A DNA stretch of 64,000 nt from a virus: IMG/VR virus record IMGVR_UViG_3300048850_000068, positions 53,558-117,557 of that record; one strand, written 5' to 3'. The translations under genes and the position numbers were made by a program. Under the pieces are notes generated by a model. It was not told where the DNA came from. It was given only the letters and a program-made list of their open reading frames with translations, and ran no database searches. Every line of letters begins with the position of its first letter. Position 1 is the first letter of the stretch. This document shows, one piece after another, positions 1 to 64,000 of this stretch.

Positions 1-1958
1 GCGGTCAGGTTGGTCGGCGCCTTGATCAGGTCTTGCGGCCGCGTGTAGGGGATTTGCGGCAGCTTGATATCGAGTTCGACGCGGGCATACTTGGTCGGGT
101 CGTTGAACAGCGCCGTGATCTTGAACAGGTGCTTGTCCGTCTCGGTGACCGACATGACGCGGAAGCGCCGCGGGGCGACGTCGGTGCCGGTGATCACCCA
201 TTGCGCGCCCTTGACCGCAACCTGCGGGAACGACAGGGCGGTGCGGATCTCGGTGTAGCCACCGTCGGCGTCGGGCAGGTCCCAGGCCGCGATGGCACGG
301 CTCTCCACCTTGCCGTCGGGCATGACCACGTAGAGCACGTAGGATTCGCCGGGCTTCGGGATGAAACCCTTGTCGAGGGTGAAGCGGTTGCCCGTGGCCG
401 TGAGAAGACGCCCGCCGAGGCGCACCTGCGCCTTCTTCGGGTCGGCAATGAGCACGATCTGCCCGGGCTTCAGGTCCGCCTGGTCCCAGGATGCTTCCCA
501 CTCGGCGGTTTCGGTCTCGTGCTGCTCGGTGTCGAGCGCCCACTTGCCGTAGCGGTGCGCCTGGCCGCGGCTGGTGCATCCCACCGCCTGCATTTCGAGC
601 GGACGATAGCCGAACTTGGCGAGCTGCTCGGCATTCTCGACGTATTCGATCGCCGAGCGGTAATGATCCGTCGGATCGTTCCAGCCGACGAGCGCCACGG
701 AATGCCGGGCCTTCATCGACGTGCCGGAATACTTGAAGTGCCCGCCGATGACGTTCGAGGGCGTGATCAGCTTGACCGGGTCCTGCGGCATGTCGGCCGA
801 GGCGTAGACCTGCCCATAGGACCAATAGGCCATACCGCGGAAGGCGGTCGTGACGGTCTGCAACACCTTGTAAGCGTCGTCCCTCGTGTTGATGACGCCG
901 TTGAAGGTGAAGCGCGGCTCCATGATGTTGGAACCGTCCGGGTTGTGATAGCCCGACGGCACCTTCTGGTCGCAGTATTGCGCGATCTGATAGAGCGACC
1001 ACTTGTCGACCTTGGTCGCGTCGATGAACTCGCCCAGCCCGTAGCGGTCGTTGGTCAGGAGATCATACAGAACCCAGGCCGGGTTGTTCGACCAGACGCG
1101 CTTGAACGAGCCGTCCCAGATGCCCGAGTATTCGCGGGTGATCGGGTTGTAGTTGGTCGGGACCAGAATGCGCAGGCCCTTGATGTGATAGGAGCGCTCC
1201 GGGATGTTCGAGCCAAACTGCTCGGCGTCGAGCTCCATCGCCACAAGGGCGGTGTTCGGATACGAGAACTTGCCCTCGGTGAGGATCGTGTAGCTCTCCC
1301 ACCAGGTTTCGTTCTGGAGCTCGACCTTTTCGGAATCGGGCGTGCGCCGGCGCACGCGCAGGTTCCAGACGCCATCGACGGAATCCGGCAGCTCGACGCG
1401 GTGCGCCTTCTGGTAGGGCGAGGTGGTCTTCTGGTTGGTGATGTCGACCTTGACCTTCTCGACCCAGGATGCGCCCGGCACCTGAACGTCGATCGAATAG
1501 GACACGGACGCGCCCTTGAGCGTGCCCTCGTCGTCCTGCTCGGCGAGCGCGGGAATGCGGATGATGAAGCGCACCGCATCGGCGTTGCGGTCGTTGATCT
1601 GGCGGATCGGCGCAGTCTCGTTGAACTTCACCTCGGTCTCGACCTGGACCGGCTGTTCGGTCATGGTGAAGTTCTTGAGGTAGTCCTGATCGGCCAGGCC
1701 GTAGCGAACCTGACGCGACACGCCCTTGAAATTGAACGAGCCGTTGGGGTTCTCGACCGGCGTGGTGTCGAAATAGATCCACTGCAGACCGTCCTTGGCC
1801 GGCCCCTCGATGCGACCCTCGCCCAGGATCTCGATCAGGCGTGCCTTTGCCTTCGAGCGCAGGGTGTTGTCAGCCTCTTCGGCTCCCCCTCCGCCCATCT
1901 TGCCGCCGCCACCGCCCGAGCCGCTGATGCCCTCAAGCTGATCGAAAAAGTCACGCAT
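1..1958 (-). CDS. Tail tip / host-specificity protein (lambda J-like), runs off window start
   Basis: Hand translation from ATG 1958: MRDFFDQLEGISGSGGGGKMGG...NTLRSKAKARLIEILGEGRIEG...NPAWVLYDLLTNDRYGLG; typical J motifs; follows I/K/L/M. Confidence 0.9.
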   Translation of the reverse strand, partial: MRDFFDQLEGISGSGGGGGKMGGGGAEEADNTLRSKAKARLIEILGEGRIEGPAKDGLQWIYFDTTPVENPNGSFNFKGVSRQVRYGLADQDYLKNFTMTEQPVQVETEVKFNETAPIRQINDRNADAVRFIIRIPALAEQDDEGTLKGASVSYSIDVQVPGASWVEKVKVDITNQKTTSPYQKAHRVELPDSVDGVWNLRVRRRTPDSEKVELQNETWWESYTILTEGKFSYPNTALVAMELDAEQFGSNIPERSYHIKGLRILVPTNYNPITREYSGIWDGSFKRVWSNNPAWVLYDLLTNDRYGLGEFIDATKVDKWSLYQIAQYCDQKVPSGYHNPDGSNIMEPRFTFNGVINTRDDAYKVLQTVTTAFRGMAYWSYGQVYASADMPQDPVKLITPSNVIGGHFKYSGTSMKARHSVALVGWNDPTDHYRSAIEYVENAEQLAKFGYRPLEMQAVGCTSRGQAHRYGKWALDTEQHETETAEWEASWDQADLKPGQIVLIADPKKAQVRLGGRLLTATGNRFTLDKGFIPKPGESYVLYVVMPDGKVESRAIAAWDLPDADGGYTEIRTALSFPQVAVKGAQWVITGTDVAPRRFRVMSVTETDKHLFKITALFNDPTKYARVELDIKLPQIPYTRPQDLIKAPTNLT

Positions 1959-2615
1959 TTAAGCTGCCACCTTGTAAGAGCCGATGTCCTCGATATCGAT
2001 GCCGGCGGATGCCGGGATGGAGCCGGTGATGACCTCGCCGTAGACCAGCGGCACGGCGCTTCCCTGCTCGTTCATGTTGACGGGTCCGGAGAAGGCGAAG
2101 CTCTCGTCCTTGCTCTCGTCCTTGGGCTCTTCCTTGGGTGCGAGCATTTGGCTGACGCCAGCGAGCGTCATCGCCATGCCGAACATCGCAATGTTGCCCC
2201 AGGTGATGCTCATGGGACCGATCGAGAACGCGGTCTGTCCGAGGCCTGCGACCAGTCCGCCGGCAGCACCCGCCGACATGAAGACCGCAACGCCGATCAG
2301 CGCCACGCCAAGCACTGCCTTGAGCGCTCCACCGCCGCCCTTACCACCGCCCTGTGCCGAGCCTTCAGCGACCGGGACCAGGTGCAGATCCGCATTGCCG
2401 ACATTGAAGGTGTTCACGATCTCCAGATCGATGTGCATGCCGGTCTTCCGCTTGCCGCGGACGATCTGATACGAACCGATCTCGAGCGCCTTCAGGAACT
2501 CGGTGCCGAAATTGGCATAGAGCGCGCGAATGGCTTCGCCCGCGGTCTGAACGTCGAACGAGAACTCGGCCCCGAACTTCTTGCGAAGATGGCCGTGCAG
2601 AATGACCTTACGCAT
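1959..2615 (-). CDS. Tail assembly protein (lambda I-like)
   Basis: MRKVILHGHL..., C-terminal FSGPVN..EQG..VPLVYGE motif; synteny. Confidence 0.9.
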   Translation of the reverse strand: MRKVILHGHLRKKFGAEFSFDVQTAGEAIRALYANFGTEFLKALEIGSYQIVRGKRKTGMHIDLEIVNTFNVGNADLHLVPVAEGSAQGGGKGGGGALKAVLGVALIGVAVFMSAGAAGGLVAGLGQTAFSIGPMSITWGNIAMFGMAMTLAGVSQMLAPKEEPKDESKDESFAFSGPVNMNEQGSAVPLVYGEVITGSIPASAGIDIEDIGSYKVAA

Positions 2616-3390
2616 CTTGATTGAGCTCCGGATGACGCACCCACATGTCCGCCCCGTGGGCCCAGACGCCGGCAGGCTCGCGCCGGCTCAGCCGGTTCGG
2701 CAGGTGGTGCAAAATCATGTCGCCCTCGAGCAGGATTCCCGCGTGGCTCGGAACCGGCGAACCCGGAAGGGCAATGAGAAAGCAATCGCCGGGCTTCGCC
2801 ACGCTTGCGCTGATGCGCTGAAAACCCAGCTTCTTGAGCCAGTCGCCGTAGAGATCCTGACCCTTGGTCCAGTAGGCGTCTTCGCGCGGCACGGCCGGCA
2901 GGCTCTTGCCGAAATGCTCCTGGAAGGCATCGCGCACGAGGCTGTAGCAATCGAACACACCCCAGACGAACGGGCGCTCGAGAAGCGGCGCGCGGGGCAG
3001 CGTGTCGCCCCAGATCACCAGCTCTTCAGCAGCCTCGGTCTCGCCGGTATGCGTGTCGTGATTGACCACGACGATGATCCACGGCAGATCCGTGGTGATC
3101 TGGCCGCGCATGTCGTTCTCGGACGGATACATCGGGCCGTTCGGGTGCGAGTGCACGATCGCCTCGACCTTGCGGCCGCTCTCGCTGAGACTGATCAGCG
3201 TCTCAGGGGCGATCTTGAAATCGGTCTCGGGGTTGAGCGCGTAATTGAAGCAGGGAATGTATTGTCCGTCGGCAATGACCCCGCAGCTTTCCTTGGGGAA
3301 TTGCTCGACCGCGTGCTGACGCGCAGCCAAGAGCGCAGAGGGATTGAACAGGGCGCGCACCTCGCCCTTCCATTGTGCGAAGTCGCTCAT
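2608..3390 (-). CDS. Tail tip assembly protein K-like (JAB/MPN + NlpC/P60)
   Basis: ESCG, HSHP..PSEND JAB motif; FDCYSLVRD and HAGI NlpC motifs; start taken at ATG 3390. Confidence 0.9.
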   Translation of the reverse strand: MSDFAQWKGEVRALFNPSALLAARQHAVEQFPKESCGVIADGQYIPCFNYALNPETDFKIAPETLISLSESGRKVEAIVHSHPNGPMYPSENDMRGQITTDLPWIIVVVNHDTHTGETEAAEELVIWGDTLPRAPLLERPFVWGVFDCYSLVRDAFQEHFGKSLPAVPREDAYWTKGQDLYGDWLKKLGFQRISASVAKPGDCFLIALPGSPVPSHAGILLEGDMILHHLPNRLSRREPAGVWAHGADMWVRHPELNQDA

Positions 3391-4133
3391 GACAGACGAA
3401 CCCTTGCCACGCCCGGGAATGCGCCGAACGGCTTGGTTGCGCCCTCGCCATAGCGAGCCTCGCAGCCGTCGAGCTGATGGTTGCACACGTCCTTGTCGAT
3501 GGTCGTGGGCTTGTTGAAACGGTCGAAATACTTGCCGCCCGTGTAGGGGCACGCCGTGGTGCCGGTGTGATAGACCTGGCGCGCCGGGGTGACCAAGCGG
3601 CCGAGCGCGTCATAGACGGCCGGCTCCCAGCGCCGATAGCGCCACTGACAGGTGTCGCGCAGGATCACGCGGCCCGGAAGCTTGCGGCCCTCCTGGTCGA
3701 TCGAGGCGGACAGCTCCCATTCGATGAAGATCGGGTTCTCGTCAGCCTTGCGCTCGACGCGGAAGCGGTCAGGGCCGAAATACGCGGTCGGATCAGCCTC
3801 AGCCTCGCCGTCGAGGAAGCGCCGGAAGGTGCGCACGCGGGCCACATCGCAGCCGAGCATGTCACCATAGGTGTTGACCATGCCCTGAATGACGCCGTTG
3901 CCGTTGGCGATGCGCATCTTCGGGGTCGGCAGCGCGCCGTTGCCATTGGTCTCGAAGTCGGAGAACTCGACATCGACCGGCGTGTAGTAGACGCCGCCGA
4001 AGGTCACGCCCTTGGTGTCATAGGCGCCCTGGCAGAAATAGTAGACCTGCCCGCCGATGCTGGTCGCATCAAGACGGAACAGGGTTACGATTTCGCCGGG
4101 ATTTGGAGCCTGAACGACGGACTGTAGTGACAT
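3387..4133 (-). CDS. Minor tail protein L-like
   Basis: LPGRVI..TCQWRYR, CPYTG, DVC..C..R..PFGAFPG Cys pattern. Confidence 0.9.
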   Translation of the reverse strand: MSLQSVVQAPNPGEIVTLFRLDATSIGGQVYYFCQGAYDTKGVTFGGVYYTPVDVEFSDFETNGNGALPTPKMRIANGNGVIQGMVNTYGDMLGCDVARVRTFRRFLDGEAEADPTAYFGPDRFRVERKADENPIFIEWELSASIDQEGRKLPGRVILRDTCQWRYRRWEPAVYDALGRLVTPARQVYHTGTTACPYTGGKYFDRFNKPTTIDKDVCNHQLDGCEARYGEGATKPFGAFPGVARVRLS

Positions 4134-4175
4134 AAGAACCTTTTCGCTGAGTGCCTATGATAAGTCAATACTGAC

Positions 4176-4532
4176 TTACTGTGCAACGTTAAATGAACGT
4201 CGGAACACGCACTTCACCTCGCGCAGACCGCCCTTCCCGCGCACGTCGGAAATCTCCTTGCAGGTCCACCTGATCGGAGTGGTTTCGTCCGAGGGCGTGT
4301 AGAGGAAGGCGGTGTCACCGCCGTGGCGCCGAATGAAGTCGGTAATATACTTGGCGTGGACCGGGTGCAGCACATCCCATTGCAGCGTCAGCACGTCCCG
4401 GATGTGGTTCATGCCGTCGCGGGTGGTCTGGGTGTAGCCGTCGCCGAACTCCGCCTCGAGGAGCTTGAACTCGGGCACGTTCTCGGTGCCCGGGCTCGGT
4501 GGGACTGGCGGATTAAACGTCTCGTATGCCAT
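4176..4532 (-). CDS. Minor tail protein M-like (distal tail)
   Basis: FGDGYTQ..DGMN motif; directly downstream of tape measure. Confidence 0.85.
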   Translation of the reverse strand: MAYETFNPPVPPSPGTENVPEFKLLEAEFGDGYTQTTRDGMNHIRDVLTLQWDVLHPVHAKYITDFIRRHGGDTAFLYTPSDETTPIRWTCKEISDVRGKGGLREVKCVFRRSFNVAQ

Positions 4533-4545
4533 TCTCTCGTTCTCC

Positions 4546-7500
4546 TTAGCGCCGCAGCATGCCGCCCGGGCGCATTTGCTGCCGGATTTCCTGGCCCACC
4601 ATGGCCTTTGCGGCTTCCTGGACCTTCTTGCCGATCATGTCGGCGAGCTTCTCGTCCTGCTTCTGGTTGCCGGAGGAGCCGCCCGAGACATTCACGTTGA
4701 TGTTCTGCTGCACCTGGTTGCCGCCGACGCCACCGCCGAGAGCCTTCATCTGCTCAGGGGTGAACACGCCCTCGCCCTTCTTGAGCACGGCCGGCACCTC
4801 GTCAGAACCGATGATCCCGCCAGTGTGGAACTTGGGCAGGGCCGAAAGGTCGACGCCGACATTGCGGGTGAAGGTGTGCTCGGATCCGGCAATGCCGCCC
4901 GTGTGCAGCCCGAAGAGCTTCATGATCGACTTGCCGCCCGCCGCTCCCGCACCAGGCACGGCACCGCCCATCTTGCCGCCGGAACCCTTCGATCCGCCGA
5001 ACATGCCGGAGAAGGCAGCCTTCAGGGCGATCTTGGTCATGTCGGCGATGATCGACTTGGCGAGCGAGGCGAAATCGGCCTTACCCGTGGTGATGAACTG
5101 AGCGAGCGCGTCGGCTGCCCCGTCCATCCAGCCGGTCATGGCCTGTTCCATGTTCTTGCCGAAGTTGCCCCACTCCTGCATCTGCTTGGCGAGCGGACCG
5201 GATGCCGACACCTGCTGGGCATAGGCCTGCTTCTTCGCCTGAAGCGTCTGCTCGATCTGGGCCCGGCGCTCGGCCGTGAGACCTTCCATCTGCAGCAGCG
5301 CCTCGAGGCGACGCAGTTCGGCCTGGTGCGTCTGCTCGCGCGCCTGCTCGGTGGTGAGAAGACCGCGCCTGACCGCCTCGACCTTCTCATTCTCGGTCAT
5401 CAGGAACTCGCGCATCTCGCGGTCCCGCAGCGACGAGATATAGCGGGCGTTGTCCTCGAGGACCTGGCGTGCCTGAGCCTGCTGCGCCTCGTTGAAGGCG
5501 CCGGAGTTCAGACCCTTGTTGATCAGGTCGTTTTCACGCTCGCGGGACGCACGCTCCCGGTAGTAGCTGTCCGAGTATTCGAACCCGCCGCCTGCCTTCT
5601 CACGCCGGCGCAGCTCCGCCTCGCGCAGCTCGAGGTCTTCCATGCGCGCCTTCGAGCCCGTCGAGGAGCGCTCAAGCTGGTCACGGAATTCCTTGTTCTT
5701 GCGCGCCTTCTTGTCGGCTTCGTCCCACTCCTTTGCGAGCGCGATCAGCTCCTTATACTGTGCGGAGTTCGGGTCGACATTACCGGCAATGATCTTGCCT
5801 TCCTTGATCGACTTGACGATCGCCGTGTAGTTCTTGTCGAGCCCTTCGCTCTGCTGCGTCGCCTCGACGATCTCGCGCTTGACGCGCTCCATCTCGTCGG
5901 ACAGGGCGTTCTTGCCGAGGATCTTATTGAGCTCCGCCTGCAGGCCCTTCAGATCCTCGATCTTGTCCTGCGCCCAACCCGGACCGGCCGGGGTGTCGCG
6001 CTTGGCGTCGTTCGGGTCGGTCGAGGGCTGAGCCGGGATCGCCGGACGCACGGGAGAACGTCCGTCGCGCCCACCACCGCCGTAGCCGAGATTGATGAAG
6101 GTATGCGCACCGATCTGCTTACCGGGCGTATGGCCCCAGCCGCCCGGCTGCATGGCCCGGTCGCCGCGCGAAAGCGACGTGGCCTTGTTCAGGAAGTGCG
6201 TCGCCCCGTTGGTGACGTCCTGGATCGTGCCGGCGAGCACGCCGTTGACGATATCGAGCGCCCGCTTGTATTCGTCAGACAGCGGGTTGATCGCGGCCAT
6301 GCGGGCGCGACCCTCGGCGGTGTTCCAGGGCTCGAACTGCCAGGGCGCCTGAACGACCCCATCGAGGCTCTTCCCGGAGCTGTTGGCCCGGTTGCGGATC
6401 ACTTCCGCCACAGCCTGCATGCCGACGTCGCCCTGATTGCGAGCTTCCGCCAGCACCGTGCGCACCACGCGGTCGATCTCGCCGGCGCCGACCTGGCCGG
6501 AATAGGGCGTGCCCGATCCCATCTGGATCTTGCCGTTGGCGTCGATCGAGACATTGGCCGCATTGTCGGCAACCAAGCCGAAGGCCTGACCGATCTGCTG
6601 CACCACGCCGAGGAAGGTCTGGGCGCTGGACAGCACCGTGCCGCCAAAGACGTCGCGGATCGCAGCACCGGCGCGGCCGGCTTCCGTCGTGGTCTGGGTG
6701 AAAGCGGTCTTGACGCCGGTGATCGTGCGCTGCATCGGGGTAGACCCGAAGTCGCTTTCCAGCATGCCCTTATACTTGAGGATCAGCTTGTCGACCTCGG
6801 ACGAGCCGCGGTTCTGAGCCTCGAAGATATCGTTCTGAAGCTTGCGCTTCAGGTTGGCGGCATCGCGCTCGAAATCGGTGCGGCCGTCGAGCGCCTTCTT
6901 GGTCGCGTCGATCTGTTCCTGGACCTCAAGGAGCTGCTCGACCGTCTCGGCAATCTTCCTGTTGTCGAGCGGGCCATACTTCTGCATCTCCATGAGCTCG
7001 AAGCGCAGCTTCTCAGCCTCGCTCGAGGCGCCGGCGAGTTCAGCCCGGTTGCCGGCGAGCTCCGCCTTCATGCGGTTGAGAGCGGTCGCGGCCTTCTGGT
7101 AGAGCTTTTCCTCGTCCTGGGCCTTGGCCGACATCGGCGTGCCCTTCTCGAGGGCGCGCAAGGCATCGGCCGACTGGCGCATCTGCGCGATCCGGCGGGT
7201 GATGATCTCCTGCGTGGCCGTCATCGCAGCCTTTTCGGCCGCGCTGATCTCACCCATGGCGCCGCTTGCCGCCTGGACCTGGGCTTCCCAGTAGCTTTCC
7301 AGCTCGCGGATGGAATCCTCGTAGAACCGGAGCTGACGCGAGCGGGTGTCGTTGCGATACTCTTCCTCGAGGTCGACAATCGACTGCCCGGCCTTGATCG
7401 CCGCGTTGCGCTTACTCTCATACTGCTTGGAGAAGGCCACGAACTCCTGGTCGTAGCTCTTCTGGATCGAGGCCTGGCGCTTCTGGATCTCAGCTTCGAT

Positions 7501-9126
7501 CGCCTCGGTCTGCTTGCGCCCTTCCGCTTCCTCGGCCTTGGCGCCGAAATCAGCGAATTGACGCTCCATTTCATCGAGCTTCTTGCGCTCGTTGGCGATC
7601 TGATCAACGAGAGAATCGCCGATGCCGAAGATCGCCGACTTACCAGCGCGGTCCTTGCCGACCATCTTCTGCTGATAGGCGAGATCAGCCTCGAGGAGAC
7701 GCAGCTTCTCGCGCTGCTGCTCCAGGAACGGCTGAGCGTCCTGCACGGCCTTGCGGCTCGAGGCGCCATACTTCTCAAGGTTCTCCCAGGCGTCCCGGGT
7801 CTTGTCGGAGAACAACCCGAGGGCATTGCCGGTAAGCAGCACCGCGCCGGCAACCAAAGGCAGCCAGGGCGCAATGGTAGACAGGCTCACGGAGAGAAGA
7901 CCAACAGCCGTTGTCGCGCTTCGCAACGTGGTAGCGAGCGCGGTCGAGCCCATGATCCAAGGCTGCATAGGGCCATGTGCGCCCACGGCATTTCGTCCAG
8001 CCCACGCCATGAAGCCGGTCTGGAAGGCCTGCACCTGCAGAGAGGCAAGACGCATGCTCGTGGTGAGCTGACCCACCATCGAGATCATGCCCTGAAGACC
8101 CGCCATCGCAAGTCGCCCACCGAAGGCAACCGCCATGACCTGCCCGGCGAGGATCAGTTCGTCCTTGTATTCGATGATGGCGTTGACCGCCATCCGGACG
8201 TAACCAATCGCCGCGGTGAGCCCATTGCCGACGCTCTGAGCGAAGGCCGAGGCCTGCGGCGTGGACAGCACGCGGTTGAAGTCCTCGAGCTGCTTCTTGA
8301 TCGCATCGAAATAGCCGGTCTGCCCAACCTTGATGGCAAAGTCCTGCAGGCCCGTGCGGGTGCGGTTGAGCAAGCCGTTGAAGGTGTTCATCTGGGCTTC
8401 AGCCGCGCCACCGAAGGTGCGGTCGAGTTCGAGCCGGAGCGCTTCGAGCGCGGGCTTGGCCTGCACCGTGCCGGTCGCAATATCCTGGGCCAACTGAGCG
8501 TAGGTGGTGCCGAGCGCGCGGGCCAGGAGCTCGGTGGCGCGGGGAACCGCTTCACCCAACTGCTGCCGCAGCTCTTCCATCTGAATGACGCCCTTGCCCG
8601 CCATCTGCGAGATCGCGAGCGAGGCACGGTTGAGCTGATCTTCGGTGCCGCCCGCGGCCGCAACGGAATCGACCAGCGCCTTCATCGAGCCGGCCATCGG
8701 GTCGATACCCGTGGTCTTCATCTTGACGAAGACGTTGGTCAGGGCTGCGAGCGAATAGGGTGCGTTCTTGGCGCTCTCGCGCAGATATTCGATCTGGCGG
8801 GTGGCGTCGCGGATCGGGTCGGCTGCCTGAGACATGCCGGCAAGGAGCGTCTTCATACGCTCCATCTCGGCATTCACCTGGACGATTTGGCCGGCCCAGC
8901 CGGTCATGAGACCCTGGACGTTGTTGATCGCGGCGCCGAACAGGCCTGCAACCACGGTGACGTCGCGCAAGGTGCCGAGGAAGTCGCGGGAGCTCTCGTT
9001 GAGCTGCCGGACAGAGGTCATCCCCTGCCCGACATTGCGCTGAAACTGGCGAACGGTTTCGCCGGCATGCAGCATCCGGGTCGTGAAGGACCCATCAACA
9101 AGTTCTAGCTCAACCCGGATTGCCAT
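4546..9126 (-). CDS. Tape measure protein with internal SleB/Hydrolase_2-type cell-wall hydrolase domain
   Basis: 1526 aa helical protein; tape-measure N domain (ISQMAGKGVIQMEELRQQLGE); VRTVLAEARNQ..AVAEVIRNR..QFEPWN..GATHF..IGAHTF; C-terminal HTGG motifs. Confidence 0.92.
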   Translation of the reverse strand: MAIRVELELVDGSFTTRMLHAGETVRQFQRNVGQGMTSVRQLNESSRDFLGTLRDVTVVAGLFGAAINNVQGLMTGWAGQIVQVNAEMERMKTLLAGMSQAADPIRDATRQIEYLRESAKNAPYSLAALTNVFVKMKTTGIDPMAGSMKALVDSVAAAGGTEDQLNRASLAISQMAGKGVIQMEELRQQLGEAVPRATELLARALGTTYAQLAQDIATGTVQAKPALEALRLELDRTFGGAAEAQMNTFNGLLNRTRTGLQDFAIKVGQTGYFDAIKKQLEDFNRVLSTPQASAFAQSVGNGLTAAIGYVRMAVNAIIEYKDELILAGQVMAVAFGGRLAMAGLQGMISMVGQLTTSMRLASLQVQAFQTGFMAWAGRNAVGAHGPMQPWIMGSTALATTLRSATTAVGLLSVSLSTIAPWLPLVAGAVLLTGNALGLFSDKTRDAWENLEKYGASSRKAVQDAQPFLEQQREKLRLLEADLAYQQKMVGKDRAGKSAIFGIGDSLVDQIANERKKLDEMERQFADFGAKAEEAEGRKQTEAIEAEIQKRQASIQKSYDQEFVAFSKQYESKRNAAIKAGQSIVDLEEEYRNDTRSRQLRFYEDSIRELESYWEAQVQAASGAMGEISAAEKAAMTATQEIITRRIAQMRQSADALRALEKGTPMSAKAQDEEKLYQKAATALNRMKAELAGNRAELAGASSEAEKLRFELMEMQKYGPLDNRKIAETVEQLLEVQEQIDATKKALDGRTDFERDAANLKRKLQNDIFEAQNRGSSEVDKLILKYKGMLESDFGSTPMQRTITGVKTAFTQTTTEAGRAGAAIRDVFGGTVLSSAQTFLGVVQQIGQAFGLVADNAANVSIDANGKIQMGSGTPYSGQVGAGEIDRVVRTVLAEARNQGDVGMQAVAEVIRNRANSSGKSLDGVVQAPWQFEPWNTAEGRARMAAINPLSDEYKRALDIVNGVLAGTIQDVTNGATHFLNKATSLSRGDRAMQPGGWGHTPGKQIGAHTFINLGYGGGGRDGRSPVRPAIPAQPSTDPNDAKRDTPAGPGWAQDKIEDLKGLQAELNKILGKNALSDEMERVKREIVEATQQSEGLDKNYTAIVKSIKEGKIIAGNVDPNSAQYKELIALAKEWDEADKKARKNKEFRDQLERSSTGSKARMEDLELREAELRRREKAGGGFEYSDSYYRERASRERENDLINKGLNSGAFNEAQQAQARQVLEDNARYISSLRDREMREFLMTENEKVEAVRRGLLTTEQAREQTHQAELRRLEALLQMEGLTAERRAQIEQTLQAKKQAYAQQVSASGPLAKQMQEWGNFGKNMEQAMTGWMDGAADALAQFITTGKADFASLAKSIIADMTKIALKAAFSGMFGGSKGSGGKMGGAVPGAGAAGGKSIMKLFGLHTGGIAGSEHTFTRNVGVDLSALPKFHTGGIIGSDEVPAVLKKGEGVFTPEQMKALGGGVGGNQVQQNINVNVSGGSSGNQKQDEKLADMIGKKVQEAAKAMVGQEIRQQMRPGGMLRR

Positions 9127-9176
9127 TGACGTCCTGTCCTTAAGTAAGTCAGTTATGACTTACTATTGTAATCATG

Positions 9177-9542
9177 TTAGCTCCACTTTCCCATCCCTTT
9201 CAGAGCCATCAGGCCGTCGCGGTCGCGTTCGGCTTCCGCCTGGGCGATCTGCTGCTGCGCCAGTGCCTCCTCGTCGTAGACAACCACATCACCGATGGTC
9301 TTGCGGCTGTTCTCGAGAAAGGCGTCGTGGCCCTTCTCCGACTGGGATGCGACCAGCACCATCAACTGCCGCTGGTCCTCTTCCGAGGCCAGGCGATCGA
9401 TGTTCCGGTTGAGCAGCCAGAAATGCTTGATGGGTGTCTTCAGGACCGCCTTGAAGTCCTGAAAACCGTAGAAGCGAAAAACGCGGGTAACGAGATAGCC
9501 AAAATCGATGGCTTTCAGGGCCCCGCCTACTGAGGGTTTTCC
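9177..9542 (-). CDS. Tail assembly chaperone, frameshift extension (gpGT-like)
   Basis: Open -1 frame KPSVGGALKAIDFGYLVTRVFRFYG...MGKWS entered from GGAAAAC at 9542-9536. Confidence 0.7.
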   Translation of the reverse strand, partial: GKPSVGGALKAIDFGYLVTRVFRFYGFQDFKAVLKTPIKHFWLLNRNIDRLASEEDQRQLMVLVASQSEKGHDAFLENSRKTIGDVVVYDEEALAQQQIAQAEAERDRDGLMALKGMGKWS

Positions 9543-9880
9543 TCGCCCTGCGCCTCGGCCTGGGCCACGGCTTCCTGTTCGCCGGCCTTCTGGCCGTTGG
9601 CGTTCTGGGCCGCGTCGGAGAGCTTGCGGAGCTGCTCGAGGGTGAGCGCGCCAAGATCCTCGTCCGTCATGGTCGGGAAGGCAGCCAACAGCACCTTCTT
9701 GACGTTGACGATCTCTTCGGCGACGTCGCTGGAGCGACCGACCTGCTGGATCAACTTGATATTGTGCACGAAGCTGTCGACCGTGACGGGTGCGAGTTCG
9801 TGAATCTTGCCGCCGAGCTTCACCTGGAGCAGAACGGGCGTTTCGATGGCATCGAGGTCGAGGAGCTGGATATCCGACAT
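9527..9880 (-). CDS. Tail assembly chaperone (gpG-like)
   Basis: Between tail tube and tape measure; ends at slippery site. Confidence 0.75.
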   Translation of the reverse strand: MSDIQLLDLDAIETPVLLQVKLGGKIHELAPVTVDSFVHNIKLIQQVGRSSDVAEEIVNVKKVLLAAFPTMTDEDLGALTLEQLRKLSDAAQNANGQKAGEQEAVAQAEAQGEENPQ

Positions 9881-9899
9881 GGGGTCCCTATAGGCAAAA

Positions 9900-9930
9900 G
9901 AAAACTGACGGCCCTGGTGAGCCGTCAGTC
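9900..9930 (-). terminator. Intrinsic terminator after tail tube gene
   Basis: ACTGACGGC...GCCGTCAGT stem with A-run on plus strand (U-tract on minus). Confidence 0.65.
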
Positions 9931-9965
9931 ATTACTGACTTATTCCTGCGAGCAGGTCAAGTCCA

Positions 9966-10499
9966 TTACGGGGTCGCGTCAGCCGCCTCGTGGCCGACGT
10001 AGAACAGACGCTCGTTCGTCGGGTCCGGATAGCCGGAGAAGGTGCAGTTGAACACGCGCTCGTCTTCGAGCTTGTAGGCGAACTGCATCGCGCCCGGGGT
10101 CATGGCGCGGGGCACCACGAAGTCCTCGGACTCGTCGCTGTCGGGCAGGCTCTTCGGGTGAAGGCGCAGCTCCTTGGCGTAGTCGAGCAGCGACAGGCCG
10201 ATACCCGTCTTCACATCGACGCGGCGCACATCGACATCGCCGGAATCCGTGACGAGCGAGGCGCCCGGCATGATCAGCACGAGGTTGTCGAGGGTGGTCT
10301 CGGCCAGCGGAACCTTCACGGTCACGTTACGCGACATGATGATCTCGTTGATGACGGTCTTACCGAACTGATCCACTTCGACCTTCTTCGTTTCGGTGGT
10401 CACTTCCACCTCAACACCGCCCTTGGTGTAACCCAGGTCCTTGGTGTCGAAAAAGATCTTGCAGACGCCCAGCTTGACGTTCTTGGTATCAGAAGCCAT
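9966..10499 (-). CDS. Major tail tube protein
   Basis: NVKLG..DLGYTKGGVEV..VDQFG; position. Confidence 0.8.
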   Translation of the reverse strand: MASDTKNVKLGVCKIFFDTKDLGYTKGGVEVEVTTETKKVEVDQFGKTVINEIIMSRNVTVKVPLAETTLDNLVLIMPGASLVTDSGDVDVRRVDVKTGIGLSLLDYAKELRLHPKSLPDSDESEDFVVPRAMTPGAMQFAYKLEDERVFNCTFSGYPDPTNERLFYVGHEAADATP

Positions 10500-10583
10500 G
10501 GCTTTTCATCCTTTGCAAAGGTTAGTCAAAACTGACTTGAGGACATTGTAACTGCCTTGCAAAGTTAAGTCAAAACTGACTTA

Positions 10584-10982
10584 TCATTCCATCACATAAG
10601 CAACCGTGAAATTGATGCTCCACTCAATGCCATTGCCGTCCGAGCGCGGATACTTGATCGGCAGGGTTTCGGGCAGCATGTGATTGAGCGTGATCGTCGG
10701 CAGATAGCGGGCGGGATCGGCCGGGTAGACCTTGCGCTGGTGTGTGGTGAGCGCATCGGTGACGGCCTTGGCGAGCGCGTCGCCCCGGTCGTGCTTCTGG
10801 GCTCGCACGATCACCTGGATCGAGGTCTTATAGTAACCTGGCAGATTGTGATCGACCGGAATGCCCTGCAGCGGCGCACGCACCAGGATTGCGGTCGACT
10901 CGTCGGCCGGCATGGCGTCGATATAGGTGGTGACGCCGAGATCGAGGGCGTCGATCGCGTCGGCGATATGATTCAGGTTCAT
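10584..10982 (-). CDS. Tail terminator / minor capsid-type neck protein
   Basis: IQVIVRA..., WSINF; synteny. Confidence 0.65.
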   Translation of the reverse strand: MNLNHIADAIDALDLGVTTYIDAMPADESTAILVRAPLQGIPVDHNLPGYYKTSIQVIVRAQKHDRGDALAKAVTDALTTHQRKVYPADPARYLPTITLNHMLPETLPIKYPRSDGNGIEWSINFTVAYVME

Positions 10983-11404
10983 AGGGTGATCTTTCGAACG
11001 ATGGCGCCGATCATGTCCTTGATGAGCTTCGGGGCGACGAACTCGACCGCCCGGGTGATGAACTTGCCGCCCACGTGACGTCCGGGATTGGCAGCCCGCT
11101 TGGCGAGCGTGCCGGGACCAGGCCGGTCTTCCGGATAGTGCTCGTGCATCTCGGTGCCGTAATCGACCTCGTCCATGACGATATCGATCTGAAGCCGGTT
11201 GCGCTCGCCGTAGGAGACGTCCTTGTGGATCGCCTCCTCGAGGTCGCCGGTGTCGCGCGGCGCGTTGAGCCGGGCTTCCTTGACGATCTGATCGGCGCCG
11301 CGGTGCATGGTCTTGCGCGCAGTGCTTGAGACACGCTCAGCCTCGTTGCGCAGGGCCGCATAGACCTCCTCGATGCCGGTGACGCCCATCTTCACGTCCA
11401 TCAC
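10979..11404 (-). CDS. HK97 gp10-like neck protein
   Basis: ARLNAPRDTGDLEEAI, GKFITRA motifs. Confidence 0.75.
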   Translation of the reverse strand: MMDVKMGVTGIEEVYAALRNEAERVSSTARKTMHRGADQIVKEARLNAPRDTGDLEEAIHKDVSYGERNRLQIDIVMDEVDYGTEMHEHYPEDRPGPGTLAKRAANPGRHVGGKFITRAVEFVAPKLIKDMIGAIVRKITL

Positions 11405-11754
11405 TCGTCCTCCTCATAGATGCCGAAGTCGCATTCGAAATGGTCGAGATCACCCGAAATGCTCAGGCGCGGCTCGCGCGCCGTCACGACCAGGTCATAG
11501 GATGCGATCTTGAAGCGGTCGCCAATGGCGATCGTAACGGTTGCCGGGAACAGGATCTTCGCGGCCGACATGGCGAACTCCTGGGCGTTGCCGCGGGATG
11601 CGGAGCTGTCGGCCCGGACCGATGTGGGCTGCTGCACGCGCGAGAGACGCACCACGCCGCACTCGACGGGCTTGCCCTCGGCAAAGACAGCCTCGCCGTG
11701 ACGATTACGGCCGGTCTTGGCAAACAGGATGCCATAGGTGTTGGGCAGAAACAT
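11401..11754 (-). CDS. Head-tail adaptor/closure protein
   Basis: MFLPNTYG...; size and synteny. Confidence 0.55.
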   Translation of the reverse strand: MFLPNTYGILFAKTGRNRHGEAVFAEGKPVECGVVRLSRVQQPTSVRADSSASRGNAQEFAMSAAKILFPATVTIAIGDRFKIASYDLVVTAREPRLSISGDLDHFECDFGIYEEDE

Positions 11755-12515
11755 CAGGCAGCCTTTCTCAAGATAGCGTCGGCGTTGGGGTGAAAGATCT
11801 CGGCGCGGATCTCGGCGTAGGTCGGCAGGGTCCCGTTCGCCGACATGGCGATCTTGAGCCCGTGCACGTCCGACTTCGGATTGTCGTGCACCACTTCCGC
11901 GTGCTCGAGCCCGTGATCGGACAGGGTCAGCAGCACAACCTCGTTGTAGGTGGACAAGAGCGAGTGGCGCCACACCGAGCGGACGAACTTGCGGGTGGGC
12001 CACTTCTGATTGCCGCGGTCGTGGAAGTAGAAGTGAAGCTCCTGAGCGTTGCCGATGCGATACTGCATCAGGGCGGTGCGCTCGGTGATACGCTGGGCCC
12101 GGGCCGAGAGCTTCACCTGCAGCACCGCGCGCCGCAACGAATCCTTCAAGAAACGAATGTCGCGCTCGATGACAGTCGAAAGCTCGCCCCGGAGATAGCT
12201 CTCAGCTTCATAGAGATGATCGCTGACAGCTTCCGTGAACTCGTCTGCAACTGGGGCAGCGATTTCGTTTGCTGTCGCTGTGTGAGCTTCTGCTGCGATG
12301 TCGTCGAGGGCGCTCTCCATATAGGCGTCCTCAGCGGCCATGAAGCGGATCCCCATCTCGAGGGCTTCGTTCGTGACCTTCGTGAACATGCGCGGAGAGC
12401 CAAAATCGGCCTGGTCGAGGGCGCGCTGATAGAGCGAGCGCCAGCCCTCGACGAGATTGCCGTAGCGAACCGCCGCGGCGTCGGCCTCAGCGGTGATGCG
12501 ATGCGTGATCTTCAT
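11754..12515 (-). CDS. Hypothetical virion morphogenesis protein
   Basis: Coupled ORF in head-neck block; ends IFHPN, like minor head proteins. Confidence 0.5.
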   Translation of the reverse strand: MKITHRITAEADAAAVRYGNLVEGWRSLYQRALDQADFGSPRMFTKVTNEALEMGIRFMAAEDAYMESALDDIAAEAHTATANEIAAPVADEFTEAVSDHLYEAESYLRGELSTVIERDIRFLKDSLRRAVLQVKLSARAQRITERTALMQYRIGNAQELHFYFHDRGNQKWPTRKFVRSVWRHSLLSTYNEVVLLTLSDHGLEHAEVVHDNPKSDVHGLKIAMSANGTLPTYAEIRAEIFHPNADAILRKAA

Positions 12516-13321
12516 GAGCGGGTCAGGGTCATACGGATGTTGATGTAGCCGGTGAGCGCCTCGAGGGCGGGAGCGGAGATGCCGAGCTGCAGGGGCTTGC
12601 CCGGGCGGAACATCATCGAGGATTCGCCGATGCTCTCGGACATGAGCCCGGAGCGGCGCTTCTCGCCGATCTTGTCGCCGCGCAGGATCTCGTTCGCCTC
12701 GAGCACCTGGGCCCGCTTCAGGGCGCGCTTGAAATGATCCGGCAGGTTTTGCCAGCGGGTGAGCTGCAACACGGGCCAGGAGCGCGGCTCGATGATATCC
12801 TCGAGGTCGTTGAGCTCACCGACGGTGTTCTGAAAATCGATATCCTGCGGCCGGCGCACGCGGTAGCCGACACGGGTCAGGCGCTCATACGCCTCGACCA
12901 GAGCTGCCTGGCGCGTGGCGTCGTCGGCGCCGTCCCAGCCGAACATGCGCGTCATCTCGGATGCGAGCAGTTGCGCGCCGGCATAGGTCTGGAACGAATT
13001 CTTGAGCAGCACCAGGGGAACGTTCGCCCGGAGCTTGTAGAGCAGATCGATGCGGAACGAGCCGCCCTCGACGTCGATCTGAAGCACCACGGTCCGGATG
13101 CCGGCCGGGGCGCCTTCGACAACCGTATTGAGATCGCCCGGGACGGTGATCTCGGCATCGGTCATGCCCTCAGTAACGTCGAGGGCGGTCTCTTCAACCA
13201 CCTCTTCGTCGTTCTCGTTATAGACAACGTAGGAAAGCCCCGTCGGCGTGACGGGGTCGCCATTGAAATCGACCAGGGGGATCGTGACAGTGACGGCAAC
13301 GCCGACGGGGTAGGTCTTCAT
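12512..13321 (-). CDS. Head-tail connector-like protein with N-terminal beta-rich domain
   Basis: ALKRAQVLEA..ESIGESS motif; synteny. Confidence 0.55.
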   Translation of the reverse strand: MKTYPVGVAVTVTIPLVDFNGDPVTPTGLSYVVYNENDEEVVEETALDVTEGMTDAEITVPGDLNTVVEGAPAGIRTVVLQIDVEGGSFRIDLLYKLRANVPLVLLKNSFQTYAGAQLLASEMTRMFGWDGADDATRQAALVEAYERLTRVGYRVRRPQDIDFQNTVGELNDLEDIIEPRSWPVLQLTRWQNLPDHFKRALKRAQVLEANEILRGDKIGEKRRSGLMSESIGESSMMFRPGKPLQLGISAPALEALTGYINIRMTLTRS

Positions 13322-14101
13322 TTATGCCTCGGTGCTCTTGATGGTGTCGCCTTCGCCGGAGAACTCAGGATTGCCCTTGCTCTCGTCGGCCTGCGGCTTC
13401 TCCGTGGAAGCCTCGTCGGCTGCGCTGTCGGCATCATCCTCGAAACCGACCTCGTCTTCCGAAGCGTCGTCGCCGGCATTGTCCGCGGCTGCTGGAGCCG
13501 GCTCTTCCTCGGATTCGTCTTCGGCGGAGAGGTCGCGACCGTTGGCCGAGACCTCAGCCTCGTGGTCTTCGGCAGCCTTGCGCGCCTTCTCGGCGTCGGC
13601 TTCCTTCTGGGCAGCCTCGGCAGCTTCCGCGGCCGCAACCGTCTTGCTGAACTCGCCCTGCGCGGCCAGGATGTCGCGGATCAGCTCGGGGATTGAGCGG
13701 CCCTTGACGTTCCAGCTCTTGCCGATCGGACGCAGCGCCTTGATGCCGTCCTTGTCGGCGATCGCCTCGAGTTCCTTCTGGGTGTAGAGACGCTCGACCG
13801 GCGGACGCTTGGCCTTCTCGGCTTCACGCTTGGCTTCAGCGGCGAGCTCTTCGTCCGAGGCGCGTTCGAGTTCGACGAGGGCCACGGCCGAAATCGTCGC
13901 GCCACCAATGAGGCGGGCAGCCGGATTGGCCTGGGTCTCGCTGCCGTCGTCTTCGAGTTCGACGCATTCGATATTGGCCGAGACCTGGTCGGCGAGGCGC
14001 TGCGGCACGGGGTCGGTGGACACACCGTCCACGAATTCGACCAGCCCGATCTGGCCGGTATAGCCCGCCCATCCGGCGGCTACGATCTTGAGGTGCTTCA
14101 T
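13322..14101 (-). CDS. Hypothetical head-associated protein with acidic C-tail
   Basis: N-terminus resembles that of 14183-15706; very D/E-rich tail. Confidence 0.55.
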   Translation of the reverse strand: MKHLKIVAAGWAGYTGQIGLVEFVDGVSTDPVPQRLADQVSANIECVELEDDGSETQANPAARLIGGATISAVALVELERASDEELAAEAKREAEKAKRPPVERLYTQKELEAIADKDGIKALRPIGKSWNVKGRSIPELIRDILAAQGEFSKTVAAAEAAEAAQKEADAEKARKAAEDHEAEVSANGRDLSAEDESEEEPAPAAADNAGDDASEDEVGFEDDADSAADEASTEKPQADESKGNPEFSGEGDTIKSTEA

Positions 14102-14124
14102 GGGATCCTGCAGGGTTGAAACGG

Positions 14125-14150
14125 AAAAGGCGGGCCTGAACCCGCCTTTC
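14125..14150 (-). terminator. Intrinsic terminator
   Basis: AAAAGGCGGG-cctgaa-CCCGCCTTT. Confidence 0.6.
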
Positions 14151-14182
14151 CATAGTAAGTCAGAATTGACTTACGTTCAAGG

Positions 14183-15706
14183 TTACACAATCAGGCCCAA
14201 ACTGATCAGGTGAGCGATATCGGCATAGCCGAGACCGTTCGGGTGAAGCTGATCGAAATAGAACCCGAGCGCGTTTGCGTCCTCGTGGGAGCCGAAGCGC
14301 TGGGTGATATCGATCACCGGCACGTTGTTGGCGAGCGCAATCTCGTAGATCGCCAGGAGATAGGCTGCCTGGTTCTCCGGGAGAGCTGCGCCGATCTCGC
14401 TGGGCGGAGGGCCGAGCAGGATCACGTCGCCGGTTGCCTTGGCCCGCAGAAGGGTGTTGGCAAGCTGGGTCTTGAAGGTCGGCACATCGACCGGCGGGGC
14501 TGCGCGCCAGTTGTTGATGCCCAAGTTGAGGATCGTGAGATCCGGAGCGATGACGCCGATGGCGTTGCCCGGCGACCAGGGCGACGTAACCGAATCCCAG
14601 GAGCTCGTGGCCGCGCCGGACCAGCCGGCATTGATCACGCTCACCGCGGGCGCGGTCGAGTCGAAGGTGTTGATATGAGCGATATGCACGCCAGCGCCGG
14701 TGCCGTTGCGGGCGATGTTGATCGTATGCGTGCCCTTGGGAACGGTGACCGTTGCCTTCATGAGCGCCTGAGCGCCAGCCGCATTGATCGTCGCCGCTGC
14801 CGCGCCGCCGTCGACACCTACCGTGAACGTGCCGTAGCCGGCGTTCTGCAGGTAATAGACCTCGATCGTGTCGAAGGCCCGGGCCGGGGTGAAGTTGAGC
14901 GGGTTGACCGACGTGGTGTTGAGCCAGGTGCGGGTGGCAAGCGACGTCACGGTGGACTGAGCCCAGCCGGCGCCGAGCGTCAGGCGCGGGTCGTAGGCGA
15001 CGAAGTCAGCATCGGTGAGCGCGCCGTTGCCGCAGATCGAACCGGCATGAGCCGGGATACCCGCGGCATTCAGGATCTCGGCGAGCTTCACCGGCCAGCT
15101 CTTCGTGCGGGCGCCGATCGTGCCCTGAGCCCCGGTGCCGGCACCCATGCCGAAGGTGGTGGAATCGCCGACGCACAGGATCTTGGCCTGGCCGGCTCCG
15201 GCACGCACGCGAGCGAGCGCCTTACGCCAGGTCTTCAGGTTGGCGCCCGGGCCGGACGACTTGAGATTGAACAGACCGGGATGCTGCACGGCGCTCAAGG
15301 TGGCGCCGATCGAACGTCCGGCCGGAATTCCACCGAGCGTGACGGCAATCTGCGACACCTGGGCGGCGAGCGCCTGGCGCGTGCGCAGCGGGGTCATGAT
15401 CTCGTCGTCATTGACGCCGCTCTCGGCATCGGTCTGGTCGGCAAACTCCGGAACCTCGACAATGGTCGCGGTGGACGGAACCGAGCCCTTGGAGCCGGTG
15501 GGGATCTGACCGATCGAGGTCACGTTCTCGGCCGGGCCATAGGCCACACCCGGAAAGGCATTGTCCTCGACCTTGAAGCTCATGGCGAGCTGGCCGGCGC
15601 GGATCGCATCAACGTTCGTGGTCGAGACGCCGTTGACGAATTCGATAGTATGCAGGGAGCCGGTGAACGTCTCCCAGCCAGGCTGCTTAAGCCGCAGAAC
15701 GGGCAT
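14183..15706 (-). CDS. Head fibre/decoration protein with SGNH (GDSL) esterase domain
   Basis: VGDSTT, NAGWSG, NLGINN, DQLHPN blocks; fibre-like motif ADQTDAESG..IMTPLR; directly after capsid gene. Confidence 0.75.
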   Translation of the reverse strand: MPVLRLKQPGWETFTGSLHTIEFVNGVSTTNVDAIRAGQLAMSFKVEDNAFPGVAYGPAENVTSIGQIPTGSKGSVPSTATIVEVPEFADQTDAESGVNDDEIMTPLRTRQALAAQVSQIAVTLGGIPAGRSIGATLSAVQHPGLFNLKSSGPGANLKTWRKALARVRAGAGQAKILCVGDSTTFGMGAGTGAQGTIGARTKSWPVKLAEILNAAGIPAHAGSICGNGALTDADFVAYDPRLTLGAGWAQSTVTSLATRTWLNTTSVNPLNFTPARAFDTIEVYYLQNAGYGTFTVGVDGGAAAATINAAGAQALMKATVTVPKGTHTINIARNGTGAGVHIAHINTFDSTAPAVSVINAGWSGAATSSWDSVTSPWSPGNAIGVIAPDLTILNLGINNWRAAPPVDVPTFKTQLANTLLRAKATGDVILLGPPPSEIGAALPENQAAYLLAIYEIALANNVPVIDITQRFGSHEDANALGFYFDQLHPNGLGYADIAHLISLGLIV

Positions 15707-15784
15707 CGGATATCCTCCTAATACAGAAACGGGGCACCCGAAGGCGCCCCGTAATGATAAGTCAGTTCTGACTTATAGACCAGA

Positions 15785-16687
15785 TTAAACGTTGGTGATG
15801 CCCTTGAGGCGTGCAACGGAGTGGGTAGCCTTGAGAGCCGTGCCCACATACCACTTCACGCGCCAGCGGACAGCGTCCTTGTTCTGGATCGTGCCGATGT
15901 CCTCGACCACGATGCCGGCGTTGCCGCCGCCGTAGATCGCATGGAAGCCGTCGGTCTCGTTCAGACGCAGAGCGTAGATCGAGGTCGTGGCCGTGCCCGA
16001 GCCCTGGACTTCGTCAGCGGGGATGAAGTCGTTGATGATGACCGGGGTGCCATCATAGGCCTTGATCGGGTGAGCGAAGTTCGGGACCATGATGGTCTGA
16101 GCATCGTTGCCGCCCATTGCGCGCAGGAGAGCGCGAATGGCGCGCCAGGTGCCGGAGCGCATCATGAGAACGTCGGTGCCGTTCTTCACAGCGTCCTTCA
16201 GCTCATCGAGCATGTTGGCCGTGACAGCAGCGCCGTTTGCACCGGCCACGAGGACCTGAGCAGCCGGAACGTGCTTGCGGATACCGTCGAACTCCTTCGC
16301 GTTCACGCCGGAATCGCCCTGGACGAGCGTGCGACGGAACTTGCGGCCGAGCGCCTTTGCCTTCGAAGCAAGCTGGATAGCAAGCTGCGGGTTGGCATCG
16401 GACTGCGTGGCGAGCAGGAACTTATCGAGGTCCACGTCACCAGCCATGATGCGCAGCTTTGCGACGACTTCCTCGAAGGTCGCGGCGCCTTCCGGCACAA
16501 CCTCGTAAGGATCGAGGAACGCGCCCTCGGAGATCGTCTTCTCGCGGTTATACATGTAGGCCTTGCCGTTCACACCAAGGAACGGGACCAGGGCGAAGAG
16601 TTCATCGCGATCGATGATCTCCTCGATAACACCGCGCTCCATCTGTCCTTCGGACAGCTTCGCGGCTTCTTCTACCAGCAACGGCAT
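15785..16687 (-). CDS. Major capsid protein
   Basis: 300 aa after scaffold; GDVDLDKF, EFDGI, RVKWYVG..ARLKGI; followed by terminator hairpin 15726-15752. Confidence 0.85.
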   Translation of the reverse strand: MPLLVEEAAKLSEGQMERGVIEEIIDRDELFALVPFLGVNGKAYMYNREKTISEGAFLDPYEVVPEGAATFEEVVAKLRIMAGDVDLDKFLLATQSDANPQLAIQLASKAKALGRKFRRTLVQGDSGVNAKEFDGIRKHVPAAQVLVAGANGAAVTANMLDELKDAVKNGTDVLMMRSGTWRAIRALLRAMGGNDAQTIMVPNFAHPIKAYDGTPVIINDFIPADEVQGSGTATTSIYALRLNETDGFHAIYGGGNAGIVVEDIGTIQNKDAVRWRVKWYVGTALKATHSVARLKGITNV

Positions 16688-16859
16688 TGTTCACTCCTTC
16701 GGGATCGATCGCCGAGATGAATTCAGGTCAGCCCTGATAAGTCAGTTCTGACTTAATATGCCTATTATAGATATAGCATTGCGTCCCTTACAAGAGGAAA
16801 AGAGTAAGTCATCGCTGACTTACTCTTTCTTTTTTGCCAAATTGTGCGAAAACGGTCGG

Positions 16860-17750
16860 TTACGACTTGTTCGCCAGGCTCGCGGCGATGCGCGCGGCGC
16901 CGAACAGGGCCGGCTTCTTGTCCGTATTCGGCAGGTCCGTGGTCTTGGACTGGGCGCCGTTCTTCATCGTGGACTTGATCAGACGCTCGTGATCCGGATT
17001 GGCCTCGACCAGCTTCTTGATCGCCGCATCGAAGTTCATCGGATTGCCGGAGCCGTCGATCAGCTTCGTGCGCTCGGAAGCGCCCTTCGGCTTGTCGTAG
17101 GCCACAGGCACGCCGTTCTCGGTCTCGAAGTGATCCCCGAACAGCTTGCGGGCAGCCGACGGCGGCACCACGAGTTCATCGGCGACGAACTTGGACTGGG
17201 AGAAGGCCGAGCCGACGGTGAGATCCTGGATCTGGGCAAGCGCCAGGTCGAGCGCCGTCTTGGTCGTGACGCTCTCGTTACGAACCGCCTCGATCTCCTT
17301 CTGATGCTCTTCCTTCATCATCTCGAGGAGACGCTTGGTGTTGCCCTCGGCTTCCGCCTTGGCCTTCTCAGCCGCGCGGGCTTCCTCGGCAGCCTTTTCG
17401 GCCGCAGCCTTCAGGGTCTTGTATTCCTCGGGGTCGATGCCGTCGAACTTCTTCAGCTCGTCCTGAGCCTTCCGGAGAGCTTCCTTCTTCTCCATGTTCT
17501 CCTTGAGGAGCTTGGCATCGGCATCGGACATGCCGGACTTTTCCTTCTCGGCAGCCAGGCGATCGGCTTCAGCCTTGTCAGCCGCGGCCTTATCGGCGGC
17601 AGCCTTCTTGGCCGCTTCATCGTCACCGCCGTCGTTGCCCTGATCGTTCGGAGCCTCATGAAGGATGCGCGGTCCAACCGGGCTGGCGAAGATATTGTGG
17701 CGAACAGCAATGCCGTGGGATGCGGCGAGCTTCTGCGAATAGATAGTCAT
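16860..17750 (-). CDS. Capsid scaffolding protein
   Basis: Charged coiled-coil between portal and capsid genes. Confidence 0.75.
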   Translation of the reverse strand: MTIYSQKLAASHGIAVRHNIFASPVGPRILHEAPNDQGNDGGDDEAAKKAAADKAAADKAEADRLAAEKEKSGMSDADAKLLKENMEKKEALRKAQDELKKFDGIDPEEYKTLKAAAEKAAEEARAAEKAKAEAEGNTKRLLEMMKEEHQKEIEAVRNESVTTKTALDLALAQIQDLTVGSAFSQSKFVADELVVPPSAARKLFGDHFETENGVPVAYDKPKGASERTKLIDGSGNPMNFDAAIKKLVEANPDHERLIKSTMKNGAQSKTTDLPNTDKKPALFGAARIAASLANKS

Positions 17751-17839
17751 CGTCTTGTCTCCTTCGGCCATTCTCTCGGCCTACGGGGTTGAAAGGGGCG
17801 CCGATCACTTGGCGCCCTGTGGTGAGCCAGGATGGCTCG

Positions 17840-19429
17840 TTACTTCGTCTCCGACGTCACCTGACCCTGGCGCTTTTGCGTGCTCGCATTCTTGCGGGCG
17901 GGCGTCCGGGCGGTGGAGCCTGAGCCGAAACTCGTGGGTGCGTGCTTGGCGGCGACGGCTGCGAGCTCGTCGGCGCGCTCGACCGGATCAACCGGCCAGT
18001 TCTTGAGCTCCGCGTTCATCGTCTTGCGCAGGTCTTCGGCAAGCCGCGGGAACAGCTTGTCGATGACCTGGTTCATCTGCTCGCGGCGCACAGAGGCCGG
18101 AGCCTCGATCAGACCGAGCTTTTCAGCGATGGTGAATTCGTCGAACAGGTTGCGCACGTCGAAGGTGTCCGGATACTTCACCAGCTCCTTCTTGGGCGCC
18201 GCCTTGGAGTGCCAGAGCATCACCAGCTCGCAGAGCTCGTTCTCGGCATTCTCCAGCGAGCCGGCCTTGGCCGTCAGGAGCGAGTTGACCCGTTCGAAGT
18301 CATACGCCTTCGCCACACCGCTGCTATTATCAATACCAACAGCATTGTCTTCCTTCGTGCGTTCGCCAGCCATGCCGATCGTGTGATAGATCTCACCGAT
18401 CAGCTTGTTGATGATCTGCATGATCACGCCGGCCTGCTTCGGGTCGGGCGAAATGTATTCGGGCTTGGCGGAGCCTTCGCCGTCGTAGACGAAGATCCGC
18501 TTGGTGCCGGCTTCGACCAGGGCGTTATACTTGTCGTCGCCCGGCAGGATGCTCTGAGCGGGCATCGCGAGCTGCGAGAAGGTCTGGTCCTGGATGATCG
18601 CATCGACGTTGGAGAGATAGTTCGCCACGGCCTTGTCGAGATAGGCGATGTCGTTGATGAGCGCCGGCGTCGCATAGGGATCGTCGCCAATCACGTGCGG
18701 CAGCGGGAAGCCCGGCACGCGGCCGAGACCATGCCAGCCGGAGCCGACGATCTTAACCTCGGTGGTCTTGCCCCAGCCGTATTGCTTCTCCTCGACCTCG
18801 AACAGGGTCCAGGACTGGCGCTCCCACAGCCGGAAGCGCTCGCGCACCTCACCAGACGAGAAGATCGGGTCGCTGTCGTCGCGGTAGGTTTCGCGCACCA
18901 GCACCCAGGAATACGAGCCCCGGTCATCGACGCCGATATCGAGCACGTCCTGCGGGCGCACCACGTAAGCATAAACCCGGGCCTGGGCCTTCTTCTGATC
19001 GGCAACCGACAGGATCTCTTCGGTCTTGGTGGTGTCGGTGAAGATCCAGGGCATGCCCAGCGTCGAGGACTTGGTCGACGCCATGTTCATGAACTGGTTG
19101 ATGTCGTGACCCTTCAGCGTCGCGCTCGCCCAGAAGTCCTTGATCTCCTGGGGCGCGTCAGCCTCGTTGCGGGTGCAGGGCGACTTGAAGATATACTTGT
19201 TGACGAGATCGACCGCTTCCTTGGTGTGATTGAAGCGGTAGGCGCGGGTCAGACGCTCCTTGAATTCCTTCTCGCCTTCCTTCACGTAGCGGAAGATATT
19301 GGACTTGAACCATTCGCGGCCGCCCTTGTAGGTCGCCTCGAGGAAGTTCCAATGCGGCAGCAGCTCCTCATAGCGCGGATGGCGACGCTTGAGGAACTCC
19401 TGCAATGTCTTTTGGTAGCTGTCCGCCAT
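17840..19429 (-). CDS. Portal protein
   Basis: 529 aa after TerL; RHPRY..W, SGVAKAYDF motif. Confidence 0.85.
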   Translation of the reverse strand: MADSYQKTLQEFLKRRHPRYEELLPHWNFLEATYKGGREWFKSNIFRYVKEGEKEFKERLTRAYRFNHTKEAVDLVNKYIFKSPCTRNEADAPQEIKDFWASATLKGHDINQFMNMASTKSSTLGMPWIFTDTTKTEEILSVADQKKAQARVYAYVVRPQDVLDIGVDDRGSYSWVLVRETYRDDSDPIFSSGEVRERFRLWERQSWTLFEVEEKQYGWGKTTEVKIVGSGWHGLGRVPGFPLPHVIGDDPYATPALINDIAYLDKAVANYLSNVDAIIQDQTFSQLAMPAQSILPGDDKYNALVEAGTKRIFVYDGEGSAKPEYISPDPKQAGVIMQIINKLIGEIYHTIGMAGERTKEDNAVGIDNSSGVAKAYDFERVNSLLTAKAGSLENAENELCELVMLWHSKAAPKKELVKYPDTFDVRNLFDEFTIAEKLGLIEAPASVRREQMNQVIDKLFPRLAEDLRKTMNAELKNWPVDPVERADELAAVAAKHAPTSFGSGSTARTPARKNASTQKRQGQVTSETK

Positions 19430-19485
19430 GATGAAACCCGTGAATCGAAACTCTATAATAAGTCAGTGCTGACTTATGTTCAAGG

Positions 19486-20751
19486 TCAAAGGGAAACACC
19501 GAGGATGTGGACCTGCCGGACCGGGAACTCGAGGTCGATGCAATAACCCATGGCGTCGGCCGGGTGCTCGAGGCCCTGGCTCTTGTCCACCTCGCGGGTG
19601 CCTGGCTTGTAGATGGTCTGCTCGAGGGCCGCGATGGTCTCCCGGCAGGTCTCGTTGACGCGCATCTTCACCACGCCCTCGCCGTTGCGGAACATGCGGT
19701 TCACGGCATTGACGCGGTCGGCGATCTTCGGGTGCTTGCGGCGATACTTCAGCTTCTTGAAGCCCGCCTCGCGCAGGATGTCGAGGTCAGACTCGCCGCG
19801 GGCGTGACCACGCTGCTGGCCGGCCGGGTCCGGATAGAACACGATGGAGTTGAAATGCCGGTGATAGCGCCGTCCGAGCTCGTCGGCGGTCTCTTCGGTG
19901 TTCGAGCCGCGCAGGATCACCTCGTCGACCACCCACACCTCGCCGTTGGGCTGCGGCTGCATGATCACCGAGCTCATCGGATCGATGTTGAAGTCCTGAC
20001 CAATCCAGATCGGCAGCCGCGGATTGAACGGATACTCGCCCACATGCACCTTGCGGTCGAAGGCGTAGTAGACGCGGCCGGACATGGTCTCGAAGGACGC
20101 CTCGAACTCCTGCTTGAAGCTCTTCTCGTCCATGTTCTGCCGCGCGGCCGCGATCTCGGACCGCGGAATAAACGGCGAGGTGATCGTCGGGAACTGCCAC
20201 GACTTATAGGCATTGACGCGCCGCTTGCCCTTCTTGTCGAGGAAGGTGTCGCCGCGCTGGCCCAGCATGTAGACGTCGTAGAGCCAGTTATAGGCCTTGG
20301 GCGTGCCGATGATGATCGCCCGGCCGCGGGTCGAAGCCAGCGTCGGGTAGAGGACCTTATACCAGGTATCCGGATCGATATCCTGCGCCTCGTCGATCAC
20401 GACCATGTGCAGACCGACGCCGCGGAGCGTATCGGGCTTGTCGGCGCCCTTCAGCATGATCCGGGAGCCGTTCTGCAGCCGGATCGTCATCTGGGTTTCG
20501 TTGATCTTCTTGATCCACTTGCGCGGGATCGCGTCCTTCAGCTCATCCCAAAGGATCTGGCGCGCCATTCCGTAGGTGGGCGCCACATACCAGACCAACT
20601 GCTTCGGCTTCGAGGCAGCTTCGGTGATCAGGATCTTGGAGAGCTGCGTCTTGCCCCAGCGTCGGCCGGCGACAACCACCTTGAAGCGGCGCCGATCGCG
20701 GTAGACCTGCTGCTGGCCCTTGTGCAGACGAAGCGGATTGGCGTAGGCCAC
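19486..20751 (-). CDS. terL: Terminase large subunit
   Basis: VAGRRWGKT Walker A, VVIDEA Walker B, GTP coupling motif, GQDFN and HPADAMGY nuclease motifs. Confidence 0.95.
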   Translation of the reverse strand: MAYANPLRLHKGQQQVYRDRRRFKVVVAGRRWGKTQLSKILITEAASKPKQLVWYVAPTYGMARQILWDELKDAIPRKWIKKINETQMTIRLQNGSRIMLKGADKPDTLRGVGLHMVVIDEAQDIDPDTWYKVLYPTLASTRGRAIIIGTPKAYNWLYDVYMLGQRGDTFLDKKGKRRVNAYKSWQFPTITSPFIPRSEIAAARQNMDEKSFKQEFEASFETMSGRVYYAFDRKVHVGEYPFNPRLPIWIGQDFNIDPMSSVIMQPQPNGEVWVVDEVILRGSNTEETADELGRRYHRHFNSIVFYPDPAGQQRGHARGESDLDILREAGFKKLKYRRKHPKIADRVNAVNRMFRNGEGVVKMRVNETCRETIAALEQTIYKPGTREVDKSQGLEHPADAMGYCIDLEFPVRQVHILGVSL

Positions 20752-21392
20752 TAGCCTTCCTCCACCACTTCGTCACCGTCGCTCTCGAGAATGCTGGACA
20801 TGTCCGGCGCTTCCATCTCGGAACCGTCGTCCTCGAGATCGGCGTTGCGCATATCCTCGATCTCCTCGTCGGTGAGGACCTCGATCGGCAGGATCGGCAT
20901 GTCGTTTTCATCGACGTGGCTATCGGCGTCGAGCACCTTGTAGCGGATCTCGGTGGTGTCCTTGAGGATCGCAGCCAGGCCGCGCAGGGTCTTGACGCTG
21001 TTCTGATGCGTGGAGAAGGACGACCCGCCGGGCGTCATCGACTCCTTCATGATCTTCATCATGGCGAGATGCAGGGCTTGCGCGCCCTGGTAGGCCTGCT
21101 CCTTGGTATCCTCGATGCGCTTGTCGCGCTTTTCGGCGAAGGTCTGAGTGGCGACCGGTGCGGACGCCTTCGGGGCGTTCAATTCATGCGCACGCGACCC
21201 GAACACGACCCCGTGCTTGCGGAAGTGCTTCGAGATCGCCATAGCCGAGACGCCGTATTCCTGGGCGAGCTTGCCGCCCCGGGCCTGACCGAGTTCGAAC
21301 TTGTCACGGATCTCCTTCCACTGCGCATCGGTGAGGCGCTTGCCGGAGCCGTTCTCGTCTTCCCCTGTCTGTTCCGGGGTGTCCTCAGACAT
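20751..21392 (-). CDS. Terminase small subunit (probable)
   Basis: N-terminal HTH (LAQEYGVSAMAISKH), immediately upstream of TerL. Confidence 0.7.
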   Translation of the reverse strand: MSEDTPEQTGEDENGSGKRLTDAQWKEIRDKFELGQARGGKLAQEYGVSAMAISKHFRKHGVVFGSRAHELNAPKASAPVATQTFAEKRDKRIEDTKEQAYQGAQALHLAMMKIMKESMTPGGSSFSTHQNSVKTLRGLAAILKDTTEIRYKVLDADSHVDENDMPILPIEVLTDEEIEDMRNADLEDDGSEMEAPDMSSILESDGDEVVEEG

Positions 21393-21423
21393 TAAGTCAG
21401 TCCTTACTTATCATTCCGGACAT

Positions 21424-21508
21424 GGGAATTCCCAGAGCCGTCTGCTTACATATATAACTACTAAGTAGTAAGTAATTATATAGTAGCGCGAAGGCGTTGG
21501 GAAATCCC
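21424..21508. promoter_or_regulatory. ~85-bp inverted-repeat element upstream of TerS (copies at 36041-36122 and 36564-36636)
   Basis: GGAATTCCCAGAGCCGTCTGCTTAC...GTAGCGCGAAGGCGTTGGGAAATCC with AT-rich core. Confidence 0.6.
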
Positions 21509-21514
21509 CGGGTG

Positions 21515-21778
21515 TCAGGACACGAAAACCTTAAAAGCTTCCAGGGTTGGCTTGATGTAGAGCTTGCGCTTGCGATGCTCCCGGGCAATCAATCCATGCT
21601 TCTCGAGGAACTTGAGCGAGCACAGAATAGCCTGCTTGGACACATCCGGGCCGTAGCTCAACTTCCCCTTTAGTTCGTGAAGCTCGATGAAGTCTCCGGT
21701 ATCCCGGGCGGTGTCCATCACCAGCTTCATGATCTCCGTTTGCTTGTCGTTCTGGGCGAATTCACCTTGTCCGGGCAT
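21515..21778 (-). CDS. Small winged-helix DNA-binding protein (candidate late regulator)
   Basis: VSKQAILCSLKFLEKHGLIARE..KLYIKPT wHTH pattern. Confidence 0.6.
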   Translation of the reverse strand: MPGQGEFAQNDKQTEIMKLVMDTARDTGDFIELHELKGKLSYGPDVSKQAILCSLKFLEKHGLIAREHRKRKLYIKPTLEAFKVFVS

Positions 21779-22746
21779 CAGCAGGCGCACCTCTGGAAAG
21801 AGGCCTCCTCCGCAAACGTCTTTGCCGTGCGCCAGGCATTCCACGCCTCCCAGTTGAACGGATCGCGCGGGCCCTGCCAGTCGAACGCCTCGAGCGGCAG
21901 ACGATCCGGGAAGATCTTCTTGGGCTCGGGGTTCTTCCAGACGCCATACATCGGCGAGGCCAGGATCACCTGCTGCAGGCTCTTGATCACCTTGCGGGCG
22001 TCCATGTCGTCGACCCGGCCCTGGCCGCGGTCGCGGTTGCCGCCGGTCTTCTCGAGCGCCGAGTGGCGATAATAGAAGTCCTTGCAGGCCTGGAGCAGCT
22101 TTTCACGGGACGCGGGGTCGTGCGCCTCGAGCTCACTGATGATTGCCTCGTAATCCTGCGGGCTCGCCTCGAAGTGGCTGCGGAAGAACTTGAGGCCCTG
22201 GTCGAACTTGTTCGAGTTCATCGGCCGGACGAAGCGGAACCCGGCCTTCTGGCCGAAGATATTGAACTTCGACATGGAGCTCTGGATCTCCATGAAGGTG
22301 TTGCCCTCCATGCGCGAGACCAGGTTCATGGTGCGGTAGCCGGCGCCGATGCCGCGATACATGGTGTCCACGACGAAGCGCGAGATCACCCGGATATTCT
22401 GGTTGATCCAGACGTAGCGCTGGGTGTTGATGTGCTTGTTGTCGGACCCGGGCTTGATGTTCGGGAACGCGAGATGGCGCTCCTTCAGGAGACCCTTGGG
22501 ATTGGCCGTCACCAGCACGCCGATGGTCTCGCCGTCCAGCGTCAGCTTCCAGAAACGAGGCCCGATCGGCAGGTTTTCCGCCTTGTAGTGCAGATCGTGC
22601 AGCAGATTCCAGTCAGACGCATCACCCCGCTCGACGATCATGCGCTCAAGCAGCGAGAAACGTGCTGCCGGGGCGTTTTCGCGCTCGACGTGCGTGATGA
22701 TCGCTGGGAAAGAGAAATCGCGCTCAGTGAGCGTCCCTGTGCTCAT
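21778..22746 (-). CDS. GNAT-fold acyltransferase of the ABC-ATPase-associated (Mom-like) type
   Basis: LHY motif, ISRFVVDTMYRGIGAG acetyl-CoA motif A, MSKFN.F..KAGF. Confidence 0.75.
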   Translation of the reverse strand: MSTGTLTERDFSFPAIITHVERENAPAARFSLLERMIVERGDASDWNLLHDLHYKAENLPIGPRFWKLTLDGETIGVLVTANPKGLLKERHLAFPNIKPGSDNKHINTQRYVWINQNIRVISRFVVDTMYRGIGAGYRTMNLVSRMEGNTFMEIQSSMSKFNIFGQKAGFRFVRPMNSNKFDQGLKFFRSHFEASPQDYEAIISELEAHDPASREKLLQACKDFYYRHSALEKTGGNRDRGQGRVDDMDARKVIKSLQQVILASPMYGVWKNPEPKKIFPDRLPLEAFDWQGPRDPFNWEAWNAWRTAKTFAEEASFQRCAC

Positions 22747-23198
22747 AGCTGCGATGCCCTTCCCATCTTCACCTTACCCTTGAGACCGCGCTCCATGATC
22801 GCGTGAAACCCGTAGTCGTGGCAGACCACGCGGCCCTTGTAGGTGCCCCAGTTGTCGATATGCGTGTCGGCGAAGATCTCCGGCAGCTCCGCCGGCATCT
22901 TCTTGAGCGGCCGTGTGCGCTTCATGATCAGCACGGACCCGGAATGTGAGATCGACACGCAGGGCGCAAACCAGGGCTCCCAGGCGGTGCCCTTGACCTC
23001 ATTCCAGATATGCCACTCGGCGACGTTGCAGAATTCCTTGGTGTCGGAGTGCTCGATCTTCACGACCAGACCGGACTGCGGGCTCATGACCTCGTAGACC
23101 TCGCGATACACCCCGCCCCCTAAGCGCTTGCCCATGAGGGTCGTATTAAGCTCGTGCTGGACCGTGCGGCCCAGGCCGGTCAGCAGATCAAGCCCCAT
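22743..23198 (-). CDS. Minimal protein-kinase-like (ePK-fold) protein
   Basis: LGGGVYREVY, VVK, N.AEW, DTHIDNWG, HDYG. Confidence 0.65.
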   Translation of the reverse strand: MGLDLLTGLGRTVQHELNTTLMGKRLGGGVYREVYEVMSPQSGLVVKIEHSDTKEFCNVAEWHIWNEVKGTAWEPWFAPCVSISHSGSVLIMKRTRPLKKMPAELPEIFADTHIDNWGTYKGRVVCHDYGFHAIMERGLKGKVKMGRASQL

Positions 23199-23547
23199 CG
23201 GACGTCTCCTCGAGGCTTTCGATATGCTCCTTGACGTCCGGCACCTCGAGCGCGGCGATTTCCTCGTCGGTCAGATCGCGCACCTGCAGCGGCGGCACCA
23301 GCTCACCCGGGATGAGAAGGCCGATCGCCTCGAGCAGAATGGGCTTGGGCTGCGAGCGGCCGATGTATTGCTGCGACCAGGCCCACTCGTATTGCCACAG
23401 GTCGACCAGGTGCCCGATCGCCGTCTCGGCGTCCTCGCCCGACGGGAAGATGGCAGCCTGACCGAACTCGCCCTCCGTGAGCGGATCCTTGGTCATGAAG
23501 TTGCCCGAGAGGGTGTTGCGCAGGACGAACACGGCGAGATCGGACAT
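23188..23547 (-). CDS. Hypothetical protein
   Basis: Translationally coupled ORF (MSDLAVFV...). Confidence 0.55.
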   Translation of the reverse strand: MSDLAVFVLRNTLSGNFMTKDPLTEGEFGQAAIFPSGEDAETAIGHLVDLWQYEWAWSQQYIGRSQPKPILLEAIGLLIPGELVPPLQVRDLTDEEIAALEVPDVKEHIESLEETSDGA

Positions 23548-24020
23548 CAGTAGTTTCCTTCGCAGACCTGCAGGCAGCGAATTCCTTCCTCGCGCCACAT
23601 CTTCGTCACGCCGGCCCGATCCTCGACGGCGAAGAGAGGCTCGTAGCCGCCGGCGCGGAGCGCAGCGAGCATGTCCTTCTTCACCTCGGTATCCGGACGA
23701 TAATCGTCTTCCGGGCGCATCATCAGCGCGGTCCAGACGATCTGATGCCGCACGAGCCACTCGATCGTGACCGCTTCGGCCGAACGGCGCCGGCCCGTGA
23801 GAACCCAGACGTGATAGCCGGCCGCGGCCATGGCATTGTTCAGGGCCCGGATCTCCGGATAGACCTTGTCGCCGTCACAGGCGTCAAAGAAGGCCTGCCA
23901 CGCCTCGTCCACGGGCTTGCCCGTCTCGTGCGAGGAGTTCTTCGGCAGCAGATGCAGACGGTGATCGGCATTCGCGAGCGTGCCGTCGATGTCCATGATG
24001 ATGCAGGGCGTTGGGGTCAC
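23547..24020 (-). CDS. HAD phosphatase (T4 Pnkp 3'-phosphatase-like)
   Basis: DIDGTLA, LTGR, MRPEDDYRPD..VK, EDR. Confidence 0.85.
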   Translation of the reverse strand: MTPTPCIIMDIDGTLANADHRLHLLPKNSSHETGKPVDEAWQAFFDACDGDKVYPEIRALNNAMAAAGYHVWVLTGRRRSAEAVTIEWLVRHQIVWTALMMRPEDDYRPDTEVKKDMLAALRAGGYEPLFAVEDRAGVTKMWREEGIRCLQVCEGNY

Positions 24021-24583
24021 AGAATGCTCCAAATCCAGGCCCGCGGATTGCCCGGGCTCTGGTGCTTGACGAAAAAGTGGCGGGTTTCACGCGGAGCGAG
24101 CAGGCGCCCGTCCTGGTTGTCGAGGATGAGGGTGCCGCGGCTGGTGCGGACGGCGAGGACCGCATGGCCCTCCCCGTTCGGGTCCAAAACGACTGTGATC
24201 AACAGGACACTCGAGGGCCAACCCAGCTCCCGAAGCTGGTGCCGCTTGAGGATGACATAGTCTTCACAGTCGCCCATGCCGTCGCGCGGGAAGTCCCACA
24301 CGTCGACCTGGTTAAAGCGGTCGAGATCGCGCACGCCGAGAACGGCCTTGTTGACGCTCCGGTTGACCTGGATCAGCTCGCGCAGGCGCTTGCCGGTGAG
24401 CTCGATGGTCTCGACCGCGGGGCCGGAGACCTGGCACTCGGTCGGATTGCGGTCACAGAACGGCGCAAAGGCATACGGAGCTAAGTCAGTTCTGACTGAT
24501 GCTTGCCCACGCGCGTGAGGCGTGAAGAAGCCCAGGAGAACGAGCCCGACGACAAAGCCGATCGAGATCCGCAGCCAGCTCAC
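24017..24583 (-). CDS. Transglutaminase-like cysteine peptidase (BTLCP/LapG family), exported
   Basis: Signal peptide; GDCEDY..K, GHAVL, ILDN triad. Confidence 0.85.
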   Translation of the reverse strand: MSWLRISIGFVVGLVLLGFFTPHARGQASVRTDLAPYAFAPFCDRNPTECQVSGPAVETIELTGKRLRELIQVNRSVNKAVLGVRDLDRFNQVDVWDFPRDGMGDCEDYVILKRHQLRELGWPSSVLLITVVLDPNGEGHAVLAVRTSRGTLILDNQDGRLLAPRETRHFFVKHQSPGNPRAWIWSIL

Positions 24584-24846
24584 AGAACGCCACCCACGCG
24601 GGACGGCGAGCGCACCACGACGGCGCCGGCCGAGGTCGGCACGATGGCGCTGAGGAGGTGATAGGTCTCGCCGTGAATGTCGGCCCAGGAGCAGCCGTCG
24701 AAGATCACGACGCCGAAGCTCTCGCCGCGCAGGGTCGAGGCCACGAAATCGTCCTTCAGGCTGTCGAGCGAGGTCTCGACGACGCGGCCGGTTCGCAGGT
24801 GCACGATGTTATGATCGCCGGTGCGGCGGATGAGAAGGATGTTCAC
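24580..24846 (-). CDS. Hypothetical protein
   Basis: Overlapping start/stop with both neighbours. Confidence 0.5.
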   Translation of the reverse strand: MNILLIRRTGDHNIVHLRTGRVVETSLDSLKDDFVASTLRGESFGVVIFDGCSWADIHGETYHLLSAIVPTSAGAVVVRSPSRVGGVL

Positions 24847-25481
24847 TGGGCTTGCTCCACTTCGACGCGCTCACGGAAGCGCTTGGTGATGGTGAGGGAC
24901 GGTGCAAGGTCGGCCTTCAGGTCGGTGTGGGTGGTTGCCACCATGAGCGTCTTGCCTTGGTTGCGGGCAACCTTCTGAAGATTGAAGGCGATGACCTTCG
25001 CGGTGGTGCGATCAAGCACCGCCCCAAACTCGTCGGCGATCCAGACGTCGGCGCCGCTCTCGAGCACCTTCGCCAGCTTCAGCCGGTAACGTTGGCCGTC
25101 GGAGAGCTCCGAGGGCTTGCGAATGTAGATCCAGGCATCCGAGATGCCGGCGAGAGCAAGCAGGTGCATGCCCTCGGTGATGGTCTTGCCCACGAGCTCG
25201 ATCACGGGCCGGTCCTCGAGGGTGATCTCGTTTAGATCCGCAACCGACAGACCCTCGGCCCGCATCTGCGCGTGCAGATCCTTGAGCAGCAGAGACTTGC
25301 CGGAGCCGGACTGACCGGTGATGTAGACCACGTCGCCGGCATTCACCTCGAGGGCGAGGTTGTCGTAGATGACGAATTCCTTCTGGGACAGACCCAGCCC
25401 GAAGCCCTCGGCGACCTCGAGCACCCGCGGCGTGCGCTCGACGCTCGACGTAAACTTGCGGGTGATGGTGTAGGTGGTCAT
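24843..25481 (-). CDS. Soluble ABC ATPase (partner of GNAT acyltransferase)
   Basis: GQSGSGKS, LSDGQ signature, IADEF, TTH; no permease nearby. Confidence 0.88.
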   Translation of the reverse strand: MTTYTITRKFTSSVERTPRVLEVAEGFGLGLSQKEFVIYDNLALEVNAGDVVYITGQSGSGKSLLLKDLHAQMRAEGLSVADLNEITLEDRPVIELVGKTITEGMHLLALAGISDAWIYIRKPSELSDGQRYRLKLAKVLESGADVWIADEFGAVLDRTTAKVIAFNLQKVARNQGKTLMVATTHTDLKADLAPSLTITKRFRERVEVEQAQ

Positions 25482-25861
25482 GCGGGCTGTCCGTCGTCGT
25501 CAATCTCGTCGTCGTATTGAAGCGGATCCCCGTCGCACTCGGCCATCATCAGGAGCTCGTCGCGCAGCGTGCAGGAGGAGCCAGCCATACGGTAATAGCC
25601 GGCTCGGTTCTGCTCGCCCGGGGCGGGCGTGTGATACATGACCGGAACCCAGTTCTCCGGATCGAAGGCCATCGCCACGAGCCCGACGAGCTCGCCCTTG
25701 CGGAGCTTCTCGAGCAGGTTTTCGACCGCCCCGATGGCGACGACGTCGATATCGCCGGCCTTGAGCGGTTCGCTTTCCTTGAGCTCCACCGGTGACGGCG
25801 CCTGGTAGGGGCGCCGGTCGAGGCGGATGACCTTGGTCTCTGGTGTATCCTGGTCCGACAT
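25478..25861 (-). CDS. Hypothetical protein
   Basis: Coupled ORF. Confidence 0.55.
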   Translation of the reverse strand: MSDQDTPETKVIRLDRRPYQAPSPVELKESEPLKAGDIDVVAIGAVENLLEKLRKGELVGLVAMAFDPENWVPVMYHTPAPGEQNRAGYYRMAGSSCTLRDELLMMAECDGDPLQYDDEIDDDGQPA

Positions 25862-25881
25862 GTTCAGTCAATCCTGACTTA

Positions 25882-26574
25882 TTAATCGAGGCGATCAGCA
25901 ACTTCGGAAAGCGCGGCGATGAGAGCTTCCGGGCCCTGCAGCCCGCCCTTGGTCTCGATGCGGCTCATGAAGTTTCGAATTTCACGGGACTGGGCGACCG
26001 TCACGCGCTTGAAGCCGAGGGCGTCCCCGACCGGGGCCAGAGAGCCGTCGACGTCCTTGGCCTTCTGGGTGTTCTCGGTCTTCTGCTCCTCGACAGCCTC
26101 GCCGATATCGTCCACGAACACGTCGTCCTCGACGTTGAACTCGCCGAGGTCTGCTGCCATGAAATCGAGCGTCTTGGCGTCAAAGCCCAGACTGTCCATG
26201 TCGAAGCCGGTCTCGTAGAGCGCGGCGAGCTCGGCCTGCAGCACTTCCGTATCGTATTCCTTGCCGGCGACCTCGTTATCGGACAGGCGCAGGGCGTTGG
26301 CTTCGGCTTCGGTCAGATCCGAACGGACGATGACCGGCACCTTCTTGAAGCGCTCGTCGCCATTGTCGCGCAGCAGGATCGAGGCCAGGCGCCGGCCGTG
26401 GCCGGCGATGATCACGCCGTCGGTCCAGACCTGGATCGGGTTCGAGATCCGGAACTTGGCAAGGCTCTTCGAGAGCTTCTCGACCTCGGCCGGCGGGTGC
26501 TTCTTGGGGTTGTTCGGATAGGGAACCAGGCGGTCGAGATCCCAGAACTCGATTACGGGCTTGTGCTCACTCAT
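25882..26574 (-). CDS. ParB/Srx-domain protein
   Basis: LVPYPNNPKKH, IIAGHGRRLA, RLSDN. Confidence 0.88.
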   Translation of the reverse strand: MSEHKPVIEFWDLDRLVPYPNNPKKHPPAEVEKLSKSLAKFRISNPIQVWTDGVIIAGHGRRLASILLRDNGDERFKKVPVIVRSDLTEAEANALRLSDNEVAGKEYDTEVLQAELAALYETGFDMDSLGFDAKTLDFMAADLGEFNVEDDVFVDDIGEAVEEQKTENTQKAKDVDGSLAPVGDALGFKRVTVAQSREIRNFMSRIETKGGLQGPEALIAALSEVADRLD

Positions 26575-26749
26575 CGTCGGTCATTCCTGCAACAATTTCC
26601 TGGAGCTCGTCGGCGTCCGGGAGGGCCTTTTCTTCCACCTTCTCCTCGAAGAACTCGCCGGCGCCGCAGCGCAGGCAGTTCACATTGAGACGGCGGGCAT
26701 TCCAGAAGACGCAGCGCCGGCAATCGTCATGGCGGGGCTCATGCGGCAT
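26567..26749 (-). CDS. Small CxxC..CxxC zinc-binding protein
   Basis: CRRC..CLRC; coupled to neighbours. Confidence 0.5.
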   Translation of the reverse strand: MPHEPRHDDCRRCVFWNARRLNVNCLRCGAGEFFEEKVEEKALPDADELQEIVAGMTDDE

Positions 26750-26987
26750 AGGAAGCTCCCGGGAAGGGGTCTTCGTTCAGCGCGGGAGCCGGGCGAATCT
26801 CGCCGACATAGAGGGCGTTGCGCAGGTATCCCCGCTGCGAGGCGCCCTTCTTGTAGAATTCGTAGGCCTGGCCGTCGGACCGGACCCAGTAGAAGTGAAC
26901 CCGGCCGCGGCGGTTGCGCATCAGGCGCACATTCGACCCGCCGCAGAGCAGAGCCACGAGAAAGCAATTGCCCGGAAACCGCATCAC
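26739..26987 (-). CDS. Hypothetical protein
   Basis: Coupled ORF. Confidence 0.45.
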   Translation of the reverse strand: MMRFPGNCFLVALLCGGSNVRLMRNRRGRVHFYWVRSDGQAYEFYKKGASQRGYLRNALYVGEIRPAPALNEDPFPGASYAA

Positions 26988-27658
26988 TCGGTCTCCTCGT
27001 CCTCGGTCTTGCCGCCCAGCAGCAGGAAGACCAGGGCATCGCCGGCATTGGTGAGCTCGTCGCCAGAGGTGAAGCCGTGCTTCTTCTGGGTCTTGGCGAT
27101 CAGAGCGGTGATGCTCTCGGCATCGGTGAGACCGACCTTATAGCGCTGGATCGTATGCGTCTTCGGCGCTGTTGCCTGGGGTGGCTCAGGCTTTTCGTCG
27201 GTCTTCGTATAGTTTTCGTCAATATCCAAGTCATCAAGTGCTATATCTACACTTGAGAAGATCGAACGAATATCAGCATCAGAATAAGGAAGGATCGCTT
27301 GAACTTCATCCCCGCCCAGTTCTTCGAGGAGCTTTGCCAATTCGATCGTGTCATCGGCGCCGTAACGGGCATTGTCGGCGAGCATGATCTTCTTGGCGAT
27401 GTCATCGGACACGGTGCCGATGTTCCAGACGTCGATCTTAGTCCAGCCCTTGTTCTTGGCCTGGTCCCAGCGGTGCTCGCCGCCGAGGATCTCGTAGGGC
27501 GTATCGGTCTCCCCGGTCTCCCGAACCACGATCGGCTTGAAGAAGGGCAGCTCGTCGAGCGAGTTGGCGATCTTGTCCTCGTTCTCCGGGGTCACGATGT
27601 TCGTGTTCCACGGATTCGGGCGCAGCAGATCGATATCGACAGAAAGGTGTTGGGGCAC
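26984..27658 (-). CDS. ParB/Srx-domain protein
   Basis: LRPNPWNTN, ILGGEHRW, LADN. Confidence 0.88.
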   Translation of the reverse strand: MPQHLSVDIDLLRPNPWNTNIVTPENEDKIANSLDELPFFKPIVVRETGETDTPYEILGGEHRWDQAKNKGWTKIDVWNIGTVSDDIAKKIMLADNARYGADDTIELAKLLEELGGDEVQAILPYSDADIRSIFSSVDIALDDLDIDENYTKTDEKPEPPQATAPKTHTIQRYKVGLTDAESITALIAKTQKKHGFTSGDELTNAGDALVFLLLGGKTEDEETE

Positions 27659-27726
27659 CAGGGGTTCCTATGCTAAGTCAGTAATGACTTATCATAGATC
27701 CATCAGAAGGCAAGTGGCAATCAGTA

Positions 27727-36504: not shown

Positions 36505-36990
36505 ATACGCTCTCTATAGACCACTCTCTAGGCTTACGTGTCTCTATAGCCCGGTGCCTTATGCCCAACGCCGTCTGCTTACTATAGATACATACTACTA
36601 GGTCTATAGAAGAGTAGCGCGAAGGCTCTGGGAATTGATCTCTCCGGAATATGTATCTTTCCTTGGTTTGTAAGGGCTCCGGTCTATAGAGCTGTCTTGG
36701 TCTCTATAGAGAGTGTGATGGGTCTGAGAGCTATTCCGGTGATCAGGTCTCTATAGAGAGTTCTGTCTCTTTCATGTCCTAGAGCCGGGTAGGATTCTGG
36801 TCTGTGTGTAACTCTATTCGAGGTTTAGATTTTGGTTTACAGACCCCTCTTTTATTTTTGGGCCTGATTTCATAAACCATTGTAAACCGGAATGCCTTAT
36901 TTCGATTTAGGTTGTTCCGGTTCGAGGTTTACGTTTTGGTTTATGGTTTATATGCCTAGCCTGCCTCAGCCGGACGCCTGTAAACCATGG
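36505..36990. repeat. Non-coding region with TCTATAGA and GGTTTA/TAAACC repeats
   Basis: About 6 (TC)TATAG(A) boxes in 36510-36760; about 8 GGTTTA/TAAACC in 36820-36990; AT-richer than the rest. Confidence 0.65.
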
Positions 36991-36991
36991 A

Positions 36992-37333
36992 CTAGCGCGT
37001 GGCTGCCTTAAGGCTGAAGGCGGGGAGCCAGTAACAGGTGGGGTTGCCGGTGAGCCGTGAGCACTCATAGGGCTGATCCTCGTAGCTGGTGAGGGTCATG
37101 ACCGTGAGTTCATCGCCCTTCCGGAAGACGGTGCATTCGCCCACCTTGAGCTTGTCGTAGCCGAAGGTCTCGACCGCCTTCAGATCCCGCTGCATGAGAA
37201 GCTGCCGATAGGTTGCGGCGTTCTGGACGTCCTTGCACGCGAGCAGCTCCGTGGGTAGCGGATACTTGACGCCTTGGGCTGCTGCGGGCGTTGCTAGGAG
37301 GGCTAGGCCCAGGAGTGCGGCTCTTATCGACAT
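36992..37333 (-). CDS. Exported hypothetical protein
   Basis: Signal peptide (AAA-Q), four Cys. Confidence 0.65.
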   Translation of the reverse strand: MSIRAALLGLALLATPAAAQGVKYPLPTELLACKDVQNAATYRQLLMQRDLKAVETFGYDKLKVGECTVFRKGDELTVMTLTSYEDQPYECSRLTGNPTCYWLPAFSLKAATR

Positions 37334-37698
37334 GAGTAGATGGATCCTGTTTGTGAGCAGTAGGTGGTGTTTCCCTTTCTGTCTTCGTAGATGGTCGTTG
37401 GCAAGCGGCGTTGAGAGGGAAGGGTTTCGCGATGGTTACGGCCACGGGTGTTGTTCTCCATGATGAGAGCCTCGTCGCCGTCATCGCAAGTCACGGAAGT
37501 TGAATAGCTCCAGCGCTGCACGTAGCAGTCCTTTGCCTGGGCCGTGGTGAACCAGGTGATGAAGATCACGGCAGCCAGAAGGAGCACAGTGAGGATCGGG
37601 TAGCGGTAGTCTGCCTTGGAGCCCTCCTCGCTCCAATACCGGTCCCGACTAAGACAGGTTCCGCATCCACCGCAGCCCGGGCATGGATCGCTACTCAT
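37324..37698 (-). CDS. Membrane-anchored hypothetical protein
   Basis: TM helix, Cys-rich N-terminus. Confidence 0.55.
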   Translation of the reverse strand: MSSDPCPGCGGCGTCLSRDRYWSEEGSKADYRYPILTVLLLAAVIFITWFTTAQAKDCYVQRWSYSTSVTCDDGDEALIMENNTRGRNHRETLPSQRRLPTTIYEDRKGNTTYCSQTGSIYSCR

Positions 37699-38372
37699 TC
37701 CTTCCTCCCTGTGAGATCCTTCACCTGCATGATGGGCTCGTAATTGCCTGGGGTCAGGTGAACCCCGATGTGCAGCCCGATCTTATCATCGATGATCTTG
37801 GCCCAGATCACGCCGTTGTCGAACACCTCATGGACCGTGAGGCCGAGGCCCGCGAGCTCCTGGAGCTCATTGTTGCGGATGTTCATGGCCGTGGTCTTCT
37901 TGTCCACGACCCGGACCATGTCGCCGGGCTCGGGCTTGTAGGGCTCTTCCGGTAGAATACGAATGGTGGCTTGACCTTCGGGCATGGGCACAAAGCCGCC
38001 CTTAAGGAGAGCCTCTCGCATTTCCTTGGTGATCACCATTTCCGGAGCGTGGTAGATCGGGGTAGGCTTGGCGCCGAGTTCGTCCCAGCGCTCCTGCACC
38101 CTCTTCGCCACATCGTCGAGCTTGGCGCTCACCACGGCGCCCTTCAGGTCGATGGTGCCGGCGTCATGGATCAGATCGGAGCCTGGCTCCTTCAGCAGCT
38201 CCGGATGGTTGGCCTTAAGGTGATCCTCGATCAGCTTGTCGGCGTATTCGAAGCCCTGTTCCGCCTTATAGGTGAGCTCCCAGGCTTCGTTGAGTTCCTG
38301 CTCGATCTCCTTGCGCAGCTCCTCGGGGAACTTCTCGCGGTTGGAATCGAACGTCATGGACAGAATGCTCAT
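37695..38372 (-). CDS. Hypothetical protein
   Basis: Coupled ORF in early-type operon. Confidence 0.6.
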   Translation of the reverse strand: MSILSMTFDSNREKFPEELRKEIEQELNEAWELTYKAEQGFEYADKLIEDHLKANHPELLKEPGSDLIHDAGTIDLKGAVVSAKLDDVAKRVQERWDELGAKPTPIYHAPEMVITKEMREALLKGGFVPMPEGQATIRILPEEPYKPEPGDMVRVVDKKTTAMNIRNNELQELAGLGLTVHEVFDNGVIWAKIIDDKIGLHIGVHLTPGNYEPIMQVKDLTGRKE

Positions 38373-39734
38373 TCCACTACCTCCGCGGTCAGCAGGGCCG
38401 TGATAATCATCTCACGGATATGGGGTGTCATCGCCTTGAGGTCCGGCGCCTTAATCTTGACGCCGTTCCCGAGGGGCAGTTCCCGCTTGCCGTCGAACAG
38501 ACCCTCGGCGAGCTTCACCACCTGGTCCCGCTTGACCGTGCCGGCCTTTACCAAATCACCAGTCAGCACGGTCGATCACTCCACGGTTCATGCAATCATC
38601 CGAGAGATTGACCTTGATTCCGGGCGCCACACGCTTCTGGCGCTCATCCGAGGCCATTGCGATCAAGGTTCGGAGCTCGTGCTCCGCCTTGGTCTGTCCG
38701 CCGAGCTCCACCTCGTAGCCGAGGCTTTGCAGCGCCGTCAGAATAGCGATGGTCACATGGCTCTTGCCCGAGGCGGGTAGGCCCGTGACCTTCACATGAA
38801 CCTGCTTCTTATCCGTCAATTTCCTTCTCCTATCATGTCCAGCAGCCAGCCGATGGCTTGCATATGGTTGTCGTCCTCGGGATTAGCGGCTTCGGAGGCA
38901 AGCTCCAACAGGGTCCGCAAATGATCCATCTCGTCGGCGTCGCAGCGCTCGAGGATTCCCTCGAGGTGCGCGCGGTATTCCGGGGTGATCCCGTGCTCTT
39001 CATCGGTCTTCGGCATGTTCGCCTCTCTGTGCGCTGCTGACGAGTATGTTGTCGCACACTCGCCAGCGGAATGCGGTCGGTAGCGTTAGGCAGCGAGCTT
39101 GAGCAGCTCGCGGCAGATGGGGACGAACTTGGCCCAGGCGAGATCGAGATCCACGGGCTCACCCATCGCGACGCTCCAGATCGTGCCATCGAGCTTATCG
39201 GTCTCGGCGGGAATGGAGATGGTAATCCGGAGCTCGCTCTCGTCCATCTCGTTCCAGATCCACATATCACGCCCGTCGAGCTGGAAGAACGGCAGATCGC
39301 TGTCGTCCAGCAAGTGCATCATGGCGAGCATGGGATTGTCGGGGAGTTTCTTGGAGACGACATCGAGGACGCGGTCGAGGAAGAGCGCATCGGGCGCGTC
39401 AAAGCTGAGACGGTGACAGGCGAAGTGCTCGTCGTAGGAAATCTTGGCATTCTGGAACATTGCGCGTTTCTCGCGTTGTGTTTGCTGACAGTGAGACTGT
39501 CGCACATGCGAGAGCGGAATGCGGCCGGCAGCGTCAGGCTCGTGCGCTGCGCAAGGTCCGGGTCGAGGAGATAACGGCTTGATTCACATAGGTCAGATGC
39601 TCGGATTTCCGCTTGAGCTTGAGGTTCTCCGCCTCGAGCTCAAGGACCCGGGCCTGAAGCAGATCGACCTTGGCCTGCAGCGCCGTGAGCCGCGCCAGGT
39701 CCGTGGGTTTGGTCTGAAATTTGCCCTGAGCCAT
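38369..39734 (-). CDS. Run of small hypothetical ORFs (38369-38569, 38556-38819, 38816-39016, 39086-~39460, 39534-39734)
   Basis: Tightly coupled minus-strand ORFs downstream of repeated promoter motifs. Confidence 0.55.
39036..39080 (-). promoter_or_regulatory. Representative of repeated phage promoter motif (CCGCAWTCCG-N10-TGCGACA-N~8-GTCAGC on minus strand)
   Basis: Copies with identical spacing near 39498, 42623, 43993, 50813, 52566; degenerate near 47443, 48648, 49985, 56428, 61033. Confidence 0.75.
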
Positions 39735-39870
39735 GAAGCTGTCCGTTCCTAATTTCGGGATCGATTTTAAAGCTCGCTGAGCGACGGGAAGCGATTTGCG
39801 CTGTCACGCATCACGAAAATGCTTCCCGTCGCTCTGTGCTATGTCTGACGTGATCCCTTACGCTGTTCTG

Positions 39871-40176
39871 TTAGCGCGTCTGATGCTTGCGCACATGCTC
39901 AAGCACAGACCAGAGCTGCGGGTTCACATCGACCTCTTCGCAGGCCTTTGGATCGAGGATCACCTGAAGGTTCGCCACATCCTCGCGAGCGAAGAAATGC
40001 CAGTGCTCCGGAGTGTCGAGCTGTCGGGCGTAGATGGACGTGCCATCCACCAGCACCTCGTCCGTATGCACGATGAAGCCATTCTCGAGGACGATGCTCA
40101 GGCTCTTGGTCAGATTGGTGTTGGTGGGGCAGAGGGTCTGAATCGCCTCGAGGATCCGTGTCTGTCCGATCTTCAT
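39871..40176 (-). CDS. Hypothetical protein
   Basis: AAGGAG RBS. Confidence 0.55.
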   Translation of the reverse strand: MKIGQTRILEAIQTLCPTNTNLTKSLSIVLENGFIVHTDEVLVDGTSIYARQLDTPEHWHFFAREDVANLQVILDPKACEEVDVNPQLWSVLEHVRKHQTR

Positions 40177-40185
40177 GTGTGCTCC

Positions 40186-41727
40186 TTACCAGCGGCTCTT
40201 CTTGCCGTTCTTGTGAACGTTGAGGATGACGGTGTTGACGTAGGTTCCGACCGATGCGAACGAACCAGCCGGCAGGTCGGTCCAATCCGCGCCCTTGCTC
40301 TCCATGAGCGCCCGGAAGGCAACGGCCTTCTTGGTCTCACGGAATTCGGTGCCGGCCGACAGGATCGCCACGAGCTGCCCGTCCTCCTCGAGGAAGTCTA
40401 GGGCGTGCATGATATGGTCGATGTCCCGTTCCCGGTCGAAAGGCGGATTCATCACCACCCGATTGTAGAGGCCCGTCACCTGTGGGCTGAGTGTCAGGAA
40501 GTCCTGCACATAGACCTTGCGGTAGATGCCTTCAACCTCGAGGCCTGCGGCCAGGTGCGGCTGGATCTCCACGCAATCGACGACCGTCGCATAGGTATAC
40601 TCGGCGAGCTGTCGGCGCATCCAATCGTTTCCGGCAGTCTCTTCGCCGCGCACCAGGCGCCGCGCCAGGTTGCCGGTGCCGGCCGAGGGCTCGAGGATTC
40701 GGATCGGGCCCTTGTCCCGCTTCTGCATGACCGATACCTTGCCGATCACACGTTCCGCGGCGTCCTCCGGTGTCGGGAAGAAGCCGAAGTAGCGGGCCGG
40801 CGTGGTCTTGCGGTTGCCCTCGCTGAGCGGATCCTCCTCGGCCTGCTGACCGTCGCCGATCACCTCGCCGTAGTATTCGCCGAGCAGCTTGTTGACCTTC
40901 TGCACCAGATCGTCGCGCCTGAACCAGATATGCGCGTTGCCGTTCTTGAAGCCGCGGATCAGGAAGTATTCGGTCTCGAGCTCCGTCTGTCGCTTGCCGC
41001 CGAAGCCTGAGCGCTGGTGTCGGAGCTGCCGCACGGCCGACGTGAAGCCACTCTCCGGCTTGCCGTCGAGCACCGCGAACACTCGCTCCACGTCCACGAT
41101 CATATCCTCGATCCGACCCCAGTTCAGATGCCCATAATCGTCGAAGGCATAGGTGAGGATGATCCGAGAGCCGATCTTGAAGCCGTCGTGCGACTTGAAG
41201 CGCCGATCGAGGGCCGAGAACACATTGGCGATGCCGCGGCGGAAGATGAGGCCTTGCTGAGAGCGGAAGTGCTCGAGGGTCGCGATGATGTTGTCGACCG
41301 TGACCTCGGGCATGCCCTGAGCCTGCTCTTCCTCGGTGATCAACTGACCGCGCTTGTTCGGCTTCATCGGAACATAGGCCATCTGCTTCCGGAGCTGATC
41401 CTTGGCCTCCTTGTCCATCAGCCGCTCGAGGTCGGTGCGCTCGATCAACCAGGACCAGACATTGATATCGATCAGGCGCTTGGCGACGGTGAGATACTGA
41501 TCCCGCGGCGGTGGAGCGACGGCGTTGAAGAACGCCTTCACCTCGTCGGCGTGCTGGTGATTGAAGGAGTTGGTGCCGGGCGAGGCCGACCAGGCAACCT
41601 CATTTGCGGCCCTGACCGCCTCCTGAGCCTGCAGAATGGCGCTGTGAGCCACTCCATACAGCTCAATGGCCTTGTTGCGTCGTTCGACGATCTCCTCGAC
41701 CGTCTCTCGGCGTGCAATCGCGTTCAT
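40186..41727 (-). CDS. DUF4942-domain + class I SAM-dependent (amino) DNA methyltransferase
   Basis: FKNGNAHIWF; FFPTP, ILEPSAGTG, VMNPPF. Confidence 0.85.
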   Translation of the reverse strand: MNAIARRETVEEIVERRNKAIELYGVAHSAILQAQEAVRAANEVAWSASPGTNSFNHQHADEVKAFFNAVAPPPRDQYLTVAKRLIDINVWSWLIERTDLERLMDKEAKDQLRKQMAYVPMKPNKRGQLITEEEQAQGMPEVTVDNIIATLEHFRSQQGLIFRRGIANVFSALDRRFKSHDGFKIGSRIILTYAFDDYGHLNWGRIEDMIVDVERVFAVLDGKPESGFTSAVRQLRHQRSGFGGKRQTELETEYFLIRGFKNGNAHIWFRRDDLVQKVNKLLGEYYGEVIGDGQQAEEDPLSEGNRKTTPARYFGFFPTPEDAAERVIGKVSVMQKRDKGPIRILEPSAGTGNLARRLVRGEETAGNDWMRRQLAEYTYATVVDCVEIQPHLAAGLEVEGIYRKVYVQDFLTLSPQVTGLYNRVVMNPPFDRERDIDHIMHALDFLEEDGQLVAILSAGTEFRETKKAVAFRALMESKGADWTDLPAGSFASVGTYVNTVILNVHKNGKKSRW

Positions 41728-43955
41728 TCCTGCCCTTCTCCCTTCTTGCGCCGAGCGATCTGACGCTCGATGTTTGCCAGCAACCCGGACGGGTGGTTCA
41801 TCCGCGTCCAGTGCTGCACCACGTTGCTGTCCTGATCGAATGCCTCGACGATCCAGCGCTCGCCGGGATCGGGGTTGGCCCGTATAGCTGCGCGGACTGC
41901 CTTTTCGTGAAGCATTAGGCCCTCCCCGCCCGCTTGGCGTTCTTGCGAGCCCGCTTGTCCGCGGCCGCATTGATGATCGGCGCCTCGCGCTCCAGGCGCA
42001 GCCGCTCCTGCTCAGCCCACCAGGCCTCGCGCTTCAGCTTTCGCAGGTGGAACTCGTAGGCGTTGATGTGCGAGCGGTATTCCGGGAGGTATTTGCGGCG
42101 CTGCTGCTCGTCGTGGGCGCGCTTCTCCTCCTCAGTCATGCGTGTTCCGCGCGAAGCGCCGTAGAAGTATTGGCTGCCAACCGCCGCCGCGAGCATCGAC
42201 GCGGCGATCGGCAGGCTCATGTGTCGGTGACCCGCGACCATCAGGCGAGCTCCTTACCCAGGCGCTCGCGCCAGATATTCATCAGCGTCCACACCTGGTC
42301 CGTGTCCGTGTGTTCCGCGGCTTGGCACTCGGCGTCGAATTGGTTGATCTGCTCGTGGATATCGATGGCGACGTTTACGAGCTCCGGCTTCGGGCCGCAG
42401 TTGATGTGCTCGCACAGATCATCCACCTCGCCATCGTCGAGGAAGAAGTCGCGCCCGTTCTGCGCGATCTCCAACAGATCGTTGCTCGGCAGGCTGGTTT
42501 TCTGCCACAGCCGCAGCGCAGCGAGAATAATGTCGCGCTCTTCGGCGCTGACGGCGATGATCTGATCTCTTGGGCCGATTTCGTCTGTCATGTTAAGCCT
42601 CAGTAATTACTGACTTATTTACTGTCGCACACTTACTCTTGGATTGCGGGCGGTTGCTCGAGGATCTCGTAGCGGTCGATGCCGTCGAGCAAGATGAGGG
42701 TGCGGCCGGTGTCCCACTTGACGAACACCTGGCGCACGCCGTCGCCAACCTCGACGCCGATCCGCTTAACCGTGCCTTCGTCGCCGATCTTAATCGGGAA
42801 CGGATCGTGCGGCATCTCGAGGAGCTTGATGCGGGTGCCTTCCTTAAGCTGCGTCATTGGTGCTCTCCATCAGAACCTTCTCAAGTCCATTATCCAAATC
42901 CACATGGCGCGCGGCCCACTCCCAATAGGAGAGCCGCGTGTCGCCGCTTTGAACCTCGAGGCGCCAGTCCGTGAGATCGTAGTCGGGGTGCTCGCCGTTG
43001 AACCCGCCGTTCTCCTCCATGACCTTGTTCACGAACGAGATCCACGGCTGCCCATCTTCCGGGGTGAGATCCACGTGCGTCGTGGTCTTGGTGGGCAGAT
43101 CGACCACCTTGAACACCGTGGCGATGCTCGTCGGGTCGCGCTGGATGTCGAGCGCCTTCTGAGCCGCTTCCTGCGGGCTGTCGGCGTCGAGGTTGATCTT
43201 CCAGGAGACGAGGAACTCAGTCATCGGACGTTCCTTCCTGGTCGAGGAACTCGATCAGCTCGTTGGCGCTCATGTGCCCGCCCTTGATCTTGGAGTCGAG
43301 GAAGCGGCCGAGCACCGAAACGACCGTTTCTGGCGTCCAGTCGTAATCGTCAGCGGCGTTGATGATGATGGTTTCAGCGTCCATTAGTCTTGTCCCTCCT
43401 CAACAGGATCGGTGTCGTTGATGCCGACGGCTTCCAGCCACTCGTCATCCGGCAGCTCGCGGATTCGCTTAAGCAGGGCTGCCTTGAGCAGATCCGGAGT
43501 AAAGTCCTCGCCCATCACGTCGTTGGAGAGCACGCTGAAGGCGATGACGCATTGATGATTGAATTTCGGCATCAGGCCGCGACCCCTGCATATTCGCTGT
43601 TGCGGTATTGAGCGCGCAGGCGCTCCTCGGGCGTCTCGAAGCAGCCTTCGTCGAGCAGGAACTCGTAGAGGGCCTTTTCCGCCTCTTCGAGGCTCGGGGC
43701 GTGCTCGGTGACGCAGATCCAGCAGTATTCGAACCGCCCGGCCGTCTCGAGGATGGAATAGTAGGTGGTCAGGGCGTCGCCATCGTCCCAGCGATAGCTA
43801 ACGGGGTAGAGGTAGACGGTTGTTGCCTTCTCACCGTCACCGCTCGGACCTGTCTCGTCGCAGCCGGCCTGAAACCAGGCGTCGATCACATGAGGGTCGG
43901 TCGGCTTGCCGGTGATGCGGGCGGCGCTGAACTGCTCAATCGTATGTGTGGGCAT
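41724..43955 (-). CDS. Run of small hypothetical ORFs (41724-41915, 41915-42241, 42241-42591, 42633-42857 DUF4314-like, 42844-43224, 43384-43572, 43572-43955)
   Basis: Coupled ORFs; 42633-42857 has RIKLLEMPHDP..G.EGTV..VKWDTG pattern. Confidence 0.55.
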
Positions 43956-44074
43956 AAGTCAATCCTGACTGTGTGCTCTGCTGACGAATCAATGTCGCAT
44001 ATCGATTTTCGGATAGCTACCGGCTGTGCTAGGATAAGTCAATGCTGACTGAACACACCACGGGAGAGACACCG

Positions 44075-44803
44075 ATGTTCGAAGCTATCCTGCTTTATCT
44101 GGCCCTTGCCACGGCCTATATCCAAGTGCCCTTGGGCTACCTGGTTGCCTATCTTCACACACCCCTGCAATACGTCATGGTGCCCCTCGGGGCCGTCGTG
44201 AACCGCGTCCGCGGCGGTGGATACTTACCTGTTCAAGACCCTCCCCGTTCCGGGCTCAAGATGTGGGTCTGTGCGGTGATCATGACGCTCCTTGCCTGCG
44301 TCTACTGGCCTCCCCTCACCGCTCTCGCCATCGGCGCCGGCCTGGTGATCTGGGATTCCGCTCTGCCATGGGGTCGCTACTACACCTTCAACCGTCACCC
44401 GCGCACCATCTCCGGCGAGCCGATGTGGGCCGAGCGCATCATCGAGGCGATTTCTGACGTTGGTGGGACCCGCCGTGACCGCGTCGCCTTCTTCATCCGC
44501 AACCTGATCGCCTTTGCGCTCGCGACCGCAGCCCTGGCGCTGTCCCAGGTCGAGCCGTCGCTGGTCGTATCAGCCGTGACCACGGGTGCGTTCTCGGCGC
44601 TCTGGTCGGCCCTCACCGTGCAATATGCCGCTCTGCTCTGGTTTATCCCGGCCGCAGCCCTGATCCAGAACCTTTCCTACGAGATCGGCTGGCGCATCGC
44701 TGACTATAAGGACGGCCCCGGCGCCGGCACAGGGATCCACTACTGCGAGCACCTCATGGGTGCTGCTTTCGGCGCCATGATCGGATTTGGCGCAGCTATT
44801 TAA
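44075..44803 (+). CDS. Polytopic membrane protein
   Basis: Several TM segments, NRVRGGG motif; GGAGA RBS; opposite orientation with an operator copy upstream. Confidence 0.7.
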   Translation: MFEAILLYLALATAYIQVPLGYLVAYLHTPLQYVMVPLGAVVNRVRGGGYLPVQDPPRSGLKMWVCAVIMTLLACVYWPPLTALAIGAGLVIWDSALPWGRYYTFNRHPRTISGEPMWAERIIEAISDVGGTRRDRVAFFIRNLIAFALATAALALSQVEPSLVVSAVTTGAFSALWSALTVQYAALLWFIPAAALIQNLSYEIGWRIADYKDGPGAGTGIHYCEHLMGAAFGAMIGFGAAI

Positions 44804-45120
44804 GCCAAGCTGGAACCTTCAGGGGTGTCGTGTTATATAAGGGAGTGGAGAGGGCGGTTTCCCGCCCTCCCCTGTGCTTAGGATATCGATACGCGGAGAG
44901 TGAGGGTCCAGCTCACTCTCCGTTTTACGTGATACCTAAACGATACGCGAATCCGCGGTAGAAACCACATCATCTTGTATCCTCCTGATCGGGCGAAGCC
45001 GTCGCCCAGCGACGCCGGTAGGCTTCCGGCGCGGGGCCCTGGCCGGCCCTGGCGTTTACGCCCGATCAAATCCCTCTATAGGGCCATTCTCTTAAGATTC
45101 TGTGGCCTTGATATTCTTGG

Positions 45121-45136
45121 TTAATTTCCGGTTAAC
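45121..45136. promoter_or_regulatory. CtrA-type box
   Basis: TTAA-TTTCCGG-TTAAC in intergenic DNA. Confidence 0.55.
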
Positions 45137-45221
45137 GGAAGCAAAGCCGCCTTTCTCTACATCCACCCTGACGCCTGAGCTCCGATCCGGATTGGTATCG
45201 ATAATTGCCCCTTATCGCTAC

Positions 45222-45509
45222 CTATCGCTTGTGCGTGGCATCGCGGGCGTTCAGGGGCGGCAGCGGCAGCGGTTGCCAGTGCGTGACCTCCCAAGTCACC
45301 TGTCCGTAGCAGCGGAAGGCACCCTTCCCCGCGTCATAGAACCCTACTCGAATACCCCATCCACCGCCTTTGCGGGCTTCCGTATCAAGCAAACCGCAAT
45401 GCCCGTTGAGGAAGCACAGCACATCCTCGCTGTCCTGGCCCTGCTCGCCGGGAAGACGGTGATCCACGTCGATCCAGTTATCAACCTCTGCGTCGTTACC
45501 TGTGCTCAT
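45222..45509 (-). CDS. DUF551-like protein
   Basis: WIDVDHRLP...VTHWQPLPLPP. Confidence 0.75.
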   Translation of the reverse strand: MSTGNDAEVDNWIDVDHRLPGEQGQDSEDVLCFLNGHCGLLDTEARKGGGWGIRVGFYDAGKGAFRCYGQVTWEVTHWQPLPLPPLNARDATHKR

Positions 45510-45588
45510 TCTCGTCCTCGTTGTGTTCGGAGACGTGTCCAAACGATCAGTTGCTCGCGTGTTCCTTAAGTGAACAGCACGCCGATGA

Positions 45589-47390
45589 TCAGTCCCAGTT
45601 CTCATTTCCGGCCAGGTCGTCGGCGTCCAAGATCAGTGCCGCCTTCTGTTCACGGGTGAAGGTGTCCCAGAGGCGCTGCGTGTTCTCGCCGATGTAGTTG
45701 CGCCAGTTGTGAACGCGGCCGCCCTCATTCCAGTCCACGGCCTCGCCGGCCAGTCGATATGCGGTTTCAGGGCTCATGGCTCACTCTGGATTCGTGAAGG
45801 TGAGCCGGTGCGGCCCGTCGATCGGCTTGGCGAAGTCGGGCACGGTCCAGGAGCGCTCGTCAGCTCCCGAGAGATTGCGCCAGGCTTCCCACTCGGCTCG
45901 CTTGGTGTCCGGCACCAGATACCAATGGCAGGAATCGTCCTGAGCCAGGAAGAAGCGCTCGCCACGGCGCAGACGCTCATTCTCGAAGATGATGGACTGC
46001 ACACGCTTCACGGAATCGTAGTCACCATGAACGAATAGCTCGCCGCTACCATCGCCGACGCCGATCGTCACGGACATCTTGTTCTGCAACTCGTGGATCT
46101 TGGCGACGTAGCCCGTCACCTCCTCGGCGGTCACGGGCGAGCATAGCTCGTTGATGCCCGTATAGCCCTGGTGGAAGCTCGGAATCAGATCCTCATAGAA
46201 GCCGAAGACCACCTCGCCCTTCACCTGGTCGAGCCTCTCCTGCAGCTCTCGGATCTGATCGCTGGTTCTATGCGCTACACGCTGGGTCATGCCAACATCC
46301 TTCCCAATAAAATCAGCCCGACGACTGTGGAGATCCCCAGAACGCCGAACACCCACCAAACCAGATACGCGAGCCCTTCCATTCCCTTGTTACGGGTCAG
46401 ATACGAGATCACCAGGCAGCCCACGAAGATCACGCCGACCGTGCCGAGCGCATACATCGAGGCGTAGCCAAACACTTCCACTAGATTACTCATGCCCGCC
46501 GTAACCTCACCTGTTGCACGTTCTTCGCATCCGCCGCCTTGAGGGCCGCGAGCACACACTTCTTGATGGCTGCCTGGGTGTTGGCGTCGAGCTGCTCCCA
46601 AGGCGGCGGGATCACCTCGTGACCTCGGCTCATCGCCTCCCGGCTGTAGGCTGCGAGCCAGGCCTGGGAGGCGATGTCCAAAGTCTCGCGGTCGAGATCC
46701 GCCTCGATCTTCACCGCATGTCCTCCCACTTGGGCTTGAGCACCCGTGGGCGCGCCCGGACGCGGAACTGCAGGCGGTAGTTCGGGTCAGCCCCGCCGGC
46801 CGTCAGGACGCTGATGTTGATGTTCGCCCGCTCGCGCGTCTTGAAGCGCTCGGTGATGAACGACCCGTCGGGCCGTTCATACACATTGGCGTGGAGCTCG
46901 CTCACGCTGCGACCTGCACAGATGCGGGCTCAGCCGCCCACGTGCCCGTGCGCTCGAGGGTCGAGATCAGGGTCGCCTTGACCTGATCCGGCACCTGGTC
47001 GTCCTCGAGGATGTCCTCTCGCTTGATGTCCAGAGCGTTCACGATGTAGTCGAGGGTCGCCTCATGGGCCTTGTTGACCGTGCCGAGATGGGTCAGGTCG
47101 TTCTGGTAAAGGCGGATGTGAAACTCGGCCTTCCGGGCGCGGTCGAGATACTTATTGTTGGCCTCGAGGAGCTCCTGCACCCGGGCCGCATGGCGCCGCT
47201 CATAGGCGCCGTTGAGCACCATCTTCGTATAGACGCGGATCAGGCTCTCCTGGGCGTCCTTCGAGCGCTCCAGAACGCGCAGGGCGGTGTTGAGCGTGCT
47301 TCGCGACTTGACGAGCGCATAGGCGCTGGTGACGCCGGCGAAGCCCGCAAGAGCGGACACGGCGCCGATGGCAAGAAGGCTGAGACTCAT
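45589..47390 (-). CDS. Run of small hypothetical ORFs (45589-45777, 45781-46290, 46287-~46493, 46490-~46719, 46711-46905, 46902-47390)
   Basis: Coupled minus-strand ORFs. Confidence 0.5.
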
Positions 47391-47468
47391 TGTATTCCTC
47401 TCTTAAGTCAGTGCTGACTTATATGTGTAGAACAGAAAATGACGGAATGCGAGCGGTAACTCGCAGGC

Positions 47469-47849
47469 TCATTCTCCGGATTCGAACTTACGGATGGTTT
47501 CAGAGGACCACTTCTCGGCCCGCTGGGGCTTGATGCCCCGCTTGTCGAGCTCCGCGGCGATCCCGCGGTAGCTGTTGATGCCACTCGCCCGGATCTCGGC
47601 GATGATCGGCAGGATACGGCCGCGATGCTCGTCGCGGGTTTCGCGCAGCCGCTTGGCTGCGATCTTCCGGGCTTCCGGCAGGTTGACCGGGTTGCCGCGC
47701 CCGAGCTTGCTCTCTTGCAAAGCCAACTTTGCACGTTCCTGCAGCTCCAGGAATCGATTCAGGCAATCCTCACCGCCTGTCTTGAACTGCACCACGGCCT
47801 CAGCGACGCGTCGCAAGCGCCCGAGCGCCAACTCCTTCCTATTCGGCAT
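47469..47849 (-). CDS. Stand-alone serine-recombinase-type DNA-binding domain protein (no catalytic domain)
   Basis: KLGRGNP..., SYRGIAAELDKRGIK..R..KWSSETIR. Confidence 0.65.
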   Translation of the reverse strand: MPNRKELALGRLRRVAEAVVQFKTGGEDCLNRFLELQERAKLALQESKLGRGNPVNLPEARKIAAKRLRETRDEHRGRILPIIAEIRASGINSYRGIAAELDKRGIKPQRAEKWSSETIRKFESGE

Positions 47850-48121
47850 GCCTCTCCTCCTCGCCCACATAGTCGATGATAAATGGCGGGTCCAGTTCAG
47901 CGCGAATCGCTTTCTGAACCTCATCGAGATTGGCAAGCTTGCCCTGCCAGCGGGCGCCCTTGCGTGGCAGCTTAAAGCTAAGCTGTCCAGTTCCGGGGTT
48001 GCGCCACACCTTGAGTGTGGGCTTCTCGGTCTCCTCAGACATGTTGCCTCCTTATTAAGTAAGGAATGACTGACGCAGCGAATCAAATAAAGGGCGGGAG
48101 ATGAACCCCGCCCAAACTGTC

Positions 48122-48394
48122 TTAGTTGAGGGAACCCGTGCTCATGATCTGGCTGCCGACAATCGCCGGATCGTTCGCCACCTGCATCACAACGTCCATC
48201 ACCGGCGGAAGATTCCAGGCGACCATCAGAGCCATGAGCTTCTGCATGGTCTGTGTCATTTCCGGCGTCGGGCTTTCAAGCTGTGCCTTAGTATAGGTGT
48301 TGAAGATCTGCGGCGTGCCGTCGGCCTTGATGATGATGCCGGCATCACCAGTGGCGATCGGGGACGTCACGGTATTCTCTTGCGCGTTGAACAT
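48122..48394 (-). CDS. Hypothetical protein
   Basis: AAGGA RBS; terminator hairpin at 48088-48114. Confidence 0.55.
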   Translation of the reverse strand: MFNAQENTVTSPIATGDAGIIIKADGTPQIFNTYTKAQLESPTPEMTQTMQKLMALMVAWNLPPVMDVVMQVANDPAIVGSQIMSTGSLN

Positions 48395-48808
48395 TTCGTT
48401 TCCTTGTTGCGATGCGGATCGGGCAGCTCTAGCCCAGAAGCTCAGAAGCCCCGGCCTTGGGGTGCCGGGGCTTCCTTTTGTAGGCCTTCATGCTCTGCAC
48501 GACCCGGGGTCGGTGTTCAGCCCTGATTAAGGCGCGGGCTGCGACATTCGGCCCCGCGCGTCTAGGTAGTTTCACGTAGTTCTCCTTTTCGAAAGCTCTG
48601 CTGCTGGGTGTCTCTGACAACTTACTATTTACTGTATCAGATCGAACGCGGATTGCGAGCGGTTTTTAGCGAAATAGCGAAATCGCCTTTTAGTAAATAA
48701 GGTTAAAATAAGGCAGAGCCACGAAAACCAAAGGAAAATAATGCTTTGCCGTCAAGCGGGGCCGTAGTGTTGCCCCAACATGACACTTGCATGTAGAAGC
48801 CCTCACCG

Positions 48809-48834
48809 TTAATTGCTTCTTAACGCGCGGTTAG
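48809..48834. promoter_or_regulatory. CtrA-type box upstream of 48888 ORF
   Basis: TTAA-TTGCTTC-TTAA-CGCGCGG-TTAG. Confidence 0.55.
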
Positions 48835-48887
48835 GGGCCAATAACCAGAACGCGAACACAGCCGCTCATCCTTGGGGATAAGAGTAA

Positions 48888-49544
48888 ATGCACACCTCCC
48901 AGAATAATTCCAGCGCCTCCCGCCAAGAAGACGCCACAATTCAAACCCGCGAAATCATCCTCTCATCCGAGGAATACGCTGCGCTGCGCGAGCGGGTTAC
49001 CAGCCAGGTATTCGATGCTATTGAGAGCATCTTCGCCAAAGAGGGCCTGCTCTTCGACCGAGCCGCGTTCTTGGCTCAGGCCAGCTACGATCAGCCCGAG
49101 GTCTTGAACCAGCTCCTCGTCCTTGGCTGCAACGTCAGCGTCGGCGAGGACGACCCGCAGGCGCCGGAGCGTGAACCTGTTGCCGACAACGTGGTGAGCC
49201 TCGAGGGCGTGCGCGAGAAGCGCGCCAATCGCGTTCTCCCCTCCCCGGCTCAGATCGCAGCCCGCCTCCCTTTTGACCTGCGGCGCCTGGCGATGACCGC
49301 TGCGATGGTCGCCATGGTGCCGGCCTACTCCTTCGCCGACGTCAACGCCGACGGCTTTCTACTGCCCGAGGACTTCATGGCGCTGGCTGACCGGATGCAA
49401 GAGCCGGATCACGCTGACGATCACTTCCATCGCACCTTCATCGTCAACGGGCAGCGGGTCGAGATGGCGTTGCGCCGGGTCTCCGCGACCGAATACGAGG
49501 TCGTGCGGCATCGATCGTCACCGCATAACCACCGCGGAGAATGA
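48888..49544 (+). CDS. Hypothetical protein
   Basis: 218-aa ORF ending at a bidirectional terminator. Confidence 0.6.
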   Translation: MHTSQNNSSASRQEDATIQTREIILSSEEYAALRERVTSQVFDAIESIFAKEGLLFDRAAFLAQASYDQPEVLNQLLVLGCNVSVGEDDPQAPEREPVADNVVSLEGVREKRANRVLPSPAQIAARLPFDLRRLAMTAAMVAMVPAYSFADVNADGFLLPEDFMALADRMQEPDHADDHFHRTFIVNGQRVEMALRRVSATEYEVVRHRSSPHNHRGE

Positions 49545-49570
49545 AAGAGGCGCCTTCGGGCGCCTTTTTC
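49544..49570. terminator. Bidirectional intrinsic terminator
   Basis: AAAGAGGCGCC-ttcg-GGCGCCTTTTT. Confidence 0.8.
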
Positions 49571-50013
49571 GTGAGAGTAAGTGCCCCGATTATCGTCTTG
49601 GCTCTCGGGGCCACAAGCAGTCGGTTCTCGCACGATGTCCAGGCGGTCCTTATCGAGTGTGACGTCTCGGCCTGGTTTAGGGTCGTTGGCATTGACCTCG
49701 CGTTCAGCGAATGTGTCTTGGACCGGTTGGGAGACTGACTTATCCGTGCGATTCCCACCGCACGGCTGCTTTACCCCGGAGCCGTTACTCTGTTGGAGTG
49801 CGCCAGTGTGAGCGTGATGCTCGATCGGATGAGGGCGCTATAACGTCTTGCGGGCGCTCTGTGTAATGGCCCGCCGTCGATATCGTGGCTTGTGCCAGGT
49901 TTAGCGCTTCATGACTGCCTCCTCTTGCGCGTCGTCTGTGCGCTTCGTTCGCTGCGATGATTAGAATATACTGATATTTCAAAGGGTTGCGAGCGGGGGA
50001 ATTAGCGAAATCG

Positions 50014-50415
50014 CTACTTCCCTAAAGCAAGAACCTTCCGGCCGTATCCGCGGCAGCGGACGGGTGCTCCGACACCCGTGTTGTAGAGGCTGATGCCGGC
50101 GCAGCCCGCCCCTCCCCTCTCGATGGCCAGGCGCAGATAGCGCATGCCGCAATCGAGATTGACATGGGGATCGAACAGGTTCCGCCCGCATCCAAGAGCC
50201 CGGGCCGTGTGGACGCTGATCTGCATCAGGCCATGGTGGATGCCGTTGCGGGCCTTGGGATTATAGCGGCTCTCGACCCGGACAACGCCATGACCGATTC
50301 CGCCTGGAACGCCGTGCTTTGCGGCGTAGTGATCGACCATGGAGCTGATCGATTGGCTCTCCGCCATGGCCGGTGCAGCCAGCAGGACGAGAACCGCAGC
50401 AATAGAAAACTTCAC
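50014..50415 (-). CDS. Exported lytic transglycosylase (SLT)
   Basis: Signal peptide; VESRYNP, GLMQI, YNTG. Confidence 0.88.
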   Translation of the reverse strand: MKFSIAAVLVLLAAPAMAESQSISSMVDHYAAKHGVPGGIGHGVVRVESRYNPKARNGIHHGLMQISVHTARALGCGRNLFDPHVNLDCGMRYLRLAIERGGAGCAGISLYNTGVGAPVRCRGYGRKVLALGK

Positions 50416-50501
50416 CCTTCCAAACTCCTTTGTGGTTGATGGTAAGTCATTACTGACTTACCACGGTGGTTAAATCAAGGCCGTGGGACCCGGCGCCGCA
50501 C

Positions 50502-53500
50502 TCAGCGCCATTGTTCCTTGAGCTTCTGGACCTCGCGCAGCGCCTTCTCCTGATCGTAGTTGGGGTGCCGCTTCCAGTAGTTCATCTTGCGATCGGCGAT
50601 GTCCTTTTCCTTCGTCGCCTGTGCCTTCTCATACATATCCTTGGTCGTTTTCGCGATGAAGTCCAAGGTGAGCATGTTGGCATAGTGCGTGAGGAAGTGT
50701 TTCGTGGCGTTCATCTTGTAGTAGTCAACGGGAAAACCGCTGCTGTCGCCACCGTTGTCGCTGTAGAAGATACCCATAACCGCGTTCTCCGCGCTTGTTG
50801 CTGACAATTTACTGTCGCACAACAAGCAACGGATTGCGGGCGGTATCGAAAGGGCGATTTCGCTATTTCGCGCGCAGACGCTCGAGGGCGTCCGGGTCCC
50901 AGTCCGTCGCAGGGACGGCGCCGACGGGCAGCAGCGGGCGATATTCGCTCAGTCCGCCCCAGCCGGCGCCGTTGCCGGCCCGCTTCACCGCGCGATAGAC
51001 CTCTTCCGGGACGCCTTCGATCTTGTCCTTGGTGTAGACGCGGCGGTAGTGGTCGGCCGCTCGCTCGTCACCCAGGCCGATCACCCAGCGCATGCCCTCC
51101 TCGAAGCTCCACGGCGCGTGCTTGCGCGCCATGTGCTCCTTCCAGTCCTCACGGTCGATGCGGCTCACGATTCGGTAGCGGTTAGAGCCGGCGCGATAGC
51201 CCGAGGCGATCAGGCGCCGGGCCATCTGGTCGTGGGTCTCGGTCATTACTCGATACCCCACTGCCGTCTGATACTCTCCGCCTCCTCATTGAGGGCGGCG
51301 ATCTCCTGCTGGATCCGGGCGTATTCCTCATCCATCTCGGGCGTCGTGAACCCGAAGGAGTTCGAGCCGTCGAGGGCGCCGGCCCGGTGATGGAGAGATT
51401 CGAGCATGTCCTCGATCTCCCGGTAGCGCTGCTTGAGGCTCATCTGATGAATCCCCTATCCCGGATGTCCGTCAGGGTGCGGATCACCTGGTCGATCTCC
51501 TTCGGCTGAAGGTAGACGCCGATGGTCTCGCCATACTTGCCGAGCATGAGATAGGCGGTTCCGGGCGGCTTGTCGGAGTGCTCGCTGATGGAGAGCGAGT
51601 GACGGTCCCAGCCGGCGCCGGTCTCCTCGAGAACCTGAAGCTCCAGGCGCCGCACAATACCGTCGTCCTTTAGCGAATTCGCGGATTCGAGCAGCTCCAG
51701 CTCCTCGACCTTGTAATCGAGCTCCATGACCGCACTGCCGCTGGTCTGCACGCGGATGCGGACCGGTCGCAGCTTGTTGCGGCTCGAGCCCAGCACCCTC
51801 CCCTCCTTGCCCAGATTCGAGGGCGTGATTGTGTCCACGGCAACTCTGACCCGGTCTCCCTTCTGAAAGGTCATCGCTATTTCCTCCTTTCGCTAATTCG
51901 ACGCAGGAGAACGTTAACCGCTTCCTCGGGCGTGCCGCCCTCACCTTGAATCTCACCCGTGCTTTCGCCGAGACTGACGGACGCGACCGGGTTACCGATC
52001 TCCGCGGACCAGACATGCCCGCCGGCGGACGTCGGGTAGTAGAACAGGGCGAACTCCTTGTTGCCTTCCTTGGCCTTGATCGCCTCGTCGATCAGGAACT
52101 TAAGGTCCATCGCTATTTCGTCCTTTCGCGAATGGGAGAGCGCCGCAGCGCCCTCCTCTCTCAGGTGGATATACATCAGAACATACCCCAAAGCTCGTGG
52201 GCGTATTGCGACTGACCCGCGGCGGCAGCCTCGGCCGCAGCCTGGAACTCGTCGTCGGGCTCCAGCGACTTAGCGGCTTCGTTCAATCGCGAATTCGCTA
52301 TCGCCTCGAGCCGATCGACATAGGCGTGCAGATTCTTGCGCGCCCGCACGAGCTGCCGGCCCGTCATGTTGTCGTTGTAGCGGGGCAGGGCGTGATAGAC
52401 CGAGGTGAAGAACTCGCCGTCCGGACCGTCTTTGAAGGCGCCCGTGGGATAAAGTTGCTTGATGGCGCGCACAACCCAGGCCTTCGAGGTCGTGAGGTTG
52501 GCGAGGATCTCGTCTTGCGTCCAGATTTTCATCGCGTGGTCTCGCGTTCGTTGCTGACAATCTCTTGTCGCATACGCTGAGACGGAATGCGGTCGGGAAT
52601 TCGCTAAATCGCTAGGGAGTTGTGCGGGTCCTCCCCGCCGCGGCTGTTATCGTTGCCGTCCACCGTCCACCCACGGCTCCGTGTCTCGTCGGGAGCATAC
52701 GCCTGGTGCCTTACTGCCTCGGCATATCAGGACCCGCCGGCAGGGCGGGATCTCATTAGAGCGTCGCTGAGTAGCGAAATCAAGAAAGAGCGACGCTGAG
52801 CGCTGAAACTCGCTCCCGTCGCTCTGTGACGCTCGCTCGCGATTCTACGCACTAACCGCTGTGCGCTGCTGCTTCGCTCTTTCGCGCTTTAGCGAAATCT
52901 CAGGCACGACCCCGACGGGAACGCTCTGAAGCACATAGGAGCGGTCCGGGAAGCGCTTGTTCCGCTCCTCCCAGTAACGTTCGGCCGAGGCTTGATGGCT
53001 CTCGACGATGCCGAGCCACTGCCCGTTGAGATAGACGGCTAGGTTCGCCATTTCGCTAAATCGCCCTTGGTTCGGTATCGCACTCGAGGGAGTGGACGAT
53101 GATAATGTCGTCGGAGCTCGCCGGGCCGGCCGCGCGAAGACGGCGTTCAAACTCCTCGAAAGCCTTCGTTCGATCTTCCGCCTGGATGATCTCAAGGGTA
53201 TCCTCATCGTCGAACGGGATCCGGCCCGTAATGATGAACCACTTCATCGCTCTTTCGTCCTTTCGCTAATTCGGGAAGGTGACGGTCACGGGCACGATCT
53301 CCATATCCTCGCGCTTGCGGCTGGGAACGGGCGTGAGACGAGTCTCCTCATAGAAGCCGTCGTAGATATCCCCGCCGCGGTCGCAGTAGACCTTGCCCTG
53401 CAACCAGACGGTCAGGACGATCTTCGCCTGGCGCTCGGTGTGGCACAGGCGGGGATGGTGCGTCTTGGGATCGGCGGGCTCGAGGTGCGAACCACCCCGA

Positions 53501-53577
53501 CCCGCGCGGCCCGTGGGCTCCGGCAGGAAGTGCCCTGTCGGAACGTGCTTGATGGCATACTTGGTGATCGTGGTCAC
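50502..53577 (-). CDS. Run of small hypothetical ORFs (50502-~50777, 50863-~51246, 51246-51443, 51440-51874, 51877-~52110, 52176-52532, 52845-~53051, 53056-53247, 53266-53577)
   Basis: Coupled ORFs, many joined by TAGCGAAAGG junctions. Confidence 0.55.
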
Positions 53578-53592
53578 GAATTCGCCCTTTCG

Positions 53593-54957
53593 CTAATTCT
53601 TCCGCCAGGGCGCGTCCTGCTGCCAGTCGCCGGCCATGATCGACCCGTAGGGCTCGACCTGATCGACGACCTCGGCAAGCCCATACTTGCGGATCTGGGC
53701 CTGAACCGCGTCAGCGTTCTTGTAGGCGCTGGGCAGCTCGGAATGATCCGGGACGCCGCAGAACGACCGAATGTCGAACCCGCGGGCCTGAAGGGTCGCT
53801 AATTCGTCCTTTAGCGAATCAGCGTTCTCGCGAAGGTGCTGGGTGCGGGAGAGATTCCGGCCGGCGCCGTGCGGGGCGAACCCAAGCGCTTCCTTGCGGT
53901 CGCTGTGCTTGGTGATCAGGATCGGCTGGCTCAGGTTGAGCGGGATCAGCGTGTAGCCGGAATCGTCCGCGGCAAAGCCCGACCAGGAGGGCGTGGCGCC
54001 CTTGCCGTGATAGAACAGCCCGTCCGACTTCTGGAACACGAAGTTATGCTCGTTCCAGAACTGAAGCGTGATCTTGTTGCCGATCTGCTGCGCGGCGAGC
54101 TCGTGGATCTTGAAGTGGCTCCGCTTGGTCCACTCCCGGATGACCTGCAGGGCCTTCCAGTAGGCCTCGCCGTCGGCCGACGACGCCTTGATCCAGGCAT
54201 TGTGCGGCGGAACCTTCGGGGCGACGATCGCCGTGTGCCGCTTCGCAACGGCCATGCCGCGCTTGTAAAGCTGCGCGCCCAAACCCCGCGAGCCGTGGTG
54301 CGTGACCAGGGCCAACTGTCCGGACGACTTGAGGCGCCCGACATAGGCGAAGTGATTGCCGTCACCCTGAGAGGCGAAGTGACCGACGGCGTAGTTTTCC
54401 AGGCCCTTGAGGAAGATATTGCCCTCGAACTGGTCCATCACCTCCTTGGGCGGCGTGATCATGTCGGGACGCCCACCCGGGCCGAAATGGGTCACGTCCT
54501 GCACCGCATCGAGCAGGCGCTTGGGATCGTCCTCACGACGAAATAGCGAAATCGCGACCGAGCAGCAGATATCGGCCGAGTGGAAGCCCGGGTGAATGGC
54601 GTCCTCGGCCGCAACGGCACCGCCGACGGGAATCGTGCCCATCTGCGAGCCCGACGGGCAAGCATCCGGCATCACGGCGCCGGCGACGAGGGTCGGAACC
54701 CTCATCAGAGCGTCCATGTGGGCCGTGACCGATGCGAGATTCTGGCGCTCGAGGTCCGTATCCGGATCCAGGAACACCGAGAAGGGGAGGGAGTTGGTGC
54801 GCATCAGGGTCTCGACCGGCACCATGTCCTGCAGAATGCGGAAGATCGCGTCCTCGTTATAGCCCTGGCCGCGGAGCTCGTTCGCCTTGGCGATACCCTC
54901 CTTGAACCACTTGCCGGGCTTGAAGCCCCATTGCTGTAGATGCTGCCCCGTAATCAC
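53593..54957 (-). CDS. rtcB: RtcB RNA ligase
   Basis: MPDAC, ADICCS, GDGNHF, HHGSRG, EHNF, HGKGAT, PHGAGR, ELPSAYK. Confidence 0.92.
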   Translation of the reverse strand: MITGQHLQQWGFKPGKWFKEGIAKANELRGQGYNEDAIFRILQDMVPVETLMRTNSLPFSVFLDPDTDLERQNLASVTAHMDALMRVPTLVAGAVMPDACPSGSQMGTIPVGGAVAAEDAIHPGFHSADICCSVAISLFRREDDPKRLLDAVQDVTHFGPGGRPDMITPPKEVMDQFEGNIFLKGLENYAVGHFASQGDGNHFAYVGRLKSSGQLALVTHHGSRGLGAQLYKRGMAVAKRHTAIVAPKVPPHNAWIKASSADGEAYWKALQVIREWTKRSHFKIHELAAQQIGNKITLQFWNEHNFVFQKSDGLFYHGKGATPSWSGFAADDSGYTLIPLNLSQPILITKHSDRKEALGFAPHGAGRNLSRTQHLRENADSLKDELATLQARGFDIRSFCGVPDHSELPSAYKNADAVQAQIRKYGLAEVVDQVEPYGSIMAGDWQQDAPWRKN

Positions 54958-55533
54958 GATTTCGTCCTTTCGCTAATTCGCTTCGTCTTCAAGGGCCCGC
55001 ACCGGGGCCAAACTGACCTTCTGCCGGCGCAGGCGATTGGATAATGTGGATCGTTCAGAGGCCCGCCGGCGCGCATCGGGATCCGACTTGGACTTCTCCA
55101 TGCTCGCAAACCAGATCGGATCGAAGGGCTGGCTGATGTTGGGCGTGCCGACGCTGGTCAGGCTGGCCGGCGCCGCGACGCGCTTGCCTCTCATGCCTGC
55201 ACCCGCAAGCCGAGGGCCTGGTAGATGGTCTTGGCGCGCTCGTCGGTGCCGAAGAAGCCCGCGATATCCTCGCGCCGGGTGAAGGTCTCGCGTTTGCGGA
55301 TGCCCCGGATCGAATCCAGATGCTCGCAGGTGTAGACCATTTTCTCCTCGAGGACGCGCATCCGGCCGGTGCTGCGGTCGAAGCCGGAACCCCAGTGGGC
55401 ATTGGCGAGAACGTTCTTCGGCATACTTTCCTCCTGTGGCGATTTCGCTAAATAACGAAATAGCGCCGATGCCGGTTCGAGAAAAGGCGGATCCTGTGGG
55501 ACCCGCCGTGGATTGTGGGGAGAGAAGGAGGCT

Positions 55534-56346
55534 TTACGCCTCCTCCTCCTTGCTCAGCATCTCCTTCATGGCGAAGGCGAGGAGCGAATCCTCGTTGAGC
55601 GTGAGGGTCTGCTTCACGCGGGTCGCGATCTCGAGGATCGGGAACAGGGCCATGATCTGCCCTGCCTGGCTGCGGGCCGTGCCCTCGGTGTAGCAGTTGC
55701 CGTCCTTCTTGACGGTCGCCTTGAGGGTCGCGACCAGGTCAGTCGAGGTGATCGTGCCGCCCTTGTTCACCAGGGCCGCGAAGCAATCCATCGTGTAGGT
55801 CGAAGGACGCTTGCCGGCCGGCACAGTCAGAAGGAGATTCTCGAACTTCTCGTTCACCTTCTTCTGACCAGGCGCCCGGGCCATCACGTCCGCCTTGTTC
55901 TGCGCCAGGTCCTCCGGCGGGTTGGCGATCGACAGGACGAAGGCGCTCTCGGGCAGCGAGGCAAGGTCACGCGGGGCCTTGGGCGCCTTCGGGGTCTTCG
56001 CGGCAGCAGCCTTGGCGGGCTTTGCAGCGGCCGGCGCCGGGGTTGCGGTTGTGTCGCCGACGTCGCTGCTCTCGGCTTCTTGCTCGCCGTAAGCATCTTC
56101 CTTCGCCGCTTCGAGCTCGATGGCGTTGAGCGCGTCGTCGTCGAGAGCGAGGGCCTGGTCGAGTTCTTCGACGGCCGGCTCTTCGGTCACGGTCTCTTCC
56201 TCGGCAACCGCCTCGAGGACGTCAGCCTCGGTGATCTCTTCGAGGACGCCGGTCTCTTCGATATTGAGATCCAAGTCGAGCGAGCCGAGGGCTGCATCAA
56301 TGCTGTCGAGTTCGGCGGCGGTCTGGGTGGCGATCTGCGTATCCAT
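55534..56346 (-). CDS. Hypothetical protein with very acidic N-half and probable winged-helix C-domain
   Basis: AGAGGAG RBS; YTEGTARSQAGQIMALF resembles the C-terminus of 34860-35744. Confidence 0.7.
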   Translation of the reverse strand: MDTQIATQTAAELDSIDAALGSLDLDLNIEETGVLEEITEADVLEAVAEEETVTEEPAVEELDQALALDDDALNAIELEAAKEDAYGEQEAESSDVGDTTATPAPAAAKPAKAAAAKTPKAPKAPRDLASLPESAFVLSIANPPEDLAQNKADVMARAPGQKKVNEKFENLLLTVPAGKRPSTYTMDCFAALVNKGGTITSTDLVATLKATVKKDGNCYTEGTARSQAGQIMALFPILEIATRVKQTLTLNEDSLLAFAMKEMLSKEEEA

Positions 56347-56475
56347 GTCTGCTATCTCCTCTGTTGTGCGCTGTGTGCGTTGCGCTCTGTTCGTCTTGAA
56401 CAGTTATGAATATAGCGATTTCGCTAAGGAATGCGGTCGGCAAATCGCTAATTCGCTAGGCAACTGGTGAGGCTC

Positions 56476-56949
56476 TCAGAACGTAATCGGGGTCAAATTA
56501 GCGGGCATGTAGAGTGGGTGCGCGGGCGCTCCGCCCTTGGTGACACGAAGCGCCTGCAGTGTGGCACCGGCTGTCCGGAAGCGGTCGATCACCTCTCGGC
56601 TACGGGTCTCGGCCATCTTATGTGCGCCCCAGGCGCACAGGATCGGCCCTTGGGCCTTTTCAGCAATCCGGGCGAGGATCTCGTCATTCCGCGGGCCGAT
56701 AGGGGAGGGGTGAGCGATGAGCGCCTTGGGGTCGGTTGCCCGCAGCGCAAATAGGTTCGCCACGCAGAGAGCGCCATAGCCCCAGCTCTTCGCAAAACCG
56801 ACGCAGCGCCGGATGGTCGGATCATCCTCGGTCTCATCGGCCGTGGAGGGGTTGAGCATGATGATCGGCAGCGTCGGGCCTGGCGCCCATTCCCGGCGCA
56901 GCAAATAGCGGTAGACCCGATGTTCCGAGAGAATTGCGGCTGTCTTCAT
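56476..56949 (-). CDS. DUF1643 family protein
   Basis: YRY.L.R.W, MLNPSTAD..DDPTIRRC, NLFA.RAT.P, AWG, HPLY. Confidence 0.88.
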   Translation of the reverse strand: MKTAAILSEHRVYRYLLRREWAPGPTLPIIMLNPSTADETEDDPTIRRCVGFAKSWGYGALCVANLFALRATDPKALIAHPSPIGPRNDEILARIAEKAQGPILCAWGAHKMAETRSREVIDRFRTAGATLQALRVTKGGAPAHPLYMPANLTPITF

Positions 56950-56973
56950 TTCGCGGTTTCGCTCTTTCGCTAA

Positions 56974-57868
56974 TTACATCCAGGAATCGCCGTCGCGATC
57001 GAGGCAGTAGCGGAGCTCCTGCGGGTCGAACCGCACGAAGTCGCAATCCCATCCGCCATACCACTTCTCGTAGTTGAAGAAGCCCATGTCCTCGCCGTGG
57101 TGATAGCGATGATCGCGGATCTTCCGGTTGAGCAGCATGGCGAGGAGACAGCCGGCCTTAGCGCTGTAGCGGATCCACCGTGGAGCGGATTCGTAACTAC
57201 CCCGGTCCGTGGTGAGCAGCATCCACACGCCCTGCCAGTAGGTCTTGATCTGATGCAGGCGCTCGTCGCGATGGAACAGGACCTTGTCGGTCTCGGTCAT
57301 GAAGTCTTCCCAGTCGGCTTCGTGGATCTCGTTCATGAGCGGATTACCTTCACTTGCGCCTCGCGGCCGGCGAGGAGTCTTGCTGTGCGCTCGGCAGCGC
57401 GGGCGGTATGGAAGTCGTCACCGATGCGGCAAGGCGTGCCGATCCAGCCCTTGCGGTCCCAGGACTTCTGGATCATCCACTTGCCGTTCTCGCGCTTGGA
57501 TACGGTGAACGTGGGCTGCTGGCTCATTCGACGACCCTCAAGAACGACGGCCGGGCCTTGGGCTCGGGCTTCTTCTCGACCGGATAGCCGCGGCTCATAC
57601 CGGGACGGGTGCCATCCCAAGGCGGGCACATCGGGTGCGGCATGCCGGCGAGCGGGTAGGGCTGGTTCACCTCGAACCACTTGCCGTTGACCATCGTGCG
57701 GATCGGCTTCGGGCGGACCTTGAGCACCCGAAACTGCCCCTTCACCTTCTGGAACAGAAAGAGGCTCAGACGCGGCCCGTCGATATAGGCGCCGGTCTTC
57801 AGGAACGGAGCGCCATTCGCGCATTGCTTGAAGCGCTCCAGGGTCATGTTGTCGTTTTCGGCGATCAT
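56974..57868 (-). CDS. Small hypothetical ORFs (56974-57336, 57333-57527, 57524-57868)
   Basis: Coupled ORFs. Confidence 0.55.
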
Positions 57869-58127
57869 AAGTCAGTCCTTACTGACGTCTCGAACCAAAT
57901 GACCGGTGAGCCCGGCGATCAGGATCAGAACTCGCGTGAACACCCAGGCAGCCAGGGCCGCGACCACGTAGCCGGACGCCGCGAAGAACGCGGCGAGGGG
58001 AGGGCGCATGCACTGGACCAGGCTCGTGGGCGCGAATCCGATCGCGACCTTGAGCGAGAGCAGGAAGGCAGCCTTGCGGCTGGGATTCTCTTCCATGAGG
58101 ATCGGAATCGGCTCCTTGAAGCGTTGC

Positions 58128-58685
58128 TTAGGCAGCCGCATCGAGGATCTCCTGCTTGATCTGGAACGCGCCCCAGTCGAGGCCACGGAAGAAGGCGTCC
58201 ATCATCACCTTCACGTCGTAATCCGCGGCGTGCGCCTTGTCGGCGTCGTAGGGGATGTTGGCTGCGAAGCACAGTTCACCGAGGGTCGGCACCTTGCCGT
58301 TCGGCGTGGCCCAGCGGCCGTTGCGCATGGTGTCGAGCACGGGCACCGTGATCTCGGGCAGCTTCACGCGCCGGAGCTCATAGTTGATGAACGGGCCGTC
58401 GAAGCTCTTCCAGTTGTGACCAACGATCAGAGCGCCGCGATAGAGGAAGTTGTGCACGTTGCCGGCGACATCCTCCCAGAGCGGGCAGCCCTGCAGGTCG
58501 TGGATCGAGATGCCGTGCACCTGCTGCGCCGCGATGGCAATCGAACGCTGCGGGTCGATCCGGGTGTAGAACTCGTCCACGAGCTTGCGCGTCGCAAGGT
58601 CCCAGGCGCCGAGATAGACCTCGATGATCTTGTGGTCGCCGGGTTCGAGGCCCGTGGTTTCGATGTCGCCGCCGATGATGATCAC
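58128..58685 (-). CDS. DEDDh 3'-5' exonuclease (DnaQ-like)
   Basis: DIETTG, HN..FD, HAADYD. Confidence 0.92.
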   Translation of the reverse strand: MIIIGGDIETTGLEPGDHKIIEVYLGAWDLATRKLVDEFYTRIDPQRSIAIAAQQVHGISIHDLQGCPLWEDVAGNVHNFLYRGALIVGHNWKSFDGPFINYELRRVKLPEITVPVLDTMRNGRWATPNGKVPTLGELCFAANIPYDADKAHAADYDVKVMMDAFFRGLDWGAFQIKQEILDAAA

Positions 58686-58857
58686 GCTGTTTGCTCCAAG
58701 TTTTCCACTGCCTTTGCGAGAGGCACAATCTCGTCGGCGATTTCGAATTCGTCCGGATAGACAAAGCGATCAAGGACGGGATCCCAAGACGGATACTTAC
58801 CCTCGCGCCGGCGTCCTTCGACAATCGCCTGCGCCTCTTTGTCTTTCAGGTCCTCAA

Positions 58858-59379
58858 TCATAGATGCGTCCATGTCTTCCTCGCTCGAATATCTTTCAGG
58901 GTCTTCATGCTTACTGATTTCATTATAGCGATTTCGCTAAGGGATGCTTCCGGCGCTGCGCGGATTTCTTCAACATCCAGCGCCGTTAGCTTCGCATTGG
59001 CGTTCGAGGAACCTCTGGTCGCCTTCAAGCCCGTCTCGTAGGCGTGCTTTTCCTGCTCGGCGCGGGTCGCCCATTCCAGATTGGATTCCCAGTTGTGCGC
59101 CTTCACACCGTCCTTATGATTGACCTCGGGCTTGTTCTCCGGGTTCGGGATATGAGCGAGCGCAACCATGCGGTTGACCAGCACGCTCTTGACGATCCCT
59201 TCGAACGTCATGGTGAAGTAGATGCGGCCCGTCTTCTTATGGGTCGAGGGCGTCACCTTCTTGTAGATGCGCTTCCCATTCTCCGTGCGCTTGTGCTTCC
59301 AGATCGTGCCGTCCTTCTTGGCGACATAGACCCGTTGCTTCAGCGCACGGAGAATCCAGGCGTCCTTGTCGAATGCCAT
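58858..59379 (-). CDS. HNH homing-type endonuclease
   Basis: VNRMVALAHIPNPENKPEVNHKDGVKAHN..NLEW; C-terminal AKLT..HTH. Confidence 0.85.
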   Translation of the reverse strand: MAFDKDAWILRALKQRVYVAKKDGTIWKHKRTENGKRIYKKVTPSTHKKTGRIYFTMTFEGIVKSVLVNRMVALAHIPNPENKPEVNHKDGVKAHNWESNLEWATRAEQEKHAYETGLKATRGSSNANAKLTALDVEEIRAAPEASLSEIAIMKSVSMKTLKDIRARKTWTHL

Positions 59380-59595
59380 CAGTCGTGATCCGGGTAGGAC
59401 ATGCCGAGATATTGCATGTTGGAGCGGCGATAGACCTGCCAGCCCATCGAGAAGGCGTGCCAAATCAGAACTTCTGTCGGAGTGACCACGGTATAGCCAC
59501 TGCGACGGATCCATTGCTCGCGGGAGAACCGCTCGTTCATGTGTTCACCAGGTCCACAAAGAACATCACGAGCCCGAGCAGCACGACGAAACCCA

Positions 59596-60392
59596 TCACC
59601 AGAGATCCTCGCTGAAGAGATACGTATTCACGCCACCCTTGAGGAGCTGCTTGGCCTCGGTCGCAATCCAGCCGGCAGTGTCACGGTCGACGAACACGCC
59701 CTTGTCCGTGATGAAGCCCTGCTCGGCGCCGGGAATTGCGTTGCCGACGGCAGCCATCGCATGAAAGGCGTTGTGATGACGGCCCGGAGCCTCGGTTGTA
59801 ACGATCAGCGGCAGCATAGGCTCACCGTTCGGATAGAAGAGGTTTGAGACGCGCAAGGCTGCGGCGACAATCCGCGTGCCATACTTCTCGCGCTGCTCCT
59901 CCTTCCAGGCCTTCGCCATATAGGCGAGGCGCTCGCGCAGGTGATACATTTGCTCATGATCCCGTGGCCCGGCAGCCCACTCGCTCGCAGCGTTAACAGG
60001 CATCTTTACGCCGAACATGTCCTGCAGGTCCAACTGCGTGATCGGGGCGTTCCAGCAATCGTCACACTTGGGATTGCGCTTCTCGCTCTCGTAGGTCGCG
60101 CCACAGCAGACGCAATTACCCATGTAGTTGCCCGGGAAGAGGGTGCTGCGCTTCACGTTTTTCCAATCGAGCTTCATTTGCCCTCCAATGCCTTTCTCAC
60201 GGCATAGATCGTGTCGGAGACGTCTTTCGGGACCAGGCCCATCGTGCAATCGGTGATGACGTTCACGATCAGGATCAGGCCTTTGTCGGTGAGCCTGCCC
60301 TCGCCGTGGGCGTGCATGTAGTGGTGGAGGGTCTCGAGGGACTTCCTCGAGAGCTCCTCTTGCATCGTGGGCCATTCATTGTCGGCCGGCAT
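59596..60392 (-). CDS. Two hypothetical ORFs (59596-60177, 60174-60392)
   Basis: Coupled; the first has CxxC pairs and QGFIT..G.FVDR..LFSEDLW. Confidence 0.55.
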
Positions 60393-60395
60393 GGC

Positions 60396-60971
60396 TTAGA
60401 ACACCGGAATGTTGCGGGACCCGGCGAGGTCGTGGAAGCGCTGCAAGAACATCCCCTTCGCCTGCTCCCAGCTCCAGCCGTGAATGATGCCCGGATAGAT
60501 CAGGCTGCGGTCGTGCATGCCGGCGCTCGCGGCGCCCTGGATCACGATCTGATCCCATTCCGCGGCCGTCACAGCCTCGTCGGCCCGCTTAACCGATGCA
60601 GGGTAGGGGAAGCGCAGATTGAAGCGCTTGGCGATCGCCTCTTCGTTGAGGTGCTCGACCTTGCGGAAGGGCGTGGCGAACTCGTCGTCATACTTGAGCG
60701 GCCGGATCAGGTCGCCGTTGTAGGCTTCCGAGCCGTCGTGCATGAGACCCTCGAGGGCGTCTTCCGGGTCCGTCATCAGCGAGACGTAGTAGGAGTGTTC
60801 CGCGACCGAGTAGTAGCGCTTCACCGAGCCGTTCCAGCGAACCTTCATCGCCAGGTGATGCGCGATGGTCTCGATGTTGACCTCTTCCGGGCGGGGATCG
60901 AGCGGCCAGTAGGGCAGCCCGGCTGCGGTGCTCATGAAGTGGCCGCGACGAATTGGGGTCTGGGCGTTCAT
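60396..60971 (-). CDS. HD-domain phosphohydrolase (YfbR/5'-deoxynucleotidase-like)
   Basis: YSVAEHS, LMHDGSEAY.GD, VKRAD. Confidence 0.88.
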   Translation of the reverse strand: MNAQTPIRRGHFMSTAAGLPYWPLDPRPEEVNIETIAHHLAMKVRWNGSVKRYYSVAEHSYYVSLMTDPEDALEGLMHDGSEAYNGDLIRPLKYDDEFATPFRKVEHLNEEAIAKRFNLRFPYPASVKRADEAVTAAEWDQIVIQGAASAGMHDRSLIYPGIIHGWSWEQAKGMFLQRFHDLAGSRNIPVF

Positions 60972-61055
60972 TTCGTGTCCTCGTGCTGTGCGCGTTCTCT
61001 TAAGTCAGTAATGACTTATAGCAGAGAACGCGCGGATTGAAAGTGGGAAGTGCGA

Positions 61056-62597
61056 TTAGTAGCTAAAGCCCTCGTTCTTCAGGCGCTTAGCCAGCTTCTT
61101 GCGGCAGATGCCGAGTTCAGCTTCGACTACCCGGAGCGACTTGCCGTCCTTGAGCATAGCCTTGGCCTTCTCGACCCGCTCCTCGTAGGCTGCCTTCTTG
61201 GAGCTCGCGGGCGTCACGTTCTCGGCGATCGCCTTGATGAGCGGGTTGGCAATCCAGCGGCCGACACCGCGCGAATCCTTGACCTTGAGGCGTGCGGAGT
61301 TGCGGTTGACCTCGTCGACCTCGATGACCTGGTGATCGCCGTCGCTGACCCAGGAGCTTCCCTTGATCGTCACGAAGTCGCCGATCTTCGCCAGTTCCCA
61401 CGCCAGCAGTGGCGTCTTGCGCTCCGGCTTCTGCATCTCGGTCGCGACCGCGGTCATCGCTGCGGAGAAGTCGCCATCGGTCGCTGCCTTGACCAGGCTC
61501 TCACGGGTCGCCTTCTTGACGTCCTGACGCACCTTGGCCGGGCTGACATAAGTCGCCTTCTTCTTCTCGTCCGGAACCTCGACGACGGGCTTCACCTTCG
61601 CCTTCGGGTCGGCGCGCTTCACCTGGCCCTTCTTCTTCTTGACCAGAATCGCCGCATTCGGGTTGACCACGGTCGAGCCGCCCACCGTCACCGTCTCGAC
61701 GATGCCGATATGATTGCCGGCGATCACGTTGGCGAGAATCGTCCGGCCCTCTTCGGTGCTCATGGCCGAGCCGCGCACGCCGTTCTCGCTGCGGCTGGTG
61801 AGCGCCTTATAGGTAGCCGAGGGCAGCTTCTCGACCAGGTGATAGGATGCGACGCGCATCTTGCCGTTCTCCTGGCTTGGCACTGCGACCACGTCCCGAG
61901 CGCGCACCTTGGCGATGAACGCCGTGTTGCCGTAGGAGCCATAGCGGTTCGAGCACACATGCAGGCCGGTGGAGCATTCGGTGCGCCGGCTGTCGATGTC
62001 CTTCAGGGGCATCTTAACCAGCGAACCGAGGCGCTGGCGCACCTTCCGGGTGTGCTTGTCCACATAATAGCCCTCGTTGCCGGCGCCGCCCTGCGCGTCG
62101 AGGAACTTGTAGACCAGGATCGAGCCGTCATCGGCGATGGGAAGGTCGCCCTTCTCCATGAAGTCGAGGAGCTCCTGCGCCGTGTGATTGTGCGAAATCT
62201 CGGCGAAGGATTCCATGAACAGCTTGAAGCCGGTGAAGTTCTCGCCATAGGCCGCGCGCTTGAGATGGGTCTCCAGCTTGCCGGCGTTCTCGATGCGGGA
62301 CCCGCCGATGGTCACCGCGGCGATCTCGTCCGAGCCTTCGACGGTCTCGACCTTGACCTCGCCGCCCGATGCCTTCTCGATCAGGCCCTTGACCGAATAC
62401 TTGGACAGGTCGAGCGCGACGGGCTGGCCCGGGTTGGTGGCGAGTGGAATCAGGGTCGCCTGGACGATCTCCTGGATCTTCCAATCGCCTTGCTGATAGA
62501 CCTTCGATACGCCGTCGGTCGTGAACAGCGTCACGCCGTTCTGACTGAGGATGGCGCCGACGACATAGATAATGCCGGTTGTATTCGCGATGCTCAT
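61056..62597 (-). CDS. rIIB: rIIB-like protein
   Basis: FMEKGDLPIADDG..VYK, CSTGLHV, KV..RDVVAVP..KMRV..Y. Confidence 0.8.
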   Translation of the reverse strand: MSIANTTGIIYVVGAILSQNGVTLFTTDGVSKVYQQGDWKIQEIVQATLIPLATNPGQPVALDLSKYSVKGLIEKASGGEVKVETVEGSDEIAAVTIGGSRIENAGKLETHLKRAAYGENFTGFKLFMESFAEISHNHTAQELLDFMEKGDLPIADDGSILVYKFLDAQGGAGNEGYYVDKHTRKVRQRLGSLVKMPLKDIDSRRTECSTGLHVCSNRYGSYGNTAFIAKVRARDVVAVPSQENGKMRVASYHLVEKLPSATYKALTSRSENGVRGSAMSTEEGRTILANVIAGNHIGIVETVTVGGSTVVNPNAAILVKKKKGQVKRADPKAKVKPVVEVPDEKKKATYVSPAKVRQDVKKATRESLVKAATDGDFSAAMTAVATEMQKPERKTPLLAWELAKIGDFVTIKGSSWVSDGDHQVIEVDEVNRNSARLKVKDSRGVGRWIANPLIKAIAENVTPASSKKAAYEERVEKAKAMLKDGKSLRVVEAELGICRKKLAKRLKNEGFSY

Positions 62598-64000
62598 GCT
62601 GCCTCCTTGAGGACTTCGGTTGCGGTTTCAGGGGTCTTCTTGGTCTTCGCCTTCAAGCGCCGCTTGAAGGCGTATTCGATCAGGTCGCAGAACTCCTCGT
62701 GGAACCTCTTGTCGAGGGTCCGGAGGTTCTCGGCGCTCACCACGAGCTTTCTGAGGATCTGCAGGTGTTCGGGCGAGGGCAGGGTGCCCTGTGCGATCTT
62801 CTTGAGCGCCGGATCGGCCTTGCTCGTGAAGAGCACGCCGTCGACCAGCTTCTCGAATGCGTCGCGGTCCTTGCGGAGCAGGTCACGGTGATCGTAATCG
62901 ACGGTGAACTGGTTCTGCTCGCGCTTGCTGAGCACGGCACAAGCGCCCATCCAGAAGCGATACGCCTCTTCGCGGTCCGGATCGTCCTTATAGGTCAGAT
63001 CTCCCAGCGCCAGGTGCGCCATGCGCCGCGAGGTGGTGATCATCGCCACGGCGAGGGGCTCGGGTCCATAGGCGCTCTTGTCGAAGCGGTCGAGCGTGAT
63101 GAAGCGGGCAAGCGCCAGGTAGAAGGCGTCGTAGCTCTTAGGCCTCTTGAGGCGCTTACGGGCGCGTTCGAGGACCACGTCCTCAAACCGCTTCACCTTC
63201 GCGTCCTCATAGCGCTGACGAGCCTTGACGCCGTGCGCAACAGCCACATCCGAGAAGATCGGCGCCAGCCAGTCGCCCAGGTTCTTGAACACATGCCCCT
63301 TGGGCACGCGCACCGTCTCGCTGTTGCTGAAACTCAGCAGCAGATAGGATTGCGGCTCGAAGGCGATGTAGTCCGGCCGCTTGACGTCAACGAAGTCGTA
63401 GCAGTTCTGCGTCACATAGCCGAAGTTGAGGGTCATGTGATACTCGACCTTCTTCTTCTTCTCCGCCGCGATCTGCTCGGGCGTCTTCTTGGGCTTGCGC
63501 GCGACCTCGGGCTTGTCGAGGAGCTCCAACTCGATGCCGAGCTTCTCGCAGCGGTCGATCAGACGCAGCATGGCGTCCTCGCGGATCTTGCTCGAGACCA
63601 CGTAGAATCCCGGCTCGCCGTAGGTCGCGGCCGCAACGATGTTGGGCGCCATCACCAGCTTGAGAGGCTGCTTAACCAGGCGGTGCGCCTCGTGCGAGCT
63701 CGGCTCCTCCTGAAGGACGGAGCGCAACTGCTTGCCCTTGAGCCAGCGATACTTCAGGTGCTTGGCGAACCCGATCGCATTGAGCGCCTTCAGCACGCGC
63801 CGCATCCGGTAGTCATAGATCTGCGGCGCCAGGTATTCCTGGCTATACAGTCGCTTCACATCAACTCGGAAGCCCGGGTTCAGGCGCCGTGCGACCCGGC
63901 CCACGTCGCGCGCCTCGAAGCCCGTGTTGTAGATATAGCGGTTGGCGATTGCCTTCACGATCTCGTCGGCGCCGACAAACGGACCCTGAATGCGCGCCGG
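62594..64000 (-). CDS. C-terminal part of rIIA-like protein (runs off window end)
   Basis: Frame open to 64000; identity inferred only from position directly upstream of rIIB. Confidence 0.55.
   Translation of the reverse strand, partial: PARIQGPFVGADEIVKAIANRYIYNTGFEARDVGRVARRLNPGFRVDVKRLYSQEYLAPQIYDYRMRRVLKALNAIGFAKHLKYRWLKGKQLRSVLQEEPSSHEAHRLVKQPLKLVMAPNIVAAATYGEPGFYVVSSKIREDAMLRLIDRCEKLGIELELLDKPEVARKPKKTPEQIAAEKKKKVEYHMTLNFGYVTQNCYDFVDVKRPDYIAFEPQSYLLLSFSNSETVRVPKGHVFKNLGDWLAPIFSDVAVAHGVKARQRYEDAKVKRFEDVVLERARKRLKRPKSYDAFYLALARFITLDRFDKSAYGPEPLAVAMITTSRRMAHLALGDLTYKDDPDREEAYRFWMGACAVLSKREQNQFTVDYDHRDLLRKDRDAFEKLVDGVLFTSKADPALKKIAQGTLPSPEHLQILRKLVVSAENLRTLDKRFHEEFCDLIEYAFKRRLKAKTKKTPETATEVLKEAA

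Follow-up and report, generated by a model that had tools for sequence, protein, structure and literature searches.

A split ABC ATPase-GNAT pair with two ParB_N proteins beside the terminase genes of a phage-plasmid: a candidate DNA-base acylation system

Results

Organization of the operon

The window analyzed here, a stretch of 64,000 nucleotides from a viral record, belongs to a phage-plasmid and carries on its minus strand a 14-gene operon that extends from 27658 to 21515 and runs into terS and terL. Genes within the operon overlap by 1-16 nt or are spaced by 20 nt, and a gap of 122 nt lies ahead of terS. The features of the region, in the direction of transcription, are as follows.

27691-27720, minus: sigma-70-like promoter ahead of the operon and its first ParB gene (TTGCCA-18-TATGAT, 10/12 matches; consensus match only)
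26984-27658, minus: ParB_N protein 2 of 224 aa, at the head of the operon (PF02195, E 9.8e-9; phrog_723, E 4e-57)
26739-26987, minus: small ORF, 82 aa, with overlapping junctions and no family match
26567-26749, minus: zinc-ribbon-like 4-Cys protein, 60 aa (two CxxC pairs in the translation)
25882-26574, minus: ParB_N protein 1, 230 aa (phrog_930, E 8.8e-64; motif GHGRR)
25478-25861, minus: small ORF, 127 aa, sharing 4 nt with the ABC gene, no family match
24843-25481, minus: ABC ATPase, 212 aa, with no permease partner (PF00005, E 4.3e-13; phrog_293, E 1.5e-44)
24580-24846, minus: small ORF, 88 aa (phrog_20443 only, E 0.009)
24017-24583, minus: LapG/BTLCP-type cysteine protease, accessory insert (PF06035, E 1.1e-49)
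23547-24032, minus: PNKP-type HAD phosphatase, accessory insert (PF25109 HAD_PNKP, E 1.9e-27; phrog_415, E 1.1e-45; DxDxT present)
23188-23547, minus: small ORF, about 119 aa, no family match
22743-23198, minus: small kinase-like protein, 151 aa, accessory insert (phrog_4301, E 1.6e-32)
21778-22746, minus: predicted GNAT-fold acyltransferase, 322 aa (phrog_886, E 2.4e-117; AF2, Foldseek and VIA)
21515-21778, minus: small wHTH-like protein of 87 aa that closes the operon (phrog_900, E 2.9e-9)
21475-21503, minus: sigma-70-like promoter within the 122-nt gap upstream of terS (TTCCCA-17-TATAAT, 10/12 matches; consensus match only)
20751-21392, minus: terS-like DNA-binding protein, directly ahead of terL (phrog_867, E 6.1e-31)
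19486-20751, minus: terminase large subunit (PF04466, PF17289, PF03237; phrog_2, E 1.3e-55)

The two ParB genes and those for the ABC ATPase, GNAT, kinase, HAD phosphatase and 4-Cys protein had all been named in an earlier, sequence-only reading of the region; each was found, on the minus strand like terS and terL. The protease, the four small ORFs and the wHTH-like gene at 21515-21778 had been overlooked. The same reading called the ABC protein permease-less, and this was borne out: no TM-like segment occurs in the 16 proteins from portal through ParB except the signal-like one at the N-terminus of the protease (residues 1-19), and every NCBIfam transporter model fell below its cut-off.

The kinase and the phosphatase are indeed interspersed in the operon, as claimed, but they are not conserved members of the module. 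Among 52 related viral loci whose flanks are long enough, the kinase-like gene occurs in 10 and the phosphatase gene in 3 (and in none of six phage genomes), while the protease gene is likewise present in 3. These three genes are lineage-specific inserts and stand outside the machine proper. The nearest named Atlas clusters of the kinase-like protein, Phage_T7_kinase (0.92) and Kinase-PolyVal (0.91), are leads only; the protease scores below the cut-off of the LapG model NF045674 (E 1.7e-10).

Conservation and the terminase link

The order ParB-ParB-ABC-GNAT-wHTH-terS-terL forms a core block of the SSU5/nickie/RHEph10 phage group and is the same in RHEph10, nickie, SSU5, BUCTxx99, JGB6, Cyrano and B1VFA. 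All four principal genes (both ParBs, ABC and GNAT) are present in 7/7 whole genomes and in all 52 of the related loci. A tblastn search with the GNAT retrieved 31 phage records, all of 84-122 kb and all from this group. A small gene occupies the wHTH position in RHEph10, nickie, SSU5, BUCTxx99, Cyrano and B1VFA as well; in the window its ATG overlaps the GNAT stop, and its similarity to Penicillinase_R (E 0.03) is below cut-off. The operon reads into the terS, terL and portal genes. Among 80 other viral contigs that encode the fused ABC-GNAT protein, 59 have a TerL-like ORF immediately upstream of its gene. The ABC-GNAT pair is thus tied to the terminase in two different gene orders.

The ABC ATPase and the GNAT as one split enzyme

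The ABC ATPase aligns to positions 117-349 of the 1058-position phrog_293 profile and has intact Walker A (GQSGSGKS), signature (LSDGQ), Walker B (VWIADE) and H-loop motifs. Its identity to the counterparts in six phage genomes (52-68%) is close to that of TerL (56-70%). The GNAT has no Pfam match at E ≤ 0.1 and so falls outside the Mom family model at the sequence level. Its AF2 model (mean pLDDT 91.3, pTM 0.82) gave 48 matches in the PDB at E ≤ 0.001 with Foldseek, and the 33 listed are all of GNAT type. The motif R131-G-I-G134-A-G is present, with R131 and G134 invariant across 34 sequences.

GNATs mostly acylate proteins and small molecules. The pair might accordingly act on a packaging or host-takeover protein, or on a small molecule, with the ParB_N proteins as NTP-dependent adaptors; terminase, portal, capsid, a host protein and polyamines packaged with the DNA are examples of conceivable targets. 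The top Foldseek rows, which are polyamine, agmatine and arylalkylamine N-acetyltransferases, fit such a role, and ordinary protein and small-molecule GNATs score VIA Z 10.2-11.4, the N-terminal and lysine protein acetyltransferases tying at 10-11. Host-directed inserts in the operon, namely the kinase-like gene with its T7-kinase leads and the periplasmic LapG-like protease, point the same way. The partners and fusions of the family, however, are DNA-related (ParB_N, a TFIIB repeat, Gins51_C and adjacency to TerL), and the closest relatives of ParB_N protein 1 are the ParB domains of DNA methyltransferase fusions. On balance we consider a protein or small-molecule target unlikely.

The fold matches also include TmcA (2zpa, Foldseek rank 8) and NAT10 (9j3c, rank 26). 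These enzymes join a P-loop ATPase to a GNAT and acylate a nucleobase amine (N4-acetylcytidine in RNA), so that the shared ATPase-plus-GNAT logic could suggest an ATP-dependent RNA (tRNA) cytidine acetyltransferase. Yet their ATPase is helicase-like and not of the ABC class found here, a tRNA-binding domain was not found, and the conserved neighbors are ParB and terminase genes and not tRNA genes. TmcA and NAT10 act on RNA in cellular housekeeping and have no ParB or terminase link. This is the least probable of the readings considered.

Sequence homology relates the GNAT of the window to the C-terminal half of ABC-GNAT fusions, single polypeptides that occur in many other viruses, bacteria and archaea. 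The homologue set comprised 217 representatives (50% identity) at E ≤ 0.001; among the 150 listed, 65 are single chains containing both domains, and in 64 of these ABC precedes GNAT. A Pfam scan of eight fused proteins found ABC_tran in 8/8 and a GNAT family in 7/8, and two of them also carry TFIIB or Gins51_C. By sequence homology, the ABC ATPase and the GNAT of the window are the split form of a fused COG2401-type ABC-GNAT protein.

The ParB_N proteins

ParB_N protein 2 matches PF02195 with 35.6 bits (cut-off 26.3), has the motif GGEHR, and finds Noc and ParB N-terminal domains in the PDB by sequence (E 4e-5 to 8e-5); it is 36-52% identical across six phage genomes. ParB_N protein 1 has no match in Pfam, nor in the PDB by sequence. 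It does match the ParB-methyltransferase family phrog_498 (E 5.9e-34) and, over model positions 9-157, the N-terminal part of PADLOC MTase_II (PDLC03229, E 2e-23). Such fusions are found in phages and plasmids; the window differs in that the methyltransferase domain is absent and the partner is a separate ABC-GNAT pair. The likeness lends support to the idea that ParB_N engages the DNA on behalf of a modifier. The 4-Cys protein encoded between the two ParB genes has a 41% identical ORF in RHEph10 only, among six phage genomes compared; a small ORF lies between the ParB genes of nickie as well as of RHEph10.

One could instead regard the ParBs as plasmid partition proteins or DNA-maturation nucleases, with ABC and GNAT as unrelated passengers. 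Database records do call these genes partition proteins or ParB-like nucleases, and plasmid features are at hand, with ParA at 31474-32121 and an iteron-like array at 34530-34660. Against this, ParA has its own adjoining small RHH-like partner (a weak match, E 0.02-0.1), and in other genomes ABC and GNAT form a single protein. Moreover, the four-gene order and the overlap are kept in lineages at 38-68% protein identity, nickie among them, and the account of Nickievirus isolate psageB1 in PMC8537276 describes a phage in which temperate behavior was not observed. We regard the partition or nuclease reading as highly improbable.

The GG/CC-free island

A further claim had been that the module marks virion DNA at GG/CC and forms one system with a nearby island devoid of these dinucleotides; on this view the island would be an early operon exempt from the mark.

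32906-34525, strand not assigned: GG/CC-free island (1373 bp, then 246 bp after a single GG)

The island itself was confirmed: 1373 bp have no GG/CC and the following 246 bp have one GG, where about 170 GG/CC would be expected. It is the sole such stretch in the 117,557-bp genome, with an observed/expected ratio (O/E) of 0.0 in 600-bp windows (genome median 0.82). Many relatives have it in the equivalent position, 2-8 kb past the helicase. Every island-bearing genome seen has the module, but all of them come from this one phage group, whose members invariably carry it, and the RHEph10 annotation contains no other DNA-modifying enzyme. In addition, three partial islands (L106, L109 and L125) tolerate CGG and GGT, only some GG-containing words being banned, as would fit a sequence-reading enzyme whose word drifts.

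Comparison across genomes nevertheless speaks against the proposed link. The module is present in 7/7 whole genomes and the strict island in 3/7. SSU5, Cyrano and BUCTxx99 carry the module without an island, their minimum O/E of 0.50-0.53 equaling genome background minima; a scan of these three for islands free of other 2-4-mers found none prominent, the sole score above 14.5 being a TA/ATA-free stretch in Cyrano (23.8-25.5). JGB6 has the module and a GG/CC gap of 254 bp only. The 33 loci viewed in full all have the module, while their islands range from strong (24 loci) through partial (6) to none at all (3). On a quick helicase tree of 39 rows, the island changes state at least 8 times while the module is invariant. 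Six-bp palindromes present in at most one copy are as frequent among those containing GG/CC as among those free of it: 2/14 versus 12/50 in the phage's own genome (MWU p 0.86), 5/14 versus 13/50 in RHEph10 (p 0.38) and 6/14 versus 22/50 in nickie (p 0.65). This argues against blanket shielding of GG/CC from restriction-type selection. Finally, the 80 fused ABC-GNAT loci of other phages (929 kb) contain no dinucleotide-free stretch, the best score being 8.0 against 66-201 for real islands. None of the comparisons made ties the module to GG/CC; relatives, palindromes and tree give no support to a single writer-plus-island system, which we judge improbable.

Discussion

The premise from which the GG/CC proposal started holds, and the ABC and GNAT genes are homologous to the fused family. 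ABC ATPase-coupled GNATs were earlier predicted to carry out an uncharacterized acyl modification of DNA bases (Iyer et al. 2021, PMC7824862, section 3.4.7), a prediction that goes back, as summarized there, to Iyer, Zhang, Burroughs and Aravind in 2013. DNA-base acylation by ABC-GNAT is thus already in print, as a prediction from the Aravind laboratory. The window shares with that COG2401 system both domains, which are homologous by sequence, and a viral setting beside packaging genes; sources label relatives of the window's proteins [quoted passage not shown] It differs in that two separate genes encode the enzyme, 2.1 kb of DNA with lineage-specific inserts lying between them, and in that two ParB_N proteins and a wHTH protein are encoded alongside. 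Our literature search (COG2401, MK0520 and related terms) found no experimental result for any member of the ABC-GNAT family.

Two characterized systems invite comparison. Mom of phage Mu (8bv8), shown to be a GNAT-fold modifier of dsDNA that acts on N6 of adenine in a Gly-tRNA-dependent manner (PMC13219725), gives the longest alignment in the list (168 residues, rmsd 4.0, VIA Z 11.0). Like the window's GNAT, it is a late phage gene product, and action on an exocyclic amine is predicted for that GNAT too. However, Mom acts alone, whereas the GNAT of the window has both an ATPase and ParB proteins beside it, and the structural score is that of ordinary GNATs. In the 5mYOX thymine dioxygenases, as PMC13229309 describes them, a short phage ParB homologue also lies beside the modifier and near terminase genes, and its activating role has been demonstrated experimentally. 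There, an Fe/2OG dioxygenase is paired with one ParB; here, a predicted ABC-GNAT enzyme is paired with two.

The observed domain identities, intact motifs, homology to the fused form and conserved terminase link are the basis of the reading that we tentatively prefer: a split COG2401-type enzyme that, together with ParB_N proteins and a wHTH protein, may acylate DNA bases near the time of packaging. The match of ParB_N protein 1 to methyltransferase-fusion ParBs, the precedent of ParB-mediated activation in phages (PMC13229309) and the handling of partition elsewhere, by ParA and its weak RHH-like partner, support DNA-base acylation. Against it stand the tie of Mom with ordinary GNATs together with the missing Pfam Mom match, and the terminase association, equally compatible with other packaging-linked roles. 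A family-specific ParB profile, furthermore, matched at none of the 80 fused-form loci; either ParB may not be a general partner of ABC-GNAT or the profile may be too narrow.

Under DNA-base acylation, the most likely sequence of events would be the following. The ParB_N proteins would load or retain the enzyme on replicated phage DNA, and ATP-driven dimerization of the ABC domains would clamp the substrate. As packaging approaches or proceeds, the GNAT domain would then take an acyl group from an activated donor and attach it to a base at an exocyclic amine. The operon that might encode this activity belongs to the core of the SSU5/nickie/RHEph10 group of 84-122-kb siphophages and phage-plasmids, in which it has been inherited vertically as a block.

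Organization of the operon ahead of the terminase genes

The window makes up the second half of a single contig of 117,557 bp. This genome has its nearest named relatives in Rhizobium phage RHEph10 and in further siphophages and phage-plasmids of 84-122 kb. Compared by eye, the first and last 200 bases of the genome have about 80 bases in common, in the same orientation, which fits a circular or circularly assembled molecule. Within the window, 14 ORFs run on the minus strand from 27658 to 21515, joined by overlaps of 1-16 nt or by gaps of 20 nt. Beyond the last ORF come a 122-nt gap, in which a sigma-70-like promoter match lies, and then the terS-like gene, terL and the portal gene. Another sigma-70-like promoter match stands directly ahead of the first ORF. 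The sequence-only reading had placed two ParB genes, an ABC ATPase and a GNAT gene upstream of terS/terL, and this arrangement is borne out.

ORFs of the operon, from its first gene to its last (all on the minus strand)
26984-27658, minus: ParB_N protein (ParB2), operon ORF 1; PF02195 above cut-off; phrog_723
After ParB2, minus: 82-aa ORF
After the 82-aa ORF, minus: 60-aa protein with two CxxC pairs
25882-26574, minus: second ParB-like protein (ParB1), after the 60-aa protein; phrog_930
Between ParB1 and the ABC ATPase, minus: 127-aa ORF
24843-25481, minus: ABC ATPase with all four catalytic motifs
After the ABC ATPase, minus: 88-aa ORF
24017-24583, minus: LapG/BTLCP-type cysteine protease with a signal-like N-terminus
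After the protease, minus: PNKP-type HAD phosphatase
After the HAD phosphatase, minus: ORF of about 119 aa
Directly ahead of the GNAT gene, minus: 151-aa kinase-like protein
21778-22746, minus: 322-aa GNAT (predicted fold)
Last operon ORF, minus: 87-aa wHTH-like protein

Three of the interspersed genes are rarely kept. The kinase-like gene is found in 10 of 52 related IMG/VR loci and the HAD phosphatase and protease genes in 3 of 52 each, and none of the three occurs in any of the six named whole genomes compared. By this distribution, they are inserts at a permissive spot and not parts of a pathway. Atlas matches of the kinase-like protein, taken as leads only, point to phage protein kinases. 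The protease is an odd passenger in a ParB-ABC-GNAT operon. It looks periplasmic, and its homologues are known as periplasmic proteases that release adhesins.

A split ABC ATPase-GNAT enzyme

The ABC ATPase matches PF00005 (E 4.3e-13) and has its Walker A, signature, Walker B and H-loop motifs all present. Apart from the signal-like N-terminus of the protease, the 16 products from portal to ParB contain no TM-like segment, and the ABC protein falls well short of the cut-off of every NCBIfam transporter model. The ATPase had been described as lacking a permease, correctly so given the absence of membrane segments and of transporter-level scores.

The 322-aa protein matches no Pfam family at E ≤ 0.1, the Mom family included, and nothing in NCBIfam. 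Its AlphaFold2 model, built with 34 homologues, has a mean pLDDT of 91.3 and a pTM of 0.82. Foldseek returned 48 PDB matches at E ≤ 0.001, and the 33 listed are all GNAT-type, with TmcA at rank 8, Mom (8bv8) at rank 10 and NAT10 at rank 26. When the model was re-aligned with VIA, 603 of 998 chains reached Z ≥ 8 and the top 50 were tied at Z 10.2-11.4; Mom gave Z 11.0 and the longest alignment, 168 residues. The acyl-CoA loop reads R-G-I-G-A-G, its R131 and G134 being invariant in the 34 sequences. Model, structural matches and conserved loop together confirm a GNAT fold. The sequence-only reading had compared the module with proposed "Mom-like GNAT" modules; the family search gives no match to Mom, the structural score of Mom is tied with those of generic GNATs (Z 10.2-11.4), and "Mom-like" says no more here than "GNAT".

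A full HMMER scan of 1.84 billion representatives yielded 217 relatives of the GNAT at E ≤ 0.001. Among the best 150 of these, 65 carry an ABC ATPase and the GNAT in one chain, with the ABC part first in 64; 37 are stand-alone proteins of GNAT size and 49 are fragments. The window's GNAT aligns to the C-terminal half of proteins of about 390-910 aa. Pfam detects ABC_tran in eight of eight fused proteins scanned and a GNAT family in seven; two of the eight also carry TFIIB or Gins51_C, and one such cluster includes a Nitrososphaerota protein. Close homologues of the window's proteins bear the database name "ABC-type ATPase with predicted acetyltransferase domain". On the strength of these fused homologues, domains and names, we regard the two proteins as a split member of the COG2401-type ABC ATPase-GNAT family. 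In the fused proteins one polypeptide holds both domains, whereas here two genes (24843-25481 and 21778-22746) have five ORFs between them. In relatives, between one and four small ORFs stand between the two genes, except that in BUCTxx99 they adjoin.

The ParB proteins

ParB2 matches PF02195 with 35.6 bits (cut-off 26.3) and has its GxxR box as GGEHR. ParB1, in which the box reads GHGRR, has no Pfam match; it belongs with phrog_930 (E 8.8e-64), and in both PHROGs and PADLOC it aligns to methyltransferase fusions over their ParB part. Matches to ParB families are limited to the N-terminal 100 residues or so, and TIGR00180 reaches 35.3 bits, below its cut-off of 58.45. As for a possible identity as a defense system, PADLOC gave nothing beyond generic ABC matches and a match to a methyltransferase model over its ParB part, and the idea was set aside.

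A parA gene lies 3.8 kb from the operon on the opposite strand, with a small RHH-like neighbor of its own: at window positions 31474-32420 (plus strand), the gene after parA encodes a product of 100 aa for which three weak ribbon-helix-helix matches were obtained (E 0.02-0.1). ParA and this product are probably the real partition pair of the element, separate from the two ParB_N proteins. Phage ParB homologues have been shown experimentally to activate cognate thymine dioxygenases (PMC13229309). In such ParB-dependent 5mYOX-type modification the partner is an Fe/2OG dioxygenase, a domain absent from the window's operon.

Conservation and proximity to the terminase

A tblastn search with the GNAT found 31 phage records, all of 84-122 kb, from Rhizobium, Pseudomonas syringae (nickie-like), Stenotrophomonas, Xanthomonas and the SSU5-like elements of Salmonella, Klebsiella and Escherichia. 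Seven relatives (RHEph10, nickie, SSU5, BUCTxx99, JGB6, Cyrano and B1VFA) share one gene order: a divergent helicase, then ParB-(small)-ParB-ABC-(small)-GNAT and a small wHTH gene. The terS-like, terL and portal genes come next wherever the records reach, those of SSU5 and Cyrano stopping past the wHTH gene. Against six whole genomes, identity is 52-68% for the ABC ATPase, 38-60% for the GNAT, 34-53% for the two ParBs and 56-70% for TerL. All four module genes are present in each of 52 IMG/VR loci found through the helicase and having at least 6.5 kb of upstream flank. In this group of phages and phage-plasmids, Salmonella, Klebsiella and Escherichia elements included, the ABC-GNAT enzyme is conserved as well as the terminase and capsid genes.

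Fused ABC-GNAT genes allowed a comparison farther afield. Eighty other viral contigs, retrieved through an alignment of the fused proteins, have a median GC of 0.47 and therefore represent different phages. In 59 of the 80, the fused gene comes immediately after a TerL-like ORF of the same strand; two different gene orders thus preserve the link with the terminase. A ParB profile, built from the present phage group only, has no match in these contigs. Many of them (L128-L207) stop within a few bases of the end of the fused gene. Of the comparative findings, the terminase tie argues most strongly that the role of the module is linked to packaging.

Distribution of the GG/CC-free island

From 32906 to 34279 (1373 bp) the window holds not a single GG or CC, and after one GG the island runs on for 246 bp more; about 170 occurrences would be expected. 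The genome has no second stretch of this kind, and none that approaches it for any other dinucleotide. The island comprises a promoter-like leader and three ORFs, and its 224-aa product lacks Gly, Pro and Trp. According to the sequence-only reading, the module writes a mark at GG/CC and forms one system with this island, in which case the two should occur together.

Their distributions differ. Seven module-bearing whole genomes were scanned (our own, nickie, RHEph10, SSU5, BUCTxx99, Cyrano and JGB6), and a strict island is present in three. It measures 1373 bp in our genome, 1137 bp in nickie and 549 bp in RHEph10 (1255 bp if scored for GGC/GCC), and 600-bp windows in the three reach O/E 0.00-0.01. 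No GG/CC island was found in SSU5, BUCTxx99 or Cyrano, whose minima (O/E 0.50-0.53) are like those elsewhere in the same genomes, and JGB6 has only a 254-bp gap (O/E 0.47). In a 2-4-mer scan of SSU5, BUCTxx99 and Cyrano, the sole score above 14.5 came from a TA/ATA-free stretch of Cyrano (615-1101 bp, score 23.8-25.5, near 22.9-23.3 kb). At the syntenic place, SSU5 and Cyrano have an AT-rich stretch in which AGG/CCT is reduced no more than about 2-fold.

The same picture is given by 33 loci that can be viewed fully on either side of the helicase. The module is in every one of them. Twenty-four carry a strict island (O/E ≤ 0.10) and 6 a partial one (0.13-0.32), and 3 show none in the 10 kb downstream of the helicase; control minima in the 10 kb upstream are 0.51-0.68. 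JGB6, whose record splits the helicase, is missing from the quick helicase tree of 39 rows. On that tree the island, scored in three states, changes at least 8 times, and the module is in every row. Loci L097 and L101 have near-identical helicases and islands of different strictness. The banned word seems narrower in some lineages: the partial islands of L106, L109 and L125, about 2-4.5 kb downstream of the helicase, tolerate CGG/CCG and GGT/ACC and are still nearly free of GGG, GGC, GGA and TGG. The 80 fused ABC-GNAT loci (929 kb of part-genomes) contain no dinucleotide-free stretch, the best score being 8.0 against 66-201 for real islands; coming from part-genomes, this result weighs little.

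GG/CC sites and restriction-type selection

A protective mark at every GG/CC should let restriction-type palindromes that contain GG/CC escape purging. We compared hexamer palindromes occurring at most once. In our genome these are 2 of 14 with GG/CC and 12 of 50 without (Mann-Whitney p 0.86); the corresponding figures are 5/14 and 13/50 for RHEph10 (p 0.38) and 6/14 and 22/50 for nickie (p 0.65), or 13/42 against 47/150 for the three together. The four island-less genomes add up to 16/56 for the GG/CC-containing class. NcoI sites are absent from nickie. By this measure GG/CC sites look unprotected, with the caveats that a mark need not block every enzyme and that sites may be purged during replication of the element in an unmarked state. 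In nickie, a seeming loss of GG/CC-free palindromes only (median O/E 0.06 versus 0.94), which would have favored a GG/CC mark, proved an artefact of the Markov expectation and the E ≥ 5 filter. GTAC is absent from our genome (0 in 117,557 bp, Markov expectation 143) and from RHEph10 (0, expectation 96), and CAGCTG is also absent (0 against 31 expected); these absences point to strong restriction-type selection.

These results do not support a module that writes at GG/CC as one system with the island, and we hold the proposition improbable. Islands have been seen only in module-bearing phages, which leaves it a small probability; however, every phage examined has the module while the island comes and goes, and GG/CC palindromes are purged like others. 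One could envision a joint reading confined to the island lineages (RHEph10-like and nickie-like), in which the machine would acylate a base within a short GG-containing word during packaging. The target word would drift between lineages, which would explain the tolerance of CGG and GGT in some islands; the small regulator operon would be kept free of the word because it is read first from marked virion DNA; and in SSU5-like lineages, where the target of the enzyme would be another one or less strict, decay would have removed the island. This scenario is compatible with the restriction of islands to module-bearing phages and with the RHEph10 annotation, which lists no other DNA-modifying enzyme. 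The data offer it no positive support, though, and the palindrome test argues against a mark that shields all GG/CC, so we consider it, too, quite unlikely.

Other candidates are few. Only two ORFs, an HK97-gp10-like tail component and a weak HNH_3-like protein, are common to our genome and the island-bearing RHEph10 and nickie alone, in a comparison of three island genomes with four others that is too small and is confounded by descent. The proteins considered are:

58858-59514, minus: 218-aa HNH_3-like protein (E 8e-4, below cut-off; among the six genomes, RHEph10 45%, nickie 27%)
40186-41970, minus: 594-aa DUF4942 protein (E 2.9e-44; matches to PADLOC methyltransferase models)

The second is a probable DNA methyltransferase, with homologues, among the six genomes, only in SSU5 and Cyrano. 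These ORFs are too little to name a reader or writer of GG/CC. RHEph10 (L126, L127) has genes for a sigma factor of its own, RIIA/RIIB, RtcB, a dNMP phosphatase and the alpha subunit of DNA polymerase III, which for a phage-plasmid amounts to a large set for autonomous replication and takeover. For the island, the negative result is useful: the module, the candidate that its position would suggest, shows no tie to the island in its distribution. Given this and the seemingly unprotected state of GG/CC sites, the hunt for a GG/CC-reading factor should continue.

Likely activity and significance of the module

Judged by its domains and neighbors, the module is a split member of a known system with a predicted activity. 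In their 2021 article (PMC7824862), Iyer et al., citing their own 2013 NAR paper, recall having proposed that a GNAT acting with an ABC ATPase gives a DNA base an as yet uncharacterized acyl modification. Mom uses Gly-tRNA to modify N6 of adenine in dsDNA (PMC13219725). Our search of the main texts of openly accessible articles found no experimental work on the COG2401/MK0520 ABC-GNAT family and no DNA-modification work on SSU5, nickie, RHEph10 or B1VFA. In our best reading, which we put forward tentatively, the module would transfer an acyl group to phage DNA around packaging, driven by ATP and assisted by the ParB proteins. Its main rival, acylation of a protein or a small molecule, strikes us as rather unlikely.

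An ABC-GNAT pair beside the terminase ranks among the most widespread phage gene sets whose chemistry is known by prediction alone. If the pair acylates DNA as our preferred reading has it, it would represent a new class of DNA modification and provide a second experimental case of ParB-assisted base modification.
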